Source: Pseudogymnoascus verrucosus
Taxonomy: Eukaryota
Length of the DNA: 64,000 nt
Assembly: GCA_001662655.1 (NCBI GenBank)
Contig: KV460231.1
Direction: 5' to 3' (one strand)
Numbering within the stretch: the first letter of the stretch is position 1; every line of letters starts with the position of its first letter. Under the pieces are notes generated by a model. It saw nothing but the letters and a program-made list of their open reading frames with translations, was not told the DNA's origin and did not search any database. Both the position numbers and the translations under genes were made by a program. Below, piece by piece: positions 1 to 64,000 of this stretch.

Positions 1-1407
1 CCGTTGAGAACGGCGCCGCCCTTGGGCACGACGCGATCAAATGGGCTGCCGACAGTAGGGTGCATCCGCATCGCTTCTTTGATACAGGCTTGTCTGCAGA
101 AGTCAGTCGCGTCAACCAACCCGAAAGGGGACGTACAGGTAAGGGAGCTTCTGCCCCTCTTGAAATGACAGAACGTCCGATAGGAGACCCTTCGCATCCG
201 CATCCTGAAGCTCCTGTACGAGCGTTACGTATGTGCGTGGAGTCTTGACAAGGTAGTAGAAGATGGCGCGGAGGGCAGTGGAATTGGTATCAACGGCTCC
301 AATACTACAAAGTTAGCGCACACTGGTATAATGGCGAACCACTCACAAGAAGATTAGAATATTGTTCATAATTTCCCTCTCGTCCATGATCGTGCTGTCC
401 TTGAGTTGCTTCTGACGCAGGTACTCAAGGAGGTCGCCGCGCATGTTCGTCGGCTTTTCAAGGTCGTACTTCTTCATTGCAGCATACGCAGTCTGTTCCG
501 TTAGCAAACGATACACCCCTCGAAGGCATGCATACCTGTTGAATCATGTTGATCGGGTTCTTCTCCCAGATCCTATCGAGAATTCCGACGAGGGTTGGAT
601 TGCCGAATAGATATTTATGGGCTGCAGGGAACTGTCCAACTATAGCTCCATAGGTCATGGTAGCCCATCCCGCCCCGATCGCGCCGTTGATATCCCGAGC
701 TTGGTCCATGAAACCGAACATCTCTTGGAATGAGAGGAGACCAGTCAAGTCGAACGAAAACCTAAACGTATCAGTATTAACTCAATAGGAAACCAACGTA
801 CTGACCAGCTCAACCATTCTCCAAAGTCAATTGCGGTCCCTGCGCGTTTGTCCATGTGGGCAACGAAGAGGGGGATACATTTATCAAACAGCGGCTCCAG
901 CTGAAGCATGGATGACAACGAGTACTTGGCCGCGACTGACGACCTCATGATCTTGTGTTGGGCGGCATCACGGCTTGTGAATATATTCTCCATCGACTGC
1001 CCGTCGATTGTGAACGTGAAGCCAGTAATATAACTCGACTGCATCTTGTTAGGTCTCGTCGTTGCAATAGAGTTGGAGCATACCTTCTGATACAAACTCC
1101 CTTGAAGGTAGACTTCAGGAATCATCGCCGCATCTCCGATGGAGACAGCATTGGGTCCAGTCCGGATGATAGGTCCATACTTGTCGTGGAGCTTCTGGTA
1201 TTCGATATGCGAGTCTCCCTTCAGGCTTATATACACCTTGTACAGGCGTGTGAAGCGGGCCAGGAAGGGGCCGGGGAGTTGACGCAGGTGAGGACGGAAA
1301 TATGAGAATAGGCAGCTAACAGAATAGCAAACGGTAATAAAAACGAAGATAACGATATAGAGTTGGGCCGCCCTGAGGCCTATGATCTCCTGGACCGTAG
1401 ACAGCAT
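1..1407 (-). CDS. Cytochrome P450 monooxygenase (multi-exon, 3' end beyond the window)
   Basis: N-terminal TM anchor, then LPGP and 'LHDKYGPIIRTGPN'. I-helix 'IFFIGAVDTNSTALR' near 265-305. K-helix ExxR in 'CIKEAMRMHPTVGSPFDRVVPKGG' near 15-90. The heme Cys motif lies outside the window. Confidence 0.93.
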
Positions 1408-3148
1408 GTTGAAATGTATGAAAGTAATGATATAAATTCAGCTGGATAAACAAATAGTACAGTATAGACCTGATTCTAATGTAAAGCCCGACACACCACC
1501 CTTTATATATTCAGCTGAAAACGAGGGGCAGACTCCAACGAGTGAAGGGGCAAACCAATTGTCATCTTTTGTCTTATCCGGCAAAAGGCAATATACCATA
1601 GTTCCAGCTCTGAAGGACGGTGTGATATTCAGCCAGGACTCACTTCATCCCATCAAGCCCAGCAGCAAAACCCAAGTTCGTCATTGGCTACCAGTCGCCA
1701 CTTCAGTCCGTTCAATAAAATACACGTCGTCACACACAAACATCCTCATCTCGCCCAGTCTGCCATCAAACAGATCCAATAACATCTCCTCCCATCCTCT
1801 CAACTTCAGAGACACGTCACACAGCACCTATCTGGGCGACCCGTCGTGGCATATGCGCCGTGCACTGCACCATCCCCCGCCTGGGAATCCGGACAACAGA
1901 AGAAAGAAAAGCACCTGTAACTCTCCAACCGCATTGTAGCATCGTAACTAGGAAACAACCTTCTTCCCCTCCCGGCAATCCATAACGTCTCATCCAGAAC
2001 ATACACACGCACCCCAAACGCCACCGTCGCAGCGCTAGGACGCCCCGCCTCGTGACAAAGACCAACACCCCACCGGCGTGCAGAGATCGTCCGATCTCTC
2101 TCGTCGATCCGACTCGGTCCATCAGTCTCAGTCGGACCACCATCACGCCGACTGCCCTGCCTTCATCCTGACTCTGCCTCAGCACCTCACCGTCCTTTCT
2201 CGCCCCAAAACAATAAAATAAAGACACGAGGCATCACACAGCGCCCGCAGACCGCCTCCCATCTGTCGCACAGAGTGCATCCCAAGCATTCCACCACCAC
2301 CACGGAGGGGATGGAATGGCCCGACCCCGTTCCACCCGAACCAATACCACGGCCACTGGGTGACGTGTGACCTAACCTCCATCCAAGCGAAGGATCAATC
2401 CATCCCAATAGAGCAATCCCCTCGTCGCATTCCCCCTCTTGCCATGTCAAGCTGAGAGGCGTTCGCGGCCTGGAAGTAAGGGGGTCGATAAATGCGCACT
2501 TCGAGCATAGGCAGCTTACATAAGCGAGGGCCGACCCAGCTTCCAATTCGCTGCCGCCGTGGCGGGTTCGGTGATACTGCTGTTTCTGCGTGATTCTAAA
2601 CGAGGGTAGGTAAACGCGAGGAAGCTGATGCGGTGAGAGAGGGGATAATAGATCATGTCGGTCGATGGCAGGGGGGGTTCGATGGTGTTGCACAGCTGGG
2701 CGATGGCGCTGGGCGTGTCTATCGGAGATAAAATCGATGTTGCGTAACGGAATAGGCAAAGGGGAGGGATTCATTCATTTCCACCCCCCTTCTTGTCACC
2801 GATATCGTGTTATTGGGATCAGCCATGGGACGTTACATACATGTTGTGAACAGTGAGTGTCTCTGGTATGCGGACCTGGCGCAGTTCATATTCCGTCCGT
2901 TTCTACCCGCCGCACCGCTGTCGGTGGTAGTGATGCTAAATTCTCTTCGTGCTGGATTTCTTGACCTCGGCCTCCCCTAAAATGATCTATCCTTCTTCAA
3001 ACGCCCGCACTCCAAACCGCCATTCCAACGCCATACCCTCCCAAAAATCAACCCCCCTCGATGCACGGACTGCCGCTTCCATGTGCGTGCCTCATTCCAC
3101 CCTGTCCATTCAACATGCTCATTCCATAGCCATTGTTGACCCCTCGCA

Positions 3149-4216
3149 TTACTCCCCCTTCTTCCGCCTCCCCTTCTTCTTCGGCTTCTCGTCCGAATCG
3201 CTGTTATCCTCCTCCTCCTTCGTCCGCTTACCCTGTCCTGCGTCAGGACCGTCGGCGATCTTACTCACGATATCGTTAAGGAAATCGAATTGCTCATCAG
3301 CCTCGATCGCTTTCTTGAGGTGTACGGCGGTCACGCGCTTCGAGTTCGTGCTGCGCGCCAGAGAGGCTGATTTGGTGACGAGGGAGATCATGAAGAGTTC
3401 CAATGCTTTAGCTGGTGGGGTGTTAGTCACTTGTATTTCATCGGTGGGGGTAGTGGAGCACGTACAAACTGCAACCGGTGTGACCTGGGCCACCTTGCCC
3501 ACCTCCTCATCAGCCTGCATTATCCGCTTTATCCTCGCAACAGGAAACTTCGTCTTGATCTCAATACCCTGGCTGGCTCCAAGGTGCGGTTTGACATCCT
3601 CGCTGATGCCAGGTGCGGCGGCGACGCGCTCACGCTTCACGCGTCCTGTCATCGCGTCGTCGCTGGTCTCGGATTTGATGTGAAGTTGTTCGTGTAGTTG
3701 CTGGTGCGGCGCCTGCGGTTGCTGCAGTGGCTGCGGCGGCGGTGGTTGATAAGTAAGAGCTTGTTGGGGGAGTGAATATGACTGCCGCGAGTAATTCTGC
3801 GGCGGCGAGTGCGCTTGTGAATATGGCACTGTCGGAGCCTGGTACGCCGGGCTGGTGTACTGCCCTTGCCCTCTCGGTGACTGAAACGTATGTGTAGGCG
3901 GTAGGTCTGGGATGGGCGGCAGGTAACTGGAATTCCGGCGGCTGTCTCCAAAGCCCTGGTACTGCTGCGGCGAGGGGGGAACCTGGTAGCCTGAGCTGGA
4001 CGAGATGCTGCTGCGCTGGGCCGTGGCGTTGTTGCTCTGGGGGCTCGTGAAGTCCGGCAGTCGCGGTGAGCGGGGCGTGTAGGTAGAGGTCTGGGGTTCG
4101 TGGTGGTGCTGTTGCTGTTGTTGGTGCGGACGGTGCTGCTGCACGGGCGTCGTTGTCGAGGATTGAAAGGATGAGAGATCGGGAGATTGCGGTGCGTAGG
4201 TACCGTCGGCCGGCAT
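3149..4216 (-). CDS. BUR6: NC2 alpha subunit (Bur6/DRAP1 histone-fold protein) with a long Q/P/S-rich N-terminus
   Basis: 'KTKFPVARIKRIMQADEEVGKVAQVTPVAV(S)KALELFMISLV...HLKKAIEADEQFDFL' histone fold. One in-frame intron of about 54 nt (GTACGT...CTAAC...CAG, ~3413-3466). Start taken at MPADG (4216). Confidence 0.88.
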   Translation of the reverse strand: MPADGTYAPQSPDLSSFQSSTTTPVQQHRPHQQQQQHHHEPQTSTYTPRSPRLPDFTSPQSNNATAQRSSISSSSGYQVPPSPQQYQGFGDSRRNSSYLPPIPDLPPTHTFQSPRGQGQYTSPAYQAPTVPYSQAHSPPQNYSRQSYSLPQQALTYQPPPPQPLQQPQAPHQQLHEQLHIKSETSDDAMTGRVKRERVAAAPGISEDVKPHLGASQGIEIKTKFPVARIKRIMQADEEVGKVAQVTPVAVCTCSTTPTDEIQVTNTPPAKALELFMISLVTKSASLARSTNSKRVTAVHLKKAIEADEQFDFLNDIVSKIADGPDAGQGKRTKEEEDNSDSDEKPKKKGRRKKGE

Positions 4217-6204
4217 ATTGGGGGAAGGAGAAGAGAGCGAAGCAAAGGCGGCAGGGCAGGCAGTCAGGCCCGAACCCGCAAAAAGTGAGAAAGAACGCGT
4301 CCGTGGGTGGTGCGGAGTGGAGATGCGGGTGGCTGGTGCGCAGGAGCTAATGCAGCTCAAAGTTGCTGTGGCTGACGCGGGTAGGGTATATTGGGTTTGT
4401 TTGATTGTGTGGAAGAGCAGATGATGTCCAGTACGTTCGTTCAGTTCAGTACAGTAACAGCAATCGTACTGGCTGACTGGGGGTTGGCAAAATGATTTTG
4501 CTCAATCGCGGTTGCCCTCAGCGTCTCGACATGCCAATTGAGGCCGTCGCGGTTGTGCTGGGTCTCAAAGTGTCTTGTCTGACGATACCCGCTCTCTGTG
4601 CGCGCCGACGTCAATAAAAATGTCCGTGTGGCGCCTGAGAAACTCGAAAAACAAGAATAAAATTAAAATAGAGTTAAAAAGCGGCACAACTGTCTCCAAA
4701 TTCACTCCTTTCTCTCAGGCGGTGTGTAAATTGAGAATTGGTGATTGGTGATTGGTGGGTAAATATAATGCACGTGATTGGTTGTTGATTGAGGTGATGA
4801 TTTTGATGTTCTTTGATGTAGTATTGGTATTAGCGTGGTATTGGTGTGGCTGTGCACGCTTGCCGGCGGGTGGATTTTCCGATTTTCCGGTTTTTCCCAG
4901 AGATTTTTTTGTGATTTGGGTTGATTTGGAGCGGGGAGGGTGCTGCATTATTATATGCTAGGGACGTCCGACGCGACCATCGACCGGGATCCTGCGCTTT
5001 AGGCTACTTTGGGTTAAACGCCGATTCAACTACCCACGAACGTCACCATCTTATTTTTACAAGGGGAGAGGCTAATTTCATCCCCATTCATCTATCAACA
5101 ATCATCATTCACAGAAACCATATCATACCCAATTTTATATCCCGACAATGGCGTCATCATCAAAGTATCTCTCTCTATTGCATCGTTGTTAAGTTGCCTT
5201 TGTCGGTTTCTATATCTTGTACTGTGTACTACTGTCACCAAAACAAAGAACCTCGCGACGCGATCTGCGCCGCCGAACGCGCGTTTGTTTGCCCTTACTT
5301 CCCGCGTCAGCAAGGCTGCCACTGTCGCTGTCGCTATCCGCCTGCATCAATATAGGTATCTGCGATGATTCCCACCCATCTCTTTCTGTGTTTCACATTC
5401 CATGTCTCATCCTGGTCCCGTTGAGTGATGATGACAAAGAGCCTACCAGAGACCACCTGAGTCCGAAGCCCGACGTTGCGTTTGCGGTTTCTGCTCTACA
5501 TCGTGGTCGCGTGAAGGAGTAACTTGATCTAATCTGACAACATCTTCGCCCCTATCGAAAGTATCGAGAATATTCCGGGGTCTTTTCCATCCATACTCTT
5601 TTCATTTGTTGTTGATGTCAGCTTCATGAGCTTGACGCGACAAATGTGTGAGACCTTCTTTATCAAAATCACCTCAGCCCAACGGTTAGGATACTAAATT
5701 TATTCCATGGCATGAAACCGTTCTGGAGTATATATTGCTTGCACTGCGACTGTCTACAATTGACACAGACATATCATGACAATGCCTACCTTGAGCACAA
5801 CTGTGAGTACCCAAAAAGGATGGCCGTTCAAGACAGCATCCAGGCGCATTTCTTCTCTCAAATTGGAGTAAATCAGCCTAACCTGACTGCTCGTTTTCTT
5901 TATCATTTTCAATATCTCATCTCTGCCGCTACACATGCCAGTCTGTTATGGAACCGCACATACTTTTCTATTCTCCTCTATTCGAGACTATCAACGTCGA
6001 AACCAAACACTCTCAGCCAAAGGAATAAAGAAAGGTTTGCTATCTGCTAGGCATGTATATGAGCACCACGATCCTGTCCCTCAGATATCAACGAAGTCTC
6101 CGTCCCAGAGCACATCCACATATTCCCTCAAGTCATACTCCCTCAACGCCTTTCTACATTCCCCTTCCGTCCAGCATCGGTAATACGCCACCGGAGACCT
6201 CAAG

Positions 6205-7119
6205 ATGGAAACCGAACAGCCAGGAAGCGAAGAGCTTAATTTCTTTCACAAAGACAATGTCCGGTTCAAGACTTTGGACAGCATCAGAGAATCCATCTCG
6301 GAACTGTACGTCTCCATCAAAGACAACTACGTGGGTTCAAACAACGCCACAACCTCCGAGACTCCCCTCTGGATCATCGCCAGATCATCAGGGAAGAACT
6401 AGTCTGCAATGAGGCTGAAGCCGACAAGGCGGAAGCGCTTGTCTCCCGTCTTTATTCTGAGATGCTACTGATCTGCGATAGCGTGGAGGCTGAGAGCGAT
6501 AGCGAGAAGGCCCCAAGCGAGGTCGAGGAGGAGGAGGAGGAGATGGTGGACGAGGTGAACAATCAGGAAATGGAAGTTCTCGGTTCATATGACATGCAGG
6601 AAAATGCGGGGAGACACTCTACGGAATATCTACGGAATATGGGCGGAAGTGGTCGGTTCCTATGACATGCGGAAAGATATGAAGGAATATTCTGAGAAAT
6701 GGTCGGAGGTGTTGTGGATTATCGAGAGGATCTTCGGAGTTTTCGCGGCGAAATCAGACCAGCTTCGGGAGTTCTTGAATGGGATGGAGACGGTGAGATC
6801 GGCATTGATTGAGGAATTGGTGGACGGAACGCAGGGGGGAACAGACCTCTTCCATGAGATTCTAGCCGAGAGATTGCAGAAGTTTGGAATAGAGGAGATT
6901 GAAGATGTGCTGGACAAGTTCGTGGCGTCGAAGGCGTACGAGGCGGAGGAGGTGGAGAAGACGCGAAAAGAGTCGGAGGGATCAAAGGTGCTTGATATAG
7001 CGCGGGACGAGATCAGGGAAGTGTTTGAAGCATTGAAGAACGAGTTGGAGGAATTGAAGAAGGAGTCGGAGGAATTGAGGGACGAGTTGGACGTGTTGAA
7101 GAGAGGTGAGGGGCATTGA
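6205..7119 (+). pseudogene. Acidic coiled-coil hypothetical protein, apparently frame-disrupted
   Basis: Coding-like E/K-rich sequence is split over three ORFs (6205-6402, 6462-6665, 6589-7119). The motif EV(L/V)GSYDM recurs in two different frames. Confidence 0.45.
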
Positions 7120-7736
7120 AGGAGTACGAGATGAAGTAGTTGGCCAAAATTCGAGGGCGACTGAGGCCGGAGGGTATTGGGAGGGGTGTGCTTCTGTTCA
7201 TTCCTGTTTTTGGGATTCCATTGATTTTTCGCGAATTGGGGGATATCCCTGGCCTTGAGTCAACTTCGTGCAATTGGCAAAGCCATGGGGCGTGCATTTT
7301 AGAGTAGTCCTATGAGAGATTTTGAGTCTGTTTCCCTATTCCAAACTTGCATCGTTGAAGAACATAAATAACGGATATGCTACGCACCGGGGATTTGTAG
7401 ATCCGCGTCTGGACACATTGATTCACCAAATAAACCGCGATAATAACAGACAAAAATTCATTCCCAGTTCTATTCCCAAACCAGTCGTTGGCCTCATATA
7501 TAATAGTATCTATCATCTGCCGCAACCGCACAGACAAAGGCAGACACCCTTGAAAGCACGGAGACAGACGCCCATGATTCATTTTATCCCCTCCAATTAC
7601 GAAATCATAAATTCGCCTTCAGGGCCGGATGAGTCCTTGCAATATTTGAAATTCAAGTAACCCTTGCAGTCCAGGTACCCGTTATAAACCCCTACCCACG
7701 CCCGCGCCTCCCTACGTACTCCTGCAACCACACCCT

Positions 7737-9799
7737 TTACGTAGCTACGCCCTCCGAGCGCTCTCCCAGTCCCAAAGCCTGAGCCTGAGCATCTAGATCC
7801 GCAATCTCCCCCGTAATCTTGTCCAGGCATCCCGACGCCGCAGCAACGAAGCCGAGATATGGCCTGCTGGGGCTGAGAACACGCGACAGATACTCAGGGT
7901 GGTACTGCACACCGACGAACCAAGGGTGATCCTTGATCTCCACAACTTCCATGCGCTCGCCCTTGTCGTCCTTTCCGACGAATGTGAGGCCGCCAGCCGC
8001 AAGGCGCTCAACATACTCGGGGTTGACCTCGTATCTGTGGCGATGGCGCTCGTGGATCTCCGTACGGTCGCCGTACAGCTTACGCAGGCGCGACCACTCC
8101 GACCCAGGCTGGAAAATAGTTGGGCGGATACCCAGGCGCATGGTGCCGCCCATGGCGGAGCGGTCGACCTCGGGCATGAATAGGACGATGGGTTCGGCGC
8201 ATTGCTCGGAGAGCTCTGTGGACGAGGCACCCTCGAGACCGCACACATGGCGCGCAAACTCGATGACGGCAAGCTGCATACCGAGGCAGATACCGAGGTA
8301 GGGGACTTTCTGCGTGCGAGCCCACTGGGCGGCTTTGATCATGCCCTCAGTGCCGCGGATGCCGAAACCACCTGGAACGAGAATACCATCCGCAGTGCAG
8401 ACCTGGTGCCAGGCAGCGTGGAAACCTGCTGGGCGTGCGGTCTTGGCATCGTCCTCCAGGTCAGAAGCGTCAACCCATTGGAGTTCGAGCTTCTTGTGGC
8501 AGCGCATGGCCGAGTGCTCAAGCGACTTGATGACGGAGAGGTACGAGTCGTGCAGGTTGGTGTACTTGCCGACCAGGGCGATGGTGACGGTCTCGAAGAG
8601 GCGGTCCTGAGACGTCGTGAGCGTCTTCCACTCCGCCCAGGTGCGCTGACCGCGGCTGATGAGGTGCTCTGACTTTGTCACGGCATCGAGTTTAAGGATG
8701 TCGCGAACAGTCGTGATGAGGCCCTGCTTCTCAAGAAGCAGGGGGACGTGGTAGGTCGAAGCCACGTTGTGCACTGCGATGACCTGCTCAGGCTCAACCT
8801 GGCAGAACATGGCGATCTTGTTTGTCGTCGCCTTCTCGAGCGGGACGTCACAACGGCATGCGATCTGATATCGTTAGCCAGCACCAACCCAACTAGAAAC
8901 GCAGACTTACCAAGTCTGGGCTCAGCCCAGCGCTTCTCGCATCCTTAATCGCTGCCTGGGTTGGCTTTGTCTTCTGCTCTCCCTGGATGACTGGGACAAG
9001 CGAGACGTGGATCTGGAGGAAGTTATCTTTTCCGGCCCTGCGTCTCAGCTGGCGCATCGCCTCAATGAAGGGCGCGCTCTCAATATCTCCCACGGTTCCG
9101 CCCAACTCAATGATGCACACATCCGGTGCCTCGTTCGTGTCGTCGACAGGGACGCGTGCGACGCGCTCAATCCAGTCCTGGATCGCGTCCGTCAGGTGGG
9201 GGACGACCTGCACGGTACGTCCAAGGTAGTCGCCGCGACGCTCACGCTCAATGACATGCTGGTAAATCTTTCCCGTCGTGATGTTGTTCTCGCGCGTCAG
9301 CGTGATGTTGAGGTAGCGCTCGTAGTTTCCAAGATCGAGATCGACCTCACCGCCATCGTCCAAAACGAAGACTTCACCGTGCCTTGGGAGAATGGTCAGC
9401 TCGACTCTTGTCTGCCTTACAACAAGAGTTCAACTTACTCGGTGGGTGCCATGGTTCCGGCATCGACGTTCATGTAAGGATCGATCTTTATGCTCGTAAC
9501 CTTGAGCCCAATGGTCTTGAGCAACAACCCGGTGGAAGAGGCTGCACCAAGCGCAATCAGCCTGCCATTCCCTCACACCACAGCCGCAAACGCGCAATAG
9601 AACTCACCAATGACGCCCTTTCCAATCCCGGAGATGACTCCTATAAACTACGTCAGCAAAATTCTCGTTCTCAAAGTCTTCATGCCGTGCAATGGCCCCT
9701 CCCCCATGGTGCTCTTGTGACTCCACCAACACATTTAAAGCCACAACAGTGAATAAAAAGGTATTATCACATACCTCCAGATACCAAAACATACTTCAT
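7737..9799 (-). CDS. URA7: CTP synthase
   Basis: [17 protein letters not shown] start, '[16 protein letters not shown]', '[11 protein letters not shown]', 'KTKPTQ', glutaminase motifs 'GICLG' and 'QYHPE'. Several GT-AG introns. Confidence 0.98.
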
Positions 9800-10216
9800 C
9801 GTTCTGGCAGTTATTAATTTCGTAGTAATGCCCTTTCCCAGCTCCTGGCTGAGGGGGGAAGGAGAGAAGGGAAGAGAGAAGGCCTCACCCGCTTCTCAGA
9901 TATTTTGTTTTCTGGTGGGGCGCGACTCAAGGCAGCCACTAATCCCTTATCGGACGAACAAGGCTGAATTTCAGCCTGCACATAGATCATGTGATTTATG
10001 CAAGGGGCCCGCTTATTGTTGACATTTGCACAAAAAAGAGCTTGAGATTCCGATCGGAGCGGAGAGAGTAGGAATTTCTCTTATCGGCGTTTTTGAAATT
10101 CACTTATCGCACACATAACCACCACCAAAAGTCCAAGCTTCGCCTACTCCCCCACCAAACCCCTCCATTCCTCCACAACAACAACCACCCCATTGTCCAT
10201 TCGAAATCAACACAGA
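9800..10216. promoter_or_regulatory. Bidirectional promoter between CTP synthase and adenylosuccinate lyase
   Basis: 417 bp between divergent ATGs. Three CTTATCG (GATA-core) motifs at ~9946, ~10080 and ~10103. Confidence 0.6.
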
Positions 10217-12076
10217 ATGGCTGACAACGAAGCAGGCCTCAAGGCCCAGATTGCTGAGATGCAGCAGAAACTCGACCAGCTGAAGACCACGGCTACGTCG
10301 TCCAGCTATGACGCCTACCAGACCTCGTTGACTGGGCGCTACTGTAGCCCGGAAATGTCCAAACTCTTCAGCCAACGTTCCCGTCACTCGACCTGGCGCA
10401 AGCTTTGGCTGTACCTTGCCGAGAGCGAGCATGAGATCGGCATCGAGACCATCACGCCGGAGGCCCTGGACCAGATGAGGGCTCACCTCGAATTGACCGA
10501 CGCTGACTTTGAGGTCGCTCGGGTGGAGGAGAAGAAGCGTCGTCACGATGTCATGGCCCATGTCCATGCCTTTGGGGCTGTTGCACCGGCAGCAGCTGGC
10601 ATCATTCATTACGGAGTAAGTATTTGTGACCTCATACCTGCACCTTTGTCATTGTGGAACATGGCGTTTTATTCATCCGTTACTGTTCCCAAAGAGATAC
10701 TTTGCTGACTCTCATTTACAACAGGCAACAAGCTGCTACGTCACTGATAACACGGAGCTGATGCTCATGAGAGACGGTATTGACCTTCTTCTCCCGAAAC
10801 TGGCAAAGGTTATTTGGAACTTGGCCCAGTTCGCCATGCAGTGGAAGGCAGAGCCAACTCTGGCTTATACTCATCTCCAGCCCGGTCCGTATACATAATG
10901 AAACCTTTCAAGATTTTCCTTGGGATATTTGCTGACACCTATTCCCAATAGCCCAGCTGATCACTGTTGGAAAGCGTGCTGCACAGTGGGCACAGGACCT
11001 CATGTTTGACCTGGAGAATATCGAGCATGTTCGAAATGAACTAAAGTTCAGAGGTACGTCCATCAAGTTCACCTCCCAGGGTTACATATATTCCTGGGGG
11101 AGATTAAAAACATGAATCTTCTCGAACAATATCTGACAATGGTCTTCATCAGGTGCTCAGGGAACTACTGGCACTCAGGCATCCTTCATGGAAATCTTTG
11201 GCGACGACACCGCCAAGTGCGACAAGCTTAACGAGCTGCTCTGCAAGAAGACTGGCTTCTCCGAGTGCTACGATGTCTCAACTCAGACATATACGCGCAA
11301 GGTTGACCTGATCGTTGCCAATGCCATTGCCGGTCTCGGATCCACTGCCCAGAAGATCGCTGGTGATATTCGCCATCTGGCAACATTCAAGGAGATTGAG
11401 GAGCCGTTTGAGAAGGACCAAAGTAAGAAACTTCCAAGAATGATAGAGGTCAGAGCTAACATTTATAGTTGGATCATCTGCCATGTCTTACAAGCGCAAC
11501 CCGATGCGATCTGAGAGAATCTACAGTCTTGCTCGCGAGCTGATGTCGAAGCCGGCAAGCTTTGCCGCTACCCACTCGGATCAGTGGATGGAGCGCTCAT
11601 TGGATGATTCCGCCATCCGCCGCATGGATATCCCAGAGACCTTCCTCCTTGCAGATGCAATCCTTATTGGCCTTGACAACGTATCCAATGGATTGGTCGT
11701 GTACCCCAACCGCGTCAACGCCCGTGTTCAGGAGGAGCTCCCGTTCATGATCACCGAGAGCATCATTATGAAACTGGTTGCGCTGGGAGAGTCGAGGCAG
11801 GAAGCTCATGAACAGATCCGTGTTCTGTCACACCAAGCTGGCCGCTCCGTTAAGAATGACGGCAAGCCAAATGACTTGGTCGCCAGGATCAAGGCCACCG
11901 AGTTCTTCAAGCCAATCTGGGCTGGACTCGACGACATGCTCAAGGCAGAGTTGTATACCGGCCGCAGCGTTGAGATTGTCGAGCGCTTCTGCGCGGAGGG
12001 AGGTGTTTTGGACAAGAAGATCAAGCCATACAAGGCATTCATCGAGAAGGCGACCACGGCCGAACTCAGTGTCTGA
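10217..12076 (+). CDS. ADE13: Adenylosuccinate lyase
   Basis: '[12 protein letters not shown]', 'IIHYG|ATSC', 'YTHLQPAQ', 'TQTYTRK' and the fumarase-family signature '[16 protein letters not shown]'. Four introns. Confidence 0.98.
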
Positions 12077-12450
12077 TTTTCCTCGATACCCCTCACCCAG
12101 CTGCCTCAGCGGCTTTACAAGTGGTACGCTATCGGCCCGCCAAAGTTGAATCAGGAATCATGCCTATCCGCCAATCGCCGGGAAGAAGAGACGAGCAGTT
12201 CCCATTATTCATGCCTCTATTTTAGAATTGGCCATATTGTAGTAATTGGAAAAAATGCTACTATCCCCTTGAATTCTTTAGTTTTTACAACAAACAGTGA
12301 ACTCCGGTTGTGACAACGGACTAGAAACAAACGAACTTATGTTTATCATCCGATAGTCGACACCGGACCAGGACGAGATGTCCCACCCACAAAACTCGCC
12401 CAGACCACGACCCATACACTTCTCTAGCCGTGAGAACCCCCCCCCCTCCT

Positions 12451-13350
12451 TCACAACACCGTATCCGACGGCATAGTGCCACGATATTTATATATATCTC
12501 TCTGGTTCGCCCACTCCCTCAACCTATCAATATCTGTACACTGATGCACCCCGCCCCACCCCGGATGCCCCGTATCCCCCTCCAGACTCGTGTCTGCATT
12601 ACACAGTATGGCCTGGCGGATATAGTCAAAACAGTGCACAGAGTGGAACGCGACCTCGTTCGATGGCACCTTATCCGTGAAAGCAGTTTGGAAGGCCACC
12701 GCGAGGTATGACTGAACACCGTTAGCTGGCAGTCGTCGGGAGGGAGGAGTGGGCAGACCAGGCAGTGCAGCTGGTGGAATACGGAAAGCATGTATGCCGG
12801 CTCCGTGTGGGTGTTGTTGACGTTCATCTCATACCCTTTCCCTAGTCCATACTTTTCGGCATCCTCGATTTTGACATATCCCCTCCCATCTACCTTTTAT
12901 TAGCCCAAACTCAACCTCCAAGCGTAAGGTTGAAACAGGAAAATAGACGCACCAGCGCTCAACTCAATCCAGTTATGCAGCGTCTCCAGCGCTGCCGACT
13001 CGTTCGCAAACATCCCATCGTGCAAGTACCGCTCGTTAGGCTGAAACGTTACCGTCGTTTTTGGCCCTGCATCTCGTCAGCCTGTACTGTCCCTATGAGT
13101 AGGAACACATACACGTCGGCACCGGCGATGGCTTCTTCCCATCCGCCTCCCCCCGCTGCCATCCTCGAAGAAGCAACGCTACAATCGCACCCGCCATTAC
13201 AACTTCCGCCAGAATCCTCACCCACGCCGTCCACTTTCTCGTACTGGGCTCATCTTCTTCTACCTTCATCTTTAGTAGCACATCCTCGCTCGACTCTCCC
13301 GCCAGAAATGGGCGTTGCGCTTCCGCATCATGGGCGCGCTTATCTGCCAT
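12451..13350 (-). CDS. UstYa-like / DUF3328 oxidase
   Basis: N-terminal TM segment. Two HxxHC motifs ('VFHQLHCL', 'HSVHCFDYIRQAILCNADTSLEG') and 'GWGGVHQC'. Three GT-AG introns that splice in frame. Confidence 0.92.
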
Positions 13351-14410
13351 TGCTCGCTCTCGTTTCAATCCCAGCTCAGGCTCCTGCAGACGATAATTTA
13401 CAGCTCAAGACAACTAACTCCGGATCTTGACTGATCAATCCATCGATGATGCACGAATGCTCATCGCAACGTGTCGTCGAAGCCCATCATCTAGCCAAAA
13501 TGCTGGTCCGCAACTACCGGGTAATCGACCCGGCTTTAGCCTGTATATAGCCAACCCCTCCGGCACCTCAATTAATAGCAGCGCGGCGCATGCGGCATGG
13601 CAGTTTTAGGATAAGTGCCTAAATCGATCGATGCTTAGGTGTGCGTGTGATATATGGGGTGCCGGTGCGGGCGGTAGATCATGCGTTTTAAGTTTGACTG
13701 GTGGGTCTCGCGCGCGTTGAAGAACGGGTGGCCGCGGGGATTCGAGGACGACGTGGAGGCATGATTCTTTTTAGCGGCCTATACTACCTATGGTGACGAC
13801 GAGCGTTGCGCTGACAAGATGGGTGTTGGCGCATTCATGGCGTCTGGTGGTGGTTATGGTAGAGGGAGGAGTATTATGATAGTCATGGCCTTAGAGATGA
13901 TTCATTTGAGGATATCTCGTCAAGGATTCTCAGTCTATATACACCATCTCCACCGCCTCCACTCCACTCTCTACCTGCGGCTATCTCTTTCAGCCTGCAT
14001 GCGACATATCCCGATATAAATGCATGAACACACATCCCCCACCTCCTTCCTACTAGAACAGAAGACAGATGCCGTACCCTACTCCACTACCTCCTCCCCT
14101 CGTTTCTTTCTTAAACTGCGTATCCTTCCTTGCTCATCCCATCCAATTTGCCATGTGTAAAACACTTTATACCCACCCAACCCCCAACGCCTCCCAAAAT
14201 AGAAATAAAAAAAACACACGGACAAAACAAACGATGCCTCTCCAGAGAGAATAAAAGTATGAGTAAGTCAAAACCCGGTTCTGTGCGTCCCTCCAAAAAA
14301 AAACCCCTGTTGTAGCCGCCCTGCCTCACTCTGAGTAGCATAGTAGCCGCGCATATTGAATAGAATCCCCCAAGATAATGACCACTTTCTCGCCAACAAA
14401 ACCTCCCACC

Positions 14411-15838
14411 TCACCTCTTACTTCCCGCCCCTTCATCATCGCTCTCCCCGCCCCTCTCTCCAATCTTCTCAATCCCTTTCTTCACCGAGATCAAACAACC
14501 TTGCTCCTTCAGCCGTCGCGTCAACGCCGTACTCGCTTGCATTCCTGGGAAATCCTTCGCCGCAAACACCGTCACCACCCCACTCGTCACGCTGGCACTG
14601 TACGGCACTTTTGTTCCCATCTTCATCGTATTAGGATCCAACACCATCAACACGAACTTCAACCGATACTGCCCGGTGGTTCGACACGACAGATCCGGGA
14701 AGCAGAAGAAACACCCCTCGACCCCGCGTTCGTCCTTGCCCACAAATGGGCTGGCGACCAGCGTTCCCATCAGCCGACGCTGCTGATTGCGACGCTCCCC
14801 ACCGCCTACGCTGCCGTCGCCTTCCATGGCCCCACTATCGATGTCGCGTGACGCGTCCCATAGCGAGCAGTGCACCACGTAGTACGGGTAGCGTAGGCGC
14901 CGGGCCATTTCATCAGAGGCCGACATGGCGGTGGTGGTGGGGGCGGGGTGATGCGCAGCTCGAGGATAGGAGGCGGGTCCACGACGCGGCGGTCTCGTTC
15001 GCCGAAACCACATGCACGCGCGGCGAGAGGTTGTTGCCGCATGTGCAGCGTGTACGTCGGTTGTGGTCTGGCATGTGTTAGTTTAAGCCATGAAATCGAG
15101 TGTAAAGGGGCACACGTACTTCGAACTATCCGGCCTAATCAGGTCGGCAATCCCAATTCCGCTCGAGTCCCGCAGCTTCTGTTCCTTCGGCTTCGGCAGA
15201 GTCCCTGTTGACGGTCTCTTCCGTAGATCTCGCGACTGCGGTGACGGTGAGCGGAGAAGCTGCACATGGTGGTTGTTTGGATCACTCTGATTGTTGATGT
15301 GGTTGTTAGGACGGCCCTGCGCGCTATACGGATCCTGCATCGGCCTCGGTGGTCCGAACGTTGGCGACGACTGTTGCGAGAGGGGTCGACTTTGCTGGTG
15401 TTGCGGCGGCGGCGGCGGCCTGCTCGTTGGCTCGCCGTTGTTACTACCAAGAAGTTTGCGGTACTCCTCTGCGGCATCGCGGCGCTGTCCGATCTTGCGC
15501 ACCTGCCTCGTCTCAGCGGTCTGTCGGCCAAAGTGATAGACCGAGCCAGTGCCTGGTTGGAAGGGGGTGAATTTCACCTGTTGCTCTTGCGGGTGCATGG
15601 GAGGCTGCCGATCTTGAGGCGGGTATGGGTGGTATGGGTGTTGGTTTTGTTGGTTCTGAAGCGATGGGAGGGTGACGATGGGGCTGGAGGGCGGGTATCT
15701 GATGTTATTCGGCATGGGGCGGTCGGAAGAGTATTCGAGGGGTGGGAGTGTAAAGCGGTCCGAGTATGACCGCGGGTCGTCGCGAGGGCCGTCCATTGAG
15801 GTGGCGGAAGGGGGACGAGATGAGTATTGGCGGTCCAT
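14411..15838 (-). CDS. velC: Velvet-domain regulator, VelC-like (apparent 1-nt frameshift near 14945)
   Basis: Long P/Q-rich N-terminus and C-terminal velvet domain: 'RQQPLAARACGFGERDRRVVDPPPIL', 'RRLMGTLVASPF', 'FFCFPDLSCRT', 'FPGMQASTALTRRLKEQG'. Intron ~15068-15119. Confidence 0.85.
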
Positions 15839-18800
15839 GATGTGTAGATGTCGCCGCAAAAGGCGTGTAGACGATATTTAGAGTGGCACAGCACCTGCGA
15901 GTTAATGTCAGTATTTAGCGCCCGTATACACACAATCTCTCTCTGCACTGCCTGTCAACAACAGTGTTGGCGACGTCGCCCTGTTCAGAAATCAAAAACA
16001 GAGAGACAGAAAATCAGGGTTGGCCAGTATGTCTTATATGGTCCCTGGGAACCCTTCACTCAACGTCACTCACCCCAACCAACAACCAACCAACTCGCAG
16101 CCGCAACAGCAATACACCCACAAGATCGCTCACCTCCAAGAACAAGCGCGCCTCAAGCCAGAAATCGAAGCTACCAGAACCAGAAAAAAGCGGCCAGGCT
16201 CACCAGGTAGGAGGCAGAGCCTCGTCGCCACTTGCGCGTGGGGGTTCGCAACGGTGGGAATCGCAGGTATCGCCTAATCGCAATCGCAAGAATCCTGTAA
16301 GGGCTGGGAGGAGAGATCGAGAGCGCAAGCTCAGTCGTCGCGGAGCATAGGTATCGGTGTCGTCGTCTTCGTCGTCGCTGTCAGTTCTTCTTCAATCGTC
16401 AAGTCGAGTAGAGGTCAGGGGTCAATCGGTCGCGCAGCTTGCGGCGGAGATGCATGCATCATCCGTTCCAGCTTCTCGAACTCCTGCGCAGTCTCCTTTA
16501 TTTCCTTAAGCTGGTCGATCTGTCGCCGAACCGATGCTGGGGAGTGGGCGGGTAGCAAGCAGGCGGGCAGCCACGGTATATGATCCAAGGAGGAACAGAA
16601 CCAGGAACAGAGAGAGAAAAGTTGCACGGTTCAGAGGGAGGGAAATGTCGGACGGACTGACTGGCGGGTTTTGGGAAGATGGGGCGCGCCACGCCACACG
16701 GACGGCTGCTACTTCTGGGTGGGTGGGTGTTCCGTCCCAGTGAGGGATAGGGAGGATGGGGGGGGTAGGGGGGGGGAGGGGGGGAGGGGAGGAGCTCGCG
16801 TACCGTACCGCCGCTACCGTGCCGCAGGGTACGCGCATGAGTTAGCGTATTGCAGGTTGTGGACCTGTGGACCCGGTCGCTGACGGCGCGAGGTGGGATA
16901 AACAATACAGGCCAGACAGGATACTTTTGGGGCTGGCTCAGCGTGGCAGAAGGGCGAGGTATCGGAGGGTGCCGTGGTTGTGTCGGTGCCATGTTGGAAG
17001 GATTGCAGAACGCCGTATAGTGTAAGACAGTCTGGCGGGTCGCACAGCTTCCGGGGCCTAGATGGTTGAGAAGGTTGGGCTATGGAGTTGGCAGCTAGGG
17101 GCCTTGATTGTGGCAGCTGGCACCCGCCATGACTCGAGTTGGTGGTGACAGTGGATTTGTGATGGAGAAGGGGGATGGGGAAGCAGAGAAGAGAGACAAC
17201 GCGCTGGGGGAACAGGGGTTCAGAAGAGAAAACAGGGTGCAGGGTGCGGAACATGGTTGGTACAGGACAGTATCTATGTACAGGACTAACTTCAGGACTA
17301 CTCTAGGACTCGTTTGGGGTTAAGGAACGGTACCCTAACCTAAGAGTAGTATGGGAGTAGTCTGGGATAGTCTAGGAGGAGTTGATACAGAAACAGAAGA
17401 TCGGAGCCAAGTGGAGTCGCCGCCACAGCGAGCGCCATTTCTTTGCAGCGGTCAGTGGTCGCGGTCAGTGGTCGCCATGGGGGACATTGAGCACATTAAG
17501 CACGTTGAGGATACTATCGATGGCCCGATGGCAGTATAGACGGACTGGCAACCGGCTAAGAAGCAGCGAATACATCGATCCATCAATGGCCTGCACCATA
17601 CGGGTTAGCCATGGAGTGCTTTTCATGGGTCAGCACAGTATTGTGCATCGGAGCGCATTCCCTAACATGCCCTGAGCCAGTACAAGCAGCCAACACAGCA
17701 CACCGGACAGTGGGTAAAGCACAGAACACAGGGAGACGAACAAAAACGCCGCCGCCGCCGCTAAGCAAACCCGGCCAAGGATGCCCGCTCCACTAGGAGA
17801 CCTATCCATAGGTATGTACAGTCAAGTACTTGTACGCCGATCAACCATGGGGGGTAACATAGTTCCCGCCCGCCACGTCCGTGTCGGCGCCCGCCAGTCG
17901 CGGGCGCCGCCGTAAGCGCGATAAAGGGAGATTGTCGGTACTATCCAGTTGTCCGGCGAGGGGGCCCTTGTCTAGCATCTGATATAATCGGATAGCGCTG
18001 ATGTGGGCGTGGGCGTGGGTGATGGTGGAGAGAGAGCGAGATACTGGCAACACGACAATTCAATTCAGTACCACAGCACACCCACACAGTCGCATCCGCA
18101 TACATACTATAGCACTATACCGATAGTGTCCCCAGCACCAACAGCCAACCAACCAACCACACAGCCATGCACCGCCCACCCCTTCCCCCCCTTCGCTCCC
18201 TCGTTCGCCGCTTTGCATCCTTTTCCCTGCCCCTTCCCTGCCTCTTCCTCCGTCCCAGAGATGCGTACAGCGCTCTAGCTAGGAACAGCGGAGATGGCGC
18301 AGGCAGGACTGCATCACAAATGAAAGGCAGTAGATGGACGCACAGTCCCTCGGCGATGCACCTTCACACCCCCCCGACCCGACAGATTGGATCCGCATAG
18401 TGGAACGGAGTACAGTACGTACGATGCATCACCCTACGGTGCATCTAACCGCTGTTGGCCGCGGACGGGGTGGCCGAGAAGGTATGCATACAGAGAACGA
18501 GAACTGTGGTGGTGAGACTCTGTGGGTGGGTTTGTGGCTGGCTGGTGCGTCGATGGGGGACGGAGTGGGAGAGGGAAACGGAAACGGAAACGGAAACGGA
18601 AAGGGAAGGGGCGAGGGAAGGAGAAAGGGGAACAGCGACTCGCATGGCGGGGAATGAGCGAAGGGGTGAAGGTGAAAGTGACGCGGAAGGCAGCGACGAT
18701 GGAGATTGAGGCACTTCAAAGGAAGGCCGGAGAGGGTACTCGAGTACTATACTATATCGACATACTCCATCTCCAGCGTGCTTTCCTTGCCGCCTCATCG

Positions 18801-21800
18801 CCCTCGTCACCTTCGTCGCCGTCATGTACTCTACTTCCTACTTTTGCCTATGCAAGTGCGGACAGTAGAGTGCATCAGGCCCATCCCACCACACCGCCAC
18901 ACACACACCACACACACAAATACACACCACACCTACACCTGGTACGTGGGTCAATGTCTTGGTCTTGTGTGTCCAAAATGCTGCATCAAAAATACTGCAT
19001 ACGACCTTGACCTTGCCCACCCGCCGTCGCTCCTGCACACTTCTCGTGTCCTATCGTGTTCTCTCCTATCGTGCCCTGTCGTGTCTTGTCGTCTCCCGTC
19101 CATGTGTGCTCTCTTGTGCCCCCCCATCCAGTCTCATCCACTCCTATCCGCTCCCCATCCTCCATCTTCCTCAATATCCCCTCCTCCTTCAGAACTCGGT
19201 ATTGTTGCTGCACCCCATACGTTTCACGCCACCATCCTCCTTTCTCCCCTCGCCGTCCGTTTCACACCCACTCTTCCTTTCCTCCTTTCCTACCCCTGCT
19301 CTCGCACCACCCACGTTGCTGGAACACCGATGTCATACAGGTGGTACTTATTATAGTACTTACACGACTTACACTACTTACACTCACTACTTGTCCTCTC
19401 CACACGGGACGGATACGCCACCCACCCGCTCACCGAATAGTGCAATGCACACCGCGTCCAACCGTGCACACGCAGGCACGCACAACTCATCCCGCACCAC
19501 CAGCCGTGCCCATACCCGAGAAGTTGGGCAAGAGAGCGTTGTGACAATATGGAGCCTGCCATACTATACTCGAAGGGTGGGGGTTATGAGCCGCCGCGGG
19601 TGCGGGTGGAGAGGACCTCTTGGCGGTAGGTTGCAGGAACAAAGTGTTCATGGGAATGCTATGGTCAAGGGACAAAGAAGTGAGATGTGCTGGAGAGGGG
19701 TACGACGGAGATTACGGGAGAGGTCTTGTACGACTCGAGCAAGCTGTGGGTGGGCTGGCTGAGAGAACGCACATCTGCCGCGGTGGTGATGAACACTCAC
19801 ATTTCGACTGATTCGGTGGCGTGCTGATCGGTGACGGCTCGGTGACGGCTCCTCGATGACTTACAGATGACGAGACGAGTACGAGTATTCGCATCCGGGT
19901 TCAAACAACTTGGGCGATATGTGGCGTGCCGATCGGTGAACGCTCCCGTCTACCCACAGCGGGCGAGACGAGCACTCACATCTCGAGCCATGAGCGGCGT
20001 GCCTGGACCATCTCGGCCCCAACGTGTGACGGCACGATACAACGTCAACTGTCCTCCTACCTCCCCAAACCATGGCGCCCCATAAACCACGAACAAACCA
20101 TCACAGCAACCCCCGTCTTTCCTCCCCTATCTCCCCACCACGCCGCCGGGCATCACCCCCTCGCCCAGTAACTGACACATCACACCCTCCCCTCCTCTTT
20201 CCCTTAAACCATACACCCAGCACCCCATCCCACTCCCATCTCATCCTCCCCAGATCCGAAACTCTTTCTCCCGCTCCAGTGCGATCGCGCTCGCGCCACC
20301 ATGCACCGCCAGCACAGCTCCTCTCGATCAAAACCCTTCCCCTCGGGCTACCACCCTTTAAATCTCACGCCCTACTCGCCGAATAGCAGCCGCTATCTAA
20401 CCCAGCTAAGTGGCTGATGTCTACAGTACCACATTATCTCGCCCGCAGACGTGCGCAAGCCAAGATACTGTAAGAAGACAAGACAGACAGGAACGACGGC
20501 TCGGGTCGTCGGTTACCGCATCCCCCAACGCATCTCCCTCTCACCCACAGTAGCTTACCCGAAAACCACGCACACTCGCGAATACCGTCCCCGTTCTTCC
20601 CCTCTCCTTCCCCAGACCTATCGTTGCTACCAAACCGCGGAAAAGGTTCAGTATCCCCGGTCTTCTCATCCCCGGTCTGTCTTCCACGCATCCCCGACCA
20701 TGTCCATCCTACACGACAGGCTTCCTCACCATGGTACCGACGGCCCAATTGCGGCTAAGTTGCACCTCTTGATCCGCATTCCCCACTCTATACTGTTGCG
20801 GTGGGTGCTGGCAACGAACTCACGCACATACTCCCATGAACCAGCACATCCTTGGCGGAATGTGCTGGCCAGCCCGTGTCTGGATGGCTGGTTGGGGTGG
20901 TGGACATAGCAAAGTATACACTCGATAACTTGGTCGAGAGATGAACGGGGCTGGTGGACGCGGCGGATTGGTGTGGTTTCAGAAATGCCCTGTCTGGGTG
21001 CCGGTCGGCCCGATGCAGGCGTCGCGCAGTGGACAAGCTACTCTTCGGAGATGGCACTCTACACGAGTAACGAGGTCCAGGGGCCGGGTTGGGGGATGTA
21101 TGGGGGGGTGGACACACTTGCACCACCACCATCCGCTTGTGGGACAGTTTGCGAAGTACGCGTGGTGTATGGAGTCGTTATGGCATACAGTGGATATGGC
21201 GTGTGAGACGCCCCGTCTAGCAACATGTTGGACTGCCATGCATCAGTGTGGTATGTATTCTCCATTGACCAGGAACAAGGCCGAGCGGGAAATGCCGTTA
21301 TATTTATACGCTTTAATCTCATACAAACCGCGAAGACATATATTTGTACGTACAGGAACGAGCAAGTCACGGTAAGCAAGGGGTGGGGGTGCGGCATTCC
21401 CGCTCCCGCTGCGGACCGAGGCCCGGGCTGCAAGGGAGGTTACTATATGTGCCTTATCTCGGTGGATTTGCGAGCCACCCCAGGCCAACTGCCGAGATCG
21501 TTTTGTTGGCTTTGAGGGTTGGGCGTGATGGGGAGAGCTGCTGTGGGGGCGTAGCTGGGGGATGCGTCATGACAAGGGATGTGACGGCTGGGTGGGCGCA
21601 GACGCCCATAAAGCTGGAAGTTGGGCGAGTCAGGCCATGTCAGAGGATCGAGACTGGGATTGGACGACGTTGGAGGTGGGTATGTGATGAGAAGGGAATC
21701 AGAGGGCCAAGTCTAGGATTCCACAATCTTCGAGACAGGTCTTGAGAGAATAATCGAATTCACAGCCGTGACCTCCCTATGTGTCAAAACCTGCGTTCAT

Positions 21801-21897
21801 CCTATGATTGAGCAACGATAGATGCCAGCCCTCCCTATTAAGCTAATATACACATACATCTGACCACAGCATCCTAACTCCCCCAGATGACCCAAAT

Positions 21898-24650
21898 TCA
21901 CTCCCCCCTTCCCCTCTTCCTCCTCCCCCCCTCCTCCCCACCACCAGACCCAGATCCAACACCCCTCTTCCTTCCACCACCACCTCCCAGCCCAGCCATC
22001 CGCTGTGCCTCCCGAACAAGCCTCTCCCGATCCCTCGCCTCCCTCTCAGCTGTATGCGGATCCTTCGCAGCAGGAGCGACGTGGTTCTCTTTCCCAGACA
22101 TTGCGCGAGGCCCCATCGGTGGACGAAACCCATCTTCCCCAGCGGCATCCCCGTTCTGCGCCGGGGGCGAATGTTGGCGGCGGCGGCGAGAGCGTGAACG
22201 CGAGCGGTGCTTGTGTGATGAGGATTTGTGGCCGTGGTCACGGTCGCGGTTGTGGTCTCTATCCCTCTCGCGGTCTCGCTCACGGTCTCTACCCTTCTCG
22301 CGTCCCCCATCTCGATTCCTCTCCCTCTCTCTATCCCGATCGCCACGCTCCCTATTGTAGTCCCGATCGCGGTCTCGGTCACGCCCGCCGTCACGGTCGC
22401 TATCCCTCTCTCGCCTCCGTCTCTCCCTGCGCTCGCGCCTGGCCTCTGCCTCCGCTTCGTCTTCAAGGACATCCTCTCCGGCGTCCCCAGCACCCTCGCC
22501 CTCTTCGCGCCGTCTCTCTCTACGCCGCCTCTCTCGCCTCCGCTCTCTGCTGCCATCAGAAGTAGACTCGTCTCTCCGACGACGGTGTCGTTCTCTCCTC
22601 TCACGTTTCGGCGACCTCGAGCGGGACCTTGACTTCGAAGCGTTACGCGGCTGGACTCCCTCTCCTCCCTCGGCTCCCTCACCATCCCACTCCACACGGC
22701 CATCCATCTCCGTCTCCGGCACCGCAGAAGATCCGCTCTCCCGCCTCGACTCACCAAACGGCGCTCTCCCACGCAGGTGCAGGATACTCGTGTTCGGCAG
22801 CCCCTCGCGCATGGCCTTCGGCCCTGTGGGCGCATTAATCGGCACATCCGCCAACGGCGGCGGCGCTTGAGTCGCGTACGCGCTACTTCGGGCTACATAC
22901 GCGCCTCCATGGCCATGGCTCATAAACTGCGCCTGCTCGATCTCTTCCAGAGTCTGGATCGGCTTTGGGCCAGTGTCCAGGACGTCAGAGGGGGTGGTTA
23001 GGGGGTTAGTGGCAACCTGTGCGTCGCCTTCGGCAGTCATGCCGTTTGTCTCCGCATTGTCTGTGGCAGTTACTTCAGTTTCTGCCAGGGCGGACGGCGT
23101 ACGGATTTCACGGCCAAACTCGTCAACATTAGATGCGGGCTCAGTACTCTGTTGCTCCTTGGGTCCTTGGGGCGCAGCGGATTCACTCACGTGGCCCGCA
23201 ACGCTATTTTGGTAGTTGCCGTGTTGTGCGTACTCACCATGTCCGTACCCGCCCCCGCGGCCGTAGCCACCACGCCCTCTGCCTCTCCCACGGCCAGCAA
23301 AGCCGCCGCCGCCGTGGTGGCCATACTCATTGTACTGGTTGCGGCCGTAGCCACCTTGGCTATAGCCAGCACCGGCACCATGGTGTTGTTGGAAGGGGTA
23401 TCCAGGCTTATGAGGGGCGCCATAGTCATTGTGGCCCATTCCCGCAGAAAGCGCAGCATTTGGATTGAAATTATTTTGTCCCATATTCCACTGTTGTCCG
23501 CCCCATCCACCACCACCTCCAAAGCCTTGTCCTGCCACGCCTTCGAATCCTCCCATGCCTCCCATTCCCATATTCATGCCGTTCATACCCATACCCCCGA
23601 ATCCTCCATTCATAAACATGTTCTGCATCGCCATTGGATCCATCGACATTCCAGGCATTCCTGGGATTGTTAGCTAGTTACTTTTGTATCGCGAGGAATA
23701 TGCATACCCATCATTGGAAATCCGCCAAACGCATTGGCTCCCATTCCATTCTGCATAGCCATCGCCATTTGCATCTGCATTTGGTTCATGTCGCCGGTCA
23801 TGTTTGGGAAACCGCCCATCGCCGCGTTAAATCCACCTGTCATGCCAGGCATCCCCGCCCCTGCAGCGTCACCATTGGCGTCCTTTTCCCCTTCGTGCGT
23901 GGCCTCGTTCGCGTCGGTCGCGACCTCTCCAGCAGTTGTATCTTCTCCTGTATGTTCTTGGCCGGGCGCGATTTCCTGGGAACAGTTAGAGGGTGCGGAC
24001 GAAGCAGATTCAGTCATATTACCTCAATTGATTGTTGTAGGATATCTTTCTGGTCTTCATTCACAGCTTCGCCATTCGTAACAGGTGTTCCATCAGCAGT
24101 CCCGTCTTGTTCAGACACCGGCGCCTGGTCCGTTATAGGTAGTGATTCCTCGGCCGTATCTTCAGCCGGAGCCTCTGAAATTGGCTCCTCGGGCGCTGTG
24201 ACTGGAGCTGGAGCATCTTCGACTGGTGTGATTGGAGGTGTATCCTTGATTGCTTTTGCTTGCAGCGCGACTCTCTTCTTTTCTTCCGTCCTTAAGAACA
24301 CCTTAATTGTAGTTCGGAGTGATTTGTGAGGTTTGCAGTCCTCTGCAGCTACTGGCGTATGTTCGCAGACCGGGCAAGACGATGGGAGGGAGGATTGGCC
24401 TAGAATAGCCTGTTAGTACTTTGTTTATCTCACGGAGGTTTCTGGGTACTTACAATCCTCGCAGATTGCTTGCTCGCAACATGGCAGGCGAAATGCATTC
24501 ATTGCCAGTTTGCTGCATATTGCGCAACGCAGTTTGATGGGAATATCATCTTGAGAGAGCGAGCTGATACAGTTAGAATTGAACCGTCGTGGTGGTAAAA
24601 GACGCTTCCTACCTGATAAGCTCAGCCTGGGTGAACACCGTCGCGGCCAT
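21898..24650 (-). CDS. N-terminal RING-finger protein with G/M-rich, RGG and RD/RS-rich regions (RBBP6/Mpe1-like RING; probable RNA-processing factor)
   Basis: 'IPIKLRCAICSKLAMNAFRLPCCEQAICED|CQSSLPSSCPVCEH' RING, 'PINAPTGPKAMR' motif, and RDRDR/RSRSRS tail. Several introns. Confidence 0.75.
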
Positions 24651-25247
24651 CTTGCCAAAGGAGGCCGTTCTCTGTCGTGTGCGTGTTTGGACTTTTCGAA
24701 TCAGGTCATAGCTTTGACGCAGTTGGCCAAAGGTAGATATCAACGATGGGGTAGACGATTGCCAACGTCCATCTCTAGAACATATCCTGTGGTAGGTGAA
24801 TGCCTCATTACCTTCAGATTCACAGCTGCAACAACAGGTCGGGTTTTACACGCGGCTGGCACGTGACTATGTCATATTTACGCTAGGTCTAATTCGGAAG
24901 TTTGTACCAAAGAAGAATACGGACTACCCATATTCAGGTTCAAAATACAGAACATGGCAAGTTTAGAAAGTGTTAACAAATCTTATTTAGATCTCTATAT
25001 TATCTCTATATTTTAGGTTGGTTGAAAATAATCGCAAGATTTCTTCCCCCTCTCTTGTTAGACAGACCCTTACAAATGCAGCAATGACATAACCTATCAG
25101 AACCAGGGTCATATGAAAGCAGCAATCAACCCCCGACAACCCTGTCTTAATGTCTATTATCTCAGCTTTCTCTCTCGATTTCTGTTCTGCATTCTACGTT
25201 GAATAGAAGTTCTTACAATGAATCTACGAATACTACTTGTTTAGATC

Positions 25248-26642
25248 ATGATACTGGGACCAATCACTATTGTGGATTGCTTCGTCTTTGTATTCCTACT
25301 TTTTCCTCAACAACTACTACACAATGGACTCTTCGACCTAATTACGTGCGGATTGCGAACTCTTCCATTTCTATGTACACTCACTCTCCCAGCTGCCCAA
25401 GACAAACGGCTAACCTACGGATAGTCATCAAGCTTCCCATCTCTATCGTCAATGATCGATATCTCCTCGGTCGTTTCACTACCAAACCCTTCGCCCGCAG
25501 AGCCACCCTCTTCGAGGATGCTGTCGTTCGCTGCGTCCACTATGGATTTACTAATATCAAACCGCCAATAGCCCGCATCTTCTTCGTTAAGGGCGTTTCA
25601 TGGCCGTTTCTCAGGTATCGCATGCTCAGACATGGATATCTCTTCCTCCCAGTGCATTTGGAGGATATTGAACAGGTATGCTAGTCTTCAGTTTGGTGTG
25701 ATCATTATTAATGTGATACAGGAAAGTTTGAAAGGTGTATGGATGATTGATGAGCCTTCTCTAAAGCCAGACATTGTGTTTTATTTTGCGCATGGTAGGT
25801 GCCTCACATGATATATCTCGTTGATAGCTCCCATCCACCTGCAGCATCTTTAATAATAATTGTGAACAGGTGGCGGATTTAGCATGGGCTCCGCTTACTT
25901 CTATCTCGAGTTCCTCCTTGTTACCCTCGAGCTGCTCCGCTCCAAATTCTCCAATCCCGCTATCTTCGCGTTGGACTACAGTCTCGCCCCTGAAAGCTCT
26001 TTTCCCTGCCAAGTTGAGCAAGCACTCGCTGGGTACAACTATCTCATCGCCACAAAGAAGGTTCCTCCTTCTCGCATTTGCATCGCCGGGGATTCAGCAG
26101 GCGGAACAATAATGCTCAGCCTTCTCCTCCGCCTCGCTCGTCCCAACGTAAATGGCCGAGTCTCCGGGGAGTTAAATGGGAATGCCAAATCGGTCCGCGC
26201 TGGGAGCAACAAACCCGGGATGGCTTGTCTCATCTCGCCATGGGCTACACTGGTGTCCCCAGCCCACTGCGACACCGAAAGCGACTACCTTGATACCTTT
26301 CGGCTGCATGTTTTCGCACACGGTTACGTAGGAAGGAAAGGCTCTGTCTACGATCCGGTCGCCAGCCCAGGCAGTTGCAAAGATGTAGACTGGTGGCGGC
26401 AAGCTGCTCCTCTGAGGGGGTTTGCCATTTCGTATGGCAGTGAGGAGGTGTTGGCGTCCGATATTCGCGACCTAGTGGAGTTATTGCACAGTTCTGGTGT
26501 GAGGGTTGTGGCAGATGAAGATGAAGGTGGAGTGCATGCGTGGCCTGTGGCAGGGCTCTTTTTAGGGAGCACGAAAGAATCGAGGATAAGGGGGGTCAGG
26601 AGAATGGTAGATCGAATCGCGGGGTTGATGGTGGAGGTATAG
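25248..26642 (+). CDS. Alpha/beta hydrolase, HSL/Say1-like esterase with N-terminal membrane segment
   Basis: 'FYFAH|GGGF' oxyanion motif split by an intron, 'GDSAGG' nucleophile, 'LISPW', 'HAWP'. Three introns. Confidence 0.9.
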
Positions 26643-26948
26643 CTTGAAAAAGCGTTTACCACGGCGTCAATTCATATTTCACACACATATGTCCCATATT
26701 TTACCACTGCACCGGGTAGTCTTTCCAAATTATATAACTTAGCGTTTACGAGCATTTAAAGTGGACACAAAAATAAAACGCAATACTTAGTTTAATAAAT
26801 AAAATAATTATTTTGGTATTTCTATAAAACACATTCCATAGATTCTTATAAAAGAACCTTCCACGACAGAAAACGAAGAATAAATAGAACAAATTCTTCG
26901 TTTCGGTATCAGTAAACTCCTTAACCAAACGCCATCTCCCATAAACCC

Positions 26949-27746
26949 TCACGGGCTCTTCCTTTGCCTCGCTCTCCGTCTCGACATCTCGACCAGAGTC
27001 ATTACAGTCAACAGCACAACCGTCTGCCACCTCTCCCACTCATCCTCGCCCTCCGAATTCAGAATCCGCACCCCCAACCGCGCCCTCACCGTCCACCGTA
27101 TCAATGCTCCCCTAGTATACCTCGCCAGCACCATCCCCTCCCGTCCCTTCTCCACCAGCTCCATATCGGCCTGGTCATCAAGCATCAGCGGCGACGACGT
27201 ACGCCGCCACTCGTATTTCCGGCGCTCGCCATCTGCCCACATCCATTCAAACGCATACGTCCCATGCGTCCAGGAGCTTGTGCGTCGCAGCTCTTCCCAC
27301 GCCATGCCCTCCATGCCCTCGAGGGCCGTGCTGGCACCTGTGCGCACACCGAACTGGTTGGTTCCTTTGAAGGTGGAGATGTTGGCTGCTCCAATGGGGG
27401 GGGTGGTGCGCGGGCCAGCATGCAGGACGACGGAGTGGGCACCGGCCGTGAAGGTGCTGTTGATGATTGTGTAGAGGGCTGGGCCGTCCTGGTTGGCGTG
27501 GAGGGTTATGTTCTGCATATCCAGGTTGTGGACAGAGTAGGTCTTGTAGTGGGGGTCTGTGGATTCGGGGGGGGGGACGTCAGAATCCGAAATAACGGAG
27601 GTGTCAGAGTATGCTGGGGGAGATGTGGAGGGCAGGTCAGTGCCTGTGCTGGAGTGCGTTTTTTGAGGGCCGTAATCTGATTCGACTGACGATGAGCCGC
27701 TGTGGGCTCTACGATGGCGTAGTTTGTGCAGTTCCATGGTGGCCAT
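26949..27746 (-). CDS. Hypothetical fungal protein (DUF6593-like)
   Basis: Single 265-aa ORF with 'RKYEWRRT' and 'VVLLTVMTLVEMSRRR', which resemble a common fungal beta-rich family. TATA-like motif upstream. Confidence 0.7.
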   Translation of the reverse strand: MATMELHKLRHRRAHSGSSSVESDYGPQKTHSSTGTDLPSTSPPAYSDTSVISDSDVPPPESTDPHYKTYSVHNLDMQNITLHANQDGPALYTIINSTFTAGAHSVVLHAGPRTTPPIGAANISTFKGTNQFGVRTGASTALEGMEGMAWEELRRTSSWTHGTYAFEWMWADGERRKYEWRRTSSPLMLDDQADMELVEKGREGMVLARYTRGALIRWTVRARLGVRILNSEGEDEWERWQTVVLLTVMTLVEMSRRRARQRKSP

Positions 27747-28092
27747 GGTGATTTATTGTGTAATTCAAGAAGCAAGGTAGTATAGCTGCTTCAGCTGTGT
27801 AAATAACAGGGGCACTCTGGTCGGTATCGATGGACCCATTGTAGATATATATACTGTTTTTGAGAACGGGGCCAACGTTTGTCACAGCCTCGCCGAGGGC
27901 GCTATTAAAATGCCAAGGATAATTTGGATCCATCAATTCGTATGCTGATTGGCCACAGTGTGTAGTAACTGGTAACCCTAAAGTCTATCGCAACTGGATG
28001 CGATTGGTCGTTCCGTTCAGGGATAGTCAGACGTCACATCAAATGGCTCAGCCTCGCAATATGGCAGCCCGGTACGCACCTGGTCACAACGA

Positions 28093-28803
28093 TTGAAGAA
28101 GTTTCACATCAGAGGCGTTTTCGATGAGACTCTCTTTTGGCCTCACGCTTTGGAGACAACATCCTCGCCTCCGGAATGGGTTGATTTGAAGATTTATTAT
28201 GTGCAGCTTGAGCGACACACTCCATCGGGATGGTGGTACTTCATGCCCAAAGGCAAGCCTAAGTTTGGCACACCTCCTCGCGATCCGGCGGAAGATCCAA
28301 ATGATCTACCACTTCCATTCACCGATGACCCGACAGGTGGCGCAGATCCCTTTGATAAGAGGGTTGAGGACGCCTGGGATTGTAAAAAGGACTATGCTAT
28401 GCCTGAGGAGGACTTTGTCACTCGCAATGTCCCTTATGAAGACAATATGCAGCCGCTTTTAGAGGGCTGGGCTAAGGCGCTGCTATGTATGCCTTCATTG
28501 CGGCAGGCGACGTTGGGTTTCTCAGTGGAGATCTTCGACAGCAGGTCTGCTGACGAAAATGATTTGTGCTTGGATGACTGGGAAGTCATCTACAAGGCGC
28601 CAGACAATCTCGGTTTGTCTCGTTGGGACAGTAATTTGGAACCCGAAGAGCGGCGAAATAGGCGTCTAACTTTTCACAATACTTATGGCTGGCGGCCAAA
28701 CAAAGATATCATGGATATGTTGCAACGTGTTAGAGAGGATAACTATCCGGGAACTAAATCGGTGGTATTGGATGTTGATTCTTGGGGCGATATTTTAAGA
28801 TAG
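28093..28803 (+). pseudogene. 5'-truncated hypothetical protein (C-terminal part of an F-box/LRR-like fungal family)
   Basis: 236 open codons ('LFWP', 'TPSGWWYF', 'AKALLCMPSLR') with no in-frame upstream ATG and little room before the divergent gene. Confidence 0.45.
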
Positions 28804-28994
28804 GCATGTTGATGGGAACAAGAAACGATCGGTTTACACGCGGGCGACTCGGTGACCGAATAAATATATATTTGTCGATGGATAACGACCTTTCGAGCCC
28901 CGGATTATAAATTGAAAACCCACAACCAAACGTAAGTTCTATATCAACGCTTCGCCTTGTACAAGAATACACCCTAGTTCCACGCTGAGCCCGT

Positions 28995-29454
28995 TTACAG
29001 CATAGCCATCACACCAGCAACGCCAGCAACGAGTCCAACACCGGGAATGGCAAGCATGCTGGCAGCACCCTTAGCATTAGAACCAGTGCATTCTTTGTTG
29101 TATTCATCTGTCGCTGACGCGGGGATGGTGACCTCTGGACAGTAGTTCTTGAAGCAGCTGCAAGGTGTTAGAGTTTGGGGAAGAGAGGAGGCGGTGTGAA
29201 GGCACTTACTCGAGCTCGGTCTTGAGGACGCCGCATGCGCATGAAGCATCAGTGCACTTGTCTAGGGCATTGGTAAGGGGCTGGATGCAAGTTGACAGCG
29301 AACTTTGGGGGGAGATATCAGCATATATGACCATGATTGGCCTTTAGGGAAGTACGAACGTAACGTCTTTGCAACTAGAGAGATCGTCGGTTTGTGGGCG
29401 GGCGCACGCGAAGCCAATGGCACCAGCCACGAGGAAGAAGAGACTCGAACGCAT
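28995..29454 (-). CDS. Small secreted Cys-rich, probably GPI-anchored protein
   Basis: Signal peptide MRSSLFFLVAGAIGFACA. Two introns. Eight Cys in the mature part and a hydrophobic C-terminal tail 'GAASMLAIPGVGLVAGVAGVMAML'. Confidence 0.8.
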
Positions 29455-30931
29455 CTTGATAGGGAGGTTTGATATGGTTTAGGTGGAAAATATAATAAAG
29501 CGTGAGGATGAGTAAGAGCAGAGAATGGCCAAGACAAGGCAAAACAGGGAGATAGTCAGGTTAAGTAGTATAGGTCTCCCCACAAAGTGGTTCTGCACAT
29601 CAAGGAGTCAGGGTGAGGCTACTGGAACTAATGCGGCACAGCAGGCAGTCAGATCAGCCCTGAAATCAAATAGCCCTGGCAGGGGCGTTAACCCCGTTAG
29701 TGCTCACGCTTAGGCTTCTCTGTAGGGAGTAATGGGGCCTATAATATGCCACAGCCGTGCTCATTGGCGAAAGTTAAATGCGTCGGGCCAGCCGGCGAGT
29801 GAGATAAGGTCAAATTTGAAAGGGGGAGCAAATACGAGCAGGGGTTGGTTGTCACAAAGGCCGGAATGCATTGCGCTAAAAACTCTAACTGGGCTTGATC
29901 TGCCTCGGATCCGTTCCTTCGCGTGTCTTCTGCTCTTTTACCCTTTTCGCTTGACTTGACGGCCCTCAGCCACTGTAGATCCAATAATCCTCCTGACATC
30001 TGACATGACAGCAAACAGATATTGTGCCCCTCAACGACGATGATTTTATTTATAGAATAACCCAGACTTTTACAGAACATATGACACTGACATGTATAAC
30101 AGCTGCCTGGGCTGGCAGATATTGTATTAGAACCGACGATACAGGCCCACCTAAGTACCAAGACAATGAATGGCAGGTGCTTATATTCCGTTTCGGCAGG
30201 CACCAAGGGTCCGAAATGTGCAATTTCCCGCTAGACTGCTACAGCCTAACCAGGGTTTCGTTAACCTCTTTCAACTCACCGAGTGAGCCCCATTAAGCCC
30301 CATATATTTTCCAACTTGTTCCAGGGAATTACCAACTCAGTTGGTTGGCTCCTTTTTCGCTGCTCGTATAGCTGATATACATGATTGGCTGGTACGGGGT
30401 TCCCACATCGTCCAAAGGTGGAAATCGATAAAAGAGATTTGACACCTCGCGTATATTTGCTACTTAGGACTCATGTTTGTGACGTGTCTAGCGACGGGAG
30501 GCATTTGATCAAAGGCTTGTTTATAGGTGGGTAGGCAATTACCGAAGGCGCTGGCGGTATAAAGCTGCGAGTGGCGCAAGGGGCGTCGCTAGAATGCTAA
30601 TGGCGCTGTCAGCCGGAGAGGGATGAGGCTGTGGAGCTGAAAGAGAGAAGGGGCTGAAAGGAGATCCAGTGATCACACCCAACTCATATTACTTATGGCC
30701 GTGGTGGAAATGGTGGGTTAGCTGAAATTCCACGACGGAAGTACCTTCTCTTTCTTGACGTGACGATCAACAGCTACCATCTGAGGCTGGGGGAGGCATG
30801 ACGTTAACACGTGCATGTGTGCACCAAGTGCAAGTTTATAGACACAAACAGTCAAATAAATCAACCACTGGATATAATACATATTATACATTTGGTCCAT
30901 GTCTAAGCAGGCCTCTTTCTATGCAGCTATA

Positions 30932-32013
30932 TCACTTTGTTATAGGCGCCTGGTGTGACGCCAGCTTCTCCCATTCAACCGCGAGAAGTCTTGCTTGCTT
31001 TCCTTCCTCAGACGATCCGTGTAATCTTGCGGTCCTCTCATACAAGGCAGCAACCTCAACAACTGCATCCCTGATCCTAGATGCAGCAGCTTTGAGCAAA
31101 TAGGTCTCTTTTAATGGGTCTTCGTCTGGCATCATGAAAGCCAGCTTATAATAACCTTCTGGGTTATCAAACTCAAGCGCTGCTTTCTTGAAGCTCATCC
31201 TCGCCTCCTCCTTCTTGCCATCTCGATACGAGAGATTTCCTTGCTGGACCAACGCGTTGCCAATCTCAGCATCGACGGAGCCGTCACGCGGAGTCTCTGC
31301 GACTTTCTGAAACATCTCGGCAGCTTCGGCGTGCTTCTTCTGGCGGTCCAGGATGCGGCCGTACATTACCATTGCCTCTGCATTTCCTTGATTGGCGTAG
31401 AATTTGAGCTTGGTCATGGGTATTAGCAGACCTGGGTGGTGAAGATTGTCCTGCAGCAAAGATCTGTTCATGACGGCGACGATGGAACTTAAATCGCCAA
31501 GCGTTGCGGCGCAGATCATCATATTTTCTCCCATCTTCCTTAGAGGGAGAGCAGGATTCTTATTCAGGATCCTGCTAACCATGGCCAAGGTAAGAGGATC
31601 TATTTTGTGTTCTGTGATGGTTAGATACGCCTCGATCACGGGACTGGCGGCTCACCTCTACAGAAACGGATCTCCCAGCCAGGTTCTGCCACCGCATTGC
31701 AATAAGAGCGTAAAAGCTCGATTGAATCCTCCGGTTCAATCTTTAAGGCGCCCGCCTTTTTGGCGAGTGTGAATTGAGCAATAGTAGCTTTTCGATCCCC
31801 GATTAGCGCCTCTATCCATCCTCGCCGTTGACTTTGGTGATCTGGTCGGCCTTGGGCGTTTAAAGATCTCGATTGCCGGCGAGTAGAGGGTGCTGCCTTT
31901 GGCACCTGAATTTTGCATGCATGAGTGCTCGAGAATGGTCGTATCGAGGGTTTAATACAGCGACTCAATGCGCCTCTGCTGTGCGCGCCGAGAAGAGCTA
32001 CCATCGACTGCAT
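30932..32013 (-). CDS. Mitochondrial TPR/Sel1-like repeat protein (possibly Mss2-like)
   Basis: R/S-rich presequence 'IRPFSST'. Intron GTGAGC...CTAAC..CAG (~31613-31656) joins the two ORFs. 'GNAEAMVMYG', 'NPEGYYKLA', 'YLLKAAAS' repeats. Confidence 0.7.
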
Positions 32014-32333
32014 TTTGAGTTGGCTGGAGCCAATGGGCCAAATGGCCCTTAAAATTGGCGCGGATAGTGTGTGGTGTTTGCAGAGGTCTTTCGCATGTAA
32101 GAGAAATCCGAAATAATTGATATAATATCAAGGGGCGTTCATACTCTTCGATTATGAAATACAGAATGCCTCAAGATGCGGTGGTTGCTCACGTGCAAAA
32201 TAAACTCGTGGTCCGTGCACGATACCAAATTCTCTACGGTAGCCAAGAACTTTATCGCGGGACTTTCTCAAAAAAAGTTGAAACGCCATCCTGCACCCTG
32301 CATGACGGCCCTCGCTCAAAACGAACTCTTCTA

Positions 32334-33653
32334 ATGTTCTCACGAATCCTCAGCTCGGCGCGCAATATCGTCCCCTTCAACAAGCACGACGAAGCGGCCA
32401 AGAACGAGAAGAAATCACCCGGCGGGCGATCTCTGACGAAGCAAACGACCGAGAAGAAATCCGGTACCCCAAAATCAACAATGGTTACGACGAGGCAGCA
32501 AAGCGGTGCGAGTGCGACGTTAATAAACCCCGATGACAGCAATGCCAATGTGCCGAACGAGTTACTATCTGAGAGCGCGAAGAAGCGTAGGCGCACTGAG
32601 TTGAGCAAGAAAGCGGCGACAGAGGAAGAGACACCCACGAAACGACGAAAGCTACCTGTGCGGAATAAGGACGAAAATTCTCCAGGCGTAGCACAGAGCC
32701 ACCTTGCCGTGGAAATACCACTCAAGGAGTTGTCCGAGGAACCTACTGCTACACCAACGGCAAAGTCAAAGAAGGCCACCCCGAAGTCAACACCAAAAGG
32801 AAAGCGGAATGCTAAGGCAGCGGATGCGGAGCCTGCAGAAGAGAGTGCCACTTCCACAGAACAGAAAGAGCTTGCGGAGAAGGATACCATTGCGACAGCC
32901 GTCGTCGACGCGCCCGTGGCAAAACCTAAGCATAAGAAGTTTGGCGACAACGACCCTGTCGAAGTTGTAGCAGCCCTAGAGCCAGAGCCAGAGAGGATAC
33001 AAGAGGACGAGGATGAGAGCTCGGATGACGATGCCCCAGAGGAAGTTGGCACTGAAGCTGCGCAAAGCAAAGCTCTAGGAGCTGCACGCGAAGCTGCGAA
33101 GGCGGCAGAACAGTAAGCTACCCTTCCCCCAACTACGTCAAACTATAGCTAATCTTGTCGTTTCAGAAAAGAGGCAGCTGAGCGCCAGAAGCGCAAAGAC
33201 CGCGATGCGCAGCTAAAAGCACAAGCTAAGGCCGCCAAGAAGCGGAAGCACGCGGAGGAGGAGCTGGATGAGTCTGCCACCATTGAAAACTCAAGCATAA
33301 CCGTCGAGCCGGTAGGACGGGCATCAAAGCCCAGGTTCGACCGCACAACTCTGCCAGATCTGCTTCCGGAAGATTTCCTAGAGGACGCCAGCTCGGAGGA
33401 TGAGGCTCCAGTGCAAGTTGAGAAGCCGCGAGTGTCGAAGAAGATCAAGTTCGCTTATGAGGAGAAGAAGCCGAAAGACAAGAAGTTGGGATCAACCACG
33501 TATCGCGTGGCGCAGGTGGAGAAGGCGGGGTTTGCACCGAAGGCATCTCGCAATACTTTGTCGGTGAAGGCGAGTCTTCAGGGGAGTCGCAAGGGGCAGG
33601 TTAGGAAGCCGGTTTCGAGTGGGTTTGTTGTAGCGAAAAGAGCAAGGGCTTGA
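32334..33653 (+). CDS. U3 snoRNA-associated protein (Utp16/Bud21-like)
   Basis: Highly charged protein with 'SSDDDAPEE' and 'LPDLLPEDFL' motifs and a basic C-terminus. One intron (~33113-33166). Divergent from the TPR gene. Confidence 0.7.
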
Positions 33654-34136
33654 TGATTGCTTTGGGGGTCGTACACGTCTTGAATATACCAATGAAGATA
33701 AATTCTATGGACCACTGAGGATTTCTGGAAACTATTCGGCATGTGACTCGAGTAGTAAGTCTCAGGGGGGGAATCATGGCAAGTTTGCGTTCCCTGGAAG
33801 GGGTATCAGGAATAATCATGATGAGAGGCCCAGGGGCAGGGGACGGGTAATGCGTACCAATGTTATGGAATAGCAGGGCAGGAAACCTTCGATGTAACCT
33901 ACGTCAAAGATGGCTAACGAAATGAAATTCTGACCGAGATACCATTTTCCAACGTCCCGTGTGTATTCTGTGCACAAGATGCCAGCACGCCTGTACTACG
34001 CCCCTTACTGTTCGGGTATGACACTCCTGTCTCCCAAAGTGTCCCTTCCCATCCGTTAAAACTCCGACATCCCCCCCTTTCTCATCGTCAAACCCGCCGT
34101 ATCCCCTCATCCCCAATTATCACCACTACTCCCAAA

Positions 34137-34887
34137 ATGATTACCGAAATCGCAACCTTCGAGCTTGCCTCCCCCGCCGACCTTTCAGACCCCTCATCAA
34201 CAACGAGATCAACCATCTGCGCCTTCCTAACCGCCGTCCTAGCTACCGATGGCGGCGCACGCGCAGCTTACTTCGGCCAATCAGCTGAGAATCCGGATAC
34301 GGTCATCTTGTTCATCGATTGGGACTCTACGGATGCACATCATCGGTTCCTAGCCTCTCCGTGAGTTCTCCCATTCTTATTCTTACCTCACACGTGCCCC
34401 CGAGCGGTTTACACAAAACTTAAAAAGAAACAGCACACACGACGACCTCGCCTCCCCCGTTTTAGCAATAATGAACCGCACCAGCCCGTCTCAAATCATC
34501 CACCTCCCACCCATCTCACACGCCCTCCTCGGCGAGCAGGCAGACATCAACGTCACAGAAGTGCTTTTCTACTATTTCCCTTCCTCCTTAACGGATGAGG
34601 ATATCGCCGCCATCGATGTGAGAATGGACGTTCTGCGGCCTTCGCTCGAGAGCTCGGAGGCGAAGGGGGTATTTGAGGGGTGGGCGGAGGAGGAGGATGT
34701 TGTGTTTCAAGGTTTGAGAGGGGAGGAGAGGTGTAAGGTGTGGGTTCATGTTGTCGGGTGGGAGGATATGGCGGCGCATGGGAGGATGGTGGGGGGTGAG
34801 AAGTTTGAGGATAGTAGGGAGATGGTTATGGGGATGCATGATTTGAAGGGGATGGTGATGTTGCATACGGCGTTGGTGAAAGTGTAG
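34137..34887 (+). CDS. Dimeric alpha/beta-barrel (ABM-like) protein
   Basis: 'ITEIATF...YFGQSAENPD...LFIDWDSTDAHHRF' duplicated as 'VTEVLFYYF...VGWEDMAAH'. One intron starting at 34361. Confidence 0.75.
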
Positions 34888-35657
34888 GTTGTGATTCATG
34901 GGGACTTCTGGGTTATGAAGAGATACTCGAGTAGATTCCTCGGCAGAGGAAACCAAAAGCCTATGAAGGAAAACTGATATTTAAATTTCAATGATATGGT
35001 GTGGTGAAATACTGTTTTGGTCATCAAACAACAATGTAAATGTTACATCGTAGTGAAATGCTGCTGGTTTTTTTGTGTCTAGGTGAATATTGTCCTTCAA
35101 TTCTATTTACACATGCGTTTATATAATATTATCACCCCTTTTTTTTTCTGGCAATATTTTAAATAAATTAGAGAATCATAAAGAACTCGACATTTGGCAC
35201 ACATTAAACTACCAAACAATATTTCACACAATTTTTTCATTGTATTTTAATATCTAATGACATGGGGGAGTCTGCTCACCTTACTGGTGAATATCTCACA
35301 CCTGCATTTCCGTACAACGCCCCTATCTGTCTCATCAAGACTTGATTGATATCATACCTTGGTCCCCCCTCGTGCTGCAAACCTTAAAAAACACACCTCC
35401 TACCTCAGATACTTTTCCTGCCTTAAACGCAATATCAGCCTCTCTCCGCCAAGCGTGAACATCCTCGTCGACCCTCCGTCATCTCCAAACACGTACACCA
35501 GCAAAACCGGCCTGCCCCCCAAACCTTCAAGCTCTCCTCCTCCTTTCTTTTCGTTCCTCTCCCATACTGACGACCCCACAGACTAGAACGACGTCAACAG
35601 GAAAATAAGGCAAGAGAGCACACAATAAAAAGCCCTCCGAGAATAAAGGCTAGGCCG

Positions 35658-36055
35658 AAAGAAATAAAGCACCTCTACCCAGCCAACAAATCACTGTTCT
35701 TGCTAGCCATAAGATGTTAAGTGTGTGATAGTGTCTATTCGTCGAGCCGGCACAGCTCTAACACCAAAAAAAAGGCAATAGAGCTCACAAAAAACAGCAG
35801 ACAGAATGAGGAAAGAAAAGCACCTACTGGACCTCCCAACCCCCATGTAGCCAACTCATCACTGTTCTCGCCAGACTCAAGATGCCAAGTGCGTGATAGT
35901 GTCTATCCGTCGAGGAGAAACAGCGCCAACCGATAAAAGAAGAGAAAGAAAAAGCTCATAAAAAAACCCCCCTGGCAAAAAAAAAAGGCAGACCGAAAAA
36001 AAGAAAGCACTTACAGCACCCACCTACCTCCACCGAGCCAACCCATCACTCCCCT
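35658..36055 (+). repeat. Degenerate direct repeat (two copies plus a partial third)
   Basis: 'aaagcacct...agccaac..atcactgttct..aagatg..aagtg.gtgatagtgtctat.cgtcgag' at ~35658-35745 and ~35810-35914, with a partial copy at ~36000. Confidence 0.75.
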
Positions 36056-39000
36056 TGCCAGGACCACAACTCGCTGTCCGCAACGAAATCTCATACCCAG
36101 CCACCCAGCCACCCAGCCACCCATCCACATATCCCCCCTTCCCACCCGACACTGCCGCTCACCTGCCGCCTTATACACACGCCTGCCGCCCTCAACCCGT
36201 CCCCATCCCGCCCCAACCCCGGCACTTCACCATGAGTGGCGTAGAACCAACCTCTAAAACACCAACCCCCCATACCCCCCAAACCCCAATCACACAAGCC
36301 ACCCCCTATGCACCCCCCCTCCCCCTCACTGCCGACAGCTCACACCCCCCACCCCCAATTCAGCCGCCACATCCGCACCCCCCTCATCACCCCGCTCGGA
36401 CACGCCATCCCATGACATGACGCCCGTCCGTGCGAGAGCCTGACGACTGACTCGCGGATCAGAACCCGCGGCCATCCATTGCTCGCTCTTTCTCTTTATT
36501 CGCCGCACCGCACAGCCACCTCCCTGACTACCATGCTGTAACTGCACCCCCTTCTCGACCCAGCGATGTGGCGGCGATGAGACATGGGCAGCGGGAATCA
36601 TGATGATTGAAGCGCACTAGGACGGGGACTAGGACGGGTATGACGGGCTCCTTTGTGGCGTCGAGGAGAGGAGGGAGTGTGAGCGTTGGCGTTGGCGTTG
36701 GCTGCCCAGGCGCGCGCACGGTGTGTTCAGGTCAGGTCAGGTCAGGGCAGTGCGGCGGTGGTGTTGAAGAAGCCGTTATGTGATGCCGAGCGGTGCTTGG
36801 CGGATGGCACTTCACTTCACCACACAGACACAGCTCCATAACAGGTTTTGGCCCCCAACTCCCATCCCGATAACGAGACCGAAGATCGCCGTCCTTGACA
36901 CCTAGGAGCGGGATACCGATCGACGCAGCCGCTGCATGTCTCGGACGAGGGAGGGAGTATGCCCGGTGAGTAATCCAACTGCATCAATCATCCCCCTCCG
37001 CTACTGTCAAGACCAACAAACCTCCCTCCCTCCCTCGCTCCCGTTCTTTCCAGAAGCGCTAGCCTGGCTCGGATCGACGTACCCGCCTCTCTGCCTGCTC
37101 CACCAGACCAGCTCCTGCATCCCACAGTACTCCCACAGTATAGGCAATATGCAATATGCACCTCGTCGCCCGTCGTCTCGCTCTCCCTTTCCATAGGCCC
37201 AATCCCTCACCGACCCCCCCCTTCCAAATCCAAAGTACACTCAACCGACTCTAATCTCCTCCCTCCCGTCATTCCAGAAGCTCCCCAATCCGGCACATGA
37301 TCGGCGCTCCCGCTTTGGCGCATATGCACGCTCGCTCTCTCGCGCGCGCGCCGGCGCACGCACGCACGCACACCACACGCCGTCCGAGCGACGCCCATCC
37401 GCATCGCGACGCGTGCAGCAGTGGAATCTTCAGCGGCGGCGTCGCTCGTGCCTGTTGTGGTAGGTGGTTGCGACGAGCTGGCGGACTAGAGGAGTGCGGT
37501 GGCTTGGTGCTGGTCCGGGCGCTCGGTCCTCGCGGGCTTGTACATGGCGTCGGTCGGTGGGCTCGTATCTGTCCGTCTAGTTGGCATGGCGCTGCGTGTG
37601 TGATTGTATTGGGTATGGAGATGGTGGGAACAGGTGGGGGTAGGTAGGGTGCATGAAGGCGATCAACGTTACTTGGTACAGTTCGGATGTAGCGCGCTGT
37701 CTGTCGTGGGACGAAAACACCGTCGCCACGCCGCCTTCACGACATACGGTAGCGCCATAGCACCACCGCACCGACGCCGCCACGCCATGCCATGCCATTT
37801 GGACACCGCGACGGGATGGAGTCGCACCCGCCTACCACACCACACCGCTGACAGCCACGCGAGCGCATGCTCGGCAGCGCAAACCCCATACGGCGTGAGG
37901 TGAGGTATCATTCCTCATCTCCCATCCTCCCGTACCGTCGCCGCCACCCCCACCGCACGACCGATGGATCCCACGACCTCGCGAGCGACCGAGCCCGCCT
38001 CCCCTCTCGCGCGCCGCAGAACAGCCGCGTGCTCCACCTCCAGACGGACGCGCCGCTCATCTCATTTCATCTCAGCTTTCCCACTTGCAAGATGAGAGCT
38101 GAGCGTGGGTCCCGCCCACTCCCCCATTCCCGTAACAAGGCAGGCAAATGAATGACAGTACGGGGCCTGGTCTAGCTGACTGACACCACCCACCTACCAG
38201 GCAAGGCGCGATGTAGTAGGACGCTATCCAGCGCCCTCGTAAGCGTAGATTAGCTCACCCTCCCACCTCGTGTCGGACGGCTGGCGGGCTGACTGGTGGT
38301 GGGTGGGTGTCCCGTAGCACGACAGCCGAGCCGGACAATCTCACACGCCTCCCACGCGTGGCAGCGGGGATTTAGGATTCTAGAAGGGAGATGAGGAAGG
38401 CGCGATCTTGTTCGGGTGCGGGGCAAGGGGAGGCGCTATTGTGTGGTAGCGCGGCGTAGTGTTAGACGGGGCGGATGATGGGATTTCTTGCCTCCTTACT
38501 GTGATGTCTGTGTGTTTGTGCGGTCTGTCTGTCTGCCCTGTTTGTTTTGTCCTGGCAGGCGGGCGACGTGGTGAGATGCGGTGTGATGATACACAGGGCG
38601 TGGTGATGGTGGTAGTGGTAGTACTGTGGTGGCAGGAGGATGGGTTGGCGCGAGGTGAGGTGAGGTGCCACGGGGAGGATTCGCATGGGCGTACTGTCGT
38701 GTTGTGTTGCGCTGCGTTGTGCGTCGTTCTTCCCTTCCTCTTCCCCATCCTCTCCCTCTTCATTCCGTATCCGCACCCAAACGTCGCACAATCACGTGTC
38801 ACCCACCCATCCATCCATCCATCCTGCCTCATCCCCTCGTACTCTTTTCCATATTCTCGTGTGCGGCGTAGATGGCATTCTCCCACCCACCAATTCTCGA
38901 CAGCGCCTGCCTCGCTGTCCCACTCTCACTTCCACTCAGGTTCCACCTTAGGCTGACCGGCCACGCTCGCTGCCAATGCCTCACCCGGTCCGTGCACACT

Positions 39001-41522
39001 CTCCACCCACGAATCTTCCTTGGTGCTTCTATGTTTTTTTGCCGCCCGCCCGCCCGTCCTTTCCGTCGCTCGGTGCCCATCTATCCGCTCAGGGGCGTTG
39101 GCGTTGGCACCACGCAGTGTGGAATGCGATGTGAGTGGGATTGATGATGGAGTGATGGATGGATGGAAAAGGAGGAGCGAGTACGAGCATAACGCGAGAG
39201 GAGAGTGAGTGAGATGGCGGCGGGAGTGGCTGTACTATCCTGTTTTCCTGCTGTAGGTGACAGCTCATTTTTATCAGCTCTCCTCCGCGCGCGTGGGGGA
39301 GCGGGTTGTGGTCCCCGATGGATGCGCTGTGATGGATGGGAGGATGTGATATTGAATGTCGTTCCTGGCGAGTGAGGGTGGACTAATGCGGCTGCGGCGA
39401 GGTGAGAGATTTTTGTTAGGTGGTGTGGGGGGGGAGATGTGAGAGCGTGAGTCGTGCGTGAGTGGAGATGGATGTAAGGAATGTGATGGGTTGTACAGGA
39501 TATGCTACATCATACATACATACGTGCATACATCATACATACGATACGATACAGTAGACAGGAGAGTGGGCGGCGAGACAGCGAGTGAGTGGGCGGCGGA
39601 TTCTGTGAAACGGCGGGAGGGAGGGAAGGGCCCGCGGATGGCAGAAGGAAGTATAGGGGGTATGAGATGCATAGGGGCTATGAGATGCATAGGGGCTATG
39701 ATGAGATCCATAGGAACCATCACATCCATCCAAGGCCATGATCCATCCACAGCCATGATCCCTCCACAGCAACCAACCATGACATGGCAACCACGCTGTT
39801 GCTTCCGTTATTTGAGCGACGATTAAATCCAGTAATTCCCGCGACTGCCACTCTGCAATGCACCTGCATGCACGGCGTCAGGGCCTCGTTGCGAGCACAG
39901 CACGGTGCATGGCACTGCATGGCGGATGCGTCCCTCTGCATGTCCGCCGTTCTCGTTCCTGTCCAGTCCACGGTTCCGCGAGTGTGTGGTATGCATATTG
40001 CTGCTGTGCCCATGCTGAGCCCATGCTGTTGTGTACCGTCTGTGCATACCGGTCCGTTGAGAGGACTGGTGTGAGGCGTAGAGGGAGGACACGGAGCGGA
40101 CTAGACTTACAAGGAATGCGTGCCTACAAGGGATGATGCCCACCTACAAGGAATGTATGTACGTATGTCACGCCCTCCAGGGCTCCCAAACGCTCACCTC
40201 TCACCTCTCACATTCCTCGACGTGGAGCCTTATGCGTGGTGTATTATGCATACACCTCCCCCGGGTCCAACAACCGGAAACAGGGCCAGCGACTAGAAAC
40301 AGGACCTGGTAAACGGCGTCCGCCCTCCGCCCTCCATGGGGCTGTACTCTAAAGGGGGCCCGGGAATAGCTGGCTGGATTGCTGACGGACTGGCTGTCAT
40401 GCCCGGGATCAGCAATCCCCCGACGCGGCTCAGCTCCGTGATCCCCGCGTGTTTCTTGTTATAGTCCTGTAGCGAGTATATGTATAGTACTCCGGGCGTG
40501 TTTCTTGTTCCTGTAGCGAGTATACGTATAGTACTACTTCGGTCAGTCAGTTTCCAATACTCCAATATAGTCGCAGCAGCGCACGAGACGAGGGGTTTAG
40601 GTTGAGCGTCACCCCCGGCGAATGATGGATTAGGTTAGTGGTCAGTGAGTGTAATACGACGGTGGGCGGAGGAGATGGTTGGACGCGCGGGATGGGAGCG
40701 CAGGCGATGCATGTCATATTCCAGACAGGCGCAGGGAGCGAGTAGGTGCCAGTGCGTGCGTGCGTGCGTGGTATTTGCGTGTATTCGCCGCCGCAGTGTC
40801 GTCGACTTCCTCGCCACTTGCCACCACTACAGACGGCGGCGGTGGTGGCGGTGATGCTGCGGTGGTGCGGTGTCCCTCGCCGCCGCCGCCAGCCAAGCTC
40901 TCACCGGCTGGCCATGTGGCAGACAACGTTATTTCAGCGACCGTCGATGGCGTTGACAGTGCACCGTCATAGGCTACCGTGGCAGCATCCCCTGGGCGTT
41001 GGCGCGGACGCCGGTGGTGAGGCTAGAGCTCGATAGCGCGTGCGTGTGGCGTGCGTGCGTGGGTGTAGGAATTTTATTCTGCAGCGCGTTTGGACTGGAT
41101 GGATGATGGGATGCGCTAGGGGGGTTTCTGTGTACTGTACTTTAGAAGAGCGTGGTAGCGTGGTGGGGAGGGACGAGGGAGGGAGAGGGTATTTTGGGCT
41201 GGCTGGCTGGCTGGCTGGGCTGAGAGTGAAATTGGAGTTTCCTGGTGTGTCGTTTGTGTGATTCCCCGTGCCTGGTGGGTGGAAATTGGTGGTGGAAATT
41301 GGGAATTGGGGTGTGTTTCGAGGATGGAGTGGTGGTGGTGTATGACTTGCTGCTTGCTGTATGACTTGCCGTAGTGTCCAAGTGCCCAGCGTGTAAGACT
41401 GGAGTATCACAGTGCTACAGTAAACAGAGACCCACGCCGATGGAACAGTGATGATGGACTCGATGGCTGCGGACCGCACAGAGCAGAGTGCTGGACAGTA
41501 CGCTGTAAAAAGTACAGCGTAC

Positions 41523-41573
41523 CCGGACACCAACCCGGACACCAACCCGGACACCAACCCGGACACCAGCCCG
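41523..41573 (+). repeat. 12-bp minisatellite (CCGGACACCAAC) x4
   Basis: Directly visible tandem copies. Confidence 0.9.
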
Positions 41574-42987
41574 TACACCACACAGATAATTTGTACATGG
41601 CAGCAGCGACAGAGACCAGACATCCATCATCCTGTCGCTTGGACTCCACACACAGACCACCACAGACGACTTGACTGACTGACTCCACATCTCGTACGTC
41701 GTACAAAAAAGCGAAAAGAGCGGATCCCCGTTCCTGACCACGCGCCACGCTAGCCATTTAGTACAGTAAAGTCGGCACTTGTCCCACAAACGGTCTAGCG
41801 GCAGGGATCAAAGGGGACGGATGGACGGTAACTGTGGGAAGTGGGAGTGGAAAGGGAAAGGAGGAAAGGGAAGGGGAGGAGATGAGGGATGACGACGCTT
41901 GGACCCTCTCTCTCTCTTGGACCTCTCTCCCGGCCTTTCCCGCTTTGGCTTGGTGGGATCATAGCGTGAGAGGGTGGCTAGACTGGAAAAGGGATAGTGT
42001 TGGGTTAGAGTGGGATAGCGCGGTGGACTATCAGCAGGGACTTGCGCAAGGCGATGGAGAGGTGGAAGCGCAGTGGACGCACATTGCTTCTAGCGCACGT
42101 TGGTGGGATATGGCTGTTCTTGGTGCAGGTGGTTGGTGGAGGTTGGTGGAGGTTGGTTGGAGTACTTGTGCTTGAGGTGGTGGGTGGTGGGTGTATGGGT
42201 GCTGGGCGGTGGGTTGGGAGTTGGAAGGAGAGGTAAGTGGTGGGTGGGAGTGGGAGGTGGGAAGTGGGAGTGTCTGTCTGTGTCTGCTATGACTTTTGGG
42301 TAGAGGAGTGGCTGTTTAACGCACAGAGCTTGCGCACGGGCGTGGTACTATTGGGTGTGTAGATTACCTGGTACTTGTATGCGGTAGAGGGAGGGAGAGG
42401 GGAGATGGAAATGAGGGAGAGGAATGGAGAGGGATGGGAGTGAGAGGGAGAGGGAGGCGTGAAGGAAGTGAGATAGAGAGGAGGAGAGGGTCGGGAGTGA
42501 GGGTGTGAGTGAATCAATGAGTGAGTGAGTGATATAGCTATCGCAAGTACTCCCCCCATACGATTGCCGGTGAAACAGTACATTCTCTCGCCGTCCACCA
42601 CCCAGAATGTATGTGGATGTGTGTATGTGGATGTGTCTACCGAACCGTGTTTCCCCTCCGCTCCTTCCCATTGTGACACCCACCCCGTTCCGTTCCCGTT
42701 CCTTCTCTTGCCGTTAAACCCAGACTGACCCAGTTGAGTTGACCCAGACTGGCCCAATCTTTCCCTTCTAGACCGATGCACGACGGGATATATACATATA
42801 TACTATCGTCTTATTACTGGGGGGATAGACTCACTATTATCGTACATCCATCTGTCGGCAGTGTGTGGTCTCGGTAGTTACGAGATGGGCAGCTTTCTTT
42901 CTTCTGTCTATACAGGTCTATACATACAGTATATACATACAGTACTGTATGCTATGCATAATAGGTGATCGGACTATAGCACTACAA

Positions 42988-43033
42988 CTGTATGCTGTAT
43001 GCTGTATGCTGTATGCTGTATGCTGTATGCTGT
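42988..43033 (+). repeat. Heptamer microsatellite (CTGTATG)n, about 6 copies
   Basis: Directly visible. Confidence 0.9.
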
Positions 43034-44849
43034 GTGTACATGGGATGCTTTGCTTCGTCAAATGCCTCTCCTCTCCTCTCTGTCCTGTCCCTCCCCCCTT
43101 GGCTGACCTGACTCCCTGGTTGACATCACCCTGATCGAGTCTGAGGTGAGTGTGGGAGTGACTGCCCTGCCTGTCCCCATCTATCCCCGTCCATCGCCTG
43201 TCTCGTCGCTTGTCGCTTGTCTCGCCCTCCCTATTTCTATTTTCTATTTTCTATTTTCCCCTTCTGAAAATGTTGATGTCTCTTGTTGGTTTCCGGTCTT
43301 ACCTGGTTACCACTCCCTTGCCTGGTCACTGCCTGGTCACTGCCTGGCCACTTTCTCCCCCCCATGCCCTCTCTTCCCTGCCATCTGTCCCTTGCCATCT
43401 CTTCCCTGCCACTTCCCGTTTCCTTCATCACTTGGCATGTGCTATGTACTCCTCCGTACAAACTCTGTGCCTGATCCTACGAACCTGCGAACCTGTCATC
43501 CCACATTCCCACGCATGTATGTTGTCTCCACATCCTCATCGTTCGCGATCTGTTTTGTCTCACTCGACCTTATCTCGCACACCTATACATCCACTTCCAC
43601 TTCCACTAACCAGTATCCAATACTCCGTCCAAGACTCCATCCTAGACTCCATCCAATACTCTATACAACATGCACTATTGTGCTCACTAACCTCTCTCTA
43701 CTCCCCCTACCCCCTCCCCTCACACCCATTCACGACCGTTAACTGAGGTATATTAACTCTGCCATATACACCCACTCCCCATACTAATTCCCATACTACG
43801 CACTATAGTCGCAATGTCCTCACCCACTAATACTGTATGCTTACTCTCTGTACCTTACTCTTACTCTCTATCCCTACTGCGCTGTACACATCCCTCCCTC
43901 CACCCTCCTCCCCAACTCCACCACCGTTGAACTGAGGTATCACCCCGACCCTTACTACAGAACCCTTACTACAGGACCCTTACCAGAACCCTTACCACCT
44001 TAACCACTCTTAACCACCTTTTCACCTCACAAAAAACCCCTACGAGAACCCCCGAAACCCCGAAACTCGCAGGAATTCCCTTCAAGAAACATAAAACACT
44101 ACCCTTACGCACACAACTTATGCACAAACACTGATACCCTTTACTCTCTCTTACTCACTCGCCCTCCATCCACCCGCTCCGCCGTCCATTCCTCCATCTT
44201 CAATCTCCATCGCCCCTTGTTCCTTGCTCCTTGCTCCTCTCCGCCGCCGCCGCCCCATTCTACAATCTACAATATCTCCACTCTCCAAAAAAAAAACGCG
44301 ACATCCACTCCTACCTCCCCCCCCCACCTGTCCAATCATCCGCCCACCCAACCACCGTCTTCGCCGAATGCTCGGCCGCACCCCACTTCCGCCCATCCCT
44401 TCTCAATCCATCCCAACTCTCCGTTCAACCTTCGTCACTATCCCCCCAATTCATCCCCGAATGCACCACTATACTTTGCTATAGTCCTCCGAATTCTCCA
44501 TACTCAATACCCTAAAACATCCCCCCTCGTTCCTCTCATTCTCAAACGCTCGCTGTCTACCATCCCCACACACCGAACGATCTGCCTCTCGGTCGCTCTT
44601 GCTCAACACGGACCTGCTCCCCGTACGCCGGCCTAGAGCCATCTCCCTCTCGCAGAGCCACAGCTAAGAAACAACTAAAAAATCACCCCCCTCCCCCCCC
44701 GGCAGGGTTCCGTCGACTCCGCCGCCGATCGCTGTCCCTCCTGAACCCCTTCGCTCGTGTGTGGAACGCACCAAAAAAAGCGCCGTGGAGAGCGCCGTGC
44801 GTTGGGTGCACATACCACAGCAGCTCGCTCGCACTCAGAACACACGTCC

Positions 44850-47800
44850 ATGTCGAATCATCCCGCCATCTTGTCGCCGCTCGCCCTCGCTCGACTCCCC
44901 AACTACCAGAACGACCCGGCCGTCGCTCCCTCTTCATCATCCAAGGAAAAGAAGGACGATAGCGATCACGTCTCGCGCCAATTGGTCAATCTCGGTCTGC
45001 TCAGTCCTAAACACGTCGTCGCCAGAGAAAGGATCGTCCGGGGGCCTGGCGCCGCTGAGGCCTACCCAAAGAAGAGTTAGTACCCTTTTTTGAGTTTACC
45101 ATCTTGGCTGCTCTCTAGCAGAATCACTCGTCACCCGCAAGACGAGATCACTGCTACATCCCCTCAACTACTACTATCACTCTCTCAACCTGCAATTGAA
45201 CCACCCCCAGCGACGCGCGCGTACCAATTCTTTTTGCGCTTTTTGCGAAGACACGCTAAAAAACCTGCTCACCTCCAGATACCTCCGTGACAGCGAGGAC
45301 AGCGCCCGCTCTGCGCCCCCGCAGGTCGGCGTCGCTCGATACGAGCCCCTCGGAGAAGAGCGGCAGCAGCAGCAGCAACTCCCGCGCGAACAATTCGACG
45401 ACCACCCTGTCCCGAGGCGCCATGACGGGCATGCTAGATACAGACCGGAGCCGCACGCGGCGGGAGCGGACGTTTGTGGGGAGCGAGTGCGCCGTATGCG
45501 AGGAGCCGCTGGAGCACACCCTGCGCGGTGAGCGCATCCTGCAGTTCTCCTGCGGCCACGTCTCCCACGGCGCCTGCTTCTACGAGTACATGAAGGAGTT
45601 CGACTCGCGGTATTGCCCGACCTGCAATGCGCCCCTCGGCCTCGACACGAGCCGTGGCGGAAACGTCTTAGATATTGGTAAGGGTTTCGATCACGGTTTG
45701 TTCGCCTTGCCACCTGCTGATATTGGTTCGTTGCGTGCAGAAAAGCTAAGTAGTATGGTGCGCTCAGTCTCTGTCAGCGAACGCGGCTCTGCCACCCCGA
45801 CCCCGACACCATGGGACAGCCAGACGGTGCGTCCACCAAGCTACGAATCCGGCGCCCGGCCGAACCACGACCGCGAGCGCGATTCCCAGTCACGGAATGG
45901 GCGGGAGAGCGCCTCTGGGCACCGAGACAGCGGACGAGATCGGGATGGACGTGACAGGGAACGTGACCGAGACGGCAGGGAACGAGAGCGATATCCCTCG
46001 TCGAACGGCGCCCACCGCCGATCAGATAGCGAGGCGACAGGATCGAATGGATACCCCGAGACGACATCACAGAGCGTCGCCCCTTCACGGCGCCATGACT
46101 ACGACGTCCAGTCCATGGATACCGGCGTCACCAGCCCGCGCTCCAGCCGCAACCCTATCCCCCCTCCCCTCGTCTCAATCCGCTCCGAGTTCCCCACCCT
46201 CAACCGCTCGCGCGCCCAGCAGACCCTCGCCTGCCTCATCACCATCGAGGTGCCGGATAATAACTGGAGGCCGGATCCGGAGGATGTGCGCATACCGCCG
46301 ATGCCCAAGCTGCGCGAGGAGGAGCGCTATGCAAGGCCGCCATCGCCTGTGAAGACGGTGCCGCGCTTCTACCCGTACGAGTCGCCGGAGGTGCTGGAGG
46401 AGATGACCGAGAGCCTGCGGAGTCGCGTGGAGAACTGGCACAGTCTAGACTTTTCAAGGTGAGCAAGGAAGCACGGATTTTGATATGGGCAGTATGCTAA
46501 TAATACAGGTTTGGCAAATTACGATTATACGGGACGATACGCGTAGGGAAGGATAAAGTGCAGTGGCAGGAGCTGGAATGCTATCTCTTCTCAGAGATGC
46601 TCATCTGCGTCAAGGAGAAGAAGGCTACACCCCTGCAGCAATGGAGCGACGAAGGGAATGGGAGGAAGACGAGCAGGTGCACGCTCAAGGGCTCTATCCT
46701 CATCCGGAAGCACCTGAACGGCGTCACGCAGACAGCAGCGGGCGACACCCTGGGCATGACCCAGCGCATCACATCATCAAATCTCACCCCGGCGTCGAAT
46801 CCCAGGCCGCTCGAGGAGAACACCCTCACCCTCAGCCTCTCAGTCGCCGAGCTTCCGCAATTCCACCTCCAGTTCGACAACCTCACCCAGCTCCGCATGT
46901 GGCAGCAGGCGCTACAGGACCTCCACTCCCCAGAGGCGCCGTCCACAAATGGCGGTGATTACGACCACGATGCTGCATCTGAGGCAGAGGAGGACGACTG
47001 GCGCAGGACGCTTCCGAGCTCAAAGCGCGACTCCTCCCTACACTCGTCTTCGTATGCGGGCAGATCTGCTACAACCGCGCCCACTGAGTACACCCACCGC
47101 TCCGTGCGCCTTCCCGACCCAGTCCACATTCCAGTTGACATCGTGGTCGTGGTCCCCGTCTCGTCCTCCATGCAGGGCGTCAAGATCTCTCTTGTGCGCG
47201 ACGCACTCAACTACATGGTCCAGAACCTGGGTGAGCGGGACCGCATGGGTCTCGTGACCTTTGGCTCGGGCGGTGGCGGTGTGCCGTTGGTGGGTATGAC
47301 GACGAAGACATGGAGCGGATGGTCGAATGTCCTCTCCCAGATCAAGCCGGTGGGCCAGAAGCTGCACCGCGCCGATGTGGTGGAAGGCGCAAACGTCGCA
47401 ATGGATCTTCTAATGCAACGGAAGAATAACAACCCCATCGCCACGATCCTGCTCATCAGCGACGCGTCGACGTCGGATACGGATAGCGTGGATTTCGTGG
47501 CATCCCGCGCAGAGGCAGCCAAGTAAGTGCCCAGAGAATCAAAAATGTGATCACCCATACTAATTACCCCTTAGAATCGCAATCCACTCCTTCGGCCTCG
47601 GCATGACACACAAGCCGGATACCATGATCGAGCTGTCTACGCGCACCAAGGCGCAGTACACGTACGTGAAGGATTGGATGATGCTCCGCGAGTGCCTCGC
47701 AGGATGTCTCGGCTCCCTCCAGACCACCTCGCATCAAAACGTCAAGCTGCGCCTCCGCCTGCCTGAGGGCTCCCCGGCGAAATTCGTCAAGATTAGCGGC

Positions 47801-48814
47801 GCCCTTTCCGTAACCCGCCGCGCATCGGGCCGTGATGCAGAGGCCTGCCTTGGTGATCTCCGCTTCGGCGACAAGCGCGACGTCCTCGTCCAGCTCGTCA
47901 TCACCCCTGACGCCGCGTCACCTGACCACTCTCCATCCGACCCATGGGAGACGATAATGTCGAACCTCGAGGCGCTCTCCGGGCCGCTCGAGGACGCATC
48001 CCCGCGCGCCCTCTCTGTCGAGGAGGTCCCGCTCATCCAAGCCGACCTCACGTGGGGTGATCTATTACGTCCCAACACCACCACACACCTCCCCCGCCCT
48101 TCATTACTGGCAATCACCATGCTACCTCCATCGAAGAAATCGGCATCACCACCGACCCCACCCATCCCGCCTCACCCCTCTGTCGTCCAGCGCCGCATGG
48201 AGCTCCTCACAGCAGACATGCTCACCCGCGCCCTCTCCCTCGTCGCCCGCGCCCAGCACGATCGCGCCGCTCACCTCCTCACCGAGACGCGCTCTATCCT
48301 CAAGGGCCTCGCCAAGGGTGGCCTTCCACCCATTCCGCCGCCACCTCCTACCGGCGCACTGCCCCTCCTCCCATTACCGGGACAGGGCAGGAGTAGCAGG
48401 ATCCAGGAAGGGAAGTCCTCTCCGCCTTCCCTGTCGCCGACTGCATCCATCGCGCACCTCCCACCGATGCAACCACCGCCCTCGGCAGCTCTGCCAACCC
48501 CGCGCGAACGCGATCAAAGCGTCGGTCCTGCGACGGCGGCGGGTATTGACCCAGCTGTCGTGGCGGCGCTTGATGCGGAGCTGGAGGGTAGTCTGGAGTG
48601 GATCCATCACCCTGCTGTGTTTGGACGGGATAGCCGCAAGGCGGTCCTGCAGGCTGTGGGTGTGATTGGCAGCCAGCGCGCGTGGACTACGCGGAGCGCG
48701 GTGGAGTCTATGTGGGCGAGAAGGGTGGGGGGTGTGAGGAGGGGGTTGCAGGCTTGTAGGAATTGGGGGGATGGAGGGGGGGAGGGGTTGGAGGGGGTTA
48801 GGGAGGAGAGTTGA
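44850..48814 (+). CDS. FAR1: RING-H2 / PH-like / vWA scaffold protein (Far1/Ste5 family)
   Basis: 'CAVCEEPL...CGHVSHGAC...CPTC' RING-H2, 'WQELECYLFSEMLICVKEK' PH-like region, 'DIVVVVPVSSSMQG' vWA. Predicted introns 45076-45278, 45678-45740, ~46459-46509 and ~47524-47574. Confidence 0.85.
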
Positions 48815-49616
48815 GAGGGCGGTTTTTTTTGGGGTGTGTGCGAGTTGTTTGATTGTGGGGAGTTGGGAGTCAAGGGAGGAGATGGAGCATGGGCAATGCG
48901 GATGAGGGTCAGATGAATTTATTTGGATATGGATATGGAGGATGAATTGGGATGCGATGCGATGAACGGATTTTTTTGGAAAAGCCCTGTACGAGACGCG
49001 AGACGCGAGTGGATCTTTGGAGGGAATGGAATGGATCGATTGGATTGAAGCGGGGTTGGGAGAGGTATGGCACGAGGGAAGACGATTGAATTCTCATCAC
49101 CCCCGTTCCCTCACGCACGCCAGTTGTTTGGTTTTAGTTGGCCGACGGGAGGGAGGCATACACGGATATCCCCCATCTGGCGAGCGCTTTTTGTTCACTC
49201 GGCACGTCGACATATCGAGTTCTGTTTCTGCTGCTTTTTTTATTTCTGATATTTTTTGTTGATCTTGGCGATCTAATCTATATCTGAGCGAGCGAGCAAG
49301 TCGATCAAAGCAGAGCAGGCAGGATGGATGTGCGGGATAGGGATAGGGATGGGGATAGGATGGGATGGGGTGAGATGAGGTTGGATGTGGGATGGGGGGC
49401 TTTTTTGGTTGCTTTAGAGAGAGAGAGTGGGAAAGAAAGAAGGAAAGAAGGAAAGGAACACTTACAGTAGTTTAGCTTATACTATACCCCCCTTTTTTTG
49501 GTTTCTTGAGCGGGAATTCGTTTTAGCAAATGCTCAATTTTTGGTCTTGGGTTTTTTGCTTGCTTGCATGACTTTTGGTGTTGTTTTTGATTCTGATTTT
49601 TTGTGGCTATGTTGTA

Positions 49617-50128
49617 ACGTCTGTTCCTGAGTGGCGAAAAAACCGCCGTGCCGAAAAAAATGATAGGTACTTTCACTTTGGGCATCTCAAATTCTACGCG
49701 TTTATTAATATCTCTTTACATTTTTCCATTAATGGTATTCTACAGCTACTCCTGAGCCCCCTAGACTGCTCCTTCAAGAAAATTATGTTTGCATTGCCAC
49801 CCTCACGCCTGATTTATAAAGGGTCTGCTTTTATTACAAAACAGACTTCCTCTACCACAGCTCTACCATTGACCTCTTATTATTTCCAGAACATATAGAG
49901 GGATTGTAGCTGAGCTCTATTGTCCCACAATCAAGCGGGAGATCGTCAGCAGCCTTGTAGTAGCAGTGCGGGGGAAATTCATGTATGGTTGCCATGGAAA
50001 TCAATACTTCAAGTCAAAGCCTCTAACGATTGTTTTGGTTGGTGTCTAATGACCCCCACATTGTATGAAGTAGGCTCGCTTATGTCATCATGTGCAAGGC
50101 TGTGTGGCTGTTTTTTTTACCCACGTGA
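49617..50128 (+). repeat. Left terminal inverted repeat (~510 bp)
   Basis: Reverse complement of 53309-53815. The outer ~79 bp differ at about 6 positions and the inner part is more diverged. Confidence 0.92.
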
Positions 50129-50231
50129 TAAGTCGCTTCATAGGAGAACAAGGTTACCGTAGAGACCTGCAACACATTCTGCAAGGACATAGGGGTTCCT
50201 GTCTGTACGCCTCCACAAACCGTCCCATTTC

Positions 50232-51942
50232 CTAGCTGCAAACCAACAACTCTTCATCATTAGTCACAGCACTGTTGCTTTTCGTTCTCCACGCCTTTTG
50301 CACCCGGATACCCTGCTCGAGTCTTTCTTTTGCCCCGCCGTCCTCGCTCTGCAGCTCGTATCCCCTGGAACCCACTCCCAGCTTGCTTGCCAACTTTGAA
50401 TTCCTTGCTTGGGCCCATCCTTGATTCTGAGTGTTCTTGCATTCGTTGTTGCTACTTGGGAACACCGAGGGAAAGAACCTAACAAACAGAGGCCGAAGAC
50501 ACATCAGGCTGGCACAGATAACTGCCACATAATCTTCGAGCACACTCCATAAAATCATATCAACGGCGTTGTCTATTGAACGGGTTAGCATTCTTGGCTA
50601 ATTCGCTTCACGAATGAATGTAGCTTACATGATACATCAACAGAATTGCTATAGGCGACGAGACATTTGACTCGGATCATACTGGTGATACATGCGCTAT
50701 AATACCAACATTAGCAAAAGCGCGACGATAGGCGCGGGATGAGTGAACTTACAAAGATCCAAGAGAAAACAGAAATATCAGAGCGACCTTCTTCTTGAAG
50801 TTCAAACTCAAGTCCTTCAGCTCCCAGATAGGGAGCAACATAATGACAAAGTCCTCGAAAATGCTGAACCCAGCAACCGTATAGGCGAACACCTCAGAGT
50901 TAGCGCACTTTCCATGTATTGAGTGATCCCAGACCGATTTGACAGGCAAGCATTGAAATGCTACGACTATCACAAACGCGAAAGTCTGGCCAACCATCCA
51001 TGCTGTCGATATCTTTACAACAAGGCGGAATTTCTGGCTAGGAAAAACGCGGAGGAAGAGCAAGAGGATGGAAATTTTCGCTAGGGCTTGTACGACAAAG
51101 TATAATATCTGCGAGATGTAATAGAGCTATTCCAGTCAGTAAGTGTTGGCAAAGGAGAATGCCCTCGGGATGGTACCTTTCCGAGCATCTCTAAATTTTG
51201 AGGTGGGACGTCCCAGAAGTGTTCCCCGAGGCCGCGTGTAGCATCTAAAACACGTCAGTCTCCTAGTATAGCGAGTGTCGTATCAACGAGGCTCTTACTC
51301 AATATCGGAATGATTGTCATCGGAATCATGAGGATCTGTTTGGAATTGTCAATAGCTGTACTACCAAGGCTACGCTGTGATGGAGACTCACAGCTGCAAA
51401 TACAATAGCCCAATCATCCCACCACAACTTGCTCGTTACAAGAGCCCGCGAATAAAACCTCAGCCCGACTATCACGAAGGTAAAGGCTGAGATAATGATA
51501 ACATCTCGTATAATTTCGGCGCTTCGTGATTGTTTCGGGACATCCTTGCAAATTTCAGTTTGAAGGAGGGTCGTAGATTCTGTGTCAATGTTAGGTTCGA
51601 AGCTCAGCAGCTAGCAAATATGCCTGTGGAAGATCAAGAGAACATACTGAATTGGTCGGCGACGCCGCATGAGCCTACTATGCAGAGAGCAAATGTTGAC
51701 TGTAAGGTGGTATTTGTGCAGAGACAGTTTGCTAGGTCTGTCAATGGGCATTGTGCTGGCACCAGCACTTTGACGCCGCATTCTTGCTATAGAGCGCGTA
51801 AATTAACAATTGCCGAGACACAAATCAGGCTGGGACTTACAGTGCATGCGGGGATCTGAGCAAGGACTGATGCAGGATTAGTCTGTGCGAGAACACCAGC
51901 GACTAGAACGGCAACAGGCGCAAATAAATTAAGAACGCGCAT
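50232..51942 (-). CDS. CFEM-domain Pth11-like integral membrane receptor (rhodopsin-like GPCR)
   Basis: Signal peptide, CFEM ('IPACT|QECG...CPLTDLANCLCTN...CIVGSC'), 'LRFYSR...WWDDW', 'GLGEHFWD', 'AKISILLLFLRVF', 'FQCLPV', 'ICASL'. Seven introns that all splice in frame. Confidence 0.92.
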
Positions 51943-52169
51943 GGTGCAATAGATAATGTGATGCTTTAGAGAGATAGGGACAAGCATTCTTTATATAATT
52001 CCCACGTCCATGCCTTTTCTGCAAAGTTGACCGTGGGCACACTTATTAGTAGTGGTACGGGCAGGACCTGAAGCGCTACGAATAATTTAGTACTATGGTA
52101 GGAGGCGTAAGTAATGTGAGAAGTGGCTGCACAGACAGGACTACAACAGGAATAGACACGTGCCGCTTT

Positions 52170-52553
52170 GGTTAGAACTAGGTGGTTTCAACTATTTGGA
52201 CCGAAGTGAACGGCATCGAGACGCACTGTTGCGGACTAAATAACAGCGTATTTTCAAGAAAAATCAAATATAATTAACTGCAGGAGTATATATAAGCATT
52301 ATGGGAAGTAGGTAGGCGTTTAGTCCGCTTTAATAGCTCAACTATGAACCAAGATAGCTATTGTTCTGTTAGTATAAATGGATTACTCGCAAAATATTAA
52401 AGCAGCAGCAAGTTTGTGTTAGCCTGTGCAGGTCCCACTCACATTACTTATGCGCCCTACCATAGTAGGGACACACGGAGGCTAGGTTAGAACTAGGCGG
52501 TTTCAACTATTTGGACCGAAGTGAACGGCATCGAGACGCACTGTTGCGGACTA
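52170..52553 (+). repeat. 69-bp direct repeat (52170-52238 and 52485-52553)
   Basis: GGTTAGAACTAGG(T/C)GGTTTCAACTATTTGGACCGAAGTGAACGGCATCGAGACGCACTGTTGCGGACTA; one mismatch between copies. Confidence 0.95.
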
Positions 52554-53308
52554 CTGCGGGCCATTAGCGGCACGGTCCCTCCAAGACATGCGATGTGCCG
52601 CTCTTGGTGGTGGGATTGTGGCAGAAAAGGGTGGGGAAGGGTGTTAGGGAATTGATGGCCCCATTTTTTGTCCTGTAGCGCCACGTGTGCATGGGCGCGA
52701 TAGGGGGGAACTGAAGGATTAAGGGCAAAGATAGACATATTAGTGAAAACAGTGGATATTCAGATTCTCGAAATTCTCGAAATCTCTCGAAAAGGTCTTT
52801 TGGGCCGAGCTGTGTGCTCTACTCTAAGCGGTTGTTAGCTCTAGTTACCCGTCTCTGGGGAACTCGACTATTACCCCTCTCTAAAACAAAATGTGCTACC
52901 CCTTTTATGCGCAATTAGTCGAGTTGGGTGTCGCGTGTTATCGGTGGGTGGTGGAGTACAGTACAGCGCCATAAGTATTCATACGGGTCTGTGCTTAAAT
53001 TGCAGTAAACGAGTTGTCGTTTTGTATGGGAAAGGTCTGTGCTTTTTTCGCATTCAATGCCTCGTAGGGTATAGGCAGTAATTGAGGGAAAAGCACAGAC
53101 CTTTTCCATGGAAAAGGTCTGTGAGAAAGGTCTGTGCACAAATTGCAGTAAACGAGAGTCCTTTGAGAGCCAAGAGAATCATTGAGATCCAGGTGTGAAA
53201 CTCCTTCATGGCGTAAAGCTTTCACGTGATGCGGCCGCTCGAATGCATGATTCCTCATGCATTCAACCGCTGCTGCCTTAGTGTGCCCCATATCACGCCT
53301 AAGGTCTG

Positions 53309-53815
53309 TCACGTGGGTAAAAACCACGCAGCCTTGCCACACAATGACATAAGCGAGCTAACATTGTGAGACGTGGGGGTCAGGTTACACTAACCGAAAC
53401 CACTGGTCGCTTTGACTTCAGGTATTAATTTCCATAGCAACTATACGTACATGAATTTGCCCCGCACTTCCACCACATGGCTGATGACGATCTCCCGTTT
53501 AGCTGTGAGGGTTTAAGAGCTCGGGACAATCCCTTCATATGTTCTAGGAATTGTAAGAGCTCAATGGTGGAGCTATGGTGGGGGAAGTCTGTTTCGCAAC
53601 AAATGCCTACCCTCTGCAAATCAGGCGCGACAGTGGCAACGCAAACATAATTTTCCTAGCGGAGCGGTCTGGGGTGCTTAGGAGTAGCTATAGAATACGA
53701 TTTATGCAGTAATGTAAGAGATATTGATAAGTGTGCAGAATTTGAGATGCCCAAAGTCAAAGTACCTCTTATTTTTTTTGGCACGGTGGTTTTTTCGCCA
53801 CTCAGGGACAGACGT
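53309..53815 (-). repeat. Right terminal inverted repeat (~510 bp)
   Basis: Inverted copy of 49617-50128, ending in GACAGACGT followed by TA. Confidence 0.92.
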
Positions 53816-54705
53816 TAATGGGGTTTGTGTTGTATTGTAGCGCGGTGGTGGTGATGGTGATGATGATGCTTTTCGAGATTATGGGTTCGGGATGGATGGA
53901 AGAGATAGGGTGGAAGGAAGATTAGGGGGTGGTGTTGTTTATATTTAAATATCTGATTGTTGGGGACGAGCGGGAGAAGATGGTATAAGAAATAATGAGC
54001 TGAGAGATGGGGAGGTTTAGATTTCTATCAACTTTTTATACCAAATCTACGCACGTATCGTACGCATTCTTGAGTTTCTCAATGAGGGCCATTTTTTAAA
54101 TTTCCTACTTCAGCACGTATGGTCTTAAGTAGTTGCCGCGTGTGGTTTGAAAGGGCGGCGCATGTGGTCTTAAGCAGGCAGCCAGTGAGTCCAAGTTTTA
54201 AAAAGGGTAGCGCATGCGGCTTTAAATTATCAACCTAGGGATATTCCCTTTAGCTTAGTTGCTCATGGTGAGAGAAAGAGATGGAGCGGTACAAGAGAGG
54301 GGCGCAAAAGCAAGGAACCGCTCAAGACCGCACTCGCCGCCCCCAGCGCACCGTCACTATTTCTCGTCACTACGGGCCCTTCTGACCACCAACCCCCCCC
54401 CCCCTTTTCTCACCACACACCTCTTCTCACCACCCCCTTTCGAAAGCTGTAGCGTGCGCGGTCTCCGAAAACAGCTCGGGCTTCTCGAAACAACCACCGG
54501 TCGATGATCTAGCAATTTTTATATGTTATTGTCCTCGTAGGGGCACTTGTCATACTTGTCGTGTAGATGGAACTTGCATGGTCATGAACTATGCCTGCTT
54601 TCTGATTTACTGCTGTGTGTATTCTAAAACATAAATGAATAATCTAATAGATAGATATCATCTCGCCCATCCATCTCAAGGCATCGACACCCAACCCACC
54701 CCATA

Positions 54706-56065
54706 TCACAACTTCGACCCCGACCCCACCGCCACCCCCACCGCAGCAGCCAACCCATACACCTCCCTCTCAAACAACTGCTGCATCTCATGACTCTTAA
54801 AATCCCCAAACGGAAGCACATTCCCCGCATAAAACGCACTCACCCCACTCCCCCTATCAATCGTCCACAGCAGATTCGGGAGTCCGCTCCAGGTCATCGT
54901 TCCCGCCTTCAGCCCGGTTTCATCATCACTCAGCACCAGCAGGCCGCCGAGTCCGAAGTTAAGCTTTGTTGACGACTTGCGGCTCGTGAAGGTTTTGGTC
55001 TCGGCGAGTGCGGCGTTGTAGAGGGTTAATGCGCGCTGCCCGCTGGGGGCGAGTTGGGGGGTGAACATCTCGTCGATTGTGGCGGGTTTTAAGAGGACGC
55101 TGGTGGAGGAGGCGCAGAGGGAGGTGAGGATCTTGAGGAAGTCTGTTGCGGAGCCGATTGCGCCGCCGCCGCCGTATTCGTGGGCGCAGGGGTCTTCGTA
55201 CAGTATGTCGTTTGTCCATTCCACCTTCTCCCCGCTGGTGGAGGGTTTACTCCATACCTTCTTCTTTGCGCCGCGTTTCGTCATGGTGACGAGTCGCTGG
55301 CGCACTTCGGGCTTCAACTCCTGGTGGAAGGTAATGTTCTTTATGCCTAGAGGATCCCAGATGTGGGATTGCATGTAAGCTTCCAGCGAGGTGCCGGTGA
55401 GCCGCATGACCAGCACGCCAGCCCAGTCGAGCCCGGTGCCGTATTCCCAGGATGTGCCGGGCTCGAAGAGGAGGGGGGAGGTGATGCGGTGGAGGAGGGG
55501 GGTGTTGGCGGTGCGGGTTGGGGGGAGGGTGCTGAAGAAGCGGGATAGGAGGGGGTTCATGCCGAAGTAGCCGAGGCCGGAGGTGTGGGTTAGGAGGTGG
55601 CTGGAGGAGGTGTTAGTCTGGGTGGGAATTGTTGGAGTGTGGAGGTGTACCGGAGGGTTATTTTGTTCTTGGCGATGGTGAGAAGAGGTTCATTTGTCTC
55701 TTCGTTGAAGCCGGTGAGGATCTGGATACCCTTTAATTCTGTCAAGATTGTTGAGACGTCGTCGTCTAATCTGATCTCCCCCCGCTCAACGCACTGCATG
55801 GCCGCGATGGTGGTCATGAGTTTTGTGCATGATGCCAGGATGAAAGTCGCGTTGATATCTATCTTCTCCCCTGGAGATTTCAGCCCAAAGGCTTTTTCAT
55901 ATTTGAATTTCCCTATTGTCGGAGGTCAGTTAGTTTAGTTTGGGTTTCAGGCATGTGAATTGGGTTCTCATTTCACGAACCTGCTTTGTCGCTGGCTAGC
56001 AGGACGACACCGGGGAGATCGCCCGCGTCGCAGGCTTGCTGGAATTGTTGGTCTAGGGATGGCAT
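54706..56065 (-). CDS. Beta-lactamase-family serine hydrolase (LovD/EstB-like) with C-terminal SKL
   Basis: SxxK in 'LASCTKLMTT', 'HLLTHTSG', 'PLLFEPGTSWEYG', 'TWSGLPNLLW'. Two introns. Ends GSKL*. Confidence 0.92.
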
Positions 56066-56189
56066 GGTGAGTTATGGGTATGGGTATGGATTATAACATA
56101 GACACGGAGCTGTGCTTTAATAGTATATCAGGTTCGTGTCGGGACGTGGTTACCCCGCGTTTCTTACCCCACAAGGTGACGACCGAGAT

Positions 56190-56214
56190 CCCGCCTCGGT
56201 TAAGCCGAGGCGGG
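56190..56214. promoter_or_regulatory. Palindromic double CCTCGG site (candidate FarA/Ctf1 element)
   Basis: CCCGCCTCGG-TTAAG-CCGAGGCGGG has perfect 10-bp arms and lies ~125 bp upstream of the hydrolase ATG. Confidence 0.6.
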
Positions 56215-56991
56215 CGCTATATATTGAAGGGGAAGGCAGGTGTTGACCATTTGAAGGAGATGACTCTTCGACGATTTGGATGTAGTTGTCGTCGCGATTG
56301 GGTTTGATAAGGGGGAACTTTATTTGCAGATCTATGGCGGGGGGTGTTGCTGACATATTAAAATGGTGGTGGAGATATGTCAGTATCTGGTTTTAACCTT
56401 GCCGAAAAGTGAAGAGTAATTCATTACTCTTATTTCAACGTCGGGAGTGGAAATAGATACGACAGATGCCAGTAATAATACTTCTGGGGAGTGTAATGTA
56501 TGGCGAAGAGAAATTTACGTTTAAATAGAGTATGCATTTATGGGATCTGAAAGGAGTGACGGCCATTAAATTTCACAAAAATCAAACTTCAAATATAACA
56601 AGCACAAATCGTCGATTTACCTTCTTTCACATAGCGAAACTACTGCAACAGTGCTAGTTCGACTTTCCAATGCATGTCAAAGCAATTGACATTATTATAC
56701 TTGCATCACTTCACATCATGTTTTCAAACACCAATGCAAACTTCGGTAATGTGGTGGAATATAACCCCAATTTAATATATACAAAGAATAGACATCTCCG
56801 CCAATGTCCAAAATATGCACATGCCCCCCCAGATAGGCATCCCGGCCATGCAAGCACTGCTAAATATTGGGTTTCGCAGTCTTCTCGTTCGCACACTGCT
56901 GCTAACTATTGGGTTTCGCAGGACCTTCCGTTCAGGTACCGCTTACTCTCGAGTACAGCATGGCATGGGCACTCCCTCTTACTCCTTCACC

Positions 56992-59725
56992 TCACAGGCA
57001 CTGGCTGTACCAAGGATTCGAGTAAGTACAGGTGGTACCGGTGACGCATATGAAACTACCGGAATACGATTGGCCTCCGCATTGTGCGTACTTAGCCTGA
57101 GCAACATTGTTTGGGAGCGCGATGATCTTGGCGGCGGCCTGTTCGGCGGCAATGACGATCAGGGCGGAGGGGTTGGTGGTGACCATTCCGGGGAAGATGG
57201 AGGCGTCGACGACGAAGAGGTTGTCTGTTCCGTAGACCTTGGTGTTGAGATCTACAACGGCGGTGCCGCCGTTGCGGCCGTCGTCGCCGCCGATCTTGGC
57301 GGTTCCGATCCAGTGGTTGGCGCGGCGGTTGCCGGTGGCGACGACCATCTGTTGTTGTGTTAGTAGATGTGAGGAATAGAGGACGCAGGACGCGGGGGTT
57401 ACTTACGTTCTTGACGTAGTCGGCAGCGCTGACGCCGGGCGCTGGCTGGAGCCAAGTGAGGTTCTTAACCCCGCTGAGAGCAGTCTGCAAGTTTTCGATG
57501 CCCTTGACGACGGCGGCGATGTCGTTGGCGTTTTGAAGGTATGGAACCTGAGATACTGCCATGGTGAGATCCTTCAGGATGTTCAGTCTGCCACGGGATA
57601 CGGCGCCACGGCCGAGGTATTGGGATAGAGTCATTGTCTTGCCGTTTTCCTCTCCGAGGGATCCCTCGACACGGGCGGTCCATTGAAGTTGGCGGTTGAT
57701 GCCGTCGGCGCCGGGGATGACATCCCAGAACATAGGGCCGATGTTGGGGGCGGCCTCAGCGAGGATGCCGGAGCGCTTGTTGAGGTAGGCGTTTTTGTCG
57801 GCGGCGATGGGGTTGGTGTATGCCTCGTAGAAGTCGTAGAAGACGACATCGGGGTGAGAAACGACGAGATCGGTGTTGGTGTGATCCTCCAAGTTGTTTC
57901 CAACTGGAAGGGTGATCCAGTCGTCAGACTTGATCATTGTTGGGCCATCAACAGTGCTGGCATTGACGATGGCCAATGAATCAGCTGGGCCGATACCACT
58001 GCGCATCAAGATCTTGGTGCTTCCGAACGTTCCAGCGGAAAGAACAACGCGGCCAGTAATGGGGGTGACCTTAACGATACCGGTGTAACCTCCGGCGGCA
58101 TATGGCTCAACCTCAACACCGGTAATGTGTCCACCAACGCGAATGACTCTCCTGACGGAGGTGTTCTCCCATCTTCCAAAGTTCTTTCTCGCGCTCGCGG
58201 TTACCAAGTACGTCGCCATGGGTCCTCCTCTCTCTCCATTGGAAAACATGAATGGTGTGTGACTGAAGGTCTTGGTCTTCTCGCCGGGAACGTTGTTGGC
58301 GGTAACCTCCTTCCAGCCTCCTTGCTTGAGACCAGCTGCGATGACGTTCTCTCCCTGTTGAAGATATCTCAGCCCATCCATAGACGGGGTATCAGTTCCC
58401 GGGATTCTCGAGAACACCCTGTTGGTGGCTGCAACCATGTCGGCCGCCTTCCATCCAGTGGGGAAGTTGTAGTCCCAATCGATTGGGTTTGGCTTCCACC
58501 ACAATGCAGCATTGACGGCAGTTCCTCCTCCGAGAACGCAACCTGCCATCTGATCAATATCGTTGCAGGCAATACCGGCTGAGTCAACCCAGATCTCGTT
58601 GCAAAGACCAGGAACATCAAAGCGAGTGAGGTTGGTGCCCTCGAGCCACGTAGGCTTCATTGTTCCCTTCCATCTGCCAGAAGATGGTGGCCCACGCTCG
58701 ATAAGGAGAGTGCTCTTTCCGGTCTCAGACAATTTATCTGCTACTGGAATACCACCAGCTCCACCACCAACTACAATATAATCGTAGGTCCCGGTAGGGA
58801 CGGGGATAACTGGGAATTTTGTGGTTGTAGGGGCAGCAGTTCCTGTGGATGTAGGAGCGGCGGTAGTAGTGGTTGGCGGCACTGCCAGCGCAGCCCACGT
58901 AGCATAGTTGGCCTGGATCATGTTGGCGGCTGGGGCACCGTAGATGCCCATACCATTGTCGTGCTGAACGATATCCGAGTTTGGATCACTCGGGGTAATT
59001 GGAGCTGGGAAAGCCTGGGCCCATGCCAACACCAATACACCGCTGGTAGAATGAGTCGTATCAGTGCCGCCGGAAAGATCTAGAGCAAGACAGTTTTGGC
59101 AACGGTAGATCAGCTTGTAATGGGTCGCATTAATAGTGGCTGAGATTTGAGAAAGGATGGCATTGCCAGTATAGATGTTAGGGTCAACATAACCGCTAAA
59201 TTCGTGTCAGCAGGGGAATGGGCCAGCAATGGGAACCTTCTTACGATGCTTGACGGAAAGAGGTCAAGATTTTGCCATTATATGGCCATGCCATGAGCAA
59301 AAGGTTGTTGGTCATACCACCGCCATGGGAGAATCCTGCCCATCCAGTTCCAGCCGTTGTCGCGTTTGCAGATGAACCAATCTAGTCATAATCAGCTTAG
59401 ATTTCCTTTAATTTTCTGAAATGAGTAACTTACGATCATTCCGATATACTCAGTTGCATCGACAGTGGCGGCATTGGCTGGCAATGCCATACCAACGGTG
59501 TACCCACCCTTTGTGAGACCTTGGAGCGGGTTTCCATCGGGAATTGTCTGTGTAGCAAAGATAATTCCGGTATCCGCATCCGTGTAGGTTCCTGCAACAC
59601 CCTGAGCGGATACGCCCTGGAGAACTGTATTCCAATTAGCATTGGGAAATGATATAAAGGCTTCATTAGGGCGTACCAGTTCCGGCAGCAGCCAACGCTC
59701 CGCACAAGTACCTGAAAGCCGTCAT
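56992..59725 (-). CDS. cdh: Cellobiose dehydrogenase (cytochrome AA8 + AA3_1 flavodehydrogenase + CBM1)
   Basis: Signal peptide, cytochrome domain ('[21 protein letters not shown]', 'VQHDNGMG'), T-rich linker, FAD motif '[12 protein letters not shown]', 'NHWIGTAK', and C-terminal CBM1 '[11 protein letters not shown]...NPWYSQCL'. Confidence 0.97.
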
Positions 59726-61458
59726 CTTTACGATTTTGGGATACGAGTTGAAGAGCAATCGTCGAGCTGCTGGGAAATAAATGGGATTAGGCTTGACTAT
59801 ATAGCAGCCAAGGGATTTTTATCCCAGCGACTGCATCGCAATCTAGAGCTGACGCCGGACGAGACAATAATGCGGGGAACGAACCAAACCGTAGCTAATT
59901 GTCAGGTACCAGATACAGCGACGACGAATGCACCCCAAGCACCATAAGCAACAGAAGCAACAGCCTGCTGGCTCGGATCATGTTGCCGATTATTGCCAAG
60001 GGGAGAGATTGGCACGTTAGGAATCATCCAGCCAGGGGCAGGAAAGGAACATGCTGTGCCTGAAAGGCTTAGTCAAGGGTTACTGTGCAGCGTAACAGTG
60101 CATGCTCGAGTACACGAGATACCAAGCCAACTGGCTTGCATCCATAAGTCTCTATTCCCCTACATCCCCTCGAAGGATCCATAGCGACGGGTAATCTACG
60201 CGACGGGCGATGGGATCTCTTCCCCTGCCCTGTCCGTACCCGCACTTAGCTGACGGTAATCAAAGGAAGCATAAGTATGAGGGCAAGTGATATCGGGCAA
60301 GGAATATTATCAGTGGAATAATTAACCAAGCACGATTGGGTGGCGCTAGATGGCAAACGCTGTATGGCAGATTTGTTTGATGTTAACATGACATGTGGGG
60401 TAAAATGTAAATTAGTAGCACAGAAGGACTCCAAGTAGCTTCCATTTCTTCCATTGGCAAGGAGTTTGCTGTACTTTGTGGCAGAGCGGAGTACACTAAA
60501 TACACCGTTTAGGGGAGGAGTAGAGTATTGCATGCAATTTATTCGGAGGATATCTGCCCTGCACCCGGCCGTCGTCCTCGTGGGCGTTGACACTAGAGTA
60601 CTCTAAGTGAACCTGACAGGGCGGCGCCGGGCCATTTCGCGGGTTGGGCGGATTCGGCGGGATTGCGGGGTGAGAGTGCCGCCAGGGACCAGGGGTATGC
60701 CGTACTATACTGGCTTCCATACATACTCCCGTATATAACTCCGTTTAACCAATGAATGTCACGCTAGACGTCAGCGACAAAGAGGAAGGATCGACGACTG
60801 ATATGCGGGATGCCACATATTGATGAAAGCACTCTGCCTGTTGCGTCCGCGTGGCGCCCATAAGCACCCCACAGCGCCACCCAGCCTACCATAACCTACC
60901 AGAGCCCCCTAACTAGGCAACTAGTCGAGCTCACGGCCGTCTTCAATATGGATAAAACCAACACCCACTGCGTACGTCGGCAGGTGATTGAAGGGCCAAG
61001 CCAATACGGTCGCTTCGGTATTTGCGATGTGGAGGTTCCCCCAGAAAATAAAACTGCCGGATGTGGATTCCCCGACCTAGCGGACCGACGCCTCCGCCGC
61101 AGCCTTCTCCGTCAATGGCTGTCGAAATGACAACTAGAGCTGCGGTGCCAAGTTCCACTTCACTAACTATACGCCAGACTGCGACTTACTCTACCTGCGT
61201 CATCGCCTACGGAGGATGGAGACTCCATCATCACAGATGGCTGACGCTATGGTGCTGTTGGGCCTCATCTATGAAGGAGAGTTTCAAGGCCATGGTCGAT
61301 CTCTACGGTATATGGATTGGAGTATCTGATAGAGGGCTTGGTAGGTATTTATCTTCTGTTCTTAAACCACCTGAATATCCTTCTCATTTTTCCTCCTCAA
61401 TTGCCTTTCTACTATCAACTCCTTTCTTTCTAGACATTTCCCGTACCTCTAAGCCACC

Positions 61459-62229
61459 ATGAGAATTTCAAGCTCCCTTGCAGCGGCTACGGCCCTCAGT
61501 GCCGCCTCTGCCCACACCATCATGACCCAGCTGATTGCCAATGGCGTCGAGAATGGTGTCGGTGTCGGCATCCGTGTTCCTACATATGACGGGCCCATCA
61601 CGGACGTTGCATCCGAATATGTGGCGTGCAACGGCGGCCCAAACCCAACGACACCCTCGTCGACCGTTATCGATGTAACGGCTGGCTCGACAGTCCAGGT
61701 GTACTGGCGCCACACTTTGGATTCTGATTCCACCGATGTTATCGATGCATCGCACAAGGGTCCCGTCATGGCCTACATGAAGAAGGTGACCGATGCTGCA
61801 ACTGACACCGGTGTCGGTGGAGGCTGGTTCAAGATCTCCGAGGACGGTTATGATTCGGCTACAGACACGTGGGCGGTCACGAAGCTAATTGCTGCTGGTG
61901 GTACTCAGACCATTGATATCCCGGCGTGTATTGAGGATGGACAATATTTGCTCCGTGGCGAGTTGATCGCCCTGCACAGTGCATCGTCGGCATCAGGTGC
62001 ACAGTTCTACATGGAGTGTGCCCAGATCAACGTCACGGGTGGCAGCGGTGCTTCAACTCCAGAGACAGTTGCCCTCCCAGGTGCTTATTCGGTAAGTCTA
62101 GACTGTTCTATTCTCTTTGCGGACTATTTCTAACTCTGATAGGCTACTGATCCTGGCATTCTCATCAATATTTACCAGAGCCCAATGCCGGCGTACACCA
62201 TTCCTGGCCCTTCCGTATTCACCTGCTAA
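61459..62229 (+). CDS. AA9 lytic polysaccharide monooxygenase (resembles the C4-oxidizing NcLPMO9A type)
   Basis: Signal peptide followed by His1 (HTIM), '[11 protein letters not shown]', 'SHKGP', 'WFKI', 'RGELIALH', 'QFYMECAQ'. One intron, 62092-62142. Confidence 0.96.
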
Positions 62230-63184
62230 ATAGTCTTTTGGGAGGTTTGGATGGTTCTGGTTAATAGCAGATTAGATCAACTAGGGACAGGATTATGAGA
62301 GGGATATGATGGATATATGATGGGTACATGGGGATATAGAGCATGGGCAACTACTGTACATAGTCCAAAGAAGCATTTTGTATTTATTGTATATAAATCT
62401 ACCAGCGCCAATATTATTTATTTGCCTATTATAATCTGCCTGTAACTTGATGCCTACATTATATGCTAAGTTTACTATCCTTACTTAACCTATTGGGCTT
62501 GTGGTTGTTATATAAACCCGATGCCGCCAGTATCACTTGCTTTCTTGTTCCTTCGCCGGCTTTATGGAAAATTGTCGTACATGCAGTCATCTGCCAAATC
62601 CACTTTGCGAGCAATGTGTTCTGTGCATTGATAGAGCATGCGTTACGACGTTCATAGAGCACTATGCATGGAGATACGTGAAGCGGCGGCCATTCATTGC
62701 CACATGACTCTGTCCCTTCAACTAGTCTACTACTCTCAGCTTCACCCACGACAGTGCAGTGGTAATCGAGAAGCCGGCAAGTTTTATCACAAGCATGAAA
62801 TACGGCCAGCTCATACAAGGTTGTTCAAGCAGGCTGATATGAGAGTTAGCTTTGACCAGCCACGAATAGCCGACAAAACTGTGTGAGAATGGGAGCAATA
62901 TGCCCGCAACCGGAGATTTCAACAACACAAAACCTTATTAAATGGGTGAGTTTCATAATATCATTTGGCTTTGACCCTATTATAATACTACGAATGATTT
63001 AGAATAGACTGTTTCTTTGGTTCTCAAGTTGGTAGTCAAAATATTCATGATATGTACGTATGTTGAAAAAATCTATATACAGCGATAAATTACATACCAC
63101 AGATCGCACCAATTCTCTATATCACTTCTCCTCATATCTCGCTCTACGTCTCTATAAAAGAGCCGTTCTCTCAGCTCCCTTCTC

Positions 63185-63912
63185 TTAACCCTGCCAGACC
63201 TCAGGGCCCGGAACAGTGTAAGAGGTGAAGTCAGAGTAAATGTTGGCGGTGTATCCAGGGTCAGTTTCCGCGAACGCCCCTGGAATCGCTACCAATGGGG
63301 CTGGGCTTCCACTGCCACCACCAGTGACCGAGATCTGCGCGCAGGAGATGTAAAACTGCGGGACTCCCCCGGGCCATGGGTTGTGGATGGCGAGCTGCTG
63401 GATGCGAAGGAGGTACTCTCCGTCCGGCACGCTTGCGGGGATCGTGACGCCGTAGGTCAACCCGAGGTCCCAGGTTGCAGCGCCGCCGCTGAAGGTAGGG
63501 CCGATGTCCTTGATCTTGAACCAGACATCGCCGGAGCCGTCGAATGACTCGGCGGTGGTGGGGGCTTTGGCCATGTAAAATGACACGGGGCCTTGGTGAT
63601 AGACGGCGACGTCGGCAGTAAATTCGACTGACGAGCCAGCCGTTACGGCTATGGTTGCACCGGCTCCAGTCTCTCCGCCGACATTGCAGCGGAGGTCATT
63701 TGAGGCGAGGTCAGTTACTGGAGAGTTGTAGTTTGTGTTCTCGCGAATATATTCGTACGCGGCAGACTGGGTGCCATCGTAGGTCAGATATTGGAAGATG
63801 TCTGAATTCATATAAGCATTTATTAGATTTGTACGAGCACTTCAAACTTACAATGGGCGGAAGCCTGTTGGGCAAGGACAGACAGCCCGAGAGCAGCGAC
63901 AGAGAGCTTCAT
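63185..63912 (-). CDS. AA9 lytic polysaccharide monooxygenase (resembles the C1-oxidizing NCU00836 type)
   Basis: [24 protein letters not shown] (intron right after His1), '[12 protein letters not shown]', 'YHQGP', 'QLAIHNP', 'QFYISCAQ'. Confidence 0.96.
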
Positions 63913-64000
63913 ACTTGCGGTGGAGGCGATATATGCGTATTGGGATGACCTTGAGAAAGAATACCAAACACTGGTCGCCTTTTATAACTTATACGGGCGC

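Follow-up and report, generated by a model that had tools for sequence, protein, structure and literature searches.

A segment of 4,199 bp (about 4.2 kb, positions 49617-53815) in Pseudogymnoascus is bounded by two inverted copies of one repeat and encloses a single, intact receptor gene. It sits among ordinary genes in a gene-dense region, namely the window of this analysis, the whole stretch of 64 kb. For comparison, assembled contigs of four public Pseudogymnoascus runs were used (X1 to X4); the runs X5-X10, which had small shares, were left out. The features of the segment are as follows.

49615-49616, no strand: TA directly outside the left end, a putative target-site duplication; the arm-to-arm homology ends at this TA
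49617-50128, plus strand: left arm, outer to inner end, 512 bp, 79% identical to the right arm; family homology reaches about 50174
50232-51942, minus strand: intact gene with CFEM and Fung_rhodopsin domains (Pth11-like); manual model with 8 exons, 7 GT..AG introns and 438 aa
51942-51841, 51786-51648, 51579-51392, 51335-51299, 51244-51177, 51126-50753, 50696-50629 and 50572-50232, minus strand: exons of this gene
51943-53308, minus strand: DNA upstream of the gene that is part of the unit and has repeats nested in it
52091-52467, no strand: nested MITE-like insert that reads TA, CTATGGTAGG...CCTACCATAG, TA; inverted ends of 44 nt, 82% complementary, boundaries set by eye
52957-53156, no strand: small hairpin-rich repeat, multi-copy in X1-X4 (inverted pairs I2 and I3)
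53309-53815, minus strand: right arm, outer to inner end, 507 bp; family homology ends at 53309
53816-53817, no strand: TA that directly follows the right end; 53816 is exactly where the match of the X4 bridging contig starts again

The two arms align as inverted copies with 407 of 518 columns identical and 17 gap columns (E 5e-121), and both start with ACGTCTGT(T/C)CCTGAGTGGCGAAAAAACC. Identity between them is highest on the outside (45/50 and 44/50, hence 89/100 over the outer 100 bp) and amounts to 35/50 near the inner ends. No further copy of either arm was found within the 64-kb window. In alignments with two metagenome contigs, L001 and L002, the homology of the left arm continues until about 50174; the arms are the same end of a longer family unit that has been cut off at different points, after about 558 bp on the left and 507 bp on the right. 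Private changes were counted at 55 of 410 comparable sites in the left arm and at 37 of 392 in the right one. RIP was ruled out as the source of the arm divergence (transitions to transversions 61:33) and also for the left arm taken alone, in which the 55 private changes comprise 23 C>T or G>A changes and 21 transversions without a CpA bias. The outer flanks are G/T-rich and C-poor on the plus strand, with a C fraction of 0.11-0.12 on the left and 0.04-0.12 on the right compared to 0.27 for the window. Direct repeats of 3, 4 or 8 bp were considered as target duplications and discarded, as the junctions, read by eye, do not match, and target models of the TTAA and TWA type fail to fit both sides. 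Instead of TA, ACGT may have been duplicated, as a palindromic 4-bp target; the empty site would then read TAACGTTA.

Approximately 3.1 kb of host-type DNA lie between the arms, made up of the intron-containing gene, 1.37 kb of upstream sequence and some 58 bp past the stop codon. The encoded protein carries an N-terminal CFEM domain (Pfam E 2e-6, 28.2 bits at a cut-off of 22) followed by the seven-helix Fung_rhodopsin domain PF20684 (E 8e-38 on exon 6; exons 3 and 8 match more weakly), the arrangement that defines a Pth11-like CFEM receptor. It is 99.1% identical over 438/438 residues to P0001, an annotated 438-aa protein of Pseudogymnoascus sp. VKM F-103 for which the precomputed domains are PF05730 and PF20684, and the next named proteins are 87% and 81% identical. 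A quick tree, in which all 21 rows were kept and two fused models were cut to their first 460 residues, pairs the window protein with that of F-103 (support 100) in a clade with F-4520 and F-3808 (95). The tree shows an origin of the cargo gene within the genus and says nothing on direction. A neighbouring gene of the beta-lactamase family served as a weak control for strain distance, with named matches of 66-86% identity and a partial match of 99% (32% coverage) in strain 24MN13; VKM F-103 was not among the listed matches of this neighbour. Because the introns and 1.37 kb of upstream DNA have been kept, the cargo was taken at the DNA level.

The gene is single-copy in X1 and X2, the two genomes that carry the element, with a read depth that is flat across the gene apart from two short bins; read depth likewise revealed no parent copy of at least 80% nucleotide identity in these two genomes. 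The nearest nucleotide homologues (about 85%) are located on other contigs of X3 and X4, which are without the element, and these contigs match the upstream region too, from 52493 onward. Within this region the hairpin-rich repeat stands out by its depth, which reaches 495.8 in X1 (compared with 176-207) and 214.5 in X2 (compared with about 50), with values of 71.6 in X3 and 37.3 in X4, and by loose contig ends at 52957 and 52996. The sole Rfam match of its hairpin at 53015-53120, to mir-4679, reached 30.2 bits, far under the threshold of 88, and was taken as chance.

These data agree with much of what an earlier note, made from the sequence alone, had claimed, namely ends that are near reverse complements with TA outside both (49615-16 and 53816-17), inverted homology over about 510 bp, similar G/T-rich outer flanks, and a 7-intron CFEM-Pth11 gene with its upstream region between the repeats that was captured as DNA. 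Its description of the repeats as TIRs of about 510 bp holds for the inverted arrangement and the length of 507-512 bp, but not for their nature, since the arms are separately truncated and 21% diverged copies of one end.

The segment is polymorphic at this locus, being present in X1 and X2 and missing in their close relatives X3 and X4. Contigs of X2 span both junctions, and the interior differs from the window by about 1% or less (25 of 2,444 letters). In X3, record 15 (46,167 bp) matches window positions 48600-49324 at 5026-5752 and 53876-54384 at 6117-6643; the intervening 364 bases compare with 352 flank bases plus the 4,199-bp element in the window and are 12 bp longer than expected for the flanks alone. 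In X4, the match of record 20 covers 48600-49205 (at 689-1298) and starts again exactly at 53816, at record position 1742, which leaves 443 bases against 411 flank bases of the window, an excess of 32 bp. The X4 empty allele thus holds the TA at which the contig resumes, and the left junction falls in a low-complexity, partly masked stretch. The whole segment is hence present or absent here as one unit, with the break at the arm termini. The flanks of carriers and non-carriers differ by 1-4% (identity about 97-99% in the contigs of X3 and X4) and the arms differ from each other by 21%, so that the arms as a pair predate the presence/absence difference seen here.

Arm copies beyond the element occur in all four genomes X1-X4 and in the two metagenome contigs. 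In X1 the depth over 53361-53774 is 805-1023 against 176-207, it is raised in all four runs, and two more contigs of X1 pass through 53817 and then diverge. The exact 28-nt terminus is found in both metagenome contigs, and at 4/4 fully seen termini (window left, window right, L001 and L002) TA is followed by ACGTCTGT, with unrelated flanks; the right arm is 87% identical to L002 over 513 columns. The arms are members of a low-copy dispersed repeat family with a fixed terminus. L001 and L002 are homologous to each other up to 1.2 kb past the arm, short of a gene that L002 has 2.4 kb inward from its arm copy and that encodes a DUF3435 recombinase of the Starship captain type (Pfam E 1e-29 to 7e-61); the reading frames of this gene are broken. 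L001 has a ferric reductase gene near its arm copy, and ferric reductases are frequent Starship accessories. No inverted partner arm was detected within 5.2-5.5 kb in either contig by repeat finder, exact motifs or short-word BLAST, which gave nothing above chance, and the two-ended form of the family was seen only at the window element. A Helitron was considered for the one-ended copies and rejected, as the 5' end is not TC and neither a CTRR end nor a hairpin is present at the homology boundary.

Transposase families were matched by 0/11 ORFs inside the element, as the earlier note had stated for the DNA between the repeats, and by 0/73 ORFs of at least 150 aa in the window. The scanned ORFs of L001 and L002 contain no transposase either, aside from the DUF3435 recombinase gene, and no DDE_1 or HTH_Tnp_Tc5 gene was found in the element, in the 64-kb window or in these ORFs. 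TIRs starting with ACGT and TA duplications are described for Fot1-like Tc1/mariner elements of Sclerotinia (PMC4188875) and Verticillium (PMC3441728) in the parts available of these reports; such elements have TIRs of 36-70 bp, one transposase ORF and 1.8-2.3 kb overall, and both available portions report non-autonomous derivatives that can be moved in trans. The window unit has TA at both ends and the ACGT start in 4/4 termini, features it shares with Mariner-n_SS of Sclerotinia, DAHLIAE1/2 of Verticillium, Fot1, Flipper and the related MITEs as far as they are covered there. It departs from them in its length of 4.2 kb (4,199 bp), in arms of 507-512 bp, roughly tenfold longer than the TIRs reported for Fot1-like elements, and in having a complete host-type gene, the receptor gene, as its sole gene in place of a transposase. 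The previous statement that ACGT and TA are typical of Fot1-like elements with normally far shorter TIRs is in line with the available text of these sources.

In our view the 4.2-kb unit at 49617-53815 is probably a non-autonomous composite DNA transposon that moved by cut-and-paste as one piece, a reading to which we assign a probability of roughly 60%. Two copies of the same family end, in inverted orientation, enclose host-type DNA with the complete Pth11-like CFEM receptor gene. A transposase provided from elsewhere, most likely Fot1-like (Tc1/mariner superfamily), presumably binds both arms in their best-conserved, outermost ~100 bp, makes its cuts at the terminal ACGT and inserts the whole unit into TA, which would become duplicated. 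A donor locus, where two family copies flanked the gene or one end was duplicated, is the probable birthplace of the composite, which would later have moved here. The unit may have been inserted in the carrier lineage or excised in the lineage without it, and either direction means that it is mobile. An end that appears twice and differently truncated is unlike native TIRs, and since L001 and L002 moreover are one-ended, the term composite transposon is preferable to that of a Pack element whose long TIRs are native. The earlier designation as Pack-type was correct for inverted ends with TA around host DNA devoid of a transposase and for the empty site, but the unit is single-copy, is known from one site only, lacks a parent copy and is better described as a composite. 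The search for other copies and for an autonomous partner that had been suggested along with it yielded copies in X1-X4, L001 and L002, but no partner in the sequences scanned.

Other histories have to be weighed against this proposed composite transposon. Two members of the arm family could have inserted separately and in opposite orientation around a resident gene, so that the inverted pair is a coincidence. Arms that are 21% diverged and cut at different points are what unrelated insertions would leave behind, and the sole other fully seen copies, in L001 and L002, are one-ended. A resident gene should, however, stay in place in relatives, whereas single bridging contigs of X3 and X4 join the flanks without the gene and without both arms, contrary to the situation that the earlier note had named as evidence against itself (the gene at this site without the repeats); no relative among X1-X4 was seen with the gene but without the arms. 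Three coincident events, or one deletion ending exactly at both outer termini, would be needed, and we regard this history as highly improbable. It is somewhat easier to imagine, although still unlikely, that the polymorphism arose without any transposase, by deletion of an ancestral 4.2 kb in the X3/X4 lineage or by recombination or introgression, with the arms as passive old repeats. Short genome fragments are exchanged among Pseudogymnoascus lineages according to the available part of PMC4438637, and the differences of X2 in the flanks (10/725 on the left, 1/1,012 on the right) suggest that a recombination boundary lies close to the element. The empty alleles are also 12 and 32 bases longer than expected, with the left junction in low-complexity, partly masked sequence, and are compatible with a single TA, a footprint or a 4-bp ACGT duplication; the expected empty site was found insofar as the flanks are joined without the 4.2 kb in X3 and X4. 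Against such a passive origin, the right breakpoint in X4 falls precisely on the base that adjoins the arm, inverted repeats that recombine give rise to an inversion and not to a deletion, and introgression merely passes an allele on and leaves unexplained why the breakpoints coincide with TA/ACGT termini common to dispersed copies.

The unit could also belong to another mobilising system, a tyrosine recombinase of the Starship or Crypton type or a further superfamily, for which TA/ACGT would be the target. The captain-type gene inward of the L002 arm and the ferric reductase gene near the L001 arm would suit this proposal, as would a possible palindromic ACGT duplication, and Starships have direct repeats of 2-6 bp and TIRs only sometimes (PMC11162782, available portion). 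Yet the 64-kb window has no DUF3435 gene, the frames of the one in L002 are broken, and the homology between L001 and L002 stops before it, so the recombinase and the arm need not belong together; Starships are known to harbour nested TEs (PMC13004909, in part), and ACGT with TA is the signature documented for Fot1-like elements in the available text of PMC4188875 and PMC3441728. We consider a system of this kind very unlikely to have moved the unit.

The proposed composite transposon can be compared with several known systems. Pack-MULE and Pack-type elements likewise have host-derived sequence between transposon ends and no internal transposase; they are usually multi-copy and carry gene fragments. 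Fungal class II elements, too, are known to have captured host sequence: hAT elements of Pseudocercospora and Pyrenophora acquired histone H3 from an intronless transcript, and its copies came to number tens or hundreds (PMC6710886, as far as available). In contrast to Pack elements and H3 capture, the window unit carries a whole gene with 7 introns and the upstream region, once per genome. A further fungal system is ToxhAT, which in the accessible part of PMC6737239 is a TIR-bounded composite of transposons of 14.3 kb that carries ToxA and is patchy among relatives; its 74-bp TIRs are about 92% identical, it has no target-site duplication, and it contains eight genes including transposases in a transposon-rich island. 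Both are composite, bounded elements of patchy distribution with a complete gene (functional in ToxhAT), whereas the window unit has 0.5-kb arms of 79% identity, is flanked by TA on either side, contains a single gene and lies in gene-dense surroundings. Inverted end copies that mobilise the intervening DNA are familiar from the bacterial composites Tn5 and Tn10 and from paired Ac/Ds ends of maize (macrotransposition); the flanking copies of the window unit differ from these in being short truncated ends and not whole elements. No case of a composite or of macrotransposition was found for fungal Fot1-like elements in the literature searched.

Small DNA transposons that move whole genes are familiar from plants, where fragments are carried, and from bacteria, in the form of composite transposons; only a few cases are documented in fungi, for instance hAT transduplication, ToxhAT and the giant Starships. 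Here, an intact, intron-bearing receptor gene with its upstream DNA lies between Fot1-type ends and shows an insertion polymorphism between near-identical genomes, which offers a simple and testable route for the gain and loss of members of the large family of Pth11-like sensors between close lineages. Differences in gene content among Pseudogymnoascus lineages are of interest because the genus includes the white-nose pathogen of bats. It is a speculative extension, to which we give low odds, that a still-mobile Fot1-type composite shuttles a complete environmental-sensor gene between loci and Pseudogymnoascus lineages and may ride on Starships; the latter may hold because arm copies adjoin a captain-type recombinase gene in L002 and a ferric reductase gene in L001. 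If the shuttling were true, small cut-and-paste transposons would share in a traffic of whole genes for which, among fungi, mainly giant elements have so far been held responsible.

The element at 49617-53815 consists of a receptor gene between two arms in inverted orientation, with repeats nested in the upstream region of the gene:

49617-50128, left arm, inverted relative to the right arm (repeat finder and BLAST)
51942-50232, minus strand, cargo gene of eight exons (manual model, seven GT..AG introns, 438 codons)
52091-52467, MITE-like insert, 377 bp, 44-nt inverted ends that are 82% complementary
52957-53156, small hairpin-rich repeat, motif GGTCTGTGC several times, palindrome at 53094-53123
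53309-53815, right arm, inverted relative to the left arm (repeat finder and BLAST)

The inverted arms described in the earlier note were recovered by the repeat finder and by BLAST, with TA directly outside each arm (49615-16 and 53816-17), where inter-arm homology stops on both sides. Both arms start with ACGTCTGT(T/C)CCTGAGTGGCGAAAAAACC and share 407 of 518 positions (17 gap columns, E 5e-121 by BLAST); identity is greatest toward the outside (45/50 and 44/50) and declines to 35/50 near the inner ends. BLAST found no further copy of either arm in the 64-kb window. The arms differ by 61 transitions and 33 transversions, and polarisation against two outside copies gave private changes at 55 of 410 sites (left) and 37 of 392 (right). 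RIP was rejected as the cause because a CpA-type bias is absent among the private arm changes; the divergence is ordinary and old. The outer flanks are indeed similar, both being C-poor and G/T-rich on the plus strand.

The cargo protein matches an annotated protein of 438 aa from Pseudogymnoascus sp. VKM F-103 at 99.1% identity over 438 of 438 residues, the next-best proteins reaching 87% (F-4520) and then about 81%. Pfam assigns CFEM to exon 2 (E 2e-6) and PF20684, a fungal seven-helix domain, to exon 6 (E 8e-38). Exons 3 and 8 give weaker matches. Gene model and Pfam thus bear out the intact seven-intron CFEM-Pth11 gene claimed to lie between the repeats, and the cargo is an intact Pth11-like CFEM receptor gene. 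In a quick tree it pairs with F-103 (support 100), and this pair groups with F-4520 and F-3808 (95) in a clade of Pseudogymnoascus; the gene therefore originated within the genus. As the earlier note had stated, no transposase lies between the repeats (among the 11 ORFs within the element and the 73 of at least 150 aa in the window, none matched one). The 377-bp insert, bounded by TA-CTATGGTAGG...CCTACCATAG-TA, seems to be another, unrelated MITE with TA on both sides, nested upstream of the gene. Of an 84-nt direct repeat (90%), one copy, 52155-52238, lies within this insert and the other, 52470-52553, just outside. In each of the four Pseudogymnoascus genomes compared below, the hairpin-rich repeat occurs in multiple copies, at two to four times single-copy depth. 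The neighbourhood is gene-dense and ordinary (CTP synthase, adenylosuccinate lyase, velvet factor, PH/VWA protein, a beta-lactamase-family gene, cellobiose dehydrogenase, AA9 genes).

Public sequencing runs were searched with 48600-54800, and contigs of four runs (carriers X1 and X2, non-carriers X3 and X4) were mapped at 80% likeness. The window probably derives from X1. X2, which has a different organism label, holds the element at the same locus, with contigs bridging both junctions and interior differences from the window of 25/2,444, 2/320, 3/488 and 3/657 letters. Aligning the relatives, as the earlier note had proposed, also disclosed an empty site. A 46-kb contig of X3 matches 48600-49324 at record positions 5026-5752 and then 53876-54384 at 6117-6643, the 364 record bases in between comparing with 352 flank bases plus 4,199 element bases in the window. 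A single contig of X4 matches 48600-49205 (record 689-1298) and resumes exactly at 53816 (record 1742), leaving 443 bases in between versus 411 bases of flank in the window. The bridging contigs exceed the expected length by 12 and 32 bp, and the left junction is low-complexity and partly masked; on the right, the break in X4 coincides with the first base beyond the arm. Flank identity to the window is about 97-99% in X2, X3 and X4. Gene and both arms are therefore missing together from the syntenic site in these two close relatives. The cargo has a copy number of one in carrier genomes, where no paralogue of at least 80% at the nucleotide level spanning the gene was found. Homologues of about 85% lie on other contigs in X3 and X4, and some of the upstream sequence, from 52493 on, is included in their match.

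The arms are members of a dispersed family whose terminus is fixed. In X1, contig depth summed over 53361-53774 was 805-1023 versus 176-207 for single-copy sequence, depth there was raised in all four runs, and two additional X1 contigs pass through 53817 and then diverge. Scanning metagenome contigs with the 28-nt terminus yielded two loci, L001 and L002. L002 has a full arm, which over 513 columns shares 87% identity with the right arm; the arm of L001 contains a 255-bp internal duplication or insert (about 1283-1538), its junction again reading TA-ACGT in alignment A1 of the arm copies. All four termini (left, right, L001, L002) carry TA-ACGTCTGT, and their outer flanks are unrelated.

Sclerotinia belongs to the same class as Pseudogymnoascus. 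Its Fot1-like Tc1/mariner elements (PMC4188875) and the corresponding Verticillium families (PMC3441728) are described as having TA duplications and TIRs of 36-70 bp starting with ACGT. The Fot1-like signature named in the earlier note is therefore documented and present here as regards ACGT ends and TA, but the arms are far longer than 36-70 bp. The supposed TIRs of about 510 bp likewise stand only in part: the inverted homology is real, but the left arm is homologous to L001 and L002 as far as about 50174 and the family homology of the right arm ends at 53309 (A1). Each arm is thus a copy of one and the same end of a longer unit, and the two were cut at different positions. The metagenome loci contain:

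L001 2082-2867, plus strand, 2EXR/F-box-like ORF after the arm
L001 4458-5955, minus strand, ferric reductase and F-box gene adjoining the arm copy
L002 1068-3155, plus strand, DUF3435 (Starship captain-type) recombinase gene with broken frames, 2.4 kb inward of the arm
L002 4480-5271, minus strand, 2EXR/F-box-like ORF after the arm

The longer unit continues past the arm with the conserved 2EXR/F-box-like ORF, L001-L002 homology stops 1.2 kb beyond the arm, and no inverted partner arm was found within the 5.2-5.5 kb of available sequence. This ORF has 114 database relatives; it is 81% identical in P. destructans, and identity remains at 50-68% in Lecanoromycetes, Dothideomycetes and Xylariales, a conservation across classes that is unusually even for such a gene. 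These contigs hint that the arm family may be located in or near Starship-like regions. Mobilisation by a tyrosine recombinase or another system is quite unlikely.

We favour, with a probability of about 0.6, a composite, non-autonomous cut-and-paste transposon in which a complete gene between two inverted, truncated family ends is mobilised as a unit. A transposase provided in trans and most likely Fot1-like would act on the family ends, and the whole unit would move as one piece into, or out of, a TA. The data show the structure, the arm family with its terminus, and the presence or absence of the unit as a whole with a break at that terminus; the enzyme and the TA duplication are inferred, as are the direction of movement and the place where the composite formed. 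Two independent insertions of family members around a resident gene are very improbable, because the gene is missing along with the arms in X3 and X4. That recombination rather than transposition created or spread the polymorphism is unlikely, although Leushkin et al. describe short fragments exchanged between lineages (PMC4438637) and X2 differs from the window at 10/725 positions on the left (48600-49324) and 1/1,012 on the right (53789-54800). Left and right flank seem to differ in their history, as though a recombination boundary lay at or near the element; the non-carrier X3 shows 9/725 differences on the left. The remaining probability falls to explanations outside those considered.

Fungal class II elements are already known to capture genes. 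A hAT element took histone H3 from a transcript and reached many copies (PMC6710886), ToxhAT has 74-bp TIRs without a duplication (PMC6737239), and Starships are further gene-carrying elements (PMC11162782). A limited literature search, which leaves absence unproven, found neither a description of a Fot1-type composite with a whole intron-bearing gene nor any study of transposons in Pseudogymnoascus; in PMC4438637 the stem 'transpos' has 0 occurrences. With 21% divergence between the arms and 1-4% in the flanks, the arm pair is much older than the divergence of the flanks, and the composite either predates its arrival here or was assembled from two already diverged copies. The insertion polymorphism of a whole gene is solid.
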